Positions 1-37,413 of a DNA stretch of 37,413 nucleotides are shown one piece after another. Positions within the stretch are counted from its first letter, which is position 1; each line of letters begins with the position of its first letter. Made by a program: the position numbers and the translations under genes. Under the pieces are notes generated by a model. The model had not been told where the DNA came from and made no database searches. It saw nothing but the letters and a program-made list of their open reading frames with translations. Location of the stretch: IMG/VR virus record IMGVR_UViG_3300002460_000014, positions 1 to 37,413 of that record; one strand, given 5' to 3'. Source of the stretch: a virus.

Positions 1-76
1 CCTCCGCCGCGACCGACAAAGCCGGTGGCGAGCTGCGCCTCTCAAGCGGCATCTCGACTGGCACCGGCGGCTCGTT
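1..76. repeat. 76-bp terminal direct repeat, identical to 37338..37413 (circular-closure overlap or terminal redundancy)
   Basis: Read directly: the first 76 bases equal the last 76 bases of the window. Unit length is 37,337 bp. Confidence 0.95.
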
Positions 77-356
77 TGCCACGATCTATACGTTTCCGGC
101 GGGGGCCTCAGGCACGGCGGACAACACGGCAACCGAGCGCCTGCGGGTGGATAGTGCGGGCAACGTCGGCATCGGGACAACTACACCCAGTTCTCTTTTA
201 ACAGTTTCTGCGGCAAATGCCACTACAACAATATCTTTTGGAGGGAGCGCCGTTAAAAAGGGAACTTGTCTTGAAATGTATGATGTTGATGGCAATCCAC
301 AATACGTTCGTATTCAAGGAGGAGCATTTGTAATAAATACACAAAGCTGTAAATAA
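1..356 (+). CDS. tail fibre protein, C-terminal part (continues 36254..37413 across the junction)
   Basis: Frame is open from base 3 to TAA 354-356. It is in frame with the 36254 ORF once the 76-bp overlap is collapsed (1440 nt, 479 aa in total). Contains ...ERLRVDSAGNVGIGTTTPSSLLTV..., a motif common in phage fibre proteins. Confidence 0.8.
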   Translation, partial: SAATDKAGGELRLSSGISTGTGGSFATIYTFPAGASGTADNTATERLRVDSAGNVGIGTTTPSSLLTVSAANATTTISFGGSAVKKGTCLEMYDVDGNPQYVRIQGGAFVINTQSCK

Positions 357-357
357 A

Positions 358-675
358 ATGGATATACTTATTCAACTTAAAACTTTATTATTAGTTATTG
401 CCTCTTTTTTCGGGATTTACCAAACAAATCTTGGTGAAATTATTGATGAAAAGGAATCTATAGTCGCTGTTATTTCAGGTAAAGAATATACGGATACAGA
501 ATACAAAACTTTGAAAACAGAATTAAAAGATAAGATAACCAATAGAAATACAACCAAAATAAATAATGTTGATTTGGATAAGTGGCGCGAAGTTATAAAC
601 TTGGAATTGAAAAAATGCGTTTTAACTAATGTTACTAAGTTGGATATAGATATTATTAACCAAAAGTGTTTATGA
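358..675 (+). CDS. small membrane protein in the lysis cassette (holin/spanin-like candidate)
   Basis: ATG lies 1 nt after the fibre stop. One N-terminal hydrophobic helix (LLLVIASFFGIY) is followed by a charged tail. The stop overlaps the amidase ATG (ATGA). Confidence 0.5.
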   Translation: MDILIQLKTLLLVIASFFGIYQTNLGEIIDEKESIVAVISGKEYTDTEYKTLKTELKDKITNRNTTKINNVDLDKWREVINLELKKCVLTNVTKLDIDIINQKCL

Positions 676-1283
676 ATCAGTTTATAAAAACTAAAAATTA
701 TTCAGAAAGAGAAGGGCAACAGATAAGGGCAGTTGTTTGCCATATTACAGACGGAACTAAAAATTCAGTTATTCAGCATTTTACAAATCCTAATAGTAAG
801 GTTTCGGCACATTACCTCGTAGCGAAAGGGGGTGATATAATACAGTTTTCAGAAGAGCAATTTGCCACTTGGCATGCTGGTATTAAATATAATTCAACAG
901 CTAAGTTAGTTTTAGAAAATCCTACTATTAACTTTAATAAAATAAGCGTAGGAGTTGAGTTTGAGTGTTTCAGTAATCAAGACCTAACAGAAATCCAGTA
1001 TGTAAACGGCGGCAAGCTGATAGGAGAAATCGGTAGGAGGCATTCTTTACAGCTTAATAGAGACAGGATTTTACGCCACAACGAAATCAGAAAATCAAAA
1101 TCGTGTCCGGGAATTGTCAGTGTGGAAAAGCTCATAAGATATGCTCACACGCCTCCGCAGTTGTCGGAAATTGAAAGCATAAAGATAAAAATATCTTTAC
1201 TTCAAAAAATAATGGCACTCTTGAAGTCGCTCGCGTCCTACAAGAAATTAGGGAGTGCCAGCGATGACGAGAGAGGAGAATAA
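672..1283 (+). CDS. N-acetylmuramoyl-L-alanine amidase (Amidase_2/PGRP, T7-lysozyme-like endolysin)
   Basis: Motifs VCHITDG, AHYLV, WHAG, SVGVEFE and RHNEI..KSCPG match the His/His/Cys zinc-ligand pattern. I prefer ATG 672 over the GTG 666 used in the ORF track. Confidence 0.85.
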   Translation: MNQFIKTKNYSEREGQQIRAVVCHITDGTKNSVIQHFTNPNSKVSAHYLVAKGGDIIQFSEEQFATWHAGIKYNSTAKLVLENPTINFNKISVGVEFECFSNQDLTEIQYVNGGKLIGEIGRRHSLQLNRDRILRHNEIRKSKSCPGIVSVEKLIRYAHTPPQLSEIESIKIKISLLQKIMALLKSLASYKKLGSASDDERGE

Positions 1284-1311
1284 TTATTATTAAATAAAGG
1301 AAAATAAATAT

Positions 1312-1509
1312 ATGTCTTTGGATGAAAAGTTAGAATCTGTAAAACAAATTCTTGACCTTTTTCTTAATCAGAAATGTCCTTATAGTCCACACCCAAACGA
1401 CTCTCCTTGTGAAATACATATAAACCAGCAAAGAAAAGAGTGGGAGTTAGATTTTAGAACACATTTGTTAGAGGAAATTAAAAAATTATTATTAAATAAC
1501 GGAAAATAA
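1312..1509 (+). CDS. hypothetical protein
   Basis: 65-aa ORF preceded by aaaggaaaa. Its initiation region is duplicated ahead of the next ORF. Confidence 0.5.
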   Translation: MSLDEKLESVKQILDLFLNQKCPYSPHPNDSPCEIHINQQRKEWELDFRTHLLEEIKKLLLNNGK

Positions 1510-1512
1510 TAT

Positions 1513-1710
1513 ATGTCTCAAACTCAATTAGCCAATATAGCAACCTTCGCGGGGCTTTTGGTTATAGGCGCTAATTACTTTGGTTTTGTTTTAGAACAAA
1601 ATAAAGTAATGTTTATTTTAGCCGCTTTATGGACGACTGGTTGGAATGTTTATAACTACATCCAGCGCTATAAAAAAGGCGACCTGAATGTTCTTGGCGG
1701 CAGAATATAG
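1513..1710 (+). CDS. holin candidate (two transmembrane helices, basic C-terminus)
   Basis: 65 aa with helices IATFAGLLVIGANYFGFV and VMFILAALWTTGW followed by RYKKGD. It lies between the two muralytic enzyme genes. Confidence 0.6.
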   Translation: MSQTQLANIATFAGLLVIGANYFGFVLEQNKVMFILAALWTTGWNVYNYIQRYKKGDLNVLGGRI

Positions 1711-1712
1711 TT

Positions 1713-1862
1713 ATGGAAAAAGAAAAACAATGTTCGCATCGCTCGTTTGAAGCGTTTCAAGGCGGTTGGATTTGCAGTTTCTGTAAAGAGATTTTTACCG
1801 CCGAAGACATAGAAGGAATTATGGTTGAAAGAAGGCAGGGTTTTAGAGAATCTGAAGAGTAG
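1713..1862 (+). CDS. small Cys/His-containing protein (49 aa, below the ORF-track cutoff)
   Basis: ATG lies 2 nt after the upstream stop. Contains C-x-H...C-x2-C. Fills an otherwise empty gap. Confidence 0.4.
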   Translation: MEKEKQCSHRSFEAFQGGWICSFCKEIFTAEDIEGIMVERRQGFRESEE

Positions 1863-1908
1863 TTCTTTTAAAACGTAAAAAGTAAGATTATTCTTAATCT
1901 GAAATTTT

Positions 1909-2250
1909 ATGTTTATTAAAATATTAGTTGTTTTAGTTTTTAGTTTTGTTATTCCAACAATGGCAGACGGCTCAAAAATGCCGTGGAGAACATATTTGGA
2001 TTTTTTCCCAGAACTTTCCGCTATTGTAAAATGCGAGTCAAACTATTCCGTGAACGCCGTGGGCGACCACGGCAAATCTTACGGCATATTTCAGATACAC
2101 CTCCCAGCCCACCCAAAAGTAACAAAAGCTCAAGCGAAAGACCCTTATTGGAGTTTGAACTGGGCTATTGATAAGTATTACAAAGGCGAGATAGGAATTT
2201 GGAGTTGCTGGCATATAGTAAAAGCCAAAGGTATGTTTGTTGATTTATAG
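1909..2250 (+). CDS. secreted lytic transglycosylase (SLT/goose-lysozyme-like) with N-terminal signal or signal-anchor
   Basis: Hydrophobic N-terminus ILVVLVFSFVIPTMA, then CESNYS...GKSYGIFQIH (catalytic Glu plus the G-x-x-Q-I motif). Confidence 0.8.
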   Translation: MFIKILVVLVFSFVIPTMADGSKMPWRTYLDFFPELSAIVKCESNYSVNAVGDHGKSYGIFQIHLPAHPKVTKAQAKDPYWSLNWAIDKYYKGEIGIWSCWHIVKAKGMFVDL

Positions 2251-2322
2251 TCAAATTTCTTAAAATTTGCTTAAAATTAACGATTTAAACGGAGAAGTAG
2301 GCATATCTACCGGCTTGCCACC
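2251..2322 (+). repeat. conserved intergenic motif, copy A (about 70 bp, shared with 8405-8471 and partly with 12606-12650)
   Basis: tcaaatttc..aaatttgcttaa..acgatt(t)aaacg.a.aagtag..ctac(c)ggct aligns by eye at roughly 80% identity with copy B. Confidence 0.7.
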
Positions 2323-2351
2323 AAATGAGCCAATATACACAAAAAACAATA

Positions 2352-2378
2352 AATCACCGAAAGGTGGTTTTTTGTTTG
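2352..2378 (+). terminator. Rho-independent terminator closing the late/lysis transcript
   Basis: aatcacc-GAAA-ggtggtt is a 7-bp stem (one G.U pair) with a GNRA loop, followed by ttttttgttt. Confidence 0.6.
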
Positions 2379-2427
2379 CGTAGATTTGAAAAGTTTTGCA
2401 TAGATTCAGAGTAGTTATGAGTAGATT

Positions 2428-2461
2428 TAAACAAAAAAGCAACTTTCAAACGAGGTTGCTT
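2428..2461 (-). terminator. terminator-like hairpin plus T-tract readable on the minus strand
   Basis: aagcaac (2437-2443) pairs with gttgctt (2455-2461) across an 11-nt loop. The minus strand then reads ttttttgttt. Confidence 0.4.
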
Positions 2462-2741
2462 CTATGTCCATAAAGAAATCTTTATGACAACCAGAAAATC
2501 GTATTTTTAGAAAGCTATTGTCTCCCAAACAGGAAACAGCCTTTTAAAATCACGCGTTCCCCAGTATTTTATTGGCGGTTTTATGTAAAGCAGATGAAAA
2601 CTATTTTTTAAGGTTTAAAAAAACGATTTAGGTTTTTCTGCTTTTTTATATGTTCGCCAATTTTATTATCTCATATTTTAAAAAAGTTGCAACAAAAAGT
2701 TATGCACAGTTGATTTTTGATTTACGGGTTATACTTTATAT

Positions 2742-2957
2742 ATGACTTTTTTAATTCCAAAGAAAAACCCCGGCCGGCCCAAAGTCGCTGAAAAGAAAAT
2801 TAAAGTGTACCAAAGGATGGGAACAGACTATCGTTATGGTTCGCAGTATGAGGAGCTGTTAAAGAACCAAAAGAAGCCACTATTAACTATTCGTGAGATT
2901 TATAAAGATAAGTTTTTAAAATATGAAAAAAGGAACAGATTTCTACTATACAAATGA
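2742..2957 (+). CDS. hypothetical early protein (basic, GRPK motif)
   Basis: First ORF after the control region. TATACT (2730-2735) lies 6 nt before the ATG and there is no Shine-Dalgarno sequence. Confidence 0.55.
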   Translation: MTFLIPKKNPGRPKVAEKKIKVYQRMGTDYRYGSQYEELLKNQKKPLLTIREIYKDKFLKYEKRNRFLLYK

Positions 2958-3396
2958 AGAAATGGTTAAAGATTTATTATCAATAACACCTATTGATGAA
3001 CAGGATGTAGTATTGGACGCGGGTAGTGGAAAAAATAAAGTATGGTTTTTAAATATAAAAAACATATTTAAAAGCGAATGGGAAGTTGAAGATGGAAAGG
3101 ATTTTTATAAATGTAATTTTAAAGTTGATTGGGTGGTAGGAAATCCCCCCTTTCACGAAGGGTGGAAATTTCTTGATAAGGCAAGTCAAATATCAAATAA
3201 AGGAATAGCCTTTTTAGGTAATCTTAATTTTTGGAATAGTTGTTTGCCAAGTAGATTTGAAATCTTAAAAGAAAGAGGTTTTTATTTAAATAAGTTGCAC
3301 ATAGTTCAAGATAAGCGTTGGTTTGGAAGATATTATTATCTTATTTTTACAAAAAAACCAAACAAATTTTTAACTTGGAATACCAAAACATATTAA
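2923..3396 (+). CDS. small DNA N6-adenine methyltransferase
   Basis: Motif I VLDAGSGKN and motif IV VVGNPPF occur in gamma-class order. At 157 aa it has little room for a target-recognition domain. Confidence 0.7.
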   Translation: MKKGTDFYYTNEEMVKDLLSITPIDEQDVVLDAGSGKNKVWFLNIKNIFKSEWEVEDGKDFYKCNFKVDWVVGNPPFHEGWKFLDKASQISNKGIAFLGNLNFWNSCLPSRFEILKERGFYLNKLHIVQDKRWFGRYYYLIFTKKPNKFLTWNTKTY

Positions 3397-3399
3397 ATT

Positions 3400-3591
3400 A
3401 TGAAAAAAGAAAAACTGATAAAAGAAAGATTAAGAATAAAAAGAATGACGGCTAATGAAGTAGTTGGTTTGCCAGAGTGTCTGAAAAAAAGAGCAGTGGT
3501 TTTTAATAACCACCACTATATCAGAATAAAGTGGGTTCAGAGCTATATTGATTTTATAAAAAAAGAAATCCAAAAGAATATCAAAATATGA
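3400..3591 (+). CDS. hypothetical protein
   Basis: 63-aa ORF whose stop overlaps the next ATG (ATGA). Confidence 0.6.
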   Translation: MKKEKLIKERLRIKRMTANEVVGLPECLKKRAVVFNNHHYIRIKWVQSYIDFIKKEIQKNIKI

Positions 3592-3800
3592 AAAAATACC
3601 GACACTTTAAATTTACAACTAAAGATTTTGAAGATTACGCTTTAGTGGAAAATTTATCTTCCGCTTGTGATTTTTACAGTAAAATTTATCCTGGAGTAAG
3701 GGGTGCGGTCAAAGAGTTTTGGATGGACGAATTTTCAGAAAGCAAAAACCCAAACAAAAGAATACACGATCGCGGTAATAAAGTAGTAACGATAAATTAA
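3588..3800 (+). CDS. hypothetical protein
   Basis: 70-aa ORF translationally coupled to the upstream ORF. Confidence 0.6.
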   Translation: MKKYRHFKFTTKDFEDYALVENLSSACDFYSKIYPGVRGAVKEFWMDEFSESKNPNKRIHDRGNKVVTIN

Positions 3801-3839
3801 AAATGAACAGATTGAGGGAAAACTTGTATAGATTTAGGT

Positions 3840-3848
3840 TGTGGATAA
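3840..3848. promoter_or_regulatory. perfect DnaA box (TGTGGATAA = reverse complement of TTATCCACA)
   Basis: Exact 9-mer inside the repeated 13-mer ttgtggataactc, in the intergenic region upstream of the replisome-organizer gene. Confidence 0.6.
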
Positions 3849-3905
3849 CTCTTGATTTGCGATAGTTTTTATTTTTGATATAATTAAAGTAATGAAAAAT
3901 TTAAT

Positions 3906-3914
3906 TGTGGATAA
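3906..3914. promoter_or_regulatory. perfect DnaA box, second copy, same orientation
   Basis: Same 13-mer ttgtggataactc, 66 bp downstream of the first copy. Confidence 0.6.
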
Positions 3915-3935
3915 CTCAATAAGATTATTAAATTC

Positions 3936-3991
3936 AAGCGGAACTTCTTTTGGCTTACCACAATTAGCCTATTCATTAAGGAGTTCCGCTT
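3936..3991. repeat. 10-bp perfect inverted repeat in the putative origin region
   Basis: aagcggaact (3936-3945) and agttccgctt (3982-3991), separated by 36 nt. Confidence 0.7.
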
Positions 3992-4007
3992 TAACTTTGT
4001 AATAAAT

Positions 4008-4178
4008 ATGATAACAGATTTAAGAAGACAAAAAAGAACAATTAAAATTGATTTAGAAATAACCAATCCTTTATTTAATTTAGATGGTTTGATTGATAAC
4101 TTGGTTAGTGATTTAAAAATTATTTGCGAACAAAGAAATTCACCAGAAGAATTAAAAATAAAAATATTTTTAGAATAG
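4008..4178 (+). CDS. hypothetical small protein (56 aa, below the ORF-track cutoff)
   Basis: ATG-to-TAG ORF ending 1 nt before the ATG at 4180. More plausible than the overlapping AT-rich minus-strand ORF 3884..4186. Confidence 0.45.
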   Translation: MITDLRRQKRTIKIDLEITNPLFNLDGLIDNLVSDLKIICEQRNSPEELKIKIFLE

Positions 4179-4179
4179 T

Positions 4180-4923
4180 ATGGCACAACGAAGAATGTTC
4201 ACAAAATCAATTACTAATTCCAGCGAGTTTTTAATGATGCCCCCAACTGCCCAGTTGCTTTATATCCACTTTGGAATGAATGCCGATGACGACGGCTTTT
4301 GCGAGATATTCCCAATTATGAGAATGACAGATAGCAAACCAGATGATTTAACAATATTAAAAGCCCGAAAATTTGTTAAGATTTTTGATGATAAAGTTCT
4401 TTTAATAACCAGCTGGAGAGAACACAATTACATAAGACCAGACACTTTTAAGCCGTCAAAGTATCTTGAGATATACAAAAACGAGCTTAAGTTATTGGCT
4501 AAAGAAAGCGAAAAGCCCCGTAGACGGCTCGTAGACGGCACGTCGACACAAGATAAGATAAGTAAAGATAAGATAAGTAAAGATAAGATAAGTAAAGATA
4601 ATACTACTACTAACGTAGTAGCAGGAAAACCTGTGGAATATGGCAACCAAGACATAAACTTTCTTATAAGCTACATAAAAGAAAAACTTTCTCTTAACAA
4701 GTTAGACGGCTCCGAAAAAGAAAACCGCCGGTTTGCTTTCTTGGCTATTAAAAAGTTCGGCTCAAAGGAACGGGTTGCCGAGTTAATTGATATTGCGGCG
4801 GGCGACAAATTTTGGTCGGCGCAAGTTTCAAGTATGAAACAGATTTATTACAACGGAGTTAAAATAGCATTATCATTAAAAAGTAAACTAAAAAACTATG
4901 TCGAATACGAACGAATTAAGTAA
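4180..4923 (+). CDS. phage replisome organizer / replication initiator (SPP1 G38P-like N-terminal domain)
   Basis: N-terminus RRMFTKSITNSSEFLMMPPTAQLLYIHFGMNADDDGFCE matches the replisome-organizer N-domain signature. Contains the tandem repeat (DKISK)x3. Confidence 0.75.
   Translation: MAQRRMFTKSITNSSEFLMMPPTAQLLYIHFGMNADDDGFCEIFPIMRMTDSKPDDLTILKARKFVKIFDDKVLLITSWREHNYIRPDTFKPSKYLEIYKNELKLLAKESEKPRRRLVDGTSTQDKISKDKISKDKISKDNTTTNVVAGKPVEYGNQDINFLISYIKEKLSLNKLDGSEKENRRFAFLAIKKFGSKERVAELIDIAAGDKFWSAQVSSMKQIYYNGVKIALSLKSKLKNYVEYERIK
4551..4601 (+). repeat. 15-bp tandem repeat agataagataagtaa, 3.4 copies (iteron-like), inside the replication gene
   Basis: Units at 4551-4565, 4566-4580 and 4581-4595, plus a partial unit. 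Preceded by gtagacggc twice (4520-4528, 4531-4539). Confidence 0.85.
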
Positions 4924-5188
4924 GAACAATTGGATCGTTGTCATACAAGGCGGAGTTCGTCTTTACGTTGATGATGACGGGAAAAAGTTTTTTGAGAACG
5001 TGATAACGAATAGCGTAAATTTCGTTAAATTTGAAGAAGAGATTTTTAGGGGCAGTTCGGTTATGTATATCGTTAAACCAGAACGACTTGAGGAGGGCGA
5101 CAATATAAGGCGAGGTATGTGGAGGTGTAAAGAAAAAGGTCATTGGAACGATAAAGGGGTAACTAAATGCGTTGGTTGTTATTGGTAA
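4898..5188 (+). CDS. hypothetical protein
   Basis: 96-aa ORF overlapping the end of the upstream gene. Confidence 0.6.
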   Translation: MSNTNELSKNNWIVVIQGGVRLYVDDDGKKFFENVITNSVNFVKFEEEIFRGSSVMYIVKPERLEEGDNIRRGMWRCKEKGHWNDKGVTKCVGCYW

Positions 5189-5192
5189 AAAT

Positions 5193-5588
5193 ATGAGACC
5201 AACTACTATAAAAAAAGAAAAAAGAAGTTACTCGTTAAAATATTATTACAAAAATGCTGTAAAATTAAGAGATCGTGCTTTAAAGTATTATCATAATAAT
5301 AAAGAAAAATGTAATAGAAGGCATATGGTTTGGAGAAATAAATTAAGAGATGAAATAATTATCAAATTCGGTAATAAATGTAAGAGATGCGGGTTTAATG
5401 ATAAAAGAGCGTTACAAATAGACCATGTAAATGGTGGGGGATGCAAAGAAACCAATGGACTTTCACCAGCTACTTTTTATAAGAAAGTTTTAGCCAATAA
5501 AAATGGAAAATATCAACTTCTATGTGCTAACTGTAATTCGATTAAGAAATTTGAGAATAATGAATTAGGTAAAAAACTTTATTTTTAA
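5193..5588 (+). CDS. HNH endonuclease
   Basis: CKRCGF...LQIDHVNGGG...LLCANCNSIK. I prefer ATG 5193 over the TTG 5172 used in the ORF track. Confidence 0.75.
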   Translation: MRPTTIKKEKRSYSLKYYYKNAVKLRDRALKYYHNNKEKCNRRHMVWRNKLRDEIIIKFGNKCKRCGFNDKRALQIDHVNGGGCKETNGLSPATFYKKVLANKNGKYQLLCANCNSIKKFENNELGKKLYF

Positions 5589-5607
5589 AATTGTTACTAT
5601 TAAACCT

Positions 5608-5904
5608 ATGAAAAAAACACAAACAACATATCAGCCGGCGCCAAACTACTACGATTTCAAAGCGAATCTCCAGTGGAAGTCCAAAGTTTTAGATTTTGAG
5701 CGAGAGTTTTTAGCTTTTGAAGGAAACTTTGAAGAGTTTTTAATCCACAAACAAGCTAATAACGCTGATATGGTGAATTACCGACAACTGCTAAACTCAC
5801 TCAATTACTTGCGTTTTTTACGGAGTCGCGCTCAAAAATATGAGAGTGCTCAATTAAATCTTAGTGGTGAAATAGATATTTCAAAAATTAACTTTGAGTT
5901 ATGA
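5608..5904 (+). CDS. hypothetical protein
   Basis: 98-aa ORF whose stop overlaps the next ATG. Confidence 0.6.
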   Translation: MKKTQTTYQPAPNYYDFKANLQWKSKVLDFEREFLAFEGNFEEFLIHKQANNADMVNYRQLLNSLNYLRFLRSRAQKYESAQLNLSGEIDISKINFEL

Positions 5905-6341
5905 AAAGAGAAACATTCGGCGATAAAATTAAAAAGATACTGAAAGACAATGGTTATTCTTATCGGGTAAAAGTATATCCGAAAAAAGAAGGAGTGATGA
6001 ACCGCGCGGGCAAAAAGGTTTTTCAAGATTACGACAAAGTTGTTATTTATGCAGGCAGAAGCATTGAGAAGATAGCTCAAAAGCGAAGTATGAAATTAGT
6101 AGCTTGGAAAGAAAATGGTGTTTGGCAGGGTGATTTGGATGTCGTGGAACAACAAGGCGGAAAAGGCGATAGTATTTACTTGAGAGATTATCACAACAAA
6201 ACCGAGCCATTAAAGTATGTGATGTTTAGTGATTGTGATTGGAATGATGATGAAGAATACGCCAAAAATAAAATGCTAAAGATAATGGAAAATTGGAGGT
6301 TTCAAGAAGTAGAAAGAGGAAAATTAACCCAAGGGGATTAA
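5901..6341 (+). CDS. hypothetical protein
   Basis: 146-aa ORF, translationally coupled at both ends. Confidence 0.65.
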   Translation: MKRETFGDKIKKILKDNGYSYRVKVYPKKEGVMNRAGKKVFQDYDKVVIYAGRSIEKIAQKRSMKLVAWKENGVWQGDLDVVEQQGGKGDSIYLRDYHNKTEPLKYVMFSDCDWNDDEEYAKNKMLKIMENWRFQEVERGKLTQGD

Positions 6342-6808
6342 TGAAAAAACAAAATAACAACTTAAAAAGAATTACCAATTTTTTAGAAGCTATGGATTGG
6401 GCTTTTGAACTTAATAATTTTAAAAGAACTCTCTTAAATAAGGAACTACAGCCCGAAGATTGCCCCGATTTAACGGCTGAAGTAGTGCCGGATATGACCT
6501 ACAAAGAATTGACGATAAGATTATATCCCAATTTTTGGACTTTACCTTTACAAGACCAACGCAAAGCATTGCTTCACGAATTAGTCCATACTTTGATTCA
6601 AGATACTAAAATGATTGCCAATGATTTATTAAACGCCAAGTTTCGTAGTTTGGAAGAAATAAAAAATGCGAATGAAAAAGCGACTTCTTCAATCACGCAT
6701 TTGTTGGATAATTTGCTAATTGGGAATCTTAAATACGCCAAAAAAGCATATAAGGATTATATGGAAATAAAGAAAAAGAAGAAGTTGACAAAACAAAAGC
6801 GAGTATAG
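6341..6808 (+). CDS. hypothetical protein with HExxH motif (LLHELVHTL)
   Basis: ATG 6341 overlaps the upstream TAA (TAATG) and is preceded by aagggg. The ORF-track start at 6293 is less likely. Confidence 0.6.
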   Translation: MKKQNNNLKRITNFLEAMDWAFELNNFKRTLLNKELQPEDCPDLTAEVVPDMTYKELTIRLYPNFWTLPLQDQRKALLHELVHTLIQDTKMIANDLLNAKFRSLEEIKNANEKATSSITHLLDNLLIGNLKYAKKAYKDYMEIKKKKKLTKQKRV

Positions 6809-6825
6809 TAGAATACAGATAGTTT

Positions 6826-7017
6826 ATGTTTACTAAAGAAACCAATAAAGAGGTATTCGCCAAAGGCGGGAGAACCACTTTTGCTAAATATGGCAAGGAT
6901 TATATGAGTTTAATCGGCAAAAAAGGTGGTAGGCCTGATTTCGCCAAGCGTTTGAAAAGAGAACTTGAAAAACAGGGTGTGGATAAACCGACTATTGCTA
7001 AAGAAAAGCGAGTATGA
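6826..7017 (+). CDS. small KGG-repeat (stress-protein-like) protein
   Basis: AKGGRTTFAKYGKDYMSLIGKKGGRPDF contains two KGG-type motifs. The gene is bracketed by about 27-bp direct repeats. Confidence 0.5.
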   Translation: MFTKETNKEVFAKGGRTTFAKYGKDYMSLIGKKGGRPDFAKRLKRELEKQGVDKPTIAKEKRV

Positions 7018-7090
7018 TAGTATGAATACAGAGTGTTGATAAGTCGGGTCGGTATCAACACAAATTATTAAAATTAAAAGTAAAAAAACT

Positions 7091-7321
7091 ATGCTAAACG
7101 AAATGTTAAAAACTTTAGAGAACTGGAACAGGTTGGGGGCAATTATGTCAAAACGTTCAGTAGGATACTTTATGACTGAAAACGCTCGGGGCGAATACGC
7201 GGGCTGGCTAAAAACAAAAGCAGATTTGGAAAGGCAGGTAGCGATACAGATGTTATTAGAGTCGGAAGACGGAACTTATCCGGTAGAAGTTAAGAAAGTG
7301 GATAAGAAAATTTATTATTAA
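7091..7321 (+). CDS. hypothetical protein
   Basis: 76-aa ORF. Confidence 0.55.
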   Translation: MLNEMLKTLENWNRLGAIMSKRSVGYFMTENARGEYAGWLKTKADLERQVAIQMLLESEDGTYPVEVKKVDKKIYY

Positions 7322-7335
7322 AAAAATTAGTTACA

Positions 7336-7381
7336 TTGTTCTGCTTCCAGTTTTTGGTAACGAATTCTGGGAGTAGAACAA
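7336..7381 (+). other. 15-bp stem hairpin (2 G.U pairs) with a 16-nt loop, in the intergenic region
   Basis: ttgttctgcttccag (7336-7350) pairs with ctgggagtagaacaa (7367-7381). No T-tract follows on the + strand. Confidence 0.5.
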
Positions 7382-7399
7382 TAAAAAGGAAACAAAACC

Positions 7400-7660
7400 A
7401 TGAACGAAGAAAAAAAATTATTAGAACTTATATCGTTTAACATAGAAAAATGCCAAAAGATTTTAGGCGATATGATAGACGATTGTAAAAAGTTTCAATC
7501 GGGTTTATTGCCTGAAGAAGAAAATGTTTTGCCGGAGTATAACTACGACAAGGAAGCGGAAGCCGAACTTGAAAAAGATTACCTTGAGGATAAAAAACTT
7601 GAAGAAGGCGCTGATTATGCAGTTGGTCTTAATGAAGATGATAAAAAGGAGAACCAATAA
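7400..7660 (+). CDS. hypothetical, strongly acidic protein
   Basis: 86 aa, rich in D/E. Preceded by aaaaagga. Confidence 0.6.
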   Translation: MNEEKKLLELISFNIEKCQKILGDMIDDCKKFQSGLLPEEENVLPEYNYDKEAEAELEKDYLEDKKLEEGADYAVGLNEDDKKENQ

Positions 7661-7661
7661 T

Positions 7662-7859
7662 ATGGCTGAAAAATACAATCACGAAAGAGAAACCGCCAAG
7701 TTAGCTGATATTACGGCAACAAAACCCGCTACAGGTGCTCTGACGAAAGAGGAATTTAGAGAAACGATTATGAGTAATCTGCCAATGGCTGACAATGAAG
7801 ATGTGAGAGATTTATACGCTTTTTTAGGGATTGAAAAACCAACTTATAAATTATGGTAA
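7662..7859 (+). CDS. hypothetical protein
   Basis: ATG 7662 lies 9 nt after aaggag and 1 nt after the upstream stop. The ORF-track start at 7524 would overlap the whole upstream gene end. Confidence 0.6.
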   Translation: MAEKYNHERETAKLADITATKPATGALTKEEFRETIMSNLPMADNEDVRDLYAFLGIEKPTYKLW

Positions 7860-7885
7860 TAATAAATTATAGTATATTAAAAAAT

Positions 7886-8401
7886 ATGGAAAACAATTTT
7901 TTGCCAAACGAATATAAAATCCCTGACAATAAAGGATATATGAAATTTAAAGACGGAGAAAATACTTTTAGAGCATTGTCTTCGGTAATCACCGGCTACG
8001 AATATTGGAATACCAATAATAAGCCTGTTCGGTCAAAAGACGCTTTACGAAATATTCCTGAAGATATACGAATTGACGCAAGCGGTAATCCTACAAAAGT
8101 AAGGCACTTCTGGGCGTTTGTAGTATGGAATTACGATAGTGAATCAATACAGATACTTGAAATAACCCAGTCAACAATTCAAGCCGCCATTAAGGCAATG
8201 GTTGATAATAAGAAATGGGGTAGCCCGCTTAACTACGATATTACTGTTACGAGAACCGGCGAAGGGTTTGACACTGAATATACCGTAATGCCTAATCCGG
8301 TTAGCGAGTTGTCGCCGGAGGTTAAAGAACTCTATAACTCAAGAGTTATAAGTTTGGGAGCTCTTTATGAAGGGAAAAATCCTTTTGAAGTTAGTGAGTA
8401 G
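7886..8401 (+). CDS. hypothetical protein (position is compatible with an ssDNA-binding or recombination function; weak)
   Basis: About 171-aa ORF. The start could be 7853 or 7886. No diagnostic motif recognised. Confidence 0.55.
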   Translation: MENNFLPNEYKIPDNKGYMKFKDGENTFRALSSVITGYEYWNTNNKPVRSKDALRNIPEDIRIDASGNPTKVRHFWAFVVWNYDSESIQILEITQSTIQAAIKAMVDNKKWGSPLNYDITVTRTGEGFDTEYTVMPNPVSELSPEVKELYNSRVISLGALYEGKNPFEVSE

Positions 8402-8404
8402 TTA

Positions 8405-8471
8405 GGTCAAATTTCGCCAAATTTGCTTAATAAAACACGATTAAACGTAAAAGTAGTATCACACTACGGCT
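8405..8471 (+). repeat. conserved intergenic motif, copy B
   Basis: Aligns with 2251-2322 and ends exactly at the ATG of the 8472 ORF. Confidence 0.7.
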
Positions 8472-8843
8472 ATGGAAAAAATAAACGACAATATTATAAG
8501 AATAACCGGATCGGCTTCTTTGCCGGAGCCACTGGTGATAGACACTGATTATGAGGTTAAGTTAAACGGAAGCGTTATTGGAATAGACAAAAAGAGCAGA
8601 CAAGACGGCACGTTTGATTTTGTTTATAAGTTAAGGCTGCTTACCGCCGAAGTGTTAAAAGACAACGGCGAAACGATAAAAAGCCAAGGCAGAAAATCTA
8701 ACTCAAAGAAACTGCGAGACTTGATTTACTTTGACTACTCCGAAAGCGATATGAAAATTGAGTTTAACCAATACTACGATGCTTTTTATGTTAAGTTATT
8801 AACCAATTTTGAAGAAGTAAAAGAGTTTTTGAAAAACAAATGA
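8472..8843 (+). CDS. hypothetical protein
   Basis: 123-aa ORF whose stop overlaps the next ATG. Confidence 0.65.
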   Translation: MEKINDNIIRITGSASLPEPLVIDTDYEVKLNGSVIGIDKKSRQDGTFDFVYKLRLLTAEVLKDNGETIKSQGRKSNSKKLRDLIYFDYSESDMKIEFNQYYDAFYVKLLTNFEEVKEFLKNK

Positions 8844-9154
8844 AAGAAACCGAAACGCAACTTGTAAAATCTTGCCTTGAGTTATTGGCGTATAAAAAGA
8901 TTTTTGCCTATAGAATGAACTCTGGCGCTTTTAAAACAGAAGCCGGGGGCTTTTACAGAATGAGCGTAATTGGAGCGCCGGATATAGTGGCGGTAGTAAA
9001 TGGTGTCTATGTCGGAATAGAGGCAAAAATAGGCAAAAATAAGCAAAGTATAGCCCAAGTTGAGTTCCAGCAAGGTTTAGAAAAGGCTGGTGGCAGGTAT
9101 TTGCTTATTAGAAGTGTTGACGAATTAGTGGATGAGTTAGAAAAACTAAATTAA
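8840..9154 (+). CDS. VRR-NUC domain nuclease (PD-(D/E)xK fold)
   Basis: GAPDIVAVVNGVYVGIEAKIGKNKQSIAQVEFQ matches the G-x-PD ... E-x-K ... Q pattern in a protein of about 100 aa. Confidence 0.7.
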   Translation: MKETETQLVKSCLELLAYKKIFAYRMNSGAFKTEAGGFYRMSVIGAPDIVAVVNGVYVGIEAKIGKNKQSIAQVEFQQGLEKAGGRYLLIRSVDELVDELEKLN

Positions 9155-9160
9155 AAACAT

Positions 9161-9272
9161 TTAGCTGGTTTAATTGGTCGGATATGGGGAATAGCGTGAG
9201 ATAGGGGCACCTTCACTCACTAATTCCGAAAGGAGAAAACCCGAACGTGTCCGATCAGCATAAGCCAGCTAG
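9161..9272 (+). ncRNA. unclassified structured RNA element (rod with a branched tip); possible cis-regulatory leader or small RNA
   Basis: 12-bp stem 9161-9172/9261-9272, 10-bp stem 9175-9184/9248-9257, 4-bp stem 9185-9188/9240-9243, hairpin 9196-9200/9216-9220 and a tcc-GAAA-gga tetraloop hairpin at 9225-9234. GC is elevated and there is no ORF. Confidence 0.45.
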
Positions 9273-9296
9273 CAATTAAAAATTAAGGAGATTATT

Positions 9297-9482
9297 ATGA
9301 CAAAACACGAAACAAAAACAATAGAGTTTTACGCCAAAGACTACAGAGATATGGCAATGAAAGAAGACGACTTAAAAGATATGTTGGAGGGCTTTGTAGA
9401 AAGTTTAATGTGCGATCATCAATGCACTTCAAATTGTCGCAAGAATGGATGTAATTGTGGTTGTGGTGAGTTTCATTTCTAA
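9297..9482 (+). CDS. small protein with a Cys-rich C-terminus (CDHQCTSNCRKNGCNCGCGEFHF)
   Basis: Strong SD aaggag. The 19-nt initiation region is identical to that of the next ORF. Confidence 0.65.
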   Translation: MTKHETKTIEFYAKDYRDMAMKEDDLKDMLEGFVESLMCDHQCTSNCRKNGCNCGCGEFHF

Positions 9483-9499
9483 ATATTAAGGAGATTATT

Positions 9500-9703
9500 A
9501 TGAAAGTTAAAGAAAAGAAAATTGAAAAAGTCAGGAGAATGATTGCAGATTATATACAATCCGAGGGATGTTCTTGTTGTGCAGACGAAGATGGGCAGAA
9601 AGAGGCAGAAAAACAACTTGCTAAATTATTAGATGTCCCCAAATGGAAAGATGGAATTGGGTATAACTTTAATAAATTCGCCACAAAGCCGACTATTAAT
9701 TAA
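9500..9703 (+). CDS. small protein with a CSCC motif
   Basis: Same 19-nt attaaggagattattatga initiation region as the 9297 ORF. Confidence 0.65.
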   Translation: MKVKEKKIEKVRRMIADYIQSEGCSCCADEDGQKEAEKQLAKLLDVPKWKDGIGYNFNKFATKPTIN

Positions 9704-9719
9704 AAGATAAAGAGGATAT

Positions 9720-10031
9720 ATGAAAGAAACAAAAGAACAACTTATAGCGGAATTGGCAAAGTTAGGCCAAACTAATAAGGAGTGGTCGGAATCTGATTTA
9801 CAGAGACGAAAAACGATTAGTGAAATGCTGAATGCCCCATTTAAGAAAAAGAGTATGTATGACTATAATATTGAGCGAGTGATTTATTCTTGGCCTGAAA
9901 TTTACTTTTATCTTGGTATACTTCAAGCAAAAAGAGATTATGCCGATTTCAACGACACTATTCAACGCCACGAAAGAGGTATTGTCGACCTGCAACAATG
10001 GCGTGATGATAAAAAAGACCAATTACTTTAA
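9720..10031 (+). CDS. hypothetical protein
   Basis: 103-aa ORF with SD aagagga. Confidence 0.65.
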   Translation: MKETKEQLIAELAKLGQTNKEWSESDLQRRKTISEMLNAPFKKKSMYDYNIERVIYSWPEIYFYLGILQAKRDYADFNDTIQRHERGIVDLQQWRDDKKDQLL

Positions 10032-10065
10032 CCCCCAATTAAAAAATAAAGAGGATATATAATTT

Positions 10066-10281
10066 ATGTTTAATAACAAATCCAAAGAGATTAAAGAATT
10101 AAGAGAGGAAATTGCTAAAATACAGAAAGAGCAAATGGACTTTTTAATTGAAGCCCACAGAATAATACAAAGTGTTTTGGATAACGACAAAAGAAAATTT
10201 ATGTATGAAATTCGGCATGAAGATGTTGAGTTAATTGAAGACGGAAAAAAATATAGAGCAATTAGAAAGATTATTAACTAA
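10066..10281 (+). CDS. hypothetical protein
   Basis: 71-aa ORF with the same ataaagaggatata junction as the 9720 ORF. Confidence 0.6.
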   Translation: MFNNKSKEIKELREEIAKIQKEQMDFLIEAHRIIQSVLDNDKRKFMYEIRHEDVELIEDGKKYRAIRKIIN

Positions 10282-10302
10282 CCCCCACCAGTTAAAAAAT
10301 AA

Positions 10303-10659
10303 ATGAAAAACCAAAACAAAGAAACAAATAAAGAAATACCAAAAACCTGTCCTCACGGCTGGGGTGAAACTTTTAAGTATCATTGTGATGAGTGTAAAAA
10401 TAAAGGAGAAATAACAACCGAAGACCGACTGAAAGCCATAGAGATTTTAGTTGGCGGAGATTATGGACAGGACGCTGACTGGTATTCTTGTTTTGAGAAG
10501 AAAACAAAGGCGTTGAGCCGAGAAAAACTTGAGGAGTTTGTTATAGAGTTTGGCAAGATTATTACCAATGTTTATGTAATATCTCACGGAGGCAATAGCA
10601 AGTGTTGCGAAGGGAAAGGTGCAGAACTTGTTAGTAATTTATTAAATATAAAAATATGA
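10303..10659 (+). CDS. hypothetical Cys-rich (zinc-finger-like) protein
   Basis: CPHGW...HCDECKNKGE ... KCCEGKG. Confidence 0.6.
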   Translation: MKNQNKETNKEIPKTCPHGWGETFKYHCDECKNKGEITTEDRLKAIEILVGGDYGQDADWYSCFEKKTKALSREKLEEFVIEFGKIITNVYVISHGGNSKCCEGKGAELVSNLLNIKI

Positions 10660-10994
10660 AACAAAAAAATAAGATGAATAAATTTATAATTGATACAATG
10701 GATAAAACTAATAATATAGTTAGTAAATTTAAAGGTGGAAAAATATCACGGCATACAATAAATAAAGTTGATAATTTAAATGATTTATTTAAATTTGAAA
10801 AGAGACCATATATATTAGGATATTGTGAACAACAAAAAATTTATCATTCTTGGGAAGATATAACCTCGAGCATTGTTTATCCTACTAATCCACCACAATA
10901 TCCGAATGAAAAAAGACGTTGTTTAAATTGTGGTAAGGTTGAAGAATTAAAAACAACTCAGCAAGAAATTAAAAAGTGGGAAGTTGAAAAATAA
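10656..10994 (+). CDS. hypothetical protein
   Basis: 112-aa ORF, ATGA-coupled to the upstream gene. Contains CLNCG. Confidence 0.6.
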   Translation: MKQKNKMNKFIIDTMDKTNNIVSKFKGGKISRHTINKVDNLNDLFKFEKRPYILGYCEQQKIYHSWEDITSSIVYPTNPPQYPNEKRRCLNCGKVEELKTTQQEIKKWEVEK

Positions 10995-10995
10995 A

Positions 10996-11235
10996 ATGAA
11001 ACAACAAACCAGAGAAAAATGGATAAATAAGTTAGAGAAATTGTTAATAAATTGGCACTATGAATATATTAGAGAAGACGGCATAGATAGAATTAAAGAT
11101 TTAATCTCCGACACAACTAAAAACGCCAGAAAAGAGTTAAGAAAAGAATTATTGGAATTGCCTCTTTGCGAGCATATAGAAAAAGTCAAAGTTTGTATTC
11201 TTTGTGCCGATAATATAATAAGAAATCTAAAATAA
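10996..11235 (+). CDS. hypothetical protein
   Basis: ATG 10996 lies 1 nt after the upstream stop (the ORF track uses TTG 10984). Confidence 0.6.
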   Translation: MKQQTREKWINKLEKLLINWHYEYIREDGIDRIKDLISDTTKNARKELRKELLELPLCEHIEKVKVCILCADNIIRNLK

Positions 11236-11236
11236 T

Positions 11237-11545
11237 ATGACCAACAAATTTTTAGACAATTTTGATAAGGAGTTTGAGGAATTACCAATAGCACATTCAG
11301 ATGCTTGTGCTGATTCTCCGATGAAAGAATGTAATCTCAATTGTCCCTATTTAGTCGTTAAATCCTTTTTCCTCTCCCGCCTCCAAAAACTCCAAGAGGA
11401 AGTAAAAAATTGTGTGCCAAAGGAAGAAACTACTTATGCTTCCTCCAAGAGGAGAATCTCAATAGAGTTTTTTCTTAGGGGTTTCAATTCCGCCATACAA
11501 CAAATGAAAAATAATTTAGTTAAACTTTTTGAGAAAATAGAATGA
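11237..11545 (+). CDS. hypothetical protein
   Basis: 102-aa ORF abutting both neighbouring genes. Confidence 0.6.
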   Translation: MTNKFLDNFDKEFEELPIAHSDACADSPMKECNLNCPYLVVKSFFLSRLQKLQEEVKNCVPKEETTYASSKRRISIEFFLRGFNSAIQQMKNNLVKLFEKIE

Positions 11546-11751
11546 AACAAAAAAATCTAAAACAAATAATTGAAAGCTGGCAATTCGCAAGTTGTCCGAC
11601 CGAAGAACGAGAGCTGTTCCTTTGGAGATGGACTGAAGAAGGATTGGATATGCTTGAAAGTTATATCAACACACTTATTCAAGAAGCAAGAACCGAGAAA
11701 GACAGAGAGTGGACTGGGTTTTTGAGAGGAAAAATAAGAATTATAAAATAA
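11542..11751 (+). CDS. hypothetical protein
   Basis: 69-aa ORF, ATGA-coupled to the upstream gene. Confidence 0.6.
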   Translation: MKQKNLKQIIESWQFASCPTEERELFLWRWTEEGLDMLESYINTLIQEARTEKDREWTGFLRGKIRIIK

Positions 11752-11762
11752 ACTATTTTAAT

Positions 11763-12107
11763 ATGAAAAAAGTCAAAGTATATAAAAAAGGAGATGAAGG
11801 ATATTTGTATGTTGATGGTATTCCTTACATACCCGTTATAGATCATAAAAAAGATAGAACCGAATTTGTTCCCATAGATAAAAAAGAAATAGATAAGATG
11901 GTAGATAAAATTGTTCCTCTTTTAATAAGTCATATAGATAAGGAAAGGATTTTGCGTGGAGCATTAAAAAATACTGATGTCAAAAATTTGGCGGTTATTT
12001 TTAAGAAATTATTTGATGAAAAACGAAAAAGAAAAGCCACGATAAAACAAAAGGATGGTTGTTTGTATCTTAATATAGGTGGGGCGAGGTTAGATATACA
12101 AGATTAA
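11763..12107 (+). CDS. hypothetical protein
   Basis: ATG 11763 follows the upstream stop. The ORF-track start at 11709 overlaps the upstream gene. Confidence 0.6.
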   Translation: MKKVKVYKKGDEGYLYVDGIPYIPVIDHKKDRTEFVPIDKKEIDKMVDKIVPLLISHIDKERILRGALKNTDVKNLAVIFKKLFDEKRKRKATIKQKDGCLYLNIGGARLDIQD

Positions 12108-12141
12108 AATAGCGATTTGACCCTTAAAAGGGAGGAGACAA

Positions 12142-12324
12142 ATGGCCAAGCTCAACCGCCTTATAAAGTTTCTTAAAGAAACAGATAGGGTAACTTTAGA
12201 AAAAATAATGTGGGAGTTTAGGCTAAAGACTGGATATACTATTGAGTTAAGAGGAGAATTGTTAATATTCAATAATAATCCAAACATAATAGTTGAAGAG
12301 TTTTCCAAGTTTTCTCCCTTTTAA
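12142..12324 (+). CDS. hypothetical protein
   Basis: Strong SD gggaggag 6 nt before the ATG. Confidence 0.65.
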   Translation: MAKLNRLIKFLKETDRVTLEKIMWEFRLKTGYTIELRGELLIFNNNPNIIVEEFSKFSPF

Positions 12325-12354
12325 TTTATTTTTAAACGTGGTATAATAAGAGAA

Positions 12355-12600
12355 ATGAAACTTTGGCGAAAAATTGAAAAGTGGCGTGAAGCTAGATTTA
12401 TTAAAAAAGCTATTGTTAGTAGTTTTAATGATGTTTTTGTTCAGAATGAGCCCATTTGTTTGATAATGGAAGATGGCGACAAAATTATTGCATATCCTAA
12501 TGGAGATTTGGTAGTAAAAATAAAATTTAAGTATTTTAAGAAAATTAAAAAGTGGTTTTTAAAATGGATCGTAGTGCCTAAAAACAGGATTATTGAGTAA
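12355..12600 (+). CDS. hypothetical protein
   Basis: 81-aa ORF. Confidence 0.55.
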   Translation: MKLWRKIEKWREARFIKKAIVSSFNDVFVQNEPICLIMEDGDKIIAYPNGDLVVKIKFKYFKKIKKWFLKWIVVPKNRIIE

Positions 12601-12605
12601 GAGAG

Positions 12606-12650
12606 CTAAAAACTTGGCTTAAAATACGCGATTAAAATTAAAAGAGATAA
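12606..12650 (+). repeat. conserved intergenic motif, shorter copy C
   Basis: ctaaaaacttggcttaaaatacgcgattaaaattaaaagag shares the (t)tgcttaa...cgattaaa core with copies A and B. Lies upstream of terS. Confidence 0.5.
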
Positions 12651-12741
12651 TATATATCAATGAAAACTTTAATATGCGATTTGAGGATTTTATAAGGGCG
12701 AGTTAATAATTAATAAATCGTTAAATAAAGATAAAAAGTAA

Positions 12742-13152
12742 ATGGCAAGAGAACTAACCAAAAAACAAAGAGGGTTTGTAAAAGATTTTATAAAGACAGG
12801 CAATGCCACGCAAGCGGTTTTAAATAATTATGATGTTGAGTCAAAAGACAAAGAGAATACAGCCGGAGCGATCGGCAGTAAAGAGTTAAGAAAAGACAAG
12901 ATACAAAAAGAATTAAAACCGGCGCTTGAAAGATATCAAAAAGAATTAACGGCGATTCTGGATGCGATGGAATTAAAAGATAAAGGCAGTGAAGAATATA
13001 GAACGCTCGTTGATGCGGCAGATAAAGTCCAAAAACAGATTCAGCTTTTGTCGGGAGGATTAACAGATAGGGTAGCGGTTATAACATTTGATGAATCGTT
13101 TAAAAAAAGAAATGAAACTACATCCAGCCCAGAAGCAGGTAGTAGAGAATAA
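12742..13152 (+). CDS. terS: terminase small subunit
   Basis: N-terminus ELTKKQRGFVKDFIKTGNATQAVLNNY matches the small-subunit HTH signature (LT.KQ..F...Y..GNAT.A). Lies directly upstream of, and overlaps, terL. Confidence 0.65.
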   Translation: MARELTKKQRGFVKDFIKTGNATQAVLNNYDVESKDKENTAGAIGSKELRKDKIQKELKPALERYQKELTAILDAMELKDKGSEEYRTLVDAADKVQKQIQLLSGGLTDRVAVITFDESFKKRNETTSSPEAGSRE

Positions 13153-14332
13153 CAATAGATTTAAGGTTCTCTTGGCTGGAAGACGTTTTGGTAAAACGGT
13201 TTTAGCTATTGAGGAACTTATTTACACGGCAACAGACAAGCAAGACGCAAGAGTGGTTTACGTGGCGCCAACGTTTCAAAGCGCTCGGGATATTGCATTA
13301 GAACAGTTAAAGAAAAGAGCCCATATTGTAACAAAGCAAATCAATGAGACAAGATTAGAGGTTGAAATTATAAATAGGTTTGGAGGCACAAGTAAGATAT
13401 TTTTAAGAAGCTGGGACAGTATTGAGACGTTGAGAGGACAAGCATTTGATTTTATTGTATTAGATGAGGTTGCTCAATATAAGGATTTTTGGATTGGTTG
13501 GCAGGAGGTTTTGCGGCCAACATTGACAGATAAAAGAGGGAACGTTCTTTTCATATCCACACCCAAAGGTTTTAACTGGTTTTATGATTTGTATAACTTG
13601 AGTTTAACTGACAGAGAGTTTAAGAGTTTCCACTTTACCAGCTATGACAACCCATTTATTCCAAAAGAAGAAATAGACGCCGCTAAAGACCAAATGACTC
13701 CGGAACGCTTTGCTCAAGAGTATTTAGCCAGTTTTCAAAAAACAGAGGGTTTGGTTTACAAAGAGTTTTCAAGGAGTAAGCACTTATACGATACTTTACC
13801 GCAAGGAACGTTTAGCAAGATAGCAGGCATTGACTTTGGATATAGAAATCCGGCCGCTGTTCTGCATATTTACACTAACGGCGAATTATATTTTGTTGAA
13901 GAAGAGTGGTATAAGCGAGAACGAACGGAAGCTGTATTGGCTGACTACGTTGCCACTTGTAGCTTTGAAGCGGTGTATCCTGATCCGGAGAGCGCTAACG
14001 GCATAGAAGAATTAAGAAAAAGAAGTATAAACGTCCGAGAGGTTAGTAAAGGCAAAGACAGTATTGAGTCCGGCATTCAAAAGGTTAGAGAACTTTTAAT
14101 AAACGGCAGATTAAAAATAAACAAGCGGTGTGTTAATCTTATAAGCGAGTTTGAAATGTATTCTCACGATGAAGATAACTTGAGCGAGAACCCGATTAAG
14201 GAACATGACCACGCTTTAGACGCTTTGAGGTATGCGCTATTTATGAGGGACTTTAAGCCAGAAGTATCAAGAGAAATCAAAAGCCAATTTGAGAGAACTA
14301 AAGCTATGAAGCAGAGAGAATCAACAAGATGA
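13088..14332 (+). CDS. terL: terminase large subunit
   Basis: Walker A LLAGRRFGKT, Walker B FIVLDE, and C-terminal nuclease motif HDHALDALRY. The start could instead be 13112. Confidence 0.9.
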   Translation: MMNRLKKEMKLHPAQKQVVENNNRFKVLLAGRRFGKTVLAIEELIYTATDKQDARVVYVAPTFQSARDIALEQLKKRAHIVTKQINETRLEVEIINRFGGTSKIFLRSWDSIETLRGQAFDFIVLDEVAQYKDFWIGWQEVLRPTLTDKRGNVLFISTPKGFNWFYDLYNLSLTDREFKSFHFTSYDNPFIPKEEIDAAKDQMTPERFAQEYLASFQKTEGLVYKEFSRSKHLYDTLPQGTFSKIAGIDFGYRNPAAVLHIYTNGELYFVEEEWYKRERTEAVLADYVATCSFEAVYPDPESANGIEELRKRSINVREVSKGKDSIESGIQKVRELLINGRLKINKRCVNLISEFEMYSHDEDNLSENPIKEHDHALDALRYALFMRDFKPEVSREIKSQFERTKAMKQRESTR

Positions 14333-14733
14333 GTCCTAACGACATAAAAGTTATAAACGAGTTTCCGCCGTTCTTTCAAGATATTATCAAAGCAGGAATG
14401 AAACCCGAACCGACAACGATTTATCCGTTTTCTAATGTTATTTATAACCCAAGTGGTTTAGATATCCCTCAAGACATAATGATTCACGAAGCGGTTCATA
14501 TCAGACAACAAGGCGAGAACCCAGCCGATTGGTGGAAGCGATACCTAACTGATAACCAGTTCAGATTCAATCAAGAACTGGAAGCTAACCAAGAGCAATA
14601 TAAGTTTGTGTGTAAAGTCCTTAAAGACAAAAACCAAAGAGCGAGAGCATTGCTAAAGATAGCGAGAAATATGGCTGGAAAGGTTTATAACTTGAATGTT
14701 AGTGTTAATGAGATAATGAGGATGATAAAATGA
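14329..14733 (+). CDS. hypothetical protein with HExxH motif (MIHEAVHIRQ)
   Basis: 134-aa ORF, ATGA-coupled to terL. Confidence 0.6.
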   Translation: MSPNDIKVINEFPPFFQDIIKAGMKPEPTTIYPFSNVIYNPSGLDIPQDIMIHEAVHIRQQGENPADWWKRYLTDNQFRFNQELEANQEQYKFVCKVLKDKNQRARALLKIARNMAGKVYNLNVSVNEIMRMIK

Positions 14734-14798
14734 ACTATCCCGATGACTTCATAAATAAAGTAATACAGGGCGACTGTCTTGTTATTCGCCGAGAATGA
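14730..14798 (+). pseudogene. 22-codon relic of a beta-class DNA methyltransferase N-terminus
   Basis: MNYPDDFINKVIQGDCL then VIRRE-stop. It parallels MYKIEDILNKVHNADCL at the start of the intact methyltransferase at 15314. Confidence 0.6.
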
Positions 14799-14807
14799 TA
14801 CTATAAT
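14779..14807 (+). promoter_or_regulatory. sigma70-type promoter TTGTTA-N17-TATAAT serving the HNH gene
   Basis: Read directly. The -10 element ends 6 nt before ATG 14814. Confidence 0.5.
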
Positions 14808-14813
14808 AAATAT

Positions 14814-15326
14814 ATGCCAAAAGGTATATATTCAAACCCAAAAGAAAGAGCAGAGAAAATATCTAAAGCATTAAAAACAGGTAAGTTTTTTAACTGTTTA
14901 ATTTGTTGTAGTAAGTTTTGGAGAAAACAATATGCGATTAAAAAAGGGCAGAATAAGTTTTGTTCAAAAGATTGTTATTTCAAATGGCAAAAGGGAAGGA
15001 ATAAAAGTGAGGCGTTTAGAGTAAAATGTAAGGAAGCAAGATTAAGAAAAGCACACCTATATACGATTGATAAAAAAAATAGATTTTGGAGAAATAGCAA
15101 TGAATATAAAGAGTGGAGAAAAAGTGTGTTTAGGAGAGATAACTGGACTTGTAAAAAATGTGGTGCAAGAAGTAAGAAAAACTGTTATGTAAGAATTGAG
15201 GCACACCATATTAAGCCATTTGCCTTATTCCCAGAATTAAGGTTTGTCATAGATAACGGAGTAACACTTTGCAAACCGTGCCATGATAAAGAGCCGAAAG
15301 GTAAAGAAATCTTATGTATAAAATAG
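14814..15326 (+). CDS. HNH homing-type endonuclease
   Basis: NSNEYKEWRKSVFRRDNWTCKKCG...AHHIKPF...IDNGVTLCKPCH. Paralogous to the 22141 ORF. Confidence 0.85.
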   Translation: MPKGIYSNPKERAEKISKALKTGKFFNCLICCSKFWRKQYAIKKGQNKFCSKDCYFKWQKGRNKSEAFRVKCKEARLRKAHLYTIDKKNRFWRNSNEYKEWRKSVFRRDNWTCKKCGARSKKNCYVRIEAHHIKPFALFPELRFVIDNGVTLCKPCHDKEPKGKEILCIK

Positions 15327-16048
15327 AAGATATACTTAACAAAGTTCATAATGCAGATTGCCTTGAGTTTATGAAGCAAATGCCCGATAAATGTGTGGAT
15401 TTGGTTGTTACGAGTCCGCCCTATAATTTAGGAGATTCGCCCTTAGGCGATAGACGAAGGAAAACACTCGGGACGAAATTATATGAAGATTTTACCGACA
15501 AGTTATCTGACGAAGACTATCTAAACTGGACACTAAGTATTATTGGAGAATGTATCAGGATTTCAAGGTATACTTGTTGGAATATCCAACTTGTGAAGGG
15601 AACTCGTTCATTTTTTCCAAAGATTTTCCAAACATACAACGATAACTTGAAGGACGTATTTATATGGGTAAAACAAGCACAGGCAAGTATGCACGCAGAT
15701 AAGGGTATGATGGCAAAAGGATATGAATATGTGCTTATGTTTGGAGATGATAGTTCACAGATGTTCAAATATAATAACTTTCCCGAAAACGGCTATGTTC
15801 CCAATAGGCAGGAATGGTTCAACAAGGATAATGGATTCGGACATAACGCAACATTCCCGAAAGAATTACCGAGTTATTTTGTAAACTACTTTTCAAAGTC
15901 GAACGATATAATCCTTGACCCATTCCTCGGCTCTGGCACAACCGCAGTCGCCGCTAAAATGCTGGGCAGAAACTATATCGGAATTGAGATTAGTGAAAAG
16001 TATTGTAAAATCGCCAACGATAGATTAAGACAGGAGATTTTATTATGA
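15314..16048 (+). CDS. DNA methyltransferase, beta class (N6-adenine or N4-cytosine)
   Basis: Motif IV DLVVTSPPY comes before motif I ILDPFLGSGTTAVAA. Confidence 0.85.
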   Translation: MYKIEDILNKVHNADCLEFMKQMPDKCVDLVVTSPPYNLGDSPLGDRRRKTLGTKLYEDFTDKLSDEDYLNWTLSIIGECIRISRYTCWNIQLVKGTRSFFPKIFQTYNDNLKDVFIWVKQAQASMHADKGMMAKGYEYVLMFGDDSSQMFKYNNFPENGYVPNRQEWFNKDNGFGHNATFPKELPSYFVNYFSKSNDIILDPFLGSGTTAVAAKMLGRNYIGIEISEKYCKIANDRLRQEILL

Positions 16049-16848
16049 AAACTCTTAGCATAATAATCCCGGAAAAGAATGAAAAATATCTTGATAAAAC
16101 CGTTGCTGATGTTTTGAGTAAAGCTGTCGGAGAGGTTGAAGTGCTTGTTTACCACGATACTAACGAGAGTAATGGTATGAGGGAAGGAATCAATACAAAG
16201 GTTAAGGAGGCTAAAGGAGAGTATATTCTCAAGTTAGACGCTCATTGTATGCTTGATGAGGGTTTTGATATTAAACTTATTGAGGCTCATAAATCTAATT
16301 GGGTTCAGATACCAAGAAGAAAGAGGTTAAACGCGGATAAGTGGGAGTTAATAGAGGATGGCAGGCCGCCGGTAGATTATGAAGCCATTATATTTCAAAA
16401 TTTGTTTGAAAACGCGGGCAGGTTGAAGTCAAAAGGTTTTATATGGGCGAGTCCGTGGGACGACTTAACGAAAGAAAGATCAGATATCTTAGTAGACGAC
16501 ATTCCACATTTTCAAGGTTCTTGCTGGTTTATGACAAAAGAATGGTTTAATGAGTGTGGATTTATGAGTTTAGATTACGGAGGATTCGCACAAGAAGCGG
16601 AAGAAATAACTTTTACTACATTTAGCAAGGGAGGAGAGATTAAGGTTAATAAAAATACTTGGTATGCTCATTTACACAAAGACATGGAAGATCGCAGGTG
16701 GTTCAAGCTCGATAGTGAGGATATGGCAAAAGGATATTCCCATTCTTACAATACTTGGGTAAGAGACAAAGAATTATTTATTAAATTTATAGAGAGGTTT
16801 CCCCTAATGCCCGGATGGCCGGTTAATTGGAGAAAGATATTATATTAA
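16045..16848 (+). CDS. GT-A fold glycosyltransferase (family-2-like, DxH motif)
   Basis: LSIIIPEKNE at the N-terminus and EYILKLDAHCML (DxH). Confidence 0.75.
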   Translation: MKTLSIIIPEKNEKYLDKTVADVLSKAVGEVEVLVYHDTNESNGMREGINTKVKEAKGEYILKLDAHCMLDEGFDIKLIEAHKSNWVQIPRRKRLNADKWELIEDGRPPVDYEAIIFQNLFENAGRLKSKGFIWASPWDDLTKERSDILVDDIPHFQGSCWFMTKEWFNECGFMSLDYGGFAQEAEEITFTTFSKGGEIKVNKNTWYAHLHKDMEDRRWFKLDSEDMAKGYSHSYNTWVRDKELFIKFIERFPLMPGWPVNWRKILY

Positions 16849-16852
16849 AAAT

Positions 16853-17662
16853 ATGAAACAATTAAGTATTTTAGTTCCAGCCCGCAACGAGGAATTCCTC
16901 CAGCAGACCATAGACGATATTTTTTTACACAGTGAGTTAGGAGATAAGTTAGAAATCCTTGTTGGTCTTGACGGATGGCATACAAAGTTAAAAAAACGCC
17001 CTAATTTAAGAGTTTTTGAGTCAACCAATGTCTTGGGTCAGCGCGCTACTCAAAATGCGTTAGCGGGCATATCCGAAGCTAAATATATAATGAAGTTAGA
17101 CGCTCACGTTAGCGTATCTCAAGGTTTTGACAAAGTTATGCTTGAAATTATGGAAGCGAACCCGAACATAGTTTTAGTGCCGGCGCTTGGTAATCTCCAC
17201 GTATATGATTGGTTATGCCCCTTAAAACACAGAACATATCAAGGTAAAGTGGATAAGTGTGGCCAGTGCGATAGTAAAGATTTAACCAAAGAACTGGTTT
17301 GGAAGATTTCCTCAAAACTTTACAGCGATTTTTATTTTGATAAGGACTTAATCTTTCAGTTTGGAGATGTGGATAACTTTGAGATGTTACACGAAACTAA
17401 GGCGATTCAAGGATCGGGGTTTTTAGTTAGTCGTGAAAATTACTGGAAATGGCAACTATGCGACGAGTCGTGGGGAAGCTGGGGTCAGATGGGATTTGAA
17501 ATATACACAAAAACGCTTAAAAATGGCGGAAAGGTGATGGCTACGAGAAAGGCGTTTATGGGTCATTTCTTCAGGAAAGTTGACGAGTTCCCGTATTCTC
17601 GCTCGCAAGAACAGATTGATGGAGCATATAAGAAGTCATTAGAATTAAGTGGGGTTAAATGA
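16853..17662 (+). CDS. GT-A fold glycosyltransferase, paralogue of the upstream gene
   Basis: LSILVPARNE, GQRATQNALAGISEAKYIMKLDAHVS. Confidence 0.75.
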   Translation: MKQLSILVPARNEEFLQQTIDDIFLHSELGDKLEILVGLDGWHTKLKKRPNLRVFESTNVLGQRATQNALAGISEAKYIMKLDAHVSVSQGFDKVMLEIMEANPNIVLVPALGNLHVYDWLCPLKHRTYQGKVDKCGQCDSKDLTKELVWKISSKLYSDFYFDKDLIFQFGDVDNFEMLHETKAIQGSGFLVSRENYWKWQLCDESWGSWGQMGFEIYTKTLKNGGKVMATRKAFMGHFFRKVDEFPYSRSQEQIDGAYKKSLELSGVK

Positions 17663-17838
17663 AAAAACTAAACAACTCTGATTTTTTTTATTACATGGAT
17701 TTATGGGAAAATTACAATAATAAGCAATGTCATCTTTGTGGTGGTTGGGCTATTGATTGTGATTGTGAAAATGAATTTACCAAGGAAGATAAAAAAGGTA
17801 TTAGACTTTTACTGCGAGAGATTGGTGAGGGGCATTGA
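17659..17838 (+). CDS. small Cys-rich protein (59 aa, below the ORF-track cutoff)
   Basis: ATGA-coupled to the glycosyltransferase gene. Contains CHLCGGWAIDCDC. Confidence 0.45.
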   Translation: MKKLNNSDFFYYMDLWENYNNKQCHLCGGWAIDCDCENEFTKEDKKGIRLLLREIGEGH

Positions 17839-17863
17839 CAAATAATTTTATAGGGTGTATAAT
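17835..17863 (+). promoter_or_regulatory. perfect consensus sigma70 promoter TTGACA-N17-TATAAT
   Basis: ttgaca at 17835-17840, a 17-nt spacer, and tataat at 17858-17863. Confidence 0.7.
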
Positions 17864-17869
17864 GGCAAT

Positions 17870-18008
17870 ATGAAAAACTTAAATTATCTAAAAGTCTTAG
17901 ATTTAATCGCACCTCTATTTCTGGGTGTTCAGCCACGAGCTGTAACGGCGATCGATCTGAGCGCCCAAGATAAGCACCCAGAAACAGTGGTGTGATTTTT
18001 GTTTTTTC
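17870..18008 (+). other. short transcription unit: either a leaderless 41-codon ORF (17870-17995) or a ~135-nt structured RNA, ending in a terminator-like hairpin plus T-tract
   Basis: The ATG lies 6 nt after the -10 element. A 10-bp perfect stem 17918-17927/17975-17984 extends by 4 bp (17910-17913/17989-17992). T-tract at 17996-18007. Confidence 0.5.
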
Positions 18009-18029
18009 ATAATTTAATCTTAACAAGCG

Positions 18030-18320
18030 AACAATGGGTTGGTTGTAGGGAAGCGGGAGAAAATTCGGGTCTTTTTGCGGTTTCCGCCGCTGACATTAAA
18101 TACATTTTGTATTGAAAATGAAGCACGGGGATTAACAATCGCTTTTCTGCCCAAAGCAGGGATAGCCGACACATCTCACTTTATGTTTCGGTGCCTGTGG
18201 TTTAGCTTTTGTACTGAATAGTTACAACATTCAAGAATGTCTAAACACAACCGCCAGAGGAATTGCAACCTTGCTTAGCTATTAAGAAAAATAAATTAAG
18301 ACGCACTCTTACTTTTTTAA
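18030..18320 (+). ncRNA. GC-elevated, ORF-free, hairpin-rich segment (unclassified candidate ncRNA)
   Basis: About 50% GC by eye against roughly one-third for the genome. Hairpins at 18052-18091, 18096-18116, 18147-18159 and 18166-18191, plus a three-way junction at 18200-18246. Confidence 0.35.
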
Positions 18321-18382
18321 ATTCCTAACTACTGTTAATTCCACTTAAAAGGAATATAATAAAAGAGAGAAGGTTATTAAAG

Positions 18383-18538
18383 TTGAAAAGAAATAAAGTT
18401 GTGTGTAAAAAGTGTTTAGAAAAGAATCAAGAAATAAGATTTATTGATAATTGGAAGATAGCAACTTGTTATAATTGCGGATATGAAGTTGATGACTTTA
18501 TTGTCTTTTTAAATAAAATAAAAACCAGCGAAAATTGA
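18383..18538 (+). CDS. small zinc-ribbon protein (51 aa, TTG start)
   Basis: CKKC...(17 residues)...CYNC. gagaagg lies about 10 nt upstream of the TTG. Confidence 0.4.
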   Translation: MKRNKVVCKKCLEKNQEIRFIDNWKIATCYNCGYEVDDFIVFLNKIKTSEN

Positions 18539-18563
18539 AAAAATTAAATAATTGTGGTATAAT
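18535..18563 (+). promoter_or_regulatory. promoter TTGAAA-N17-TATAAT with extended -10 (TGG), candidate late-operon promoter
   Basis: ttgaaa at 18535-18540, tgg at 18555-18557, tataat at 18558-18563. Confidence 0.6.
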
Positions 18564-18576
18564 TAAAATAATCAAT

Positions 18577-18771
18577 ATGAAAAAATATATTTGTGATAAG
18601 TGTAAGGAGAAAATAGTGCATATAAACGATGATGGAAGTTTTGAAGTAGTTTGGGCTTCAAGGATTTCAGAAATTAAGGATATAAAGAAGTTTTTGCCAT
18701 TTATTAAAGAATTGGGAAATAAAGCTAAGGAATCGGTTGAGGATGCGTTGCTAAAACATTTAATAAAATAA
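18577..18771 (+). CDS. hypothetical small protein (CDKC motif)
   Basis: I prefer ATG 18577. The ORF-track TTG 18535 coincides with the -35 element. Confidence 0.55.
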   Translation: MKKYICDKCKEKIVHINDDGSFEVVWASRISEIKDIKKFLPFIKELGNKAKESVEDALLKHLIK

Positions 18772-18810
18772 ACTTTTAATAAACTAAAAACAAAATCGGC
18801 AGAAATTTAA

Positions 18811-20646
18811 TTGGAACATAAGTCAATTTGTGAGCTTGTAAGACAAGCTGAAGAAAATCAAAAACACGGGGTAATACGTAAATCTCAATACGTTACTTTT
18901 GAGCCGCAAGCCGATCTTGATAAAATATCAGCTTATGTAGAATCAAAACATATATCCGGCTTAACCGACGACCTTGGAAGAGAAAAGCCATTTTTTAATA
19001 TAGGCATAGCCATTCGTAATCTCTGGTTCAGGGCAACCGAGATTATGAGAAAGAACTTTAGATTAAAAGCCACTAAATCAAGCCACTTCTTGTTGGCTTT
19101 TTTGGCGAATATACACCTAAGAGCGTGGATGCGTAAAAGCGACTTCGGTCAGTTCTTAAACGACTGGGGTTTGGCACTTGCCACTTATAACTCGGCTGTA
19201 TCAAAACACATAGAAAAAGACGGCGAGCTTATCTCAAAGGTTATTCCTTGGAGCAAGATTATCTGCGACTTCGTTGATTTTGAGAATAATCAGAAGATTG
19301 AAAAACTTTACTTTACTCCGGCCCAGTTAAGACAGAACGAAAACTATAACAAAGAACTGGTGGAAGAACTTATCAGAAGCAAGTCAACGAGGAAAACATT
19401 ATCCGGCCAGCAAGTGGACTCAAAAGCCGATTACATAGAAGTTTATGAGGTTCACGGCGAACTGCCTCTAAGCCACTTAACCGACAAAGAAAAAGACGAA
19501 AACGTTTATCAGCAACAGATGCACGTTGTGGCTTTTAATCAAGCGGAAACCGGCAAATACAGTGATTACACTTTATTTTCAGGCAGAGAGAAGCAGGATC
19601 CTTATATGCTTGCGAGTTTGATACCGGATACTGATGGGGGAATATCATTAAGTGGTTCAATAAAACTTACTTTTGAAAATCAGTGGATGGTAAACGACAC
19701 CGCTAAGAAAGTAAAAGATATGCTTGAGTTAGCTTCGCTTATTTTGCTTCAAACTTCAGACAATAACTTTCAAGGCAGGAACGCTTTAGTAAACTTACAG
19801 CAGGGCGATATATTGGTTCACGCTCAAAACCAGCCGCTAACACAGTTAAATAACAAGGCCGATATAAATGCCTTACAAAGTTTCGGTCAGCAGTGGGAAG
19901 TATTGGCTAAGGAGATTACTTCAACGCCGGAATCTTTAAGAGGCGAAACACTGCCAAGTGGAACGCCTTACTCTCTTGGAGCTTATCTTGGCGGTCAAGC
20001 CGGTTCTTTATTCGTTACTATGACCAAAAACAAAGGACTTGCCTTAGAGCGAATGGCAAGAAAGTTTATACTCCCCTACCTTAAAAAGAAAATGGATACC
20101 ACTGAAGAAATTGCCGAAACGCTTGAAAGCCACGAAATCAAACAGATTGACGCGGCATTCGTCCCGAATGAAGCCATAAGAATCGCCAATGAACAGATTA
20201 AAACTGATATTCTTAATGGCAAGCTGACTCAGCAACCTGATTTGGGTGCTATAGAATCGCAGATTCGGGCTAAGTTAGGCAGTTTGGGCAACCAGAGGTT
20301 CATAAGGCCGTCTGACATAATTTCTAAGAAGTGGAGGGATATTTTCAAAGATTTCATTTGGGAGATAGAAGTTGAAGTTACCAACGAAGAAACAGACAAG
20401 CAGGCAACGCTTCAGACGCTTTCAACGATTATGCAGACAGTGGCGGCGAATCCTTTGGTGCTTCAAGACCCGAATATGCGACTGATTTTTAACAGAGTGC
20501 TTGAACTTACTGGCGTAGTTTCGCCAGTTGAAATCAGTCAGACAGAAAGTCAACCTCAATTACAACAGGGACAGCCATTACAGCCAACAGCTCAAACTGG
20601 CGGCAGACAGGTCGAAATGGCTATGAATAATTTACAAACAAGATAA
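18811..20646 (+). CDS. portal protein (size and position based)
   Basis: 611 aa, the largest ORF at the head of the late operon, with a Q-rich C-terminus. The TTG start directly follows an in-frame TAA and there is no SD. Confidence 0.6.
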   Translation: MEHKSICELVRQAEENQKHGVIRKSQYVTFEPQADLDKISAYVESKHISGLTDDLGREKPFFNIGIAIRNLWFRATEIMRKNFRLKATKSSHFLLAFLANIHLRAWMRKSDFGQFLNDWGLALATYNSAVSKHIEKDGELISKVIPWSKIICDFVDFENNQKIEKLYFTPAQLRQNENYNKELVEELIRSKSTRKTLSGQQVDSKADYIEVYEVHGELPLSHLTDKEKDENVYQQQMHVVAFNQAETGKYSDYTLFSGREKQDPYMLASLIPDTDGGISLSGSIKLTFENQWMVNDTAKKVKDMLELASLILLQTSDNNFQGRNALVNLQQGDILVHAQNQPLTQLNNKADINALQSFGQQWEVLAKEITSTPESLRGETLPSGTPYSLGAYLGGQAGSLFVTMTKNKGLALERMARKFILPYLKKKMDTTEEIAETLESHEIKQIDAAFVPNEAIRIANEQIKTDILNGKLTQQPDLGAIESQIRAKLGSLGNQRFIRPSDIISKKWRDIFKDFIWEIEVEVTNEETDKQATLQTLSTIMQTVAANPLVLQDPNMRLIFNRVLELTGVVSPVEISQTESQPQLQQGQPLQPTAQTGGRQVEMAMNNLQTR

Positions 20647-20656
20647 AGTAATTAAA

Positions 20657-20737
20657 ATGCCTAAAATAAAAGGACGAAAGTTCGCATACACAGCAAAAGG
20701 AAAGGCGGCAGCCAAAAAAGCTAAAAAAAGAAAATAA
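20657..20737 (+). CDS. 26-aa highly basic peptide
   Basis: MPKIKGRKFAYTAKGKAAAKKAKKRK. Fits exactly between the portal gene and the next ORF. Confidence 0.35.
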   Translation: MPKIKGRKFAYTAKGKAAAKKAKKRK

Positions 20738-20738
20738 T

Positions 20739-21335
20739 ATGTCAAACGAAGCAATAAGACAAAATCAATTCCTTCAGAACTATCCGATGAAGTATGAGAA
20801 ATCGGAAGTGGAGTTATTAAATGCCACGTTCTCGGACGAGTTCGGCAATAACTTAAAATTAGTCAGGAAGTTTTTATTACAGGGTGAATTAAGCCAAGCG
20901 GAACAGGAAAACTTGAATGCGATAATGAGCGAGAATGTTATCGCTCTCTTTAAGAAGGTGTTTATTCCGGAGATTGATCCGGATATTCCGATACAGTTTC
21001 ACTTAAACGATCCGTGGGTGTCGGTAGAAATCACCGATAGAAACGTAGACCACGTATTTATTGAGCTTGAAACAGTCCAGTTAGCGATAGATTATCTCTC
21101 TCAAAGGTTCAAGTGCCTCATAAACAAGAGCGAAGACGACAGGGATATTAAGTTCAGTGATTTGAAGTTCCACAAAGACAAAGAACCTCACAAAGCGATA
21201 GTTGATTTAGCGGCGAGAAATATGCTGATAGCGAGATTCAATCTTCAGTTTAACCTGTTGAAAGGACTTGCGGGGGATAAAATCGAAACGCAAAAAGAAA
21301 GAGAGGCTCGTCTCTTTAAAAATTCTACAAAATAA
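20739..21335 (+). CDS. hypothetical virion-module protein
   Basis: 198-aa ORF. Confidence 0.65.
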   Translation: MSNEAIRQNQFLQNYPMKYEKSEVELLNATFSDEFGNNLKLVRKFLLQGELSQAEQENLNAIMSENVIALFKKVFIPEIDPDIPIQFHLNDPWVSVEITDRNVDHVFIELETVQLAIDYLSQRFKCLINKSEDDRDIKFSDLKFHKDKEPHKAIVDLAARNMLIARFNLQFNLLKGLAGDKIETQKEREARLFKNSTK

Positions 21336-21340
21336 ATAAT

Positions 21341-21369
21341 TTGTTTTATTTTAAAAAGTGTGCTATAAT
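21341..21369 (+). promoter_or_regulatory. promoter TTGTTT-N17-TATAAT with extended -10 (TGC)
   Basis: ttgttt at 21341-21346, tgc at 21361-21363, tataat at 21364-21369. Confidence 0.55.
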
Positions 21370-21443
21370 TAGATTACTAAATAAAAAACTTGTGGAACTT
21401 GTCCACTCAAAAACAAGTGTTGCGCTACCAAGCGCTCAAAAAT

Positions 21444-22019
21444 ATGGAAAACCAATTCGAGAACCTCGACTCTCAAAATGAGGAAAACGAGAACGCCAAC
21501 TCTTCAAACGGCGAATCAGAGGAGGTAGATGTTGATGCGTTGAAAGAAGAAAACGTTAAACTCAAAAAAACAAACCAAGGACTTTATGAGGAATCTCAAA
21601 AAGCTAAGGGTTTTGTAAGAGGTTCTGATGGCAAATGGGTAAAACCCGCGCCAAAAGAAACTAAAGAGGAATCAACTGAAACTAAATCTGAAACAATGTC
21701 TCTTAAAGACATAAGAGCTTTACAGGACGTTCACGACGAAGATGTGGACGAGCTGATTGAATACGCCAAGTTCAAAGGCGTGTCAGTCGCTGAAGTTAAA
21801 AAGAATCCTGTTATACAAGCTCACTTAAGGACGAAGGAGGAAGAACGCAAAACTGCCGCCGCTACTAACACTGGCGCGGGAGGTAGAGCAACTTCCAAGA
21901 TTACGGGCGACACATTGCTTGAAAGAGCGATAAATGAAAATGTCGTTCCTGAAACTCAAGAGGGAATGGACGCGCTCGTAAAGTCAATGATTGAGAGAAA
22001 AATCAGTAAAAAATCTTAA
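21444..22019 (+). CDS. scaffolding-like protein (acidic, coiled-coil)
   Basis: Acidic N-terminus and K/E-rich helices. Lies between the portal and capsid genes. I prefer ATG 21444 over the TTG 21390 used in the ORF track. Confidence 0.45.
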   Translation: MENQFENLDSQNEENENANSSNGESEEVDVDALKEENVKLKKTNQGLYEESQKAKGFVRGSDGKWVKPAPKETKEESTETKSETMSLKDIRALQDVHDEDVDELIEYAKFKGVSVAEVKKNPVIQAHLRTKEEERKTAAATNTGAGGRATSKITGDTLLERAINENVVPETQEGMDALVKSMIERKISKKS

Positions 22020-22034
22020 TATAGCGGCAGATTT

Positions 22035-22090
22035 ATTAAGTTAAGTTTAGCGGCAGATAGGCTAAACGGCAGGATTACTTAACTTAATAA
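22035..22090 (+). other. 14-bp perfect-stem hairpin after the scaffold gene
   Basis: ttattaagttaagt (22035-22048) pairs with acttaacttaataa (22077-22090). The loop contains agcggcaga-type repeats. Confidence 0.5.
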
Positions 22091-22140
22091 CAGTTCTTTC
22101 AAACCTTTTAATATCAGTCAATTTGTGGTAAGATTGTCTT

Positions 22141-22764
22141 ATGAATGGACGATTTACAAAGGGACAAATCCCTTGGAACAAAGACAAAAAACGCCCAGAG
22201 ATGAGCGGTGAGAAACATCCTATGTTTGGCAAGAATCAAACCGAAGAATCCAAGCAGAAGGTTCGGGATACTCTAAAAAAGAAATATCCCAACGGCAGGA
22301 AAGTTTGGAATAAAGATATTCCTTGTTCTGAATCTACTAAAAAGAAAATAAGCGACAGCAAGAAGGGCAAGCCAAGTAATTCACCGACAAAGTTTAAGAA
22401 GGGGCATATTCCATTACACAAAGGAAAATCTGCTTATTGGGCGATTGGTGAAAAGAATAATAATTGGAAAGGCGGAATAACCAAGACAAACTATAATCCG
22501 AATCTCATAGCAAAAAACTCTATTGAATATAGATTGTGGCGTGAAGCCGTATTTTCAAGAGATAATTGGATTTGTCAGAAGTGTAAAGTTCAAGGAGGAT
22601 ATTTACATCCTCATCATATCAGGAACTTTGCAGAAGTTATTTTACTAAGATTCGCCATTGATAATGGGATTACATTTTGCCGAAAATGTCATAGAAAATT
22701 TCACCACAGATTCGGAGTTAAAAATAATAATCAAGAACAGATAAATAAATTTATCGCAAGTTGA
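22141..22764 (+). CDS. HNH homing-type endonuclease with NUMOD-like N-terminal repeats
   Basis: GEKHPMFGKNQTEESKQK, PWNKD, then NSIEYRLWREAVFSRDNWICQKC...PHHIRNF...IDNGITFCRKCH. Confidence 0.85.
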   Translation: MNGRFTKGQIPWNKDKKRPEMSGEKHPMFGKNQTEESKQKVRDTLKKKYPNGRKVWNKDIPCSESTKKKISDSKKGKPSNSPTKFKKGHIPLHKGKSAYWAIGEKNNNWKGGITKTNYNPNLIAKNSIEYRLWREAVFSRDNWICQKCKVQGGYLHPHHIRNFAEVILLRFAIDNGITFCRKCHRKFHHRFGVKNNNQEQINKFIAS

Positions 22765-22939
22765 CTGGTATTAAAAAGGGGGAAGAAAGAACAGCAAACA
22801 TACGAATACAATCGGAACTTCAACGCTTTCGGGAGTCAATAGGATTAAACTGTTTAGTTCAACTTTTCAGGAAATCCTAAAGAAATCCCTTATAGCGGAA
22901 GCAATCTGTCAGGTTGACCGTAGTGATTCCAAATATATT

Positions 22940-23674
22940 GTGAATCCTTATGGCGGTGAACCGACAGCGGTAGTTCAGGCAGTCGTAGGTACTTACTCCG
23001 TTAGCGCCTTCTCAACGACTGATGACAACTTGACCGTAACAGATGAGGTAGTTTACGGAGAACACGTTTTTGGATTTGAAAAAGTATTTTCAAGATTTGA
23101 TTTAGCGGCCGCGAGATTTGAGCAAATGGCCTACGCGGTGAGATACGCTTTAGACAAATGGGTTGTTAATACCCTTTTGGAAGAAGGCACCGGCGCTTAC
23201 ACAACGCCAGTGGGTGGATTTACTACAGCCGGCAACTTAAACACCATAATCGCCAATCTTTGGACGAAGTGGGCGGGTTTTGATATTACCGCTGGCGCTT
23301 ACTGTGTTATTGAAAGCGGCGACTTAACGGGTGTCTTGGTAGCTATGATGGATCAAGGGTTCTCAATGGCCGACGCGGCTTTGAAGAACGGATTTATCAA
23401 GCACTATGGAGGCATTGACTGGTATGTAGTTAGGGCAGGCACTTTCGTAGACGAAGCGGCAACAACTGTTTCGGGTTCTAAAACTTGGACTAACTTAAAC
23501 CGCAGATTAGCTGGAATAAAGATGACAACTACTTACGCTTCTCCTCGCGATTTGACCTATGAAGAAAAAGGCGTATCCGGTAAAACAGGTATGGAAATTG
23601 ACGTTTGGGCGCTTGTAGGTTTGAGAGTGTGGAACAACAAGGCAGCACTTACCGTTGATATTGCATTAGCATAG
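22940..23674 (+). CDS. major capsid protein (start unresolved; the frame is open back to 22775)
   Basis: Follows the scaffold-like gene. The ORF-track GTG start has no SD, and 55 further sense codons lie upstream without any ATG, GTG or TTG. Confidence 0.6.
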   Translation: MNPYGGEPTAVVQAVVGTYSVSAFSTTDDNLTVTDEVVYGEHVFGFEKVFSRFDLAAARFEQMAYAVRYALDKWVVNTLLEEGTGAYTTPVGGFTTAGNLNTIIANLWTKWAGFDITAGAYCVIESGDLTGVLVAMMDQGFSMADAALKNGFIKHYGGIDWYVVRAGTFVDEAATTVSGSKTWTNLNRRLAGIKMTTTYASPRDLTYEEKGVSGKTGMEIDVWALVGLRVWNNKAALTVDIALA

Positions 23675-23807
23675 TTTCAGCACTTTACTAACCCCTTTTT
23701 GGGGGGTTCCAGCGTGAAATGAGTAAGGGGTTAATCTGCCGATTCTCTCCAAAAAGTTTCACCTTGGACTCCCTCAAAAAGGACTAACTAAAAAATAAAC
23801 AAATAAA

Positions 23808-24266
23808 ATGGAAAACAAAGTATTAGACGCCTCCCCAAAGAAAAAAGGATTTCAGATTCCTACTGAACCGGTGGCTCGCAGGAACTTCTATTTGGATTTG
23901 ATGAAGCGCTACCAAGCGTCAAATCCTGTGAAGTTTGAAGATAAACGAGAGGAACTTCAGAAGAAAGCCGATGGATATGTTTACACCTTTGACCCAGTGT
24001 TAAATAGGACAAGGTGGATGCTTGTATATCCTGTAAGCGGTAAACCGGAAACTGTCTTGGGAGCAGTCCCAAAAACAACTTCCGAGCAGGAAGTGGAAGA
24101 AGCGAAGCGAGCAGGCAATGAACTTGAATCACTAAGAAAAAGAGTGGCTGATTTAGAAGATGAAAAAGTAAAAGCGGCAAAAGAAGCCGAAGACGAAGTA
24201 GACGAAGATGAAGAAGACGAAGAACCAAAAGCTAAACCAAAAGGTCGCCCTAAAAAAGTTAAATAA
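23808..24266 (+). CDS. hypothetical virion-module protein with a K/E-rich tail ending in GRPKK
   Basis: 152-aa ORF. Confidence 0.65.
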   Translation: MENKVLDASPKKKGFQIPTEPVARRNFYLDLMKRYQASNPVKFEDKREELQKKADGYVYTFDPVLNRTRWMLVYPVSGKPETVLGAVPKTTSEQEVEEAKRAGNELESLRKRVADLEDEKVKAAKEAEDEVDEDEEDEEPKAKPKGRPKKVK

Positions 24267-24286
24267 CAACCTAACTAAAAAAACAA

Positions 24287-24901
24287 ATGGAAAAGAAAAA
24301 TATAATTTTGTGGGTAGCAATAGGATTGTTGGTTGCCGGTTTTGTTTGGTTGGCTGTTTGGGGCGATAAGACCACTGTTGTTGTAAACGAGAAAGGACAG
24401 GTTATAGAAACACTTGGAGGTGTAGCCAATATCAAAAACGTCGGCAGCGAGTTCGGAATGAACGGACTCCAAACGATTGTTCAATCGGGAGATTTCATAA
24501 ACTCCACGACAACTATTGTTTCAATTCTAAATCCGTTCCCAGCGACTTCAACAGTTAGCTTTATTGGATTGTTCAATAGTGGTGTAGCGACTACAAGCTA
24601 CAATATAAACTGTGGCAATACCAAAACAGCTTCCGCACCGAATGTTTCCAGTAATCCTGGAGTATTAGCTTTACAGACCGTAAACATAGCTACTTCTTCA
24701 ATCTTTTCTCAAGAACTTCGTATGGCTTCAAGTTCTCCAACCTACATAGCTCCGAGCGGATACTTGCTATGTGTTGCTCACGGCGCCGCGTCAAATGACG
24801 CGATAGATGCCGAAAGCAATGCTTGGTACAACGCTTTCACAAATACTAACAACACTTTTGACGGCAGTTTCTGGGTAGAATTCAAGGGATTGATTAAATA
24901 G
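24287..24901 (+). CDS. S/T-rich protein with an N-terminal hydrophobic helix
   Basis: IILWVAIGLLVAGFVWLAVW, then S/T/N-rich sequence. Confidence 0.65.
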   Translation: MEKKNIILWVAIGLLVAGFVWLAVWGDKTTVVVNEKGQVIETLGGVANIKNVGSEFGMNGLQTIVQSGDFINSTTTIVSILNPFPATSTVSFIGLFNSGVATTSYNINCGNTKTASAPNVSSNPGVLALQTVNIATSSIFSQELRMASSSPTYIAPSGYLLCVAHGAASNDAIDAESNAWYNAFTNTNNTFDGSFWVEFKGLIK

Positions 24902-24912
24902 GATTGACACTT

Positions 24913-24941
24913 CTGTTAACCAACTTGTGATTGGTTAACAG
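24913..24941 (+). terminator. 11-bp perfect-stem hairpin (possible attenuator or terminator)
   Basis: ctgttaaccaa-cttgtga-ttggttaacag. A short T-run follows 9 nt downstream. Confidence 0.4.
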
Positions 24942-24981
24942 CAGGAATCAGTTTTATTAAATAACAATTAAAAACAAAAAA

Positions 24982-25476
24982 ATGAAAGAAAAAAGTTTAT
25001 TGTTTCAGTGGGTAGTGCCTTTAATGCTTTTAATTGCTCTTGTCGGACTTATAATCTACGAGCAATCAAAAGATAAAGTATTAGGAGGAGTTGGAAATAA
25101 CTTTAGAATTCCATCGGTGATTACTACTAAGACAATCGCTCCAACTTTAACAGGTGGCATTCTTAACCCTATTGCCTCAAGCACACTTGTTTTAGTTGCT
25201 AACGATAACCGAAGATATGCTCGTTGCACTAACATAACTAATGCAACAGGCAGTGGATCTAATAATGCTATACCAGTGTCTTTTGTGCTTGGCGCTGATA
25301 CTACTCTTGGTTATGGTGCTACCACTACGGGGAACTATGGCATAGTTCTTTCACCCACAGCCTCCACATCCATTCCATTCTCTCCTTATTTTGAAATTGA
25401 CGAAAGAAATCCTTTTAGCGGTCCGGTTTATGCTTCCGCATTGGCAACTACGACTTTAACTTGTATAGAGAATTAA
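24982..25476 (+). CDS. S/T-rich protein with an N-terminal hydrophobic helix (paralogue-like of the 24287 ORF)
   Basis: LLFQWVVPLMLLIALVGLIIY, then LGGVGN..., compared with LGGVAN in the upstream protein. Confidence 0.65.
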   Translation: MKEKSLLFQWVVPLMLLIALVGLIIYEQSKDKVLGGVGNNFRIPSVITTKTIAPTLTGGILNPIASSTLVLVANDNRRYARCTNITNATGSGSNNAIPVSFVLGADTTLGYGATTTGNYGIVLSPTASTSIPFSPYFEIDERNPFSGPVYASALATTTLTCIEN

Positions 25477-25477
25477 A

Positions 25478-25780
25478 ATGGAAGAAACTATCCTAAGTCT
25501 TATATCAGTAATCAGCTGGCCCGGAGCTATCGCTTTAATGGCATTTCTTGCTTATAAATCGGGCGTATTTGGGGCTATATCCAAAAAGTTGGCTAATGGT
25601 AAGTCCTCGCCAGAATCAGACACAAGGATTAAGGATTTGGAAGATTTTAAGTTAGAAGCGGAAAGTAATCACTTTCACCAAATTAATGAGTTAGAAAAAA
25701 ATCTTAACGATTTCAAGTTAGATATGGAAAAAAGATTAACAAGAATAGAAACTCATTTATTCAATGGAACAAAAAAATGA
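25478..25780 (+). CDS. membrane-anchored coiled-coil protein
   Basis: ILSLISVISWPGAIALMAFLAY, then heptad-like helices. Confidence 0.6.
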   Translation: MEETILSLISVISWPGAIALMAFLAYKSGVFGAISKKLANGKSSPESDTRIKDLEDFKLEAESNHFHQINELEKNLNDFKLDMEKRLTRIETHLFNGTKK

Positions 25781-26639
25781 AACAAAAACTTTTCAAGGGC
25801 TCCGCAAACTTCCTGAAGACAGGCGAGATTATGTAGCGGGTTCTATTTTCCGTTCTTACGAGCTTCCTCCTGATATTGATTTTACAGTTTCAAGACCGTT
25901 AGGAATAAAAGAACAAAAAAATAGCAGCATGTGTGTAAGTTTCGCTGTTACGGCCGTAAGTGAAGACCAAGAAGAAGTCCAACTCTCTCCTGAATGGTTT
26001 TACTCTAAAATAAAAGAAATTGAAGGCGACTCGACAACTTGGGGCGCCGACTTAAGAACCGCTATGAAAGCGGCTACCAAGAAAGGATTTATCAAACAAT
26101 TAGATGCTATGTTTTCACTTGATACCAATGGACAGGAGTTTTTAGCTGATTGGAATAACTGGGACAGAGAACTTGACAGCATCGCCCAGATTCACAGGAA
26201 GCAAAGTTATCTGAAAATAACTGGTAAGGGATATACAGACCTCTTTGATGCGATTCGTTCGTTTCTGTGGCAGTTTAAGGCTAAAAATCAAAGCGTGGTA
26301 ACGGGCTTGGAGTGGTGCGATGAGTGGACTAACGCTCAAGGCGGAGTGATAAGAACCAAAGGAACACCCTCTTATGGGCACGCTTTTAAGATATTCGGGC
26401 AAAGAATGGTGGGTGGGACTCCGTATCTTACTTGCCAGCTTTCAAATGGAGACGATATAGGCGATAAAGGAATCTTCTATATGTCTCGCGAAGTGATAAA
26501 TACTTGTGAGCCATTTGGCTGTTTTATGCTTGTAGATTTACCTCGAGCGCATATAGAGTTTCTCTCTTACCATAACTTTTCAATAGATATGAGCTGGCTC
26601 GCGAAAATAGTATTAAAAATAAGAAGTTTTTGGAAATAA
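25764..26639 (+). CDS. papain-like (C1 family-like) cysteine peptidase
   Basis: LPEDRRDYV, then Q-x5-C in EQKNSSMCVSFAVTAV, then YGHAFKIFG (His), then LSNGDDIGDKG. Confidence 0.65.
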   Translation: MEQKNETKTFQGLRKLPEDRRDYVAGSIFRSYELPPDIDFTVSRPLGIKEQKNSSMCVSFAVTAVSEDQEEVQLSPEWFYSKIKEIEGDSTTWGADLRTAMKAATKKGFIKQLDAMFSLDTNGQEFLADWNNWDRELDSIAQIHRKQSYLKITGKGYTDLFDAIRSFLWQFKAKNQSVVTGLEWCDEWTNAQGGVIRTKGTPSYGHAFKIFGQRMVGGTPYLTCQLSNGDDIGDKGIFYMSREVINTCEPFGCFMLVDLPRAHIEFLSYHNFSIDMSWLAKIVLKIRSFWK

Positions 26640-26640
26640 A

Positions 26641-27453
26641 ATGGTTTATTCAGATACCGCAACACGATTAGGAATAGTGGAACAAGCCGATTTTAATGTG
26701 TTCGGTTCTTCAAATGCGAATACAGACGAATACCCATTGGCTGATAAAGCTCGCCACGCAAACAGATGGTATAGAATCGTAATGGCTTGGATTTTTGAGT
26801 ATGCCGGTAATTGGAGTTTTGACGATTCAAATTATACGAATCTTCCTTTTTCAAGAGGTAACTGCGTATCGGGGCAGAATGATTACACATTTCCAGCTGA
26901 TTATGTGGATATCGAGGGGGTTTCCTATAAAGACGCCAATGGTATTTGGCACAAGTTGATTCCTTTAGATGCTGCCGAAATAGGGGTAGGGGTTATATCT
27001 GGGTCAGTGAGTGGGCAGGTTAGCGGGGTAGGCGCGCAAGACCGAGAGGAATTTCTTAAAGCTGACGGAACGCCTATTTATTATGACAAGTTGGGTAATT
27101 CCTACTGGTTATATCCTGCTCCAAACAGAGATTCATCTGATGGCGATTCACTGCGAGTTTATCACACAAGAGATGCTTCTCTTACAGGTACCACTTCAGG
27201 AACTGCCGGACCATTCATAGCTGCTGATACTACAAAAGAACCCGGATTTAACAGATTATGGCATCCGGTTTTAGCGGCTGGTATGGCTTACGATTTTGCT
27301 TTAGGACACTCGGTATCTCCTGGAATGCAACAGAAAATGATTGATATGTTTGCGGAAACAGAAAAATATCGGCTAATGATTCAGACGCACTATGCTCGTC
27401 GCAAGAAAGACGAACGTCAGAGAATTGTTCCCCGATCTCAGAACAATCGTTGA
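26641..27453 (+). CDS. virion structural protein (possible adaptor or tail-tubular-A-like; weak)
   Basis: 270 aa. Assigned from position in the tail module only. Confidence 0.5.
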   Translation: MVYSDTATRLGIVEQADFNVFGSSNANTDEYPLADKARHANRWYRIVMAWIFEYAGNWSFDDSNYTNLPFSRGNCVSGQNDYTFPADYVDIEGVSYKDANGIWHKLIPLDAAEIGVGVISGSVSGQVSGVGAQDREEFLKADGTPIYYDKLGNSYWLYPAPNRDSSDGDSLRVYHTRDASLTGTTSGTAGPFIAADTTKEPGFNRLWHPVLAAGMAYDFALGHSVSPGMQQKMIDMFAETEKYRLMIQTHYARRKKDERQRIVPRSQNNR

Positions 27454-27477
27454 GTAATTATTATTAATATAAAAAAC

Positions 27478-27678
27478 GTGGCTACTACATATACGAATCC
27501 GACTAAAAATTCAACTTCATATACGAGTCCCGAAAAAAGCGATGTGCTTCTTAAAAGAAGCGTGTTTGATACTGCCGTTTTTGATACGGGGACTTTTGAT
27601 TCACCTCAAAATACTTACGATCCCGTAACCTATCCAACTAAAAATTCAACTTCATATACTTATCCAGCGCAAAGCTAA
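27478..27678 (+). CDS. small S/T-rich protein with an internal PTKNSTSYT repeat (GTG start)
   Basis: A 23-nt repeat, actaaaaattcaacttcatatac, starts at 27500 and again at 27633. The stop overlaps the next ATG. Confidence 0.5.
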   Translation: MATTYTNPTKNSTSYTSPEKSDVLLKRSVFDTAVFDTGTFDSPQNTYDPVTYPTKNSTSYTYPAQS

Positions 27679-28586
27679 TGAGAGAAACCATTAAGTACAT
27701 ATCAACTATATTCCTTGCCTCTTTTTTTATAATAGGGCTTGCCTATGCCTCTTTGCCATCCACAACAAGTCCGGTAGGCCCTGGCGATACGATTACTTCT
27801 AAAAGTTACAATGATATTCTTTACTCTATCGGAGATACAGGAACAACCACCGCTTCCTCTTTGATTTATCTGGTAACAAATACCAACTCAAATAATGTTA
27901 CTTTTTCAGGAAAACTAACAATTTCTTCAGCCACCACCACCAATCACACCATTACCAATCTTTGGACGACAAATCTTTTTCCAACCAATTCAACCACCAC
28001 TTACGCTTTTTCAACAAATGCCACTTCTTCGGCTTTATCGGTAACAGGTGGCGCGCATATTGCTTCGCTTTCTTTAACCAATGCCGTGCCTGCCCTGACT
28101 TTCACTAATGGCACAACAACTAATCCTCTTTTCTTAGCTCGTGGCACTTTTGGACTTACTCAGAATGGCGAGATATTTATAAATACCAATCTTGGTGGCA
28201 CTCTTCAATTTAGAGAAGGTGGAGCAACAAGGGTATTAACCGCTACTTCTTCATTCAGTTTTACAGTGGCTTCTACAACCGCTTCGGAAAACATAACGCT
28301 TAAAAGATTTGACCAAGCCGTAACGATACAAAAAGTTTCTTGTGTCAACGTAGGCGGTTCTTCGCCATCTGTGACTTATAACCTGCCTCACGGGACAGAC
28401 AGAACTTCGGGAGCTGATTTATTTTCTTCAAACCAAGCAATGACCAATACTACTACCGGCACACAGTATTATACCTTTGCTGACGCTACTTTAGCGGCTA
28501 ACGAGGTGATGTGGCTGATAACTTCAGCACAGTCGGGAGCGACCGGTTTCTTTGGATGTTCGGTTTATTATTTTGTTGATAGCTAA
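27678..28586 (+). CDS. S/T-rich fibre-like protein with a signal-peptide-like N-terminus
   Basis: MRETIKYISTIFLASFFIIGLAYAS-LPS. The N-terminus is paralogous to that of the 36254 ORF. Confidence 0.7.
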   Translation: MRETIKYISTIFLASFFIIGLAYASLPSTTSPVGPGDTITSKSYNDILYSIGDTGTTTASSLIYLVTNTNSNNVTFSGKLTISSATTTNHTITNLWTTNLFPTNSTTTYAFSTNATSSALSVTGGAHIASLSLTNAVPALTFTNGTTTNPLFLARGTFGLTQNGEIFINTNLGGTLQFREGGATRVLTATSSFSFTVASTTASENITLKRFDQAVTIQKVSCVNVGGSSPSVTYNLPHGTDRTSGADLFSSNQAMTNTTTGTQYYTFADATLAANEVMWLITSAQSGATGFFGCSVYYFVDS

Positions 28587-28591
28587 AAGAA

Positions 28592-29848
28592 ATGTATAAG
28601 AAAGTTCTTTTAATTTTAATAATTCTCGGAATAGCAGGAATTGGCGGATTTTATTTTAACCAGAAACCTCAACCAAAACTGGGAGCTGTTGATTTAGCTT
28701 TACAGGGTAAGACTGCTAAAGAAAAAGCAAATATAAAAGCTAATCTAATAGCGCAAGAAAATCTGATAGGGACTTACACTGATAACAAATATAACCAAAC
28801 CATAGAAATACGAAGTGTCAATCAGATTGATGGAGGAATTGAAATAATAGCAAGAGCTTGGAAAGGAGTTAATCCTATTGGATTTAGTAAAGATGGCTCC
28901 GTTGAGTGGGAGAGGTTTAGGATATTTAATCCTCCAATAATGGTTGATGACCCAATAGGAACTGTGGTGAGGGTATGGACTGATTCAAATGGAGATACCA
29001 AAACTCGTAAATTACGAGAAGACCCAAAAGAAGCGATTAAACAGGTTTTGGCTCATACGATTAGCGTTTCCGCCAAATCAGGAAATAGAATAATTGCTGG
29101 CAAAACAGGAAATACTACTCTAACAGTTTTTAGCGAAGCGGGAAGTAATAATGCGGGGCAGGATAGTGTTGATGGTATGGCAAGACGAGCCAGTGTTGAT
29201 GAGGTGTGGACAGCTATACAGTCGGGATCAGGTACAAATGTTCAGGATATTTCTGTTTCTGATAATTGCGCTTACTTTGTTTATACGACTACAACAGATC
29301 AATTTGGACAGTTAGGCCGCTCACCATTTCTTTTTGATACATCAAGTATATTAGCTGGTTCTACAATTAACTCTGCGACTTTATCGGTAGACGGAGGGGA
29401 TGTGGCGATCGTAAACAGTGGGGCGGCAAATATAACTATAGGGGTAGCCACTTCAAGTCCAGTTTCAAATTCTGCTTTAACAAATAGTGATTATCAGATA
29501 TTCGCAAATATTGCTAATCAACCGCCATATCGCTGGGGTTCGACACTTCTCTCTACAAGTTCTACTGCTATAGCAAGTTGGAATACGGGGGGTTACAACA
29601 ATTTTGGGCTTACAGCTACTACTGGAATAAACGTAATCCAAGCAGCAAGCACCACAAAACTGGGACTGCGAGAATATACTTATGATATGCGAAATATAGC
29701 CCCTGCTTGGACTTCTGGAGCTCAATCTCTTGTGGGCTGTATGTATGCAGATAACGCAGGAACGACGAGAGACCCTAAGCTTGTGGTTGATTACTCAGAA
29801 GCAGTATCAGGATTTAATTCAAAACGTAAAATAATAATTGTAGAATAA
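28592..29848 (+). CDS. tail-associated protein with an N-terminal hydrophobic helix
   Basis: VLLILIILGIAGIGGFYF. 418 aa. Confidence 0.65.
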   Translation: MYKKVLLILIILGIAGIGGFYFNQKPQPKLGAVDLALQGKTAKEKANIKANLIAQENLIGTYTDNKYNQTIEIRSVNQIDGGIEIIARAWKGVNPIGFSKDGSVEWERFRIFNPPIMVDDPIGTVVRVWTDSNGDTKTRKLREDPKEAIKQVLAHTISVSAKSGNRIIAGKTGNTTLTVFSEAGSNNAGQDSVDGMARRASVDEVWTAIQSGSGTNVQDISVSDNCAYFVYTTTTDQFGQLGRSPFLFDTSSILAGSTINSATLSVDGGDVAIVNSGAANITIGVATSSPVSNSALTNSDYQIFANIANQPPYRWGSTLLSTSSTAIASWNTGGYNNFGLTATTGINVIQAASTTKLGLREYTYDMRNIAPAWTSGAQSLVGCMYADNAGTTRDPKLVVDYSEAVSGFNSKRKIIIVE

Positions 29849-29852
29849 ATTT

Positions 29853-30356
29853 ATGGAAGAAGAATTACAACAAAAAATAGAACAATTAGAACAAAGATTA
29901 GCAATCTTTGAAAGACACGACCACCTTATTGCCGGTGGTGAACCTTTAAGGTTGAAAGATTTACCTTATTATGGGCTTGAATCTATTACCGTGATCGTTC
30001 AAGGAACTTCTGCAGCAACAGATACTAATTATGATACTTTTTTTACGGCAGAATATGACTTGGAAATTGTAGCCGCCTCGGAATCTCATGTCGTGGCGGC
30101 GAATACAGCTACAATACAAGTAGACAAATTGGCCAGTGGAGCTATAAAAACCGGAGGAGTAAATACTTTAACGGCAGCTTTTGACTTAACAACAGCCTCA
30201 GAAACACCGGTGAGATTAGGAGCTACAAGCATTGTTGCTAATAGAACATTAAAACGAGGCGACAGATTGGCGCTAAATAACGGGGGGAGTTTGACAAATT
30301 GTCGCCATGTTAGCGTAACTGTTTATTACTTACCTTTGTATAAAATAAGCAAATGA
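29853..30356 (+). CDS. virion-module protein with an N-terminal coiled coil
   Basis: 167-aa ORF whose stop overlaps the next ATG. Confidence 0.65.
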   Translation: MEEELQQKIEQLEQRLAIFERHDHLIAGGEPLRLKDLPYYGLESITVIVQGTSAATDTNYDTFFTAEYDLEIVAASESHVVAANTATIQVDKLASGAIKTGGVNTLTAAFDLTTASETPVRLGATSIVANRTLKRGDRLALNNGGSLTNCRHVSVTVYYLPLYKISK

Positions 30357-31993
30357 AAATACAACAAAATCAAAATGGAGGAGTGATAACTTTTGGAACA
30401 GAAGATTTCTTTGGGCTTATTTCTGGTTATGGAGATGGTTCTACCATAAATTATTCAAAAATTGGCAAGGGAGCTGAACGATTGGTTGCGGTCAATCCTT
30501 ACCTTAATTCTTTGGGGGCTTTACAACCTGGATTGCTTGGTACTGTTTTAACTGACGCAGATGTTCAAGTATTAACAACTATTATTAATGCTGTGGTTGA
30601 GAGAACTGGGGCAAATGTAAAGTATTGGTTGCTAGAAGTTGGCAGCGCAACTAACGATGCTCAAATTCATTTAATATCAGCTAGTTCACCCGCCGCTCCA
30701 TACACTATTTCTACCACAGCACCATTCCCTTACAAAATTGGTGACGGGACTGGCGCTCACGCTCACGCCGACTTTTTAGGCGAAGACATTATTACTTTTA
30801 ATATTGATGGTACGGAATACATATTTTATTCTTATAATGACGCTACTGATGGTGACGTTGGTAGGGTGGGTATTGCTCCAGCAAATGATGCGGCGTTCAC
30901 GGATAATTGGTTTGATAATTCTACTGGCGGAGAAGCGTTAAACAAAAATGCCCCGCATCCAATGATTGTCGGAGACGACCAGAAATTATATATTGCTGAT
31001 TTGGCTGTTACTGGAACACTCGCAAAATTATGGCAAGTGAGTGATGCGGGCATTATAGCCAGTTTTACCACTATCGTTCCGAGAAATTATGTCATAAGAA
31101 GTTTTACTAAAACTCCAACTCATTTGGTAATTTTTGCTAATAAAATAAAGGCTTCTGCCACGGCATCAACAGAGCGAGGCGAGGCAATAGCTTTATTTTG
31201 GGACTACGCCGCTCCTGTAGCAAGTTATTTTTATAGATTAAATGATAACGAAGTAACTTGTGGTTTTAACTGGAATGGGATTATCGGATGTTTCACAACA
31301 GGAAGAATCGCCGAATTTGCCAATACGGGGTATCGAAGTAAATTACAAATTCTTGAAGGCGGTAGGTTTGTTCCAAAATTTAATTTCTCCGAAGCCGCGC
31401 CAATTCACGGCGGTTGGGATATTGTAAATAATATGCTTTGTTGGAATTCTAATGGTGTGGTTTATTCCTATGGCAGTCCATATCCTGATTATCCGGCGGT
31501 AGTTAATAAAATAGCCCAGATTGTTTCAGGAGGAGCGACAGCAAGTGGTTTTTTAAAAGCTCTTAATGGACTTGAAATTTATATATCTACTGGTTCAGGA
31601 ACAAATAATGAAGTATTTAAACAGGCGACAACATTTTATGCCACTTCTGCTTGGCGGGGCATTACCGCCGAGCCATTATTCCCGCCCAAAACGCAGGGCA
31701 AAGTGGACTATGTAGAGATAGGATTTTTCGGTTCAGCAGCGAGCGGTAGAACAATAACTATCACTTTAGATTTTGATTACGGTAATTCAACAAAAACGGT
31801 GCTAAATGCGGTCGGAACGATAACGGCAGGTAAACAGATACTATATCGCAGTTCAGACAGTTCTGGGGGCAGTTTCCCGCCATTTTCGGCTATAAAACCA
31901 ATAGTATCGTGGGCGGCAGGTTCAGGAAGTAGTGCTACGCCAAAAATCAGCTTCATAAAAATATATTACAGCTTAAAAGCGATTACATTTTAA
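30353..31993 (+). CDS. large tail structural protein
   Basis: 546-aa ORF. Assigned by size and position only. Confidence 0.65.
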   Translation: MKIQQNQNGGVITFGTEDFFGLISGYGDGSTINYSKIGKGAERLVAVNPYLNSLGALQPGLLGTVLTDADVQVLTTIINAVVERTGANVKYWLLEVGSATNDAQIHLISASSPAAPYTISTTAPFPYKIGDGTGAHAHADFLGEDIITFNIDGTEYIFYSYNDATDGDVGRVGIAPANDAAFTDNWFDNSTGGEALNKNAPHPMIVGDDQKLYIADLAVTGTLAKLWQVSDAGIIASFTTIVPRNYVIRSFTKTPTHLVIFANKIKASATASTERGEAIALFWDYAAPVASYFYRLNDNEVTCGFNWNGIIGCFTTGRIAEFANTGYRSKLQILEGGRFVPKFNFSEAAPIHGGWDIVNNMLCWNSNGVVYSYGSPYPDYPAVVNKIAQIVSGGATASGFLKALNGLEIYISTGSGTNNEVFKQATTFYATSAWRGITAEPLFPPKTQGKVDYVEIGFFGSAASGRTITITLDFDYGNSTKTVLNAVGTITAGKQILYRSSDSSGGSFPPFSAIKPIVSWAAGSGSSATPKISFIKIYYSLKAITF

Positions 31994-32012
31994 CATTAAC
32001 TAACTAAAAAAT

Positions 32013-32228
32013 ATGGCGACAAAAACGAAATATGTGAAAATTAACGACAATGAATTCCAAGTCGTAGAAACCAAAGAAGAAACTTGTGTGGTTAAACTTG
32101 ATTTTATAGAAACAGATATAGCCCATAAGGATAAGTTGATAGCTAATTTACAAGATGGAATAACCAATCTTGAAGCCGAAAAAGCGAAGCTAATTGAGTT
32201 AAGAGATTCATTAAAAGCAGTTAAATAA
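32013..32228 (+). CDS. small coiled-coil protein
   Basis: 71-aa ORF. Confidence 0.55.
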   Translation: MATKTKYVKINDNEFQVVETKEETCVVKLDFIETDIAHKDKLIANLQDGITNLEAEKAKLIELRDSLKAVK

Positions 32229-32229
32229 G

Positions 32230-32258
32230 TTGAAAAAAATGAGTTTTTGTGGTAAAAT
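32230..32258 (+). promoter_or_regulatory. promoter TTGAAA-N17-TAAAAT with extended -10 (TGG)
   Basis: ttgaaa at 32230-32235, tgg at 32250-32252, taaaat at 32253-32258. Confidence 0.5.
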
Positions 32259-32280
32259 ATATTATAAATTTTAAAATAAA

Positions 32281-33927
32281 ATGGCAACTTTAGATATTAT
32301 AAAAGACCCAGTTACGGGCAAGTCATATTCAAGAGACACAAGCATAGCAGGAAGCACTTATGCTCCTTATACTGCGCCAGCTATTCAACCTGCCCCTGTT
32401 ATTGCCCCAACAAAAACTCCTACTGTTCAATCCATACAAAGCGGGCTTAATGATTTATTGAAAGGTCTGGGAGGCGCTTTAAATACTCAAACAGGGCAGG
32501 TAAATATCACTGCCGATCAACTTACTGCGGCTACGCAACCTAAACCGATTGATTTATCTGGGGCTACGCCGACAATTCCAAAGATTGATCCAGGTGTTAT
32601 TGCCACAGGTGCGGGTTCAGATACCGCTAATTTGCAAAAATACATAGATTTATTTACACCAAAAGAAACTCCTGAAAGTAAAAAAGTTCAAGATTTAATT
32701 TCAAAATACGAAACAGATATTGAAGGATTAAAAGGCAGAGGCGAAGCTCAACTTACCGCCGAACAAACTCAAGGAGTTCAACAAAAACGAGAGGCGCTTA
32801 CTTCTGTTCAAAATCAGATGCTTACCAAAAAAGCGGAATTTGACAAGATTGAGGCCGATTATATGAAAGCAGTTCAGGCGACAGAGAGAGTGCCGGGAAC
32901 TACAATAGGAATTGTAGCCGGACAGCAAAGAGAGTTGGCAAAAGATTTAGCGATACAAAGAACTGCTCACGCCGCAGAGCTTGGATTACTTCAGGCTCAA
33001 GGATTGGCTTTACAAGGAAATCTAACAGATGCTCAAAATGCCGCTAATCGTTCTGTTGATTTGAGGTATGGAGATGCCAAAGACGCTATTGAAATTCGCT
33101 TAAAACAACTTGAACTATTAGAAGGACAATTAACTAAAACAGAAAAGATAAGGGCAGATGCCATTACTGCTTATTTGAACGACCAAAAAACTGCTATCGC
33201 TACTCAACAGGCAAGTGAAAAAGATAAGAATGCCACACTTTTGAATCAGATGCAGAAGTATCTTGATGCCGGAATACAGATAACCGATACTTTGGAACAG
33301 GCAAATCAGAAAATAACCACTAAGAGCGCGATTTATAATAAGGAAATATCGCAAAAGGCCGAAAGTTCTGGTCTTACTCCATATCAACTTATTTCTTCAC
33401 GAAATCAAATAGAAGACAATTTAAGAAGTAATCCATCAGTTCAGGCATACGGGCAACTTGTTAATTTTGGAGTACCAGAAGTGATTAACAGATTTAATAA
33501 GGGTGAAACAGACAGTGTCGCTGACACAATTCTCATGAGAAGTTTAGCAAAAGTCACAGACCCAACGACTGGTGTAAGAGAAGAAGAATATAGGACCTTT
33601 GAAGACTCTGTTGGCGCCCTAAATAGGGTATTCGTTCTTCCGAAACAGTGGATAGGCAAGGGTAGATTAACCGAGGAGGGCAGATCCCAAATGATTAGGG
33701 AAATTAAAGATAGATTTGATAATCGCCAGACCGATTACTTAAATCAGTACCAGTATTATAATAATCAAGCGGCTCAAATGAATCTAACAATCCCTCCGCC
33801 ATACCAAGTATCGCAACAAAAAAAGGAGGAAGAAATTAAAAGTAATACAACTCCCACGCTAACCGCTCAATCACCTAATATACAAGGATTCTGGTCAGGA
33901 GTTGGTAATTGGTTATTTGGAGAATAA
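32281..33927 (+). CDS. large coiled-coil virion protein (internal/ejection or tape-measure-like; weak)
   Basis: 548 aa with long Q/A/L-rich helices. Confidence 0.6.
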   Translation: MATLDIIKDPVTGKSYSRDTSIAGSTYAPYTAPAIQPAPVIAPTKTPTVQSIQSGLNDLLKGLGGALNTQTGQVNITADQLTAATQPKPIDLSGATPTIPKIDPGVIATGAGSDTANLQKYIDLFTPKETPESKKVQDLISKYETDIEGLKGRGEAQLTAEQTQGVQQKREALTSVQNQMLTKKAEFDKIEADYMKAVQATERVPGTTIGIVAGQQRELAKDLAIQRTAHAAELGLLQAQGLALQGNLTDAQNAANRSVDLRYGDAKDAIEIRLKQLELLEGQLTKTEKIRADAITAYLNDQKTAIATQQASEKDKNATLLNQMQKYLDAGIQITDTLEQANQKITTKSAIYNKEISQKAESSGLTPYQLISSRNQIEDNLRSNPSVQAYGQLVNFGVPEVINRFNKGETDSVADTILMRSLAKVTDPTTGVREEEYRTFEDSVGALNRVFVLPKQWIGKGRLTEEGRSQMIREIKDRFDNRQTDYLNQYQYYNNQAAQMNLTIPPPYQVSQQKKEEEIKSNTTPTLTAQSPNIQGFWSGVGNWLFGE

Positions 33928-33931
33928 AAAT

Positions 33932-35233
33932 ATGGGAATAATACAAAAAGTAGGAAAATTTTTAGGAGTTGATAAGTTTGCCAAAGGATTAGCAACTACG
34001 GGTAGGATTTTAACTGGTGAATTCCAACAGGACTTAGATGTTCAAAATCAAAACAGTTTAATGATACAAAAACTGGCTTACGCTATACGAAACGAAAAAA
34101 ATCCTGAACAAAAAACAAAGTTAATGAATTTGTCTCAACAGTTTAGAGATAAACCACTCCCTACCCCGGGTCAAATTGACCCAGGGATTGATTTAACTAC
34201 TAAAGAAGTTATTGGAAGTGCCGCTAATGTTGCTTTAAATGTGGCGATGCCAGGAGCTTTTAAGGGGGGCAAGGTAGTAAAAGTTGCTAAAAATGTTGCT
34301 TTAGGGGCTGGATTCGGAGCCGCTTCAGGATTAGAAAAAGACCGCGATATTTCAGGGATTATCGGTTCAACTACTGGAGGAGCATTAGTCGGTGCAGGCA
34401 TTGGAACATTTGGTCTTGCGGCAAAAGCGGCTAAAGATTTTATTGGTGCTACAGTTCCTGAGTGGTTAATGAATAATGCTATTAAACCAGCACTTCAAGA
34501 TTTAAAAAAGAATGTCAGATACGGTGGCGAAACTCTTGGGAAACAATTATTAGATGAGGGGGTAAAAGGCGGTCCGAAAAGACTTTTAGAGATTGCAAAC
34601 ACGAAAACAATTGAATTGGAAAATCAACTACAATCTGTTTTAACACAACCCGGCTTAGAAGAGGCGACAATAGTGAGAGATAAAATAATTCCTTATATTA
34701 AAGATTTGGTTGAGCAAAAATCTGGAACGCCAGGAATGGGGGGCGATGTTCAAAGAATAAAAAATATAGTTGATTCCATACCCAAATCAATGACTATACC
34801 AGAGGCGAATATAATGAAGCGTAGAATTTATACGGAATTAAGGGATGTGGCTTATAAATTAGACGCTAAGTTGGGAACTAAGGCAGCCGTTTTAAAGCAA
34901 ATAGCAAGAGGTCTAAAAACAGAAATAGAAAACGCTACTGGAGGAACGTTAGTAAAAGACATAAACCAAAAATTGTCTATTTATGGTCGCTTGGAAAATT
35001 CAATGGTAGATCAACTCGCAAGAAGTATGAGGAATAACGGGTTAGGACTTACTGATGCGATTTTGTTGGCAGGTGGAGATACTACAAGTATATTAGCTCT
35101 TTTAAGACATCTTGGACAAAGAACTGAGACCTATGTCGCCCAAGGATTATCAAATGTGAAAGGAGTTGGAACCGGTGCGGTTGGCAAAACAATAAAAGAA
35201 GTGGGTCGTAGAGGAATTTTTAATCTCCCCTAG
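33932..35233 (+). CDS. virion protein with a Gly-rich hydrophobic segment (internal/ejection-protein-like; weak)
   Basis: ATG 33932 follows the upstream stop. Contains GAGFGAASG...GGALVGAGIGTFGLAA. Confidence 0.6.
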   Translation: MGIIQKVGKFLGVDKFAKGLATTGRILTGEFQQDLDVQNQNSLMIQKLAYAIRNEKNPEQKTKLMNLSQQFRDKPLPTPGQIDPGIDLTTKEVIGSAANVALNVAMPGAFKGGKVVKVAKNVALGAGFGAASGLEKDRDISGIIGSTTGGALVGAGIGTFGLAAKAAKDFIGATVPEWLMNNAIKPALQDLKKNVRYGGETLGKQLLDEGVKGGPKRLLEIANTKTIELENQLQSVLTQPGLEEATIVRDKIIPYIKDLVEQKSGTPGMGGDVQRIKNIVDSIPKSMTIPEANIMKRRIYTELRDVAYKLDAKLGTKAAVLKQIARGLKTEIENATGGTLVKDINQKLSIYGRLENSMVDQLARSMRNNGLGLTDAILLAGGDTTSILALLRHLGQRTETYVAQGLSNVKGVGTGAVGKTIKEVGRRGIFNLP

Positions 35234-35381
35234 TCATACGAAAACTACTATGTTTTGGTTCTACTTTTTCTGGTTCTTTTTGAGGATTTTTCGGGGAGTA
35301 AAGAGTATTACCAAAAAGACCAGTCCAAGGATTAAATAATCCACCCAAAAGAATCAACCCAATAATTAATATAAATATCAT
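35220..35381 (-). CDS. candidate 53-aa membrane protein; would be the only minus-strand gene
   Basis: MIFILIIGLILLGGLFNPW... occupies the 206-nt + strand gap. No clear SD. Confidence 0.3.
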   Translation of the reverse strand: MIFILIIGLILLGGLFNPWTGLFGNTLYSPKNPQKEPEKVEPKHSSFRMTRGD

Positions 35382-35439
35382 AAATTTAAATTAGTTTGTT
35401 CTTTACCTTATTTAACCACATAATCAAAACTTTGTAAAT

Positions 35440-36252
35440 ATGCCACAAGACCAAGAAAAACTTAAAAAATTCTTAAAAGAACTCAATAAAGTAAATCTTT
35501 TCCAAAAGATTAAATCAACTAAAGATATTGATTCTATTGTTGATATTCTTTCGCTATTATTGACCCAACTAAAAGCACTTCAAAACAATCAAAATGAAAT
35601 TTCAAAACAAGTTTTGGATTACATAAAGAAAGAAGATTTAGAGGGTATTATTTCTAATATTGCATCAAAAGTCCAACAACTTATAACAATCCCACAAGAT
35701 GGAGAACGAGGCGAACAGGGCGAGAAGGGAGAGCGAGGTGAAAGAGGAATTGGATTAAAGGGCGACAAAGGAGACAAGGGTGAACAAGGAATTTCTGGTA
35801 TTAACGGCAGAGACGGGACCATAGGATTGCCGGGCCTAAATGGTGCTGATGGTAGCCCAGATAATGGAGAAATGATTGTCTCAAAACTTGAATCTTTAGA
35901 AGATAAAGACAAACTAAAAATATCCGCCATTAAAAATCTTGAAGAAGAACTTGAAAAGCTAAAGAAACAAAAAGACTGGCAAGTTATTTATTCTGGTGGA
36001 GGCGGAGGAGGCGGCCGCATAGTAAAATCTTACGATATAAGCAGTGAACTAAATGGAAGCACTAAAACATTTTCACTACCTGCTTTTTGGAGAGTTATTA
36101 GTGTTCATAGTAGTTCATTCCCTAATGCTTTTAGAGAAACAACTGATTACACAACCGACGCTGCGGCAATGACGATAACTTTCACAAGTGAAATAGACGC
36201 GCCAACCACTTTGGCAACAGGGCAGACAATTATTGTAATATATGCGGAGTAA
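35440..36252 (+). CDS. collagen-like repeat fibre protein
   Basis: GERGEQGEKGERGERG...GDKGDKGEQGISGINGRDGTIGLPGLNGADG (35701-35868), followed by a GGGGGGG run. Confidence 0.8.
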   Translation: MPQDQEKLKKFLKELNKVNLFQKIKSTKDIDSIVDILSLLLTQLKALQNNQNEISKQVLDYIKKEDLEGIISNIASKVQQLITIPQDGERGEQGEKGERGERGIGLKGDKGDKGEQGISGINGRDGTIGLPGLNGADGSPDNGEMIVSKLESLEDKDKLKISAIKNLEEELEKLKKQKDWQVIYSGGGGGGGRIVKSYDISSELNGSTKTFSLPAFWRVISVHSSSFPNAFRETTDYTTDAAAMTITFTSEIDAPTTLATGQTIIVIYAE

Positions 36253-36253
36253 T

Positions 36254-37413
36254 ATGAATCCAGCTATAAAATATATATCAATTTTAATCGTAATCGGTTT
36301 AATGCTTGGTTTTAGTGTTTCTATCGCCAATGCTTCAATCTTTGACTGGTTTAATTCTTTATTTAATTCTTCTGAAGAATTGACTTTAGGAGCACCGTCT
36401 TTAGGAACTTTCCACAAAGATTTATTTCCACTTTCAAATAATACTTATGTTTTAGGAACTTCAACTCGCCAATGGCTTCGTGTTACTTCACAAAATGCTT
36501 CTACCACTAACTTTACCGCCACTAACGCTTGGATTACTAATCAAACAATAGATGCCTTAACCATATCTTCTTTAGCTGTATCGCCTTTTGTGGTTGGCGG
36601 AACTGCCACTACTACAATTTATGGCAATGGTTCTGTTTCAACATTTGGAGGCGGGGCTACTTTTAATGGAGTATTAACTGCTACCAGCTCTGTTTATTTG
36701 GCGACAGTTGGAGGCAATGTGGGTATTGCTTCATCATCGCCACTGTCAGTTTTAAGTATCAATGTTTCAAATAACAATGGGGTGAATCAAGCTCTTAATA
36801 TTACTAATGCCACTGGATCGCTAATGTTCGTAAGAAGCGATGGGAATATTGGCTTTAGATCAACCAATCCCTTATCTGTATTGGATATACAGGCCCCAGC
36901 TGGAGAAGAAGCCCTAATCCTGCGTGCTCCCGGTTCGGGTACTCAAGATGCGATGCAGGTCATCAACAATGCTGCTGCGACATTGCATCAGCTACGTATG
37001 GATGGATTATATGTTAATACTGGTGGGTTTAAGGCAACTGGACAGGCAAGTTTTGCAGGTTCTGGAACAGGATTAGAATTTTCTTATGACGGTGTAAGTG
37101 GACATTTTCGAGTGCATGACCGTGTTTTAAGCGATTGGCTGCCTTTTCAAATCAACGACGCTATTCATGTTTCAGGAGATAATGGAGGAAGTGTCAAGGT
37201 AGGCATCGGCACGGCAGGTACAGCCCCTACGCAAATGCTCACGATGGAAGGCAACGCGGCAAGAACGTTTCTGGTCGAACGCCACACGTCAGCCGATACC
37301 GCAGGCAACAATCTGACCGTCCAATCAGGCGGGGCCACCTCCGCCGCGACCGACAAAGCCGGTGGCGAGCTGCGCCTCTCAAGCGGCATCTCGACTGGCA
37401 CCGGCGGCTCGTT
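36254..37413 (+). CDS. tail fibre protein, N-terminal and central part (runs off the window and continues at 77..356)
   Basis: Checked by hand: open frame from ATG 36254 to the window end. Signal-like N-terminus MNPAIKYISILIVIGLMLGFSVSIANAS. Not in the ORF track because no stop occurs before the window end. Confidence 0.8.
   Translation, partial: MNPAIKYISILIVIGLMLGFSVSIANASIFDWFNSLFNSSEELTLGAPSLGTFHKDLFPLSNNTYVLGTSTRQWLRVTSQNASTTNFTATNAWITNQTIDALTISSLAVSPFVVGGTATTTIYGNGSVSTFGGGATFNGVLTATSSVYLATVGGNVGIASSSPLSVLSINVSNNNGVNQALNITNATGSLMFVRSDGNIGFRSTNPLSVLDIQAPAGEEALILRAPGSGTQDAMQVINNAAATLHQLRMDGLYVNTGGFKATGQASFAGSGTGLEFSYDGVSGHFRVHDRVLSDWLPFQINDAIHVSGDNGGSVKVGIGTAGTAPTQMLTMEGNAARTFLVERHTSADTAGNNLTVQSGGATSAATDKAGGELRLSSGISTGTGGS
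37338..37413. repeat. 76-bp terminal direct repeat, identical to 1..76
   Basis: Read directly. Confidence 0.95.

What the first reader, a model, noticed from the sequence alone, without database searches (positions are those of the whole stretch)
17835..18360. Perfect-consensus promoter, short terminated transcript and a ~300-nt GC-rich ORF-free structured island between the glycosyltransferase genes and the late operon
**Promoter.** The only perfect TTGACA-N17-TATAAT I found in the genome sits at 17835-17863.

**First transcript.** Six nt after the -10 element is an ATG (17870), so any mRNA would be leaderless. It opens a 41-codon frame (MKNLNYLKVLDLIAPLFLGVQPRAVTAIDLSAQDKHPETVV). The stop of that frame lies between the 3' arm of a long interrupted stem and a T-tract at 17996-18007. 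The stem has 10 perfect bp (17918-17927/17975-17984) plus 4 bp more. Its interior can form two small hairpins (cagc/gctg and ggcg/cgcc). The unit is therefore either a micro-protein gene or a ~135-nt three-way-junction RNA.

**Second segment.** Bases 18030-18300 are visibly more GC-rich (about 50%) than the genome (about one-third). They have no credible ORF and are packed with local helices: 18052-18056/18087-18091, 18096-18116, 18147-18159, 18166-18174/18183-18191, and a three-way junction closed by gtttag 18200-18205 / ctaaac 18241-18246.

**Context.** Nearly every other base of this genome codes for protein. About 450 nt of promoter-driven, structured, non-coding sequence immediately ahead of the late operon promoter (18535-18563) is therefore the clearest unexplained element. 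I could not match it to any RNA family from memory: it lacks tRNA/tmRNA, RNase P, hammerhead and purine or fluoride riboswitch motifs.
Basis: partly seen in the sequence, partly recalled or inferred. Interest (0 to 1): 0.72.

Follow-up and report, generated by a model that had tools for sequence, protein, structure and literature searches.

The report
Phage small RNA with self-pairing code
A strongly promoted gene of about 135 nt in an uncultivated groundwater phage belongs to an undescribed family of folded RNAs whose 5' tail base-pairs with one of its own loops through a fast-changing sequence "code"; the neighbouring "GC-rich structured island" is not supported.

Summary
**First unit (17835-18007): real.** The only perfect TTGACA-N17-TATAAT in the window drives an RNA of about 138 nt. 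It folds into a 21-24 bp stem (P1) closed by a U-tract terminator, capped by a three-way junction with hairpins P2 and P3.

**Family.** I found five more divergent homologues (37-68% identity) in related phage contigs, plus two strain variants. All keep this fold. 17 of 23 P1 pairs show compensatory changes. Rfam 15 has no match.

**New feature.** The 7-9 nt immediately 5' of P1 are complementary to the 3' part of the P3 loop in every member, each time with a different sequence. In two near-identical strain contigs, every difference from the window over the 0.9-1.1 kb compared lies inside this RNA. Six fall in the 5' strand; one variant carries three compensating changes in the loop.

**Geometry.** This pairing cannot coexist with a fully formed P1 in one molecule. 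I infer a switch or an interaction between molecules, such as self-targeting control of terminator read-through.

**41-codon frame.** It is open in all six lineages, but its peptide sequence is not conserved.

**Second segment (18008-18382).** It is ORF-free. GC is 40.6% against 37.1% for the genome, the fold z-score is about 0, and no homologue was found. It remains unexplained.

The parts
17835..17863 (+). Perfect sigma-70-type consensus promoter (TTGACA-N17-TATAAT) of RNA1
   Evidence: Unique in the window, 0.05 expected by chance. The homologues L021 and L068 also carry a perfect consensus. L142 and L143 carry TGn-extended -10 elements.
17870..18007 (+). RNA1: structured small RNA of about 138 nt. 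It has a 5' single-stranded tail, a long stem P1, a three-way junction with hairpins P2 and P3, and a U-tract terminator. The 5' end is inferred from the promoter and the 3' end from the U-tract.
   Evidence: Fold z = -5.9. Six divergent lineages share the architecture. CM R1 recovers L143 (E = 3e-5) and L068 (E = 1e-3), which were not used to build it. No Rfam match.
17896..17903 (+). PK5: 5' strand (CUUAGAUU) of the long-range pairing, 1 nt upstream of P1
   Evidence: Complementary to 17954-17961. The same arrangement, with different sequences, occurs in all lineages. Six strain differences lie in 17896-17905.
17905..17929 (+). P1 5' strand (P1a 17905-17913, P1b 17915-17916, P1c 17918-17929)
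   Evidence: Pairs with 17973-17997. 178 of 184 cells are canonical, and 17 of 23 pairs show compensatory changes.
17930..17942 (+). P2 hairpin (CAGC/GCUG, 5-nt loop)
   Evidence: TGGC/GCCA in L021 and CGGC/GCCG in L142 covary. L021, L029 and L142 have GNRA tetraloops.
17947..17965 (+). P3 hairpin (GGCG/CGCC) with an 11-nt loop. Loop bases 17954-17961 (GAUCUGAG) form PK3.
   Evidence: The L018 changes at 17952, 17957 and 17961 compensate the PK5 changes.
17973..17997 (+). P1 3' strand, running directly into the U-tract
17996..18012 (+). U-tract TTTTTGTTTTTT plus conserved CATAA: the intrinsic terminator tail. It is complementary to the 5'-terminal AUGAAAAA.
   Evidence: TTTTTGTTTTTTCATAA is identical in 4 of 6 lineages and nearly so in the other 2. 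The 5'/3' pairing appears in the MFE folds.
17870..17995 (+). 41-codon frame overlapping RNA1 (rival or secondary reading: a leaderless leader ORF)
   Evidence: Open for 30-41 codons from a 5'-proximal AUG in 6 of 6 lineages. No codon periodicity. Not called by gene callers on full-length contigs.
18008..18382 (+). ORF-free segment downstream of the terminator. Function unresolved; probably the read-through 5' UTR or 'cargo' region.
   Evidence: GC 36.8-40.6%. z about 0. No promoter scoring at least 10 of 12. Not matched by CMs R2 and R3, built from the downstream RNA of the L029 group. No tblastn hits.
18383..18538 (+). 51-aa ORF with two CxxC pairs: the first coding sequence downstream of the cassette (context)
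   Evidence: No family hit. Not on record as a called gene.
18535..18563 (+). Promoter upstream of the 64/78-aa ORF and the portal gene (context)
   Evidence: 11 of 12 match with TG. A -10-type promoter sits directly upstream of the portal gene in relatives that have RNA1 and in relatives that lack it.

Best explanation
**Shown.** Bases 17835-18007 are an independent transcription unit for a non-coding structured RNA, RNA1, of about 135 nt. RNA1 founds a family absent from Rfam.
- A consensus promoter starts transcription at about 17870.
- A single-stranded A/U-rich 5' tail of about 26 nt is followed by P1. P1 is a 21-24 bp stem formed by the 5' and 3' parts of the RNA, and its 3' strand runs into a U-tract (intrinsic terminator).
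- P1 is capped by a three-way junction with hairpins P2 and P3.
- The 7-9 nt that abut the base of P1 (PK5) are complementary to the 7-9 nt of the P3 loop that abut the 3' strand of P3 (PK3). This holds in every member, with a lineage-specific sequence.
- RNA1 sits in an accessory cassette made of the promoter, RNA1 and variable downstream cargo. The cassette is inserted between the terminase and portal genes of only some related phages.

**Inferred from A-form geometry.**
- PK5 lies at the far end of a P1 rod of about 65 Å, with a 0-1 nt linker.
- The stacked P3 plus PK helix is only about 35 Å long.
- So the PK pairing and a complete P1 cannot coexist in one molecule.

**Proposed mechanism (inferred).** RNA1 works as a two-state, self-recognising riboregulator.
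- During transcription both PK strands are made before the 3' strand of P1. A PK formed in cis hinders closure of the outer part of P1 (P1a), which is the base of the terminator. This favours read-through into the promoter-less cargo (18008 onwards).
- Terminated RNA1 accumulates, driven by the very strong promoter. It has a closed P1 and therefore free PK strands.
- These free strands pair in trans with the PK strands of nascent transcripts of the same 'code'. The terminator then forms again and read-through is shut off.
- The changing code gives type specificity, in the manner of RNA-based immunity or incompatibility determinants.
For: **Promoter.** Unique perfect consensus. L021 and L068 carry one as well.

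**Fold.** z = -4.0 to -6.6 in six lineages with 37-68% pairwise identity.

**P1.**
- 96.7% canonical cells and 17 of 23 pairs with double (compensatory) changes; slid-partner controls give 34-55%.
- RNAalifold on a MAFFT alignment independently finds 7 covarying P1 pairs.
- 17 G·U against 2 A·C cells marks the + strand as the RNA strand.

**Homology.** CM R1 finds the two members that were not used to build it. It finds nothing in 72 other portal loci or elsewhere in the window.

**PK pairing.**
- 7-9 contiguous pairs in all six divergent lineages and in strain variant L018: window CUUAGAUU/GAUCUGAG, L018 UUCAAAUC/GAUUUGAA, L021 and L143 AAGUUGAA/UUCAACUU, L029 ACAUUGU/GCAAUGU, L068 GUUGAGA/UCUCAAC, L142 UCGUAGAAA/UUUCUACGA.
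- The helix is always 0-2 nt from P1 and 0-1 nt from the 3' strand of P3. Shuffle p = 0.0006-0.005 for each.

**Strain variants.**
- In L018 and L020, all 10 and 7 differences from the window over about 0.9-1.1 kb lie within 17896-17988.
- Six of them are in 17896-17905.
- L018's changes at 17952, 17957 and 17961 turn C-G, G-C and A-U pairs into U-A, A-U and G-C. Two G·U pairs become G-C.

**Geometry inputs.** P1 has 21-24 bp and the linker is 0-1 nt.

**Cargo.** No credible promoter lies between the terminator and the next ORF.

**Not coding.** No codon periodicity.

**Precedents for short terminated phage RNAs acting on their own longer transcripts.** IsrK and the P4 CI RNA (PMC4825925).
Against: - There are no transcript data. 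The 5' and 3' ends, the abundance and any read-through are all inferred.
- The steric incompatibility is a geometric argument, not a model or a measurement.
- Only six lineages are known. The structural alignment is partly hand-made or fitted to the model, so the counts lean towards the structure.
- L021 and L143 share one PK sequence.
- L020 carries the variant PK5 with the original loop, which leaves one central mismatch. It may be an intermediate or an assembly chimera.
- No conserved second target (seqC-like) exists in the cargo; only L021 has extra copies.
- The cargo is not conserved between lineages, and in the window it shows no feature at all.
- The 30-41-codon frame is open in 6 of 6 lineages. 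The AUG-to-GGU distances are 51, 54 and 57 nt. This hints that ribosomes may be part of the mechanism.
Confidence: 0.4

Rival explanations
1. **Leader-peptide attenuator.** The RNA is a leaderless mRNA whose 30-41-codon frame is translated only for its effect in cis. A ribosome that follows RNA polymerase covers the 5' strand of P1 and, at the stop codon, part of the 3' strand. The terminator then cannot form and transcription reads through into the cargo. Without coupled translation, P1 forms and transcription stops.
For: - An AUG lies 1-5 nt from the predicted start in 6 of 6 lineages.
- The frame is open for 30-41 codons in 6 of 6. Per-sequence shuffle p = 0.08-0.33; Fisher combined p is about 0.04 by my own hand calculation, no tool call.
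- The stop codon always falls in J3/1 or in the 3' strand of P1.
- The AUG-to-GGU distance is 51, 54 or 57 nt.
- Peptide sequence is unconstrained, as expected if only the act of translation matters.
- The cargo has no promoter of its own.
Against: - It does not explain P2, P3, the covarying PK helix or the strain-level code swap.
- There is no Shine-Dalgarno sequence, and leaderless translation in the unknown host is unproven.
- The conserved AUGAAAAA is also explained by its complementarity to the conserved UUUUUUCAU at the 3' end.
- Gene callers do not call the frame on full-length contigs.
Confidence: 0.2
2. **Self-assembling RNA.** The tail-to-loop complementarity joins separate RNA1 molecules head-to-tail into dimers, rings or filaments. 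The assembly itself is the functional form, for example a scaffold, a decoy or a sponge. The lineage-specific code keeps the assemblies of co-infecting relatives apart.
For: - The PK cannot form within a monomer that has a complete P1 (geometry inferred).
- Both PK strands are contiguous with helices (P1 and P3), which is good for coaxial stacking between molecules.
- RNAcofold favours dimers by 5-8.5 kcal/mol.
- A very strong promoter implies high concentration.
- Phage contigs from the same sample carry different codes: the window and L142 are from ERZ4903070, and L021 and L029 are from 3300009285.
- Precedents: pRNA rings (PMC5066667, PMC4201828); ROOL and GOLLD cages (PMC12286853); assemblies of RNAs shorter than 200 nt, including manA (bioRxiv 10.64898/2026.07.01.735769).
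Against: - There is no experimental evidence of oligomers.
- 7-9 A/U-rich pairs are weak (-6 to -10 kcal/mol).
- No partner protein or function is evident.
- The RNA is dispensable, being absent from most relatives.
Confidence: 0.15
3. **Conventional trans-acting sRNA.** RNA1 acts on host or phage mRNAs through its single-stranded 5' tail. The PK complementarity only masks or stabilises the seed region.
For: - The layout is classical for an sRNA: an accessible A/U-rich 5' region, a stable 3' hairpin and a poly-U tail.
- It is an accessory, moron-like cassette.
- Variation is concentrated in the tail.
Against: - No target can be named because the host is unknown.
- The best complementary sites in the phage genome are unremarkable.
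- It does not explain why the loop changes in step with the tail.
Confidence: 0.15
4. **Micro-protein gene.** The unit encodes a 41-aa protein, and the RNA structure is incidental or merely stabilises the mRNA.
For: - The frame is open in 6 of 6 lineages.
- N-termini are loosely similar (MKNLNYLK / MEKLNLLK / MKKLNSLQ), with Leu-4 encoded by UUA, CUU and UUG.
Against: - Substitutions are spread evenly over codon positions: 7/10/10, 8/8/10 and 11/8/8.
- Strain differences are 7 non-synonymous to 2 synonymous, including L10S and L12Q.
- The 1-nt longer P2 loop shifts the frame in the window relative to L021, L029 and L142, so the C-terminal halves are unrelated.
- No Pfam hit.
- The compensatory changes are explained only by RNA pairing.
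Confidence: 0.07

Closest known systems
Satellite phage P4 CI RNA with seqA/seqB/seqC, and the related P1/P7 c4 RNA (RNA-based immunity)
   Same: - A short, stable phage RNA made from a strong promoter.
- It carries a segment complementary to another segment on the same strand of the same transcription unit. The two must therefore co-evolve, and their sequence defines type specificity.
- The outcome in P4 is premature transcription termination (mechanism as summarised in PMC4825925; P1/P7 heteroimmunity is from my own knowledge).
   Different: - No sequence or structure match: the Rfam scans list nothing from this group.
- CI RNA is cut out of a longer transcript, whereas RNA1 ends at its own terminator.
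- P4 has two targets, one upstream and one downstream. Here only the upstream one is conserved.
- This phage shows no recognisable lysogeny genes in the early-region genes scanned with Pfam.
IsrK of the Salmonella Gifsy-1 prophage
   Same: One promoter yields a short terminated sRNA and a read-through mRNA. The short form acts in trans on the long form of its own transcript and switches it between two structures (PMC4825925).
   Different: - IsrK controls translation of a downstream ORF, not (mainly) termination.
- No homology.
- The pairing partner of IsrK lies downstream in orf45. Here it lies at the 5' flank of the same RNA.
phi29-type prohead/packaging RNA (pRNA, Rfam RF00044)
   Same: - A phage RNA of 120-174 nt from a strong promoter.
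- A long helix formed by the 5' and 3' ends, a three-way junction and two hairpins.
- A short intermolecular Watson-Crick 'code' that covaries between related phages while the primary sequence drifts (PMC5066667, PMC4201828).
- RNA1 is encoded next to the packaging genes.
   Different: - No CM match.
- The pairing is tail-to-loop with 7-9 bp, not loop-to-loop with 4 bp.
- This phage has ordinary TerS and TerL with a nuclease domain, not a gp16-type ATPase.
- RNA1 is missing from most relatives with similar portal and terminase genes, so it cannot be an essential motor part.
Leader-peptide transcription attenuators in which coupled translation prevents terminator formation (pyrBI type; own knowledge)
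   Same: A short ORF runs from the 5' end through the 5' arm of an intrinsic terminator and ends at its 3' arm. The peptide sequence is unimportant.
   Different: Attenuators of this kind have no three-way junction and no covarying long-range pairing. A leaderless start would be unusual.
Naturally self-assembling RNAs (ROOL, GOLLD, OLE, manA)
   Same: Phage- or prophage-associated structured RNAs of unknown function that use RNA-RNA contacts between identical molecules (PMC12286853; bioRxiv 10.64898/2026.07.01.735769).
   Different: No homology: GOLLD appears only as a noise hit of 10 bits. RNA1 is much smaller than ROOL and GOLLD. Assembly of RNA1 is conjecture.

Membership tests
Any Rfam 15 family (4227 models) | Score at or above the family's gathering threshold, or at least a low E-value | tested here: not met
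   No hit at gathering thresholds in the whole window. With permissive filters, window 17700-18600, L068 1650-2200 and L021 3060-3560 give only noise (E of at least 0.16, bits far below threshold).
phi29 pRNA (RF00044) | Match to the family covariance model | tested here: not met
   Not listed even at E up to 10.
phi29 pRNA (RF00044) | 5'/3' helix plus three-way junction plus two hairpins | tested here: met
   P1, P2 and P3 are present in all six lineages. This is a resemblance of layout only.
phi29 pRNA (RF00044) | Intermolecular complementarity between the two hairpin loops (CE and D loops) | tested here: not met
   The complementarity is between the 5' flank of P1 and the P3 loop. The P2 loop is a GNRA tetraloop, a triloop or a pentaloop with no partner.
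phi29 pRNA (RF00044) | Essential part of a motor with a gp16-type ATPase, present in all relatives | tested here: not met
   TerL has Terminase_6N and 6C domains and TerS is present. RNA1 is absent from 72 related portal loci, from the related portal loci among the 40 sources, and from loci where the glycosyltransferase (GT) gene is followed directly by the portal-gene promoter.
P4 CI RNA / seqA-seqB-seqC immunity | A segment of the RNA complementary to a site upstream on the same strand | tested here: met
   PK3 is complementary to PK5 in 6 of 6 lineages.
P4 CI RNA / seqA-seqB-seqC immunity | A second complementary site downstream (seqC) | tested here: not met
   Only L021 has downstream copies. 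L029, L068, L142, L143 and the window have none better than background.
P4 CI RNA / seqA-seqB-seqC immunity | RNA released by processing of a longer leader; pairing causes premature termination | not testable with these tools
   Needs transcript mapping and in vitro transcription.
Leader-peptide attenuator | Short ORF that starts upstream of an intrinsic terminator, overlaps it, and ends at or near its 3' arm | tested here: met
   In 6 of 6 lineages the stop lies in J3/1 or in the 3' strand of P1.
Leader-peptide attenuator | The ORF is translated (ribosome binding site or leaderless start) and translation changes termination | not testable with these tools
   There is no Shine-Dalgarno sequence. 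The AUG is 0-4 nt from the predicted start.
Type I toxin-antitoxin | Small hydrophobic membrane peptide plus an antisense RNA gene | tested here: not met
   The peptides carry charges in their 'hydrophobic' stretch and are not conserved. There is no convincing minus-strand promoter: the best is 9 of 12.
MITE or other repeat element with terminal inverted repeats | Several copies per genome; arms conserved as DNA, with no strand asymmetry | tested here: not met
   There is a single copy in the window. The arms covary, with 17 G·U against 2 A·C cells.
Riboswitch | Invariant junction or loop nucleotides forming a ligand pocket, with consistent downstream gene classes | tested here: inconclusive
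   GGUGU, J2/3 UAA and an A-rich J3/1 are shared by five lineages but not by L068. The downstream genes differ in each lineage type.

The most novel reading that the evidence does not exclude
RNA1 is a natural self-assembling RNA. The tail-to-loop code links monomers head-to-tail into rings or filaments, with P1 of one molecule stacking through the PK helix onto P3 of the next. Related phages in the same community keep orthogonal codes so that their assemblies do not mix. This would be a pRNA-like quaternary principle in a phage with a conventional terminase, and one of the smallest natural RNA-only assemblies with a programmable interface.
Probability: 0.15. Interest if true: 0.85.

Novelty: new variant of a known kind. 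Interest (0 to 1): 0.62.

Why it matters
- It adds a well-supported new family of structured RNA from uncultivated groundwater phages, a group whose non-coding repertoire is essentially unknown.
- The family has an unusual, directly testable property: a short Watson-Crick 'code' between the 5' flank and a loop. This code cannot form in the ground-state monomer, differs in nearly every lineage, and has been swapped by compensatory changes between otherwise identical strains.
- That pattern is the signature of a specificity determinant, as in RNA-based immunity, incompatibility or self-assembly.
- Either outcome, a self-targeting terminator switch or an RNA-only assembly, would be a compact and programmable natural device.
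Only about 170 nt of the 525-nt region carries demonstrable signal.

Tried and rejected
**Searches that found nothing**
- blastn of 17600-18600 and tblastn of the portal protein against 50,697 deposited phage records: no match.
- tRNA and tmRNA search: none.
- Exact and degenerate DNA patterns from RNA1. In viral contigs, only the already known L021 and L029 appeared. In metagenome contigs, only a copy of L029. In genome contigs there were three hits, all within apparent coding sequence in Methylobacter-type MAGs and judged false.
- nhmmer on 138 loci: no new member. It missed L068, which I found as an ORF-free gap.

**Routes to more homologues**
- Glycosyltransferase homologues and their contigs showed that most relatives go straight from the glycosyltransferase gene to the portal-gene promoter, without RNA1.
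- Homologues of the 86-aa cargo ORF yielded L142 and L143. L141, L144 and L145 were too short.

**Second segment of the window**
- CMs R2 and R3, built from the downstream RNA of the L029 group, find nothing in the window or in L021. I therefore dropped the idea of a conserved two-domain RNA.
- Six-frame peptides of 17991-18400 searched against all loci: no homology. A decayed gene is not supported.

**Other checks**
- Search for a second target of the loop or tail in the cargo or genome: nothing consistent.
- Pfam scan of 23 early-region ORFs for a partner protein (RT, Ro, Hfq, RNA ligase, integrase): only an amidase and TerS.
- Hammerhead, twister and other ribozymes, and riboswitches: no Rfam signal, and by eye the junction lacks the hammerhead CUGANGA/GAAA core.
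- Forcing my hand-made structural alignment through MAFFT with N padding failed because MAFFT re-gapped it. The pair counts were therefore done in Python on the Infernal alignment.
- Checking the 2023 catalogue of 10,006 viral candidate RNAs for this motif: no supplements are held.
Full report
**1. Setting**

The window is an almost complete phage contig of about 37.4 kb.
- An identical 37,463-bp contig exists in ENA sample ERZ4903070. Shorter identical or near-identical copies exist in several other runs, one of them labelled 'groundwater metagenome'.
- Neither 17600-18600 (blastn) nor the portal protein (tblastn) matches any of 50,697 deposited phage records.
- All large ORFs are on the + strand.

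The gene order around the finding is as follows:

| Coordinates | Feature |
|---|---|
| 12742-13152 | TerS |
| 13088-14332 | TerL |
| 14329-14733 | 134-aa ORF |
| 14814-15326 | HNH endonuclease |
| 15314-16048 | N4/N6 DNA methyltransferase |
| 16045-16848 and 16853-17662 | two family-2 glycosyltransferases (GT) |
| 17659-17838 | 59-aa ORF |
| 17835-18382 | the region in question |
| 18383-18538 | 51-aa ORF |
| 18535-18563 | promoter |
| 18535/18577-18771 | 64/78-aa ORF |
| 18811-20646 | portal |

In most relatives, TerL and one small ORF are followed directly by the portal gene. In others, a single glycosyltransferase gene is followed directly by the portal-gene promoter. Everything between 14814 and 18535 is therefore an accessory island in a hot spot between terminase and portal.

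**2. Checking the observation**

*Confirmed.*
- The promoter is exactly as described. It is the only TTGACA-N16-18-TATAAT in the window (1 found, 0.05 expected).
- The ATG at 17870, the 41-codon frame, the 10-bp perfect helix, the two inner hairpins and the T-tract are all there.
- Bases 17870-18007 fold to -47 kcal/mol, against -26.6 ± 3.5 for dinucleotide shuffles (z = -5.9).

*Not confirmed: the claims about 18030-18300.*
- GC is 40.6% against a genome mean of 37.1%. One window in four is as GC-rich.
- The fold energy equals that of shuffles: z = 0.06. Local 100-nt windows give z from -2.1 to +1.2.
- The segment is ORF-free.

**3. Homologues of the first unit (RNA1)**

I found five further divergent copies.
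- L021 3115-3249 and L029 3040-3171 came from the neighbouring glycosyltransferase.
- L068 1709-1846 appeared as an unexplained ORF-free gap upstream of a related portal gene.
- L142 606-735 and L143 584-731 came from homologues of an 82-102-aa ORF that lies downstream of RNA1 in L029 and L068.

Pairwise identity is 37-68%.

Every copy folds on its own into the same architecture, with z = -4.0 to -6.6:
- a single-stranded A/U-rich 5' tail of 26-39 nt;
- a long stem P1 of 21-24 bp, with one or two 1x1 mismatches, made from the 5' and 3' parts of the RNA;
- a three-way junction with J1/2 of 0-1 nt, J2/3 of 2-4 nt (UAA in five lineages) and an A-rich J3/1 of 6-8 nt;
- hairpin P2, which has a GNRA tetraloop in L021, L029 and L142;
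- hairpin P3, with a 3-5 bp stem and an 8-11 nt loop;
- a U-tract directly after the 3' strand of P1.

Three of the six have a perfect consensus promoter. The others have TGn-extended -10 elements.

A covariance model was built from the window, two strain variants, L021, L029 and L142.
- It recovers the two members left out: L143 at E = 3e-5 and L068 at E = 1e-3.
- It finds no other copy in the window, nor in the other related-phage loci among the 40 sources, nor in 72 further related portal loci.

**4. Covariation in P1**

On the Infernal alignment, counting + strand rows only:
- 178 of 184 P1 cells are canonical pairs;
- 17 of 23 pairs show changes on both sides that keep the pair;
- sliding the 3' partner by 1-3 columns drops pairing to 34-55%.

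Caveat: an alignment fitted to the model favours the structure. However, RNAalifold on a plain MAFFT alignment of four lineages independently predicts P1 with 7 compensatory pairs.

G·U pairs outnumber A·C by 17 to 2, so the RNA is read from the + strand. P2 covaries as well (CAGC/GCUG, UGGC/GCCA, CGGC/GCCG).

No Rfam family matches the window, L068 or L021, even at E up to 10. ARAGORN finds nothing.

**5. The long-range pairing**

In every lineage, the 7-9 nt that end 0-2 nt before the first P1 pair (PK5) are complementary to the 7-9 nt of the P3 loop that end 0-1 nt before the 3' strand of P3 (PK3).

| Member | PK5 / PK3 |
|---|---|
| window | CUUAGAUU / GAUCUGAG |
| L021 | AAGUUGAA / UUCAACUU |
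| L143 | AAGUUGAA / UUCAACUU |
| L029 | ACAUUGU / GCAAUGU |
| L068 | GUUGAGA / UCUCAAC |
| L142 | UCGUAGAAA / UUUCUACGA |

Shuffling each tail gives an equally good helix in only 0.06-0.5% of trials.

The strain variants are the most telling evidence.
- L018 and L020 cover about 0.9-1.1 kb of the window's sequence. They differ from it at 10 and 7 positions respectively, and all of these lie within 17896-17988.
- Six differences, shared by both, turn PK5 into UUCAAAUC.
- L018 also changes 17952, 17957 and 17961 in the loop, giving GAUUUGAA.
- As a result, 17896:17961 goes from C-G to U-A, 17900:17957 from G-C to A-U, and 17905:17952 from A-U to G-C. Two G·U pairs become G-C.
- The outcome is an all-Watson-Crick 8-bp helix.
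- L020 has the new PK5 with the old loop, leaving one central mismatch. It may be an intermediate or an assembly chimera.

Two 10-nt patches were rewritten in register while the flanks did not change at all. This is not neutral drift. It points to selection on, or recombinational exchange of, a specificity determinant.

**6. Geometry (inference)**

- With J3/1 much longer than J2/3, this is a family-C three-way junction in the Lescoute-Westhof classification (my own knowledge). In that family P1 and P2 stack coaxially and P3 folds back along P1.
- P3 plus PK stacked give 11-13 bp, about 35 Å.
- PK5 is tied by 0-1 nt to the far end of a P1 of 22-26 layers, about 65 Å.
- Within one molecule, the PK can therefore form only if the outer 9-15 bp of P1 (P1a) stay open. 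P1a is the part next to the U-tract.
- Conversely, a monomer with a closed P1 has both PK strands free for another molecule.

During transcription both PK strands exist before the 3' strand of P1 is made. Three consequences follow:
- a cis PK would act as an anti-terminator;
- a trans interaction with accumulated RNA1 would restore termination;
- alternatively, the trans interaction may simply build oligomers. RNAcofold favours dimers by 5-8.5 kcal/mol.

No promoter better than 9 of 12 lies between the terminator and the next ORF in the window or in L068. Downstream expression plausibly depends on read-through.

**7. Is the 41-codon frame a gene?**

*For.*
- An AUG lies within 5 nt of the predicted start, and a frame of 30-41 codons is open in 6 of 6 lineages. 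The per-sequence shuffle probabilities are 0.08-0.33.
- The AUG-to-GGU distances are 51, 51, 51, 54 and 57 nt.
- The stop codon always falls at J3/1 or in the 3' strand of P1.

*Against.*
- Differences between L021, L029 and L142 are spread evenly over codon positions: 7/10/10, 8/8/10 and 11/8/8.
- Strain differences are 7 non-synonymous to 2 synonymous.
- The window's extra base in the P2 loop shifts the frame relative to the other lineages, so the C-terminal halves are unrelated.
- There is no Pfam hit. Gene callers ignore the frame on full-length contigs.
- The conserved AUGAAAAA is also the pairing partner of the conserved UUUUUUCAU at the 3' end.

I conclude that no conserved protein is encoded. 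A ribosome-dependent attenuation role, in which the peptide sequence is irrelevant, remains a live rival.

**8. The second segment**

In L029, L068, L142, L143 and (partly) L141, the about 205 nt after the terminator form a second structured RNA. It is supported by 15 compensatory pairs out of 51 and is followed by the 82-102-aa ORF.

Covariance models of its two domains do not match the window or L021. The window's 18008-18382:
- has no relative other than identical copies;
- shows no fold signal;
- shows no coding remnant.

It stays unexplained. The simplest reading is a lineage-specific read-through leader of the 51-aa ORF.

**9. Comparison with known systems**

- The closest in logic are the P4 CI RNA (with seqA/B/C) and Gifsy-1 IsrK (PMC4825925), plus the P1/P7 c4 RNA (my own knowledge). 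All are short phage RNAs that pair with another part of their own transcription unit, so the two parts co-evolve and define specificity. RNA1 is not a member of these families: it has no model match, a different structure and no conserved downstream site.
- The closest in shape is phi29 pRNA (PMC5066667, PMC4201828). RNA1 fails that family's defining features (see the membership table).
- Self-assembling phage-associated RNAs (PMC12286853; bioRxiv 10.64898/2026.07.01.735769) provide a precedent for the most novel reading.

**10. Verdict**

- The first unit is a real gene for a structured RNA of a new family; I put my confidence at about 0.9.
- The tail-loop pairing is real (about 0.85) and behaves like a specificity code.
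- How it works is inferred. I favour a self-targeting terminator switch (0.4), ahead of leader-peptide attenuation (0.2), self-assembly (0.15), an ordinary trans-acting sRNA (0.15) and a micro-protein (0.07).
- The 'GC-rich structured island' is not supported.

Noticed in passing
L029 3199-3406; L068 1874-2077; L142 763-970; L143 759-970; L141 1-113: A second, apparently undescribed structured RNA of about 205 nt lies directly downstream of the RNA1 terminator in one branch of the family. It consists of a long irregular hairpin plus a three-helix domain closed by UUUAAC/GUUAAA. 15 of 51 predicted pairs show compensatory changes. It is followed by a conserved 82-102-aa ORF of unknown function (P0121-P0128). 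It has no Rfam match and is not present in the window.
   Followed up: partly
window 14814-17838: An accessory island lies between TerL and the portal gene. It holds an HNH endonuclease, an N4/N6 DNA methyltransferase, two family-2 glycosyltransferases and a 59-aa Cys-rich ORF. This suggests DNA or virion modification. One glycosyltransferase homologue (38% identity) is named as coming from a Patescibacteria genome, which is a weak hint to the host.
   Followed up: partly
window 18520-18563; L021 3942-3990; L029 3805-3850: The promoter upstream of the portal gene is preceded by a conserved motif, AAAACCAG(C/T)GAAAATTG. This may be a regulator binding site of the late operon.
   Followed up: no
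window 17870-17878 and 17999-18012 (same in all homologues): The 5'-terminal AUGAAAAA(C) is complementary to the (G)UUUUUUCAU that spans the end of the U-tract and the conserved CAUAA just beyond it. The pairing with CAU can form only in transcripts that pass the usual termination point. Read on the minus strand, the same bases give ATGAAAAAACAAAAA (MKKQK), opening frames of 13-42 codons that are not conserved.
   Followed up: partly
L020 789-926 (window 17870-18007): L020 combines the variant 5' strand (UUCAAAUC) with the window-type loop (GAUCUGAG) and has an extra change at 17972. It is either an evolutionary intermediate with one mismatch or a chimeric assembly of two co-existing strains.
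   Followed up: no
window 18383-18538: A 51-aa ORF (TTG start, preceded by GAGAGAAGG) carries two CxxC pairs, like a zinc ribbon. It is not on record as a called gene in the public collections.
   Followed up: no
L049 1-2524: In a related phage, the TerL gene carries an intein (Intein_splicing and Hint_2 domains). It is followed by an Endonuclease_7/NUMOD3 homing-endonuclease gene. This is further evidence that the terminase-portal junction is a landing site for mobile elements.
   Followed up: no
window 22141-22764: A 207-aa ORF in the middle of the structural genes has an HNH-like CxxC...HxxHH...CxxCH pattern in its C-terminal part. It may be a second free-standing homing endonuclease. This rests only on reading the translation.
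   Followed up: no
L021 3299-3331: The downstream segment of L021 contains two extra copies of the PK5-like sequence, AAGUUGAAA and AAGGUUGAAAA. The P3 loop could also bind these. No other lineage has such copies.
   Followed up: partly

Follow-up and report, generated by a model that had tools for sequence, protein, structure and literature searches.

In the 37,413-nt stretch of viral DNA analysed here (the window), the major capsid gene carries an ACG triplet at the position of its homologues' initiator methionine, just downstream of an inserted HNH endonuclease cassette. The capsid gene is intact beside this cassette, and we propose that near-cognate initiation at the ACG, the most likely start of the gene, probably yields a 290-amino-acid protein. 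In our survey of aligned loci, weak start codons at exactly this position appear in relatives only together with the cassette or a hairpin remnant of it. An earlier note on this DNA had argued that the capsid protein must be expressed in an unusual way, a view that our comparisons support, with initiation at ACG as the presumed route.

The capsid gene and its start position

Rechecking the sequence and the open-reading-frame list confirmed an open capsid frame between 22775 and 23674, after a TAA at 22772–22774, with GTG 22940 as its earliest ATG, GTG or TTG. The gene-caller choice of this GTG gives the 244-aa product P0001, which lacks 46 conserved N-terminal residues; the exact 244-aa product is absent from other records. 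A set of 936 capsid homologues, ~287–291 aa long, shares the N-terminus MNTIGTSTLSG, and their methionine aligns exactly with ACG 22802–22804 (alignment A1), directly followed by the conserved N-terminal residues. The reported lack of a canonical capsid start codon was thus borne out: ACG is aligned to Met, having arisen from the relatives' ATG by a T-to-C difference, and no canonical in-frame start lies between TAA 22772 and 22940. The 55 codons upstream of GTG 22940 had been taken as coding throughout. This holds for 46 of them (22802–22939), and the first nine (KGGRKNSKH) have no equivalent in homologues, so that homologue alignment gives 290 aa and not the ~299 aa estimated before.

Codon comparison places capsid codons 2–46 under purifying selection: relative to the closest relative (L098) they show 17 synonymous and 6 amino-acid differences, and residues 2–46 are conserved to the same degree as the remainder of the protein. 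By alignment, the capsid gene is intact, with its coding sequence running from 22802. Judged on the window alone, ATC 22811, three codons downstream of the ACG, would be an equally plausible near-cognate codon. Shine–Dalgarno sequences are absent from the genes of this phage, and the ACG has none at a workable spacing. A tRNA scan found no phage tRNA and hence no altered initiator tRNA.

The protein matches PHROG 267 (major head protein, E = 1.1e-6), with weak profile matches only to T7-like capsid chains in the PDB (E = 0.007–0.28), and the gene order, in which the portal and scaffold genes come first, fits a capsid gene; the assignment of a T7-like HK97 fold is tentative. The closest relatives share 74–76% amino-acid identity over the full capsid protein. 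Searches by tblastn and blastn against 50,697 GenBank phage records returned no match, and thus no annotated relative, and a metagenome scan for a second assembly of this phage found no exact copy, only relatives at 75–77%. The source of the closest relatives is 0.1-µm groundwater filtrates, and relatives are mostly binned with Saccharibacteria and other CPR genomes. The ends of the contig overlap by 76 nt; that is, it closes on itself.

An HNH cassette at the leader–start junction

The gene upstream of the capsid gene is assigned a putative scaffolding role from its location between the portal and capsid genes. Its N-terminus (MENQFEN...) resembles that of the corresponding gene in relatives, which begins MEN/MED..., and its product has no match in Pfam or PHROG. 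The native leader that follows contains CGGCAG motifs, also found in the leaders of L098–L100 and, as a further copy, 9 nt upstream of the portal start at 18795; the motif is a candidate promoter or regulator site. The native leader hairpin has perfect 14-nt arms (22033–22046 and 22077–22090) and ends 1–5 nt upstream of the capsid ATG in cassette-free relatives.

Three relatives (L098–L100) are collinear with the window up to TTAACTTAATAA (22090) and again from A[C]G AAT ACA ATC GGA (22802), and in L098–L101 the same leader runs straight into ATG AAT ACA. The cassette is therefore polymorphic at a single junction, present in the window and missing from the collinear L098–L101, and the insertion point is the leader/start junction, 1–5 nt 5' of an otherwise intact capsid start position. 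The earlier note had placed the HNH cassette where the capsid 5' end should be and had considered a missing 5' exon; neither view survives, given that cassette-free relatives pass from the same leader directly into ATG AAT ACA. The comparison with HNH-less relatives that it recommended turned up a canonical ATG in those relatives, together with the same leader and no extra exon.

The HNH open reading frame matches Pfam NUMOD3 (E = 2.9e-6) and HNH (E = 1.1e-4), both above curated cut-offs, and PHROG HNH families (best E = 3.9e-16). Its reported relationship to the HNH gene at 14814 is borne out by 46% identity over the nuclease core. We interpret the insert as a free-standing HNH homing-endonuclease cassette, with cleavage and homing putative. 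Among 99 related loci, 13 carry an HNH gene at the capsid-start site, of three nuclease types. Two pairs of loci with 97–98% capsid identity (L010 versus L044, L022 versus L025) differ in leader, start codon and codons 4–6 and are then identical, a co-conversion pattern seen in these pairs and not demonstrable for the window itself. A locus search based on the HNH gene found that HNH relatives elsewhere do not adjoin this capsid family.

Several other descriptions of the insert were discarded. An IS- or MITE-like multicopy element was rejected, the inverted arms being present but unique: neither arm has a second copy at ≥75% identity in the 37.4-kb genome. A target-site duplication was likewise rejected, since the upstream AAC AC copy is the base of the 3' arm and is also conserved in ATG-bearing cassettes. 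A two-base insertion within ATG (AAACAT/AC/GAAT versus AAACATGAAT in L098) was dropped because it was not reproduced in other loci.

A predicted stem and a putative internal promoter

The 10-nt inverted repeat described previously is real and belongs to a larger pair, in which 22106–22131 pairs with 22751–22776 (26 nt, 85% complementary) and 22093–22100 with 22785–22792 (8/8). Inverted arms of the cassettes measure 40–50 nt and co-evolve; in the window the 3' arm overlaps the final codons and the stop codon of the HNH frame. A mini-construct with a linker in place of the HNH interior folds at −66 kcal/mol (z = −7.8), and pairing of the 5' flank with the 3' flank in RNAduplex has an energy of −47.6 kcal/mol (z = −7.9). 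Cognate arms formed the most stable combination in all 8 of 8 loci (mean −41.5 versus −19.6 kcal/mol for non-cognate arms). Eight of 10 HNH-bearing loci gave stem energies of −32 to −53 kcal/mol (z = −5 to −8.5), and in six of those eight the 3' arm stops 5–11 nt short of the start. The other HNH gene of the genome, at 14814, has no such inverted arms (z = −0.2).

The extended −10-like element had been correctly reported, with its 6-nt gap to the HNH ATG. In most cassettes the HNH ATG follows a TGnTAnnAT sequence (TACAAT in L009) at a distance of 6 nt; the gap is 8 nt in L055 and 15 nt in L001. An extended −10 type element also precedes the HNH gene at 14814. The element is a putative promoter, and its spacing predicts a leaderless HNH mRNA. 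The description of the HNH gene as a self-promoted mobile cassette between inverted repeats holds up to this extent, promoter activity being presumed. At the equivalent place in the 5' arm, a GTTC[CT]T-type motif occurs in the nine non-canonical loci of the first survey (as a near variant in L005), and the five non-canonical loci found later show, by eye, this motif or a related extended leader. The predicted stem, the promoter-like element inside the 5' arm and the co-variation of the arms together give the hairpin-plus-internal-promoter arrangement of the I-TevI type. This architecture is read from sequence and folding, and the function assigned to it is putative.

Together these features suggest how the capsid might be expressed. 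The cassette has inserted 1–5 nt before the capsid start, whose codon is now ACG. In mRNA that reads through from the native leader, pairing of the arms would loop out the HNH frame, with the predicted stem covering and so burying the HNH AUG; the base of the paired stem would come to lie 9 nt 5' of the ACG, adjoining the native leader hairpin. HNH transcripts from the internal extended −10 element would be leaderless and so would not include the 5' arm. Initiation by fMet-tRNA on the near-cognate ACG would then produce a 290-aa capsid protein with the normal N-terminus of its family.

Table 1. Features of the capsid-start region; positions refer to the window.
Feature	Position	Strand	Basis and remarks
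Putative scaffolding-protein gene	21444..22019	+	ATG 21444, TAA 22017-22019; ORF list
Three CGGCAG motif copies, native capsid-gene leader	22022-22032, 22048-22058, 22065-22074	+	Repeat families D2, D3
Native leader hairpin	22033..22090	+	Inverted repeat I2, fold, alignment A3 (L098, L099, L100, L001)
Inserted, putatively mobile cassette, missing from closest relatives	22091..22801	+	Alignments A3, A4; ~710 bp
5' arm of predicted cassette stem	22093..22140	+	GTTCTTTC 22093-22100; 22106-22131; reaches HNH ATG
Extended −10-like element TGgTAAGAT	22126..22134	+	Sequence; 6 nt upstream of HNH ATG, inside 5' arm
Putative HNH homing-endonuclease gene	22141..22764	+	207 aa, NUMOD3 + HNH domains
3' arm of predicted cassette stem	22740..22792	+	22751-22776; GAAAGAAC 22785-22792
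Major capsid protein gene	22802..23674	+	290 codons + stop codon; PHROG match, homologues, codon 2-46 conservation
ACG, proposed near-cognate start codon	22802..22804	+	Alignments A1, A4; survey of start-aligned codons
GTG, first canonical in-frame start	22940..22942	+	ORF list

Weak start codons across related loci

Across 99 distinct loci the start-aligned codon is ATG in 69, GTG or TTG in 16, and ACG, ATT, ATA or ATC in 14; AAG, AGG, CTG or two-step codons occur in none. Every one of the 14 loci in the last group (the window and 13 others) has either the cassette or a hairpin remnant of it that lacks the HNH gene. The scaffold and capsid genes are separated by an HNH gene in 7 of these 14 loci versus 6 of the 85 others (p = 2.6e-4), and the seven HNH-less non-canonical loci have hairpin-bearing leaders of 73–98 nt against a median of ~46 nt (p = 2e-5). 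Each locus enters these counts as an independent case; fewer than 14 independent events lie behind the non-canonical codons, because cassettes can spread horizontally together with the start codon.

On the capsid tree the non-canonical loci are scattered and sit beside relatives with ATG that reach 98% amino-acid identity. In 13 of the 14, no canonical in-frame start precedes the conserved N-terminus, the exception being a TTG nine codons upstream in L107. Six loci (L153, L062, L090, L174, L170 and L050) have an in-frame stop 1–5 codons 5' of the non-ATG codon, which makes initiation further upstream in frame impossible. The ACG, ATA and ATC alleles were each recovered from 2–3 separately assembled contigs, some from different samples.

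Four cassette-bearing loci (L001, L015, L025 and L167) keep ATG, and the cassette therefore does not require the weak codon. L167 has the same nuclease type as ACG and ATT loci, which weakens a simple nuclease-immunity explanation. It also breaks a strict rule linking nuclease type to start codon (types A and B non-ATG, type C ATG), being type B with ATG. A compensating Shine–Dalgarno sequence was rejected too: AGGA or GGAG occurs 5–12 nt upstream only in L005, L107 and L159 (3 of 14), and lies further away in a few other non-canonical loci.

Competing explanations

The recurrence of weak codons bears on two ways of dispensing with the ACG altogether. The triplet could be a sequencing or assembly error, or mark a defective genome, the functional phage having ATG. 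It differs from ATG by one transition, in a metagenome contig of which no second assembly was found, and all closest relatives have ATG. Against this stand 13 related loci where that codon likewise reads ACG, ATT, ATA or ATC and the cassette or its remnant is invariably present, and the recovery of three such alleles from separate assemblies; the remainder of the capsid gene is intact in a contig that closes on itself, and the prior of one random error striking this base is ~1 in 37,000. We regard an error as very unlikely. A start further downstream, at ATC 22811, ATT 22844, CTG 22850 or GTG 22940, would cost the capsid 3 to 46 N-terminal residues and seems to us only a little less improbable. 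GTG 22940 is the sole canonical start, GGGAG lies 8 nt 5' of ATT 22844, and ATC 22811 equals ACG in near-cognate quality. Non-canonical initiation was indeed the right class of option in the earlier note, but its example, ATT 22844, was the wrong codon, the Met-aligned triplet being ACG 22802. The N-terminal conservation described above, dominated by synonymous changes, speaks against any downstream start, and an unused position 1 should drift, whereas 30 of 30 non-ATG loci stay within GTG, TTG, ATT, ATC, ATA and ACG. Moreover, no near-cognate codon closely follows position 1 in loci of the NTQSTYG type.

Termination–reinitiation would keep the ACG and change how ribosomes reach it: they would stop at the HNH TGA (22762–22764) and restart 37 nt downstream, where restarting ribosomes may be less choosy, and capsid synthesis would then depend on HNH translation. 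The distance from HNH stop to capsid start is short (24–73 nt) in all HNH-bearing non-ATG loci, and leaderless transcripts from the cassette promoter, without the 5' arm, would leave the 3' arm and the capsid start open. Seven non-canonical loci nevertheless have no HNH frame, most of them also no upstream mini-ORF (L090, L010, L107 and L170); in late read-through mRNA the predicted stem would hide the HNH AUG; and coupling the most abundant protein to a nuclease normally held at a low level is implausible. We consider reinitiation unlikely. Least probable of all, to the point of being hardly credible, is that splicing of a group I or II intron, or recoding, supplies a canonical start. The long stem does loop out the HNH frame as introns loop out their ORFs, and L062 has an out-of-frame ATG AAC ACT 17 nt before a matching AAT ACT that would fit an ACT-to-ACT hop. 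However, Rfam gave nothing across the window at its gathering threshold, nothing of note at E ≤ 10 in the interval 21300–23300, where the suggested covariance-model check thus found no group I or II match, and no match in the seven HNH-less remnant loci; no intron, ribozyme or leader family is therefore present. An intron core would by no means fit into the short non-ORF flanks (49 + 35 = 84 nt in L009), and ATT, ATA and ATC loci lack the terminal G expected at a group I 3' splice site. The reported absence of ATG from 22020–22140 was confirmed, which leaves no exon or take-off ORF in the window, and no splice can make AUG because this stretch is without AT(G). Among recoding events, a shift from the TTG 22761 frame has no counterpart as an N-terminal extension in homologues, and the A5G5 run (22773–22782), proposed as a site of an indel or of slippage, is irrelevant, lying upstream of the true N-terminus inside the 3' arm. 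Programmed bypass of the gene 60 type is disfavoured by the missing ATG and by the restriction of the matching ACT...ACT pair to L062. RNA editing to AUG was rejected, as C-to-U could restore ACG only, not ATT, ATA or ATC.

Discussion

Initiation at ACG thus remains our preferred account of capsid expression. ACG in E. coli supports less than about 1% of AUG initiation. Such a low efficiency seems inadequate for the most abundant virion protein and counts against the ACG reading.

Why the codon is weak may have any of three causes, which we rank about equally. Expression may have been tuned after the insertion brought a promoter and a stabilising stem; start-region changes may travel with the endonuclease, or protect against it (co-conversion or target immunity); or a mildly deleterious change may have hitch-hiked with a driving element. 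Selection, rather than damage, may have shaped an arrangement to which the weak start codon belongs, in a structural or a defensive version; we put this joint claim forward only tentatively and think it doubtful. In the structural version, the leader hairpin and cassette stem, stacked 5–14 nt upstream, would permit efficient ACG, AUU, AUA or AUC initiation in a Shine–Dalgarno-poor host, possibly of the Patescibacteria/CPR. In the defensive version, a changed start codon would resist HNH enzymes targeting the conserved leader/ATG AAY AC site, and start-codon degeneracy would be an arms-race trait of a virion gene. Either would newly connect a selfish nuclease with the choice of start codon in a gene that is both essential and highly expressed.

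For annotation, gene callers shorten such capsid genes (to 244 aa in the window, 262–273 aa in others), and the main structural gene of a widespread uncultured podovirus-like phage group is consequently mis-called. If ACG initiation is confirmed, a protein needed in hundreds of copies per virion would be made from ACG, AUU, AUA or AUC without Shine–Dalgarno sequences, challenging the view of such codons as reserved for low-level regulatory proteins and offering a natural system in which to test how little-known hosts select start codons. The loci also document an HNH cassette whose insertion site is the junction between leader and start codon, which a co-evolving long-range stem is predicted to insulate, and which decays into hairpin remnants and appears to bring altered start regions into new genomes. 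The influence of selfish nucleases on the signals that control expression of essential phage genes is now directly testable.

Comparison with known systems

A literature search found no description of a weak capsid start combined with an HNH cassette. The set of non-AUG codons observed at the capsid start (GUG, UUG, AUU, AUC, AUA and ACG) is limited to codons that support initiation by initiator tRNA. E. coli infC and pcnB have AUU start codons. To our knowledge, the known bacterial near-cognate starts belong to low-abundance regulatory proteins, the weak codon serving autoregulation. As in these, the proposed capsid start is a single-base neighbour of AUG from this same set, at an authentic start. 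Unlike infC and pcnB, it would serve the most abundant virion protein, in a genome without Shine–Dalgarno sequences and beside a mobile element. Degenerate initiation triplets have been studied (for example, PMC5499595).

As in ORF-containing group I introns, an endonuclease frame is predicted to be looped out by RNA pairing in an essential gene region; unlike them, the window has no ribozyme core, Rfam match or exon junction, and the insertion lies upstream of the coding sequence. The closer parallel is with the free-standing homing endonucleases of T-even phages (mob, seg) and the control of I-TevI, segB and mobE by an RNA hairpin and an internal promoter; T4 provides the precedent both for co-conversion and for hairpin-plus-internal-promoter endonuclease genes (PMC2988022). 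Like mob and seg, the HNH frame sits between essential genes, shows presence/absence polymorphism and is associated, in related loci, with a short co-conversion tract into the flanking gene. Like I-TevI, segB and mobE, it would have its start hidden in a read-through RNA structure, with transcripts from its own promoter escaping the inhibitory arm. Differences from the T-even systems are that the stem is long-range (~600 nt) and encloses the whole HNH frame, that the HNH mRNA is predicted to be leaderless, and that the insertion falls exactly at the capsid leader/start-codon junction. Non-AUG codons have been described as damping the endonuclease ORF itself (PMC3073962); here, the weak non-AUG codon belongs to the host gene and not to the endonuclease.

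T4 mobA is an HNH gene inserted in the topoisomerase gene, which it splits (PMC2988022). As with mobA and gene 60, the window combines a mobile HNH element with an unusual translation event that the neighbouring essential gene would need, and the 5' part of the host gene adjoining the endonuclease gene is the part affected. Bonocora and colleagues reportedly described in 2011 a 50-nt coding gap in gene 60, tied to mobA and overcome by ribosomal bypass. The window differs in having no coding gap, take-off/landing codon pair or upstream ORF, and the event proposed for its capsid gene is near-cognate initiation rather than bypass.

Predicted start of the capsid protein

The earlier note's description of the capsid frame was confirmed on the sequence, both in its extent and in its earliest ATG, GTG or TTG, as was the lack of any ATG in 22020-22140. 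Its translation has a match in PHROG 267 (major head protein), with weak profile matches to T7-like capsid chains. In a large protein collection, we found 936 homologues, typically 287-291 aa long, which span 93-97% of the open frame (299 codons) and start MNTIGTSTLSGVNR. Their Met aligns exactly with ACG 22802-22804 (context 'cat ACG aat aca atc gga'), and the nine codons preceding it have no counterpart among them (alignment A1). Between the window and the related locus L098, codons 2-46 (22805-22939) show 17 synonymous changes and 6 that alter the amino acid, a better ratio than the 91 against 60 in the remainder of the gene, so these codons are coding. The longer capsid proposed earlier therefore holds for the upstream coding sequence but not for its length: the predicted product is 290 aa, neither 299 nor 244.

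The closest relatives, capsid loci L098-L101 from Hainich groundwater 0.1-µm samples, share 74-76% amino-acid identity with the window over the whole capsid (75-77% in the best tblastn segment). The window leader is common to them as far as TTAACTTAATAA (window 22090), including its hairpin of 14 bp and the CGGCAG motif in three copies, after which they have 1-5 nt and then ATG AAY ACN directly. Compared with these loci, the window thus has 22091-22801 inserted and, at 22803, C in place of T. The capsid gene is complete but for the T of its ATG, and no exon is missing.

Coordinates of features in the window
Feature	Position	Remarks
Capsid frame	22775-23674	Opens after TAA 22772-22774; earliest in-frame ATG/GTG/TTG is GTG 22940
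HNH gene of the cassette	22141-22764	Pfam NUMOD3 and HNH, both above curated cut-offs
Extended -10, TGgTAAGAT	22126-22134	Ends 6 nt short of the HNH ATG
Inverted pair	22106-22131 with 22751-22776	26 nt, 85% complementary
Outer part of pair	22093-22100 with 22785-22792	GTTCTTTC with GAAAGAAC
G+C-rich hairpin	23690-23708	AACCCCTTTTTGGGGGGTT; 16 nt past capsid stop; terminator-like, no following T run
CGGCAG(A/G)	22022-22074; 18795; 14102 and other sites; 23735	Three copies in capsid leader; one 9 nt 5' of portal start; further copies; reverse strand
N6/N4 DNA methylase gene	14730-16048	HNH gene within its 5' end
Second HNH gene	14814-15326	TATAAT 6 nt ahead of ATG; no long inverted arms
Displaced methylase start	14730-14798	Encodes MNYPDDFINKVIQGDCL..., then terminates; overlaps preceding gene's stop as ATGA
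Methylase restart ATG	15314	Diverged duplicate of same residues (MYKIEDILNKVHNADCLEF...); overlaps 3' end of second HNH gene
Portal gene	18811-20646	Apparent start TTG 18811, first codon past in-frame TAA
ORF-poor region	17846-18380	Slightly higher G+C; opens with TTGACA-17-TGTATAAT, 6 nt later ATG 17870 (41-codon ORF)

The cassette and its stem

The HNH gene, its promoter-like element and the 10-nt inverted repeat were all verified, as was paralogy to the HNH gene at 14814 (nuclease cores 46% identical); the repeat is the centre of a larger inverted pair. We paired the 5' flank (GTTCYT to the HNH ATG) with the 3' flank (from the final HNH codons on towards the start of the capsid gene). Of 10 loci with an HNH gene, 8 gave energies between -32 and -53 kcal/mol (z between -5 and -8.5), and in 6 of these 8 the 3' arm ends 5-11 nt ahead of the capsid start. 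The 5' arms are 57-82% identical between loci and find their best partner in their own 3' arm (mean -41.5 versus -19.6 kcal/mol), so compensatory change maintains the stem. Folded with a linker for the HNH interior, the window gives the leader hairpin and, 2 nt on, a ~37-bp stem (-66 kcal/mol, z = -7.8), with the capsid ACG 9 nt past its predicted end.

An extended -10 (TGnTAnnAT) lies within the 5' arm. In most cassettes its distance to the HNH ATG is 6 nt, an element and spacing also seen at the second HNH gene (14814); L055 has 8 nt and L001 15 nt. Transcripts from this predicted promoter would begin at the HNH AUG, leaderless and devoid of the 5' arm, and read-through transcripts from the native leader would form the stem and bury that AUG. 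We rejected a multicopy MITE-like element, as neither arm recurs elsewhere in the genome and the HNH gene at 14814 lacks arms.

The cassette ORFs are mosaic among the HNH ORFs 5' of the capsid gene in L022, L025, L015 and L167: those of L022 and L025 have the same N-terminal zinc-finger region (MIKQCQQCSKDFKTYPALIKLGKGK...) and unlike C-terminal nuclease modules (WIRLCVKCHKKYD versus HIKPISKGGSDYIQNIQPLC..CN). The WIRLC..CHKKYD-type cassette ORF has no Pfam HNH match.

Recurrent weak start codons

We gathered capsid loci from IMG/VR, metagenomes, contigs encoding truncated gene calls and GTDB genomes. AAG, AGG, CTG and codons two steps from ATG were found at the start-aligned position in none of the 99 distinct loci.

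Codons aligned with the family Met
Codon	Distinct loci	Members
ATG	69/99	
GTG or TTG	16/99	
ACG	5/99	Window, L005, L022, L153, L062
ATT	4/99	L069, L159, L010, L174
ATA	3/99	L052, L050, L170
ATC	2/99	L090, L107

Six loci (L153, L062, L090, L174, L170 and L050) have an in-frame stop only 1-5 codons 5' of this codon, which confines initiation to a few codons. For the ACG of L022, ATA of L050 and ATC of L090 there are two or three contigs each, assembled separately and in part from different samples, so random sequencing error is no general explanation. Non-canonical loci are dispersed over the capsid tree, often beside ATG relatives (capsid identity 98% for L022-L025, 97% for L010-L015 and 96% for L010-L044).

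Weak codons accompany the cassette or its apparent remnants. Of the 14 non-canonical loci, 7 have an HNH-type ORF between scaffold and capsid genes; among the remaining 85 loci, 6 do (Fisher p = 2.6e-4). The seven non-canonical loci that lack an HNH gene carry longer leaders: 73-98 nt, where the ATG loci have a median of ~46 nt (p = 2e-5). In most of these seven the extra sequence opens with GTTCYT, as the cassette 5' end does (L174 has GTTGCA); in several it forms a hairpin, and the base of this hairpin (GUUCUU / AAGAAU and similar) corresponds to that of the cassette stem. L062 still has the promoter of the cassette and a stub (TATAATaatATGAACACTGAAAATTT abutting ACG AAT ACT), and looks like an HNH deletion derivative. 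In the near-identical capsid genes of L010/L044 and L022/L025, the leader, start codon and codons 4-6 differ and all that follows is identical, the pattern that a short co-conversion tract leaves. ATG is retained in four cassette-bearing loci (L001, L015, L025 and L167), so the cassette does not force a weak codon. An apparent link between nuclease type and start codon was broken by L167.

How the capsid protein may be made

The capsid protein is probably initiated at a near-cognate codon, at 22802 or beside it, most likely by initiator tRNA on the ACG itself, because the start-aligned codon is limited to ATG and its neighbours GTG, TTG, ATT, ATC, ATA and ACG, in-frame stops bracket the start tightly and the N-terminus is conserved. 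An unused codon should drift freely, and any codon would do if a structure drove initiation without initiator tRNA. Non-canonical initiation, one of the note's proposals, was thus right in class, with the start now placed where the homologues' Met aligns. Its other proposals fared less well. For RNA splicing, Rfam searches found no intron or ribozyme, the flanks in L009 total 84 nt, far too short for an intron, and 22020-22140, lacking an ATG, offers no upstream exon or take-off ORF. The A5G5 run, suspected of an indel, sits inside the stem and upstream of the true N-terminus, and the TTG 22761 frame, proposed for a frameshift, has no counterpart in the homologues. Reinitiation following HNH translation fares worse than a near-cognate start, as it leaves the HNH-less non-canonical loci unexplained; a start at ATC 22811 is conceivable for the window alone. 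The main difficulty for the near-cognate start is efficiency: ACG is a very poor start codon in E. coli. Genes of this phage have A/T-rich leaders without Shine-Dalgarno sequences.

We rank three explanations for the company of weak codons and cassette about equally. The codon may tune dosage, since the insertion brings a promoter and a stabilising stem 5' of the capsid gene and the capsid:scaffold ratio matters. It may be linked to the nuclease, the altered start region being imported by co-conversion or shielding the conserved leader/ATG AAY AC target from cleavage. Or a mildly harmful start mutation may hitch-hike with a driving element.

Host and genome features

Relatives were binned mostly in CPR/Patescibacteria MAGs: Saccharibacteria (7 of 20 genome-collection matches, L166-L185), plus Peribacteria, Parcubacteria and Paceibacterota. 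L174, with an ATT start and extended leader, lies in a 356,648-bp contig (JBAZRG010000001.1) of a Candidatus Paceibacterota MAG, possibly within a prophage. Binning of phage contigs is weak evidence, and it hints that the group infects CPR bacteria.

Window 1-76 is identical to 37338-37413 and the contig closes on itself, so it is probably a complete genome of ~37.3 kb, either circular as assembled or terminally repeated. CGGCAG(A/G) may mark a late promoter or bind a regulator; most related capsid loci conserve (A/T)NCGGC(A/G)G(G) just 5' of their leader hairpin. No ORF in the window genome is long enough for a T7-type RNA polymerase. The portal's first ATG lies 78 codons downstream of its TTG, past an AYVESKH motif found near the N-terminus of related portals. 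The ORF at 17870 looks like another predicted leaderless transcript; ~18000-18380, with no convincing ORF and no Rfam match, may encode an RNA.

Comparison with known systems

The family-wide pattern makes this more than a one-off oddity, and non-canonical capsid starts cause systematic mis-annotation. Our literature search returned no description of a major capsid gene with an insertion where leader and start codon meet, of a co-evolving long-range stem insulating such an insertion, or of recurrent ACG/AUU/AUA/AUC starts of the most abundant virion protein with a cassette. Each of the components has a precedent: free-standing HNH cassettes, control by a hairpin plus a promoter, co-conversion, and near-cognate initiation. 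T4 mobA / gene 60 would be analogous in spirit to the nuclease-linkage explanation. In I-TevI, segB and mobE of T4, a hairpin and an internal promoter control endonuclease genes (PMC2988022), the same logic that we infer for the window HNH gene, whose predicted stem, by contrast, encloses a whole ORF of ~600 nt. Where a non-AUG codon damps the endonuclease ORF in known systems (PMC3073962), that of the window lies instead on the host gene.
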